5,371 nt of DNA from Amoebophrya sp. A120. Lineage: Eukaryota > Protista > Dinoflagellata. Location of the stretch: the NCBI GenBank assembly GCA_905178155.1, contig CAJINV010000121.1, positions 1 to 5,371 on the forward strand. The letters run 5' to 3'. Within the stretch, counting starts at the first letter, position 1. Every line of letters starts with the position of its first letter. Positions 1-5,371 of the stretch are shown piece after piece. The notes beneath the pieces were generated by a model. It was not told the origin of the DNA. It saw only the letters and a program-made list of their open reading frames with translations, and made no database searches. The position numbers and the translations under genes were made by a program.

Positions 1-95
1 AGTGCAACTTGTCATGCGTGACTCACAAAACTCCTAGGTTTGTGTTGCAAAATCCCCATCCTGACTCTGGTGTGGGTACGTTTTTACTCAGGATA
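1..95. mobile_element. TIR introner-like element, family A, copy A1 (truncated by window edge)
   Basis: 94/95 identical to 5274-5368; ends ...TTTTTACTCAGGATA; interrupts the long ORF. Predicted flanking duplication is CAAGT (96-100); the other copy is not visible. Confidence 0.9.
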
Positions 96-1685
96 CAAGT
101 CCTTCGTCCCGCTTTTTTCCAAAGCCGACGACAGCATTTTCGTCGCCGCCTCCAGCATCACCTCTTTTGCGGTTTTGGCGTCAAGCGAAAACTGCGCGTA
201 CTCGTCTTTTTTACTACCACTCGATGATGACGATGCTGCGCCTGCTGCTGGTGTACTACTAGAACCGGACGTAGTGGCTTCAGCCTTGTTCTTTTTGTCC
301 ACTTTTTTCGCCGCGGCGCTCGCGGCCAAGGAGTTTTCCGGCGGTGAAGAGGATGAAGATGTCGGGGAATTCGTATTGGTCGACGTGTCAACACTTGGAT
401 TATCTTGATCTTGTTCCTGCTGCTGCAGCTGCTCCCCGTCCTCCACTTCCAGTAGCTGTAAACCCGAACCACTTGGATCATTATTTGCTCCAGCGGTAGC
501 TGTTTCTGTTACTTCTCCTGCTCCTGAAGGTGGACCAAAACCGGGATAGCTCAACATGGCCGCTGCACCATCAGGAACCAGAACTCCTTCACTGCCCAAG
601 CTTGTTTCAACGCCGTCGCTGGTACTACTACCCCAGGAACTGCTACTGCCCGCTGCTTCCGCAGACGTGGGCTCGATGATCCCCGAAGATGAACCGGTGT
701 CGTTTGCCTGCATTCGGAATTCCGTCATGGTGGTGGCAATCCCCGCTTCATTGGCCAATACGGGCGAGCCCGGTAAAATGCCGCCGGGAACTTGACCAAC
801 CCCGGGTTGCAAACCCGCCGGCGGCAGGCGCTGGGCCGTGCCACTGGGAGGTCCTCGTTGCTGCTTGTTCTTGCGCGCTTGTTTCTTTGCTGCAGCACCC
901 GTTGGTGCGCCGGCGTTAGTATTTGCGCCGGCGTTTGTTCCACCTCCCGGTCGAACATTCCTACTAGGCCCGCGAAGCCGGTCCGGCTGCTCCGTGATGA
1001 TCTGTTTTTCCTCCACATTCTTCGCATCGGCGTCCAGTTTGGACCGTCCCGGAGCCGGGACCCCGGTGGGCACGAGCGCGCCGGGGAAGATTTCCTCTTG
1101 TCGCTTCTTTTTGGCAGTGGAAGGGGTCTCCTGCTGCTGCTGCTGCTGCGAAGAGGATAGCGTCCCACCATTTCCAAACGACCGGCCCGTCAGCACGTGC
1201 CAATGGGTACTGGCGTGTCCGTGTTTATTGTTGCGGGGGATGGTCGTGCTGGTCGTCCCAGCAGCACTTGTTCTGCTACTGGTAACCGCCGCCGGCGTCC
1301 CCGCGACATTTTCCGCACTCAAGGCACTCGCCGGCTTCGGCGGCGAGGACACGGGTTTCTTTTCCGCTTCAGCTTGTCCCTGGCCGTTCTTGACGTGCTC
1401 CTTTTTGGAAGAACTTGTACCAGTTGTGCCCAGTGCCGTCGTGGACGACGAGGAGGTCTCCCTTAACGACGATGTCGCACGACTAGTGGTCTGTTTTATC
1501 GCCACCTTTTTTACAACCGCAGAAGCTGCAGGGGCCGTCGGTGATGTCTTCTGCGGTGTAGAAGTCGGCACAGCTGCTCCTGTGGAGGTCGCTGCTGGAG
1601 CAGAGGACGACGATTTCAGCAAAGTGCCGGTTTGCAGCGGCGCGCCCACCGCGGGCCGGTAGAGGAGGAGGTAAAGAAGTCGCAT
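96..1685 (-). CDS. Low-complexity, probably disordered S/T/A/G/P/Q-rich protein of unknown function; 3'-partial exon
   Basis: 530 open codons with poly-S and poly-Q tracts. The short hydrophobic N-terminus (MRLLYLLLYRPAVGA) might be a signal peptide. The ORF-track ending YPE* (95-84) lies inside the TIR element, so the real CDS probably continues beyond the window. The start is uncertain. Confidence 0.7.
1131..1148 (-). repeat. (CAG)6 coding microsatellite (poly-Gln)
   Basis: CTG x6 on the plus strand; QQQQQQ in the long ORF. Confidence 0.8.
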
Positions 1686-1689
1686 AGAC

Positions 1690-1968
1690 TATCCTGAGGA
1701 AAAACGTACCCACACCAGAGTCAGGATGGGGATTTTGCAGCACAAACCTAGGAGTTTTGTGAGTCACGCATGACAAGTTGCACTCTGCAGTGTAGTGCAG
1801 GCTAGCAAGTGCAGCCGCATCACAGATTCATCTGCTCATACTGTTCACAGCATCACAAATTCCAAAACACGACTGGAAATGGCTCTCATGCGGATGCGCA
1901 TTACAAGTCTTCCTGTCTTTGCAAATCTGCATTACAACTCTGGTGTGGGTCCGTTTTTACTCAGGATA
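1690..1968. mobile_element. TIR introner-like element, family A, copy A2 (279 bp, inverted relative to A1/A3)
   Basis: 32-bp TIR with 2 mismatches; direct repeat TAGAC at 1685-1689 and 1969-1973. Its reverse complement differs from A3 at about 9 of 279 positions with no gaps. Confidence 0.95.
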
Positions 1969-2014
1969 TAGACCAGACCCATGATCCTCACGCCGGCGGT
2001 CACCGGAAAAAACG

Positions 2015-2276
2015 TATCAAATGCAAAAGTGTCTGGGTCTGGAAGAATGCAACTTCTCATGCTAAATCTGCAGCATGCAAAAATCTGTGTTGCATGATTA
2101 CCAAAAGTCGCCCAAGTTTGACCAATTCGGGAGGTAGTTTCTCATGCAGGATAGGCATTACAAAGGTCTCGCAGAATCTGTCATGCTAGCTCCGGCATTC
2201 CAGACCTCATGGGTCATGGAAAAGCAGCATGACAAATCGCGCATTCTTCCAGACCCAGACATTTTTACACTCGATA
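2015..2276. mobile_element. TIR introner-like element, family B, copy B1 (262 bp)
   Basis: 36-bp TIR (TATCAAATGCAAAAGTGTCTGGGTCTGGAAGAATGC, 4 mismatches); direct repeat AAACG at 2010-2014 and 2277-2281. Confidence 0.93.
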
Positions 2277-3018
2277 AAACGAGGCTCCGAACAATTCGGC
2301 ACCATCCAACTCGACTCGGGCCGCATGCAGTAGAGGCTAGGTTTATAGTGTGGTTCCAGAATTTGGACGGTCAAAAAGTTTTTTCATTCTCATGCAAAGA
2401 GGACCACGCAGTAGTAGATTTATTGCAGTCGTGGTGTTCATGCATTCGTACAGAGACAACAGCACATCACTCACCCTATGACACCAACCGCAAACCCTCT
2501 CGCCCGGACAGAAAAAAAACGACCTCTCACAACTATCGCTCGGAAAAGTCATAAAGTGGTCAAGTTACAATGAGCAGTTGCAATGACCTGCTGCAGTAGG
2601 CACACGAAGCTGCATTCGTCTTTCTTACCATCTATTTAGTTTTAGTAGAGAGCTTTGGTCTGTGAAATAAATTTTCCAGAACGGGAAACACTTTCGCTTT
2701 CCTTTGCTCGTGTTTCAAGACATTGCAGCGCGCAGACACCACTGATCGGCGATGCTTCCGGAAATAGAAATGTCGTTGCAGTCGGATGTCATCCTCCGAT
2801 GAGAGTTTTTTCTCTTCCAAAAAATCACAGCACAGTTCTACTCTTTTTTCAAAATGTCAGATATGATCCAGCCGCGGCAACTATTTACCGTCGGATTGCA
2901 CAATTCTTGCAACCACGACACGGCTCGTTCTCAAACACGAACTTCAGTACAGTCTCCTGCTTTTGAAAAGTTTTACTCAACATTGTACGTCTGAATTGTT
3001 GAAATTGCAAAATGTAAA

Positions 3019-3024
3019 TTTATT
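3019..3024 (-). promoter_or_regulatory. Possible polyadenylation signal AATAAA of CDPK
   Basis: About 57 nt downstream of the stop in AT-rich sequence; it could be chance, and use of this signal in this lineage is unknown. Confidence 0.2.
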
Positions 3025-3080
3025 GTGTTCTGTAAAAAGCTTCGTTGCTCGTGTTCCACTTCCAACTACACCACTTCCAC

Positions 3081-3513
3081 CTACTCCAGCTTGGGTGTGA
3101 AAAATCTTCGGAATTCATCCCAGTCCACCTCCCCGTCGGCGTTTGTGTCCAACTTTGCGATCATGGCTTTCACTTGGTTCGCGTCCGGCGAGAGGGTTCC
3201 CAGCCCCATTTCGCTCCCCTTGCTCAACAGCTCCGCAATCTCGGTTACGGACAAGGATCCGGACCCGTCCTTGTCAAACTTTTGGAACGCCTGCCACAGC
3301 ATGTGGTCCAGGTTGTCGTCGAAGAAGTTCAAACACCCCGCGACAAACTCCGTGTACTCCACTTCGCCCGACTGATCCAAATCCAGGGCCTGCGCGGCTC
3401 GGTGGCACGTGGACTGCTCGACCCCGAGCTCCTGCAACGCCTGCGCCAGTTCCTCCATGGAGAGCGTGCCGTTGTTGTCCACGTCGTACTTCTTGAAGAT
3501 CGCGTTCAACTTC
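3081..3513 (-). CDS. CDPK last exon: calmodulin-like domain with four EF-hands
   Basis: Loops DVDNNGTLSMEE, DLDQSGEVEYTE, DKDGSGSLSVTE and DTNADGEVDWDE; TAG stop at 3083-3081. Confidence 0.95.
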
Positions 3514-5089
3514 TATCGAAGGGAAAAATCCCCCCTCCCCATATCAAAACGAAATTTCTGATGCTGGATTTGCGTACACAAAAATGCTTTGTATTGCAGG
3601 AGGGCATTGCGGCCAGATCCCCAGGCCATGTAGAGACGCATCGGTCTAGTTGCTCAACATGGCAAACGGCTGCCCTTTAGGCCCAACAGCATGACAAACC
3701 GCTTCCATAATGGGCGCGAAGCTTTTGCCCTTGTCTTCTTGCAAGACAAACGTGATTTGTGACCTCAAATCAGCAACGCAAATTTTCGGAAACATGCCTT
3801 TTGATATGGGGAGGGGGAGTTTTTCCTTTCAATAACTTCGGCAGTTTGTTCGCGGAAAGCTGGGAAGCAACCTGCATGCGCATATGGATTGCAAAAATGT
3901 CTGGGTCTGGAAGAATGGAAGGCTTGTCCTGCTTGTCTGGCATGACCCATGATGCTTGTAATGCATGACCCAGCATCGCAGATTTTTGGAAGGCTTCCTG
4001 ATGTCATTTCCGCATGACAAATGCCCTCCTCGCGTAGCACAAATGTGGCGCCTCTTGCTGGTCATGCAATACAGATTTTTTTAGAGTCCAGAGTTAGCAT
4101 CACAAGTTCCAACTTTCCAGACCCAGACATTTTTGCATTTGATAGCGCACCACTTTTTCCAAATCCGACCTTTCGTGAAATTGGCACAGCGACTGAATGG
4201 CGTTCTCGGGGAGGGGGGAAGATTTTTGCGAATTCGCGTCGCGGACCCTGTGTGAAGTAGATGCGGTGTGCTTATTTTTGAATTTGAACAACTAACGAGA
4301 TGACCATGATCCGTACTAACGTTCCGAAGTTTATTTTGCAGACGACACGACAAAAAGCGGTAAAATAAATAGAACACCACCAGCAAAGACTGGAAGTTAG
4401 CTCCAGCCTTCTTCACAAAAATTTATACCAGTCGTATTGGCAGCACTCACTCGCGCTCGGTCTTGACGTGTCCGAATAGGTCAGCATGGCCCGACACAAG
4501 GCCTGCGCCTGGAAGGAGCAGTGGTCCAACAACGCCCAGTTTGGCGGGAGCCGCAGCACCGCCAGCCAGTCCTTCTTTTTGCACGTTTTCGCGATGAAGG
4601 GGAGTTTCCCGCAGAGCAGTTGGAAGAGCACGACGCCCAAGCTCCACACGTCACACTTCGCGCCGAACGACTGGTTCCAGACCTCCGGCGCCATGGTCAC
4701 GGGCGTGCCGGAGATGTTGGTGCTCTTCTATTACAGTGAAAAGTGCCCCCCACCCCCAAAGTGGCAAAAATTTGTGATGCGAAGTTTCCAAATGAAAATT
4801 TTTTGTCATGCATGAAAGGAATATGAATCTTTCTGATGCAGATTCTCGTGGTGTTTCGCATCGCTCGCATGACAAGCACCGCTCTTGCTGGGATCTTTTG
4901 CAATACAAATTTTTGCTATTCACGATCGGAAATCTGTGATGCTGATACACGCAAGAGGGCGAATGTTTCATTTGGAAAGGTTTGCAATACAAATGCTTTC
5001 AAGTTCGGGGGTGGGGGCATTTTTCATTGTAATATCTTCCCGGAATTCTTGTCGAACATTTCCGCCAAACCTAAGTCGATCAACACTGC
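3081..5089 (-). CDS. CDPK: Calcium-dependent protein kinase (CDPK-type: kinase + junction + 4 EF-hands), 5'-partial, multi-exon: join(5089-5040, 4728-4429, 4247-4150, 3882-3840, 3513-3081)
   Basis: The joined exons total 924 nt (308 codons including the stop) with no internal stop: AVLIDLGLAEMFDKNSGKSTNISGTPVTMAPEVW...KCDVWSLGVVLFQLLCGKLPF...RPSASECCQYDW...AIQSLCQFHERSDLEKVVRMQVASQLSANKLPKLNAIFKKYDVDNNG... Kinase, junction and calmodulin-like domain in this order is the CDPK architecture. Exon edges can slide within the 5-bp direct repeats. Upstream exons lie beyond the window. Confidence 0.92.
3514..3834. mobile_element. TIR introner-like element, family C (321 bp); non-canonical intron of CDPK
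   Basis: 36-bp TIR (TATCGAAGGGAAAAATCCCCCCTCCCCATATCAAAA, 4 mismatches); direct repeat ACTTC at 3509-3513 and 3835-3839. Removal gives ..LPKLNAIF.. Confidence 0.94.
3840..3882 (-). CDS. CDPK micro-exon: rest of the junction
   Basis: 43 nt encoding (V)RMQVASQLSANKL(P), resembling the CDPK junction 'IAxxLS' segment; in frame after removal of both flanking elements. Confidence 0.85.
3883..4144. mobile_element. TIR introner-like element, family B, copy B2 (262 bp, inverted relative to B1); non-canonical intron of CDPK
   Basis: 30-bp TIR with 3 mismatches; direct repeat GCGCA at 3878-3882 and 4145-4149. Removal gives ..EKVVRMQVAS.. Confidence 0.94.
4150..4247 (-). CDS. CDPK exon: linker and first part of the autoinhibitory junction
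   Basis: VRDANSQKSSPLPENAIQSLCQFHERSDLEKV, in frame with both neighbours. It may start at 4271 under the alternative intron model. Confidence 0.8.
4248..4428 (-). other. CDPK intron, GT-AG model (181 nt); alternative non-canonical model 4272-4422 (151 nt)
   Basis: AT-rich with an in-frame TGA at 4415-4413. TG|GTATAA...ACACAG|GGTC restores the frame (YDWVRDA). Confidence 0.6.
4429..4728 (-). CDS. CDPK exon: kinase subdomains VIII-XI
   Basis: GTPVTMAPE, DVWSLGV, GKLPF and RPSASE motifs; GC-rich third positions. The 3' edge is 4429 or about 4423 depending on the intron model. Confidence 0.92.
4729..5034. mobile_element. TIR introner-like element, family D (306 bp); non-canonical intron in the CDPK activation loop
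   Basis: Imperfect TIR of about 30 bp (TATTACAGTGAAAAGTGCCCCCCACCCCC); direct repeat TCTTC at 4724-4728 and 5035-5039. Removal gives ..DKNSGKSTNISGTP.. Confidence 0.94.
5040..5089 (-). CDS. CDPK exon: subdomain VII (DLG, the DFG equivalent)
   Basis: Translates AVLIDLGLAEMFDKNSG; 50-nt exon between two TIR elements. Confidence 0.88.
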
Positions 5090-5368
5090 TATCCTGAGTA
5101 AAAACGTACCCACGCCAGAGTTGTAATGCAGATTTGCAAAGACAGGAAGACTTGTAATGCGCATCCGCATGAGAGCCATTTCCAATCGTGTTTTGGAATT
5201 TGTGATGCTGTGAACAGGATGAGCAGATGAATCTGTGATGCGGCTGCGCTTGCTAACCTGCACTACACTGCAGAGCGCAACTTGTCATGCGTGACTCACA
5301 AAACTCCTAGGTTTGTGTTGCAAAATCCCCATCCTGACTCTGGTGTGGGTACGTTTTTACTCAGGATA
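5090..5368. mobile_element. TIR introner-like element, family A, copy A3 (279 bp); probable non-canonical intron of CDPK
   Basis: 32-bp TIR with 1 mismatch. The left flank is ACTGC (5085-5089) and the right flank begins ACT (5369-5371, window end), consistent with a 5-bp duplication. Confidence 0.93.
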
Positions 5369-5371
5369 ACT

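Follow-up and report, generated by a model that had tools for sequence, protein, structure and literature searches.

The analysed stretch of DNA from Amoebophrya sp. A120 (5,371 bp, hereafter the window) carries seven transposon-like introns with TAT...ATA ends and a 5-bp target duplication, which match the published introners of the Amoebophrya A120 type, together with parts of two host genes (Table 1). The 534-aa frame of the second gene had no Pfam match. A2 and B1 sit in the 5' leader of that gene, A2 directly at the likely start codon.

Table 1. Introners and host genes in the window, with motif copies given by start position.
Feature	Position	Strand	Evidence and motif copies
A1, family-A introner, right-hand part, truncated by the window edge	1..95	+	99% identity to 5274-5368; motif at 9 and 40, 31 apart
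A2, 279 bp	1690..1968	-	5-bp target duplication 1685-1689 / 1969-1973; six minus-strand copies forming three pairs, 1737/1768, 1817/1850, 1898/1929
B1, 262 bp	2015..2276	no strand	5-bp duplication; pairs 2054/2085 (+), 2195/2227 (-); extra sites 2139+, 2155-, 2178+
C, 321 bp	3514..3834	no strand	5-bp duplication; pairs 3556/3589 (+), 3741/3773 (-); site 3689 (-)
B2, 262 bp	3883..4144	inverted relative to B1	5-bp duplication; pairs 3924/3956 (+), 4066/4097 (-)
D, 306 bp	4729..5034	no strand	5-bp duplication; pairs 4772/4803 (+), 4867/4900 (-); extra sites 4831+, 4934+, 4984-
A3, 279 bp	5090..5368	+	97% identical inverted copy of A2; right duplication truncated by the window edge; three pairs on one strand throughout, 5121/5152, 5200/5233, 5282/5313
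Host gene, calcium-dependent protein kinase (CDPK), 3' part	3081..5089	-	Pfam Pkinase E 4e-17, EF-hand E 6e-28; frames
CDPK kinase exons	about 4429-4728, 5035-5089	-	frames
CDPK junction and EF-hand exons	about 4145-4247, 3835-3882, 3081-3513	-	frames
Canonical GT-AG intron predicted in the kinase gene, 181 bp	4248..4428	-	gene model
Second host gene, 5' part, 534-aa low-complexity frame	84..2338	- (inferred from frame)	open frame

Excision of C together with 5 bp restored the EF-hand frame and excision of D the kinase frame, and the CDPK frame was maintained when B2 was excised. Judging from these frames only, C, B2, and D would be removed without GT-AG signals. Record 10 of X3, presumed to be an RNA contig, contained 41 nt between window positions 1683 and 2276, which is the value predicted for removal of A2 and B1 with one duplication left at each; the joint is known by its length. 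Since this length fits, A2 and B1 also appear to be removed without GT-AG. X3 does not cover the kinase exons and has no bearing on kinase splicing, and the raw RNA runs X12 and X13 gave 3 and 2 reads on the window, too few to be informative.

In the six elements that lie whole within the window, each of the 12 ends began with TAT, followed by seven variable bases and at least AAA, and a terminal inverted repeat and a short direct repeat were present at the boundaries. The duplication was 5 bp long in all five window elements with both flanks. Further counts are based on a related strain, with at least 148 loci from a single metagenome assembly; all loci were retrieved with a family-B pattern, and the families are not fully independent. 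In these loci, AAA was missing from the ends of some further families. Among 223 well-defined elements delimited without regard to the duplication, it was clean and exact in 192 and carried one mismatch in 21, while core differences in close pairs amounted to 3.1%. The duplication edges showed no G bias creating GT or AG beyond exon composition, and in family B the terminal repeats at the two ends agreed above expectation at only two of six strongly variable columns. The introner is repeated, as seen in the A2/A3 pair and in at least 158 matching stretches of the metagenome scan; viral contigs yielded no match. One precise empty site was found in another strain's DNA, which indicates recent insertion. 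By the published signature and by their lengths, the elements are most probably A120-type introners.

A preliminary description of the window had proposed that these elements share an internal motif, YTGTNATGC. This was borne out, as 22 exact matches were found against 0.47 ± 0.69 expected from 200 shuffles, all inside the seven elements; with up to one mismatch, there were 44 matches against 9.7 in shuffles, 42 of them inside elements. The motif was absent from the intergenic stretch of the window, and no exact copy occurred in the predicted canonical intron, which served as an internal negative control. The description had itself listed 22 sites: 11 of them were exact and nine had one mismatch, site 3773 had two, and site 2211 is not credible because it has three. 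That list was incomplete, as it omitted the six minus-strand sites of A2 (1737-1929, the mirror of A3) and both pairs of B2.

In the related strain, the motif was carried by 333 of 336 elements that had been detected without using it, by a procedure that returned no false elements in 394 kb of shuffled sequence. The exact YTGTNATGC pattern was found in 247 of 251 elements from nine families (six being the window elements), and the motif is common to at least 15 families. Its density was 14.1 per kb inside elements and 0.33 per kb in 367 kb of sequence masked of element-like stretches, i.e., about 40-fold lower outside. The consensus was refined to AAW-YTGTVWTGC, with flanking A/T tracts. Position 5 was T in only 4 of 802 paired copies and otherwise toggled among A, C, and G, whereas T at position 6 was found in 145 of 401 second copies of a pair, compared with 36 of 401 for the other copy. 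The motif may resemble the Sox-Oct composite and the TGCATGCA motif of ApiAP2, but no conclusion is based on this likeness.

The proposed peak of spacing at 31-33 bp, roughly three helical turns, was recovered across families: in 11 of 14, same-strand copies were most often spaced within this interval. An exact pair was present in 190 of 322 elements; allowing one mismatch, a pair occurred in 70-100% of copies per family in nine families, compared with 7-27% under random placement. The suggested helical phasing held for opposite-strand copies, which were phased at 10.4-10.5 bp (peak period 10.45); the phases of 11 families clustered (R 0.80, Rayleigh p about 0.0009), which was matched by none of 1,000 block shuffles. 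It also held for the first copy relative to the element end. However, same-strand phasing beyond the pair was marginal (p 0.06, with 19 bp as the best period of a wide scan) and was absent in families A and D; part of the data also agrees with a second peak near 15.7-16 bp.

The first motif lay 31 (A3), 39 (B1), 42 (C), and 43 bp (D, start 4729) inside the left end, as had been described. In the larger set, the first inward motif stood about 31, 41, or 52 bp from the end (77 cases at 30-33, 15 at 34-38, 242 at 39-44, 8 at 45-50, and 15 at 51-54 bp); a repeated motif at a fixed distance from the ends is also a trait of transposase-bound subterminal repeats. By family, inward sites stood in modest register to the end (R 0.45, n 18, p about 0.03), whereas outward sites showed no such register (p 0.47). 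Of the 30 B copies of 250-253 bp, 22 had a nine-column alignment gap separating the terminal repeat from the first motif. The term "subterminal" nevertheless proved too narrow, because the sites run through the whole element.

Conservation of the motif across families whose remaining sequence does not obviously align was likewise confirmed, as the spacers do not align; spacers and terminal repeats differ among families, the inner terminal repeats being family-specific. Between nearest B copies, the core differed at 3.1% of positions against 6.0% at other interior positions, and in distant B pairs at 9.7% against 24.1%. It is very unlikely that motif and spacing are mere left-overs of one ancestor with a tandemly duplicated 31-33-bp unit, even though the spacers were slightly more alike between families than shuffled ones (0.35 vs 0.30), 8 of 105 family pairs shared a BLAST hit at least 60 nt long, and the three pairs of family A are about 80 bp apart. 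The spacer was no closer to the sequence after its own second motif than to that of other families (0.299 vs 0.302), and the pairs are therefore not tandem units. Moreover, conservation holds for the core positions, whereas position 5 toggles but avoids T, and four sites were exact in 73-88% of B copies despite a mean interior identity of 64%. Thus, neutral inheritance is already largely refuted. Spacer palindromy was not above chance (0.40 vs 0.38 ± 0.02).

The elements lie both ways in genes (B 77:63, A 8:8, C 7:6). A signal on the transcript, either a splice signal or motif/anti-motif pairing that stiffens an intron hairpin, would fit the strong predicted RNA fold of B1 (z -9.9), which contains a motif/anti-motif stem, and the interiors of families with both orientations, which fold better than shuffles. 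Nevertheless, all exact copies of family A lie on one strand of an element that is inserted equally in both directions, and the sense strands of 199 elements held 387 forward and 370 reverse copies. At the free position, only 29% of 75 convergent pairs in B and 11% of 18 in C agreed, complementarity ended at the 9-mer, and there was no Rfam match at gathering score, no strand specificity, and no covarying stem. Since elements lie either way in genes and the motif/anti-motif pairs do not covary, we regard an RNA signal as highly improbable. An apparent orientation bias in families A, C, and S210, obtained when strands were called from ORFs only, was removed by a codon model in all but S210 (18:5, p 0.011, uncorrected).

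A general chromatin role, in which nucleoprotein sites position or exclude nucleosomes or DVNP and elements spread by carrying them, appears extremely improbable. The ten-bp periodicity and the flanking A/T tracts would agree with it, as would two motif pairs at locus L027 that lie outside any short predicted intron. However, the motif is scarce outside elements and missing from the intergenic stretch of the window, and shape-based positioning signals are unlike a strict 9-mer.

The motif pairs are probably, though far from certainly, phased sites on double-stranded DNA for one protein that is common to all families and needed for mobilisation. The protein would bind the 9-bp motif and, by bending or wrapping the 110-330-bp element, bring the two TAT ends together, whereupon the element could be excised or copied. 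In such a layout, TAT would be the cleavage point, followed by the seven variable bases, the inner repeat as the likely family-specific recognition site, and then the pan-family lattice. The lattice binder may be an architectural cofactor supplied by the host, or else a conserved domain within an integrase-type (Ginger-like) transposase. Because the inner terminal repeats are family-specific and some orphan pairs occur in ordinary introns, we incline towards a factor that is shared or of host origin. The phased-binding reading of the preliminary description is thus upheld in part, by spacing, phasing, and strand independence; neither a binding protein nor an autonomous element was found in the loci, and the only long element (L019, 505-1608, 1104 bp) gave no Pfam match in six frames. 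Farhat et al. reported no transposase in A120 (PMC7789003); however, supplement 8 of Gozashti et al. lists an A120 family with integrase-like frames as "5-bp TSD, TA/TA termini" (PMC12130899), and transposase binding to internal repeated motifs has precedent in a MITE (PMC1636448).

The main rival is a DNA-level intron mark, because five intact pairs were found in predicted GT-AG introns. Here, a host protein occupying the phased pairs on chromatin would flag the element, whichever way round it lies, to be removed co-transcriptionally, replacing the missing U1 and GT-AG signals, and the terminal repeat hairpin would set the cut. Reading frames are interrupted by most insertions, as an open frame of 300 nt or more spanned 198 of 257 junctions after removal, and splicing is therefore a necessity for every successful family. 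Farhat et al. did not detect U1 in A25 or A120 (PMC7789003). The inner terminal repeats are family-specific, and the pan-family motif therefore fits a host factor. The masked sequence contained 14 exact same-strand pairs no more than 80 bp apart, and seven of them were spaced at 31-34 bp, against 0.08 expected, or 0.41 with five-fold clumping. Allowing one mismatch, 11 such pairs were obtained: three in decayed elements, one with an inverted repeat, and seven without any remnant beyond the motif, of which the five mentioned lie inside predicted GT-AG introns of 100-174 nt without terminal repeats.

On the other hand, of 58 predicted GT-AG introns that passed strict filters and showed no remnant of an element, only two contained a pair (56 did not), one exact motif was found in 11 of the 58, and the canonical intron of the window has none. 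The orphan pairs may be relics of families outside the element library, and their introns are predicted, with only that of L054 backed by what appears to be a recognisable protein motif, and none by RNA. Overall, we consider the intron mark unlikely, though worth keeping in view. If the motif served mobilisation alone, intact pairs would not be expected in introns that lack terminal repeats. It is rather doubtful, though conceivable, that both roles are combined, i.e., that one phased DNA code read by a host protein licenses movement and marks the element in either orientation for removal without U1 or GT-AG. If this were true, introns would be defined on DNA, and old introns that have turned canonical and lost terminal repeats could keep the code.

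The introner account of Farhat et al. leaves two questions open, namely what moves the elements without a transposase in A120 and how tens of thousands of introns are defined without U1 and GT-AG; it reports no common feature beyond the first 13 bases (PMC7789003). The pan-family phased 9-mer is such a feature. A motif pair provides a ready bait for isolating the responsible protein, and the motif a finder for families and decayed copies that end-based searches miss.

The introners themselves are already published. The A120 elements of Farhat et al. (2021) share the ends with TAT, seven variable bases, and AAA, the terminal inverted repeats, short direct repeats, non-canonical removal, and recent spread (PMC7789003), and the lengths of window-type families match rows of supplement 8 of PMC12130899 (252/260, 278/279, 305, 319-322, 208, and 149 bp). 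The text describing A120 introners in these two papers, and the relevant parts of the other papers cited, do not mention the motif; that of Farhat et al. describes no internal motif, spacing, or phasing, all of which are present here. They regard the direct repeats as variable, in contrast to the clean 5-bp duplication observed here (192/223), and they argue against mobilisation by a transposase, whereas we favour mobilisation. The Ginger-like A120 family 38 (Gozashti et al., 2025) shares the 5-bp TSD and the TA/TA termini; however, it is about 810 bp long with integrase-like frames, while the elements here are non-coding and of 110-330 bp (PMC12130899). Ginger1 and Ginger2/TDD (Bao et al., 2010) likewise have terminal inverted repeats, with 5-bp duplications in TDD-4 and TDD-5 (PMC2836005). 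The duplication found here falls within the 4-5 bp of Ginger elements, but their termini are TGTNR instead of TAT (PMC2836005). Subterminal transposase-binding repeats are also cited for mariner, Sleeping Beauty, hAT, and CACTA (PMC1636448). A parallel in layout is offered by the Emigrant/Lemi1 MITE repeats, where a non-autonomous element carries repeated internal motifs in both orientations close to its ends; these motifs copy half of the terminal repeat of the same family (PMC1636448). By contrast, the single motif described here bears no relation to the terminal repeats, recurs in at least 15 families, and runs through the whole element in helical register.

The window contains parts of two eukaryotic genes, both on the minus strand. 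One, represented by its 3′ portion, encodes a calcium-dependent protein kinase (Pfam matches to Pkinase, E 4e-17, and to EF-hand, E 6e-28); the other, represented by its 5′ portion, is of low complexity and has no Pfam match. Seven elements (262–321 bp) with terminal inverted repeats interrupt these genes. Each of the 12 ends of the six elements lying wholly in the window reads TAT, seven bases, and AAA, and an exact 5-bp duplication accompanied all five elements with both flanks inside the window. Removal of the element and one duplication restored the kinase and EF-hand frames. On a putative RNA contig matched to the organism (X3 record 10), window positions 1683 and 2276 were 41 nt apart, the number expected with elements A2 and B1 and one duplication each removed. 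At 1683–1689, the A2 target duplication shares its final base with the likely start codon of the low-complexity gene. In the window (1969–2014, 3835–3882, 5035–5089) and sampled loci, 37 of 151 gaps between neighbouring elements measured 40–90 bp and 4 were below 40, hinting at insertion beside an already occupied element.

The preliminary description listed 22 sites of the motif YTGTNATGC; 11 were exact, nine had one mismatch, and 3773 had two, but 2211 had three and was not upheld. Exact matches in the window numbered 22 (0.47 expected), and matches with at most one mismatch 44 (9.7 expected), 42 of them within elements. No exact motif was found in the canonical intron 4248–4428, the stretch 2340–3080, or the long exon 96–1684. 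A one-mismatch motif outside elements (2387–2395), about 50 bp past the end of X3 record 10, had a two-mismatch partner 31 bp beyond.

The wider sample comprised 148 loci among the matches listed, totalling 683 kb including overlaps, all taken from a single metagenome assembly of a related strain, whose exon pieces were approximately 95–99% identical to the window's organism; the loci were fetched by the family B terminal pattern, so the sample is biased to that family and covers a small part of the genome. A motif-blind detector, which required TAT ends, a terminal repeat that aligns, and a perfect 5-bp duplication, identified 336 elements, grouped into 15 multi-copy families plus 14 singletons. 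It gave no matches in 394 kb of shuffled sequence. The refined form YTGTVWTGC, fitted on these same elements, was exact in 333 of the 336; across the first nine families, the pattern derived from the window alone had an exact match in 247 of 251 elements. Motif density was 14.1 per kb inside elements versus 0.33 per kb in 367 kb from which element-like sequence had been masked, the latter about 2.4 times the local Markov expectation. A general chromatin role is highly improbable. Further families with TAT ends lacked the published AAA and were detected via motif clusters (Table).

The proposed 31–33 bp spacing was the modal same-strand distance in 11 of the 14 families having such distances (97, 93, and 75 in the other three). 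An exact pair occurred in 190 of 322 elements; with one mismatch allowed, pairs occurred in 70–100% of copies per family (nine families), versus 7–27% by random placement. The suggested helical phasing held for opposite-strand distances (e.g., 17, 49, 59, 90, 100, 142, 173, 184, 216), with a period of 10.45 bp, and was marginal for same-strand distances beyond the pair (p 0.06). Opposite-strand phases of 11 families clustered (R 0.80, p about 0.0009, related families not being independent), a value reached by none of 1000 shuffles with pairs kept as rigid blocks. Families A and D had no phasing beyond the pair, and a second periodicity peak lay near 15.7–16 bp. The first inward copy lay 30–33 bp (77 ends), 39–44 bp (242), or 51–54 bp (15) from the element end, with 15 and 8 ends in the gaps between classes; end register per family was modest (R 0.45, n 18, p about 0.03), and outward copies had none. 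Lengths in the loci differed by ten-base steps, with modes of 252 and 262 bp for family B and of 311 and 321 bp for the C group.

Inheritance of the motif as a neutral leftover of common ancestry is improbable; the data point to selection instead. As the preliminary description stated, the families' remaining sequence shows no obvious similarity (between-family spacer identity 0.35, shuffled 0.30), and spacers are no tandem copies of the sequence after the second motif (0.299 vs. 0.302). Four sites were exact in 73–88% of family B copies despite a mean interior identity of 64%, and nearest B copies differed in the motif core about half as often as elsewhere; these comparisons are slightly circular since sites were defined on the consensus. 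The free position was A, C, or G, with T in only 4 of 802 copies. The seven bases after TAT (window 2018–2024, 2267–2273; family B in the loci) differed at 17% between nearest copies versus 6% in the interior, switching among a few recurring variants; left and right stretches were unlike in 140 of 163 B copies. This pattern points to ends being swapped or resynthesised in the course of transposition.

An RNA signal would agree with the strong predicted folding (z −9.9 for B1, −5.9 for A2), but is very improbable. Under a codon model of strand, elements lay in both orientations in genes (B 77:63, A 8:8, C 7:6, S150 14:10). Every exact family A copy is on one strand, and A2 and A3 are opposed in two minus-strand genes. 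Convergent copies agreed at the free position in 29% (B) and 11% (C) of the largest class tested per family, and motif/anti-motif pairing stopped at the 9-mer. No Rfam match was found at gathering score. In the loci, family S210 alone was biased relative to host genes (18:5, p 0.011, uncorrected).

Masked sequence contained 14 same-strand pairs of exact motifs within 80 bp, and the spacing was 31–34 bp in 7 of them (0.08 expected). Eleven orphan pairs (at most one mismatch) comprised three in decayed elements, one in an inverted repeat, and seven with no other remnant, five of which lay within GT-AG introns of 100–174 nt, predicted without RNA support (Table). These may be introners turned canonical, and the pair can outlast terminal repeats. 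Four of the five introns start with G+TAT, like an introner adjoining a G. Filtering of 762 predicted introns (both strands) left 131, and 58 combined an AT-rich sequence and a strong donor with absence of element remnants; in these 58, a set leaving out three of the five orphan introns, the pair occurred in 2 and the exact motif in 11. The pair is thus not a general intron mark, and a DNA-level splicing mark is possible rather than probable.

Coordinates of pair-bearing predicted introns and of representatives of families without AAA in the sampled loci
Locus	Position	Feature
L006	360-490	short predicted GT-AG intron, intact pair, no terminal repeat
L006	2206-2305	short predicted GT-AG intron, intact pair, no terminal repeat
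L054	4569-4742	short predicted GT-AG intron, intact pair, no terminal repeat
L025	3347-3494	short predicted GT-AG intron, intact pair, no terminal repeat
L064	2367-2479	short predicted GT-AG intron, intact pair, no terminal repeat
L043	7913-8128	family with TAT ends, no AAA
L062	15610-15917	family with TAT ends, no AAA
L011	1159-1402	family with TAT ends, no AAA
L043	7473-7725	family with TAT ends, no AAA

A single-copy DNA contig matched to the window's organism (X1 record 5) connects position 2975 of locus L069 directly to 3295, lacking the 314-bp element and 5 bp. Across two further intervals this contig spans no more than the RNA contig does (125 and 15 nt), indicating that three more elements, one outside the annotated set, are absent too. 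The insertions are therefore recent, and the interior diversity of the elements is older than they are. At L069 2791–2832, two X1 DNA contigs stop and the RNA contig continues through, which suggests an element in the window's organism absent from the locus.

From the tip inward, an element end consists of TAT, then seven variable bases and a family-specific inner repeat, followed by the shared motif lattice. By analogy with TIR transposons, we take TAT to be the cleavage point and the inner repeat each family's recognition site. Unlike the inner repeats, the motif is constant in at least 15 families; it is also strand-blind and in helical register, as expected of the trace of a common double-stranded DNA binder. 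Such a binder would bend or wrap the 110–330-bp element so that its ends join. On balance, the motif probably serves mobilisation, and this role and a DNA-level splicing mark can hold together. The one long element (L019 505–1608; 1104 bp, TAT-ended, 5-bp duplication) had motifs in its left 250 bp, GC-rich short repeats inside, and no Pfam match. A candidate binding protein is that of integrase-like A120 family 38, listed with a 5-bp TSD and TA/TA termini in the available part of supplement 8 of PMC12130899. According to the portions available of Farhat et al. (PMC7789003), no transposase was found in A120.

The elements themselves are known, and the phased motif common to the families appears undescribed. 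It was not found in a title and abstract search that included motif strings and had subscription papers (e.g., Roy et al., 2023) outside its scope, in the available text of PMC7789003 (whose figures S19 and S25 may show internal sequence), in the available passages of PMC12130899 or 40 of the 58 A120 rows of its supplement 8, or in the accessible portions of PMC1636448 and PMC2836005. The end signature of the window elements is that published for A120 introners in the available text of PMC7789003, and their lengths agree with the A120 families in the accessible rows of supplement 8 of PMC12130899.
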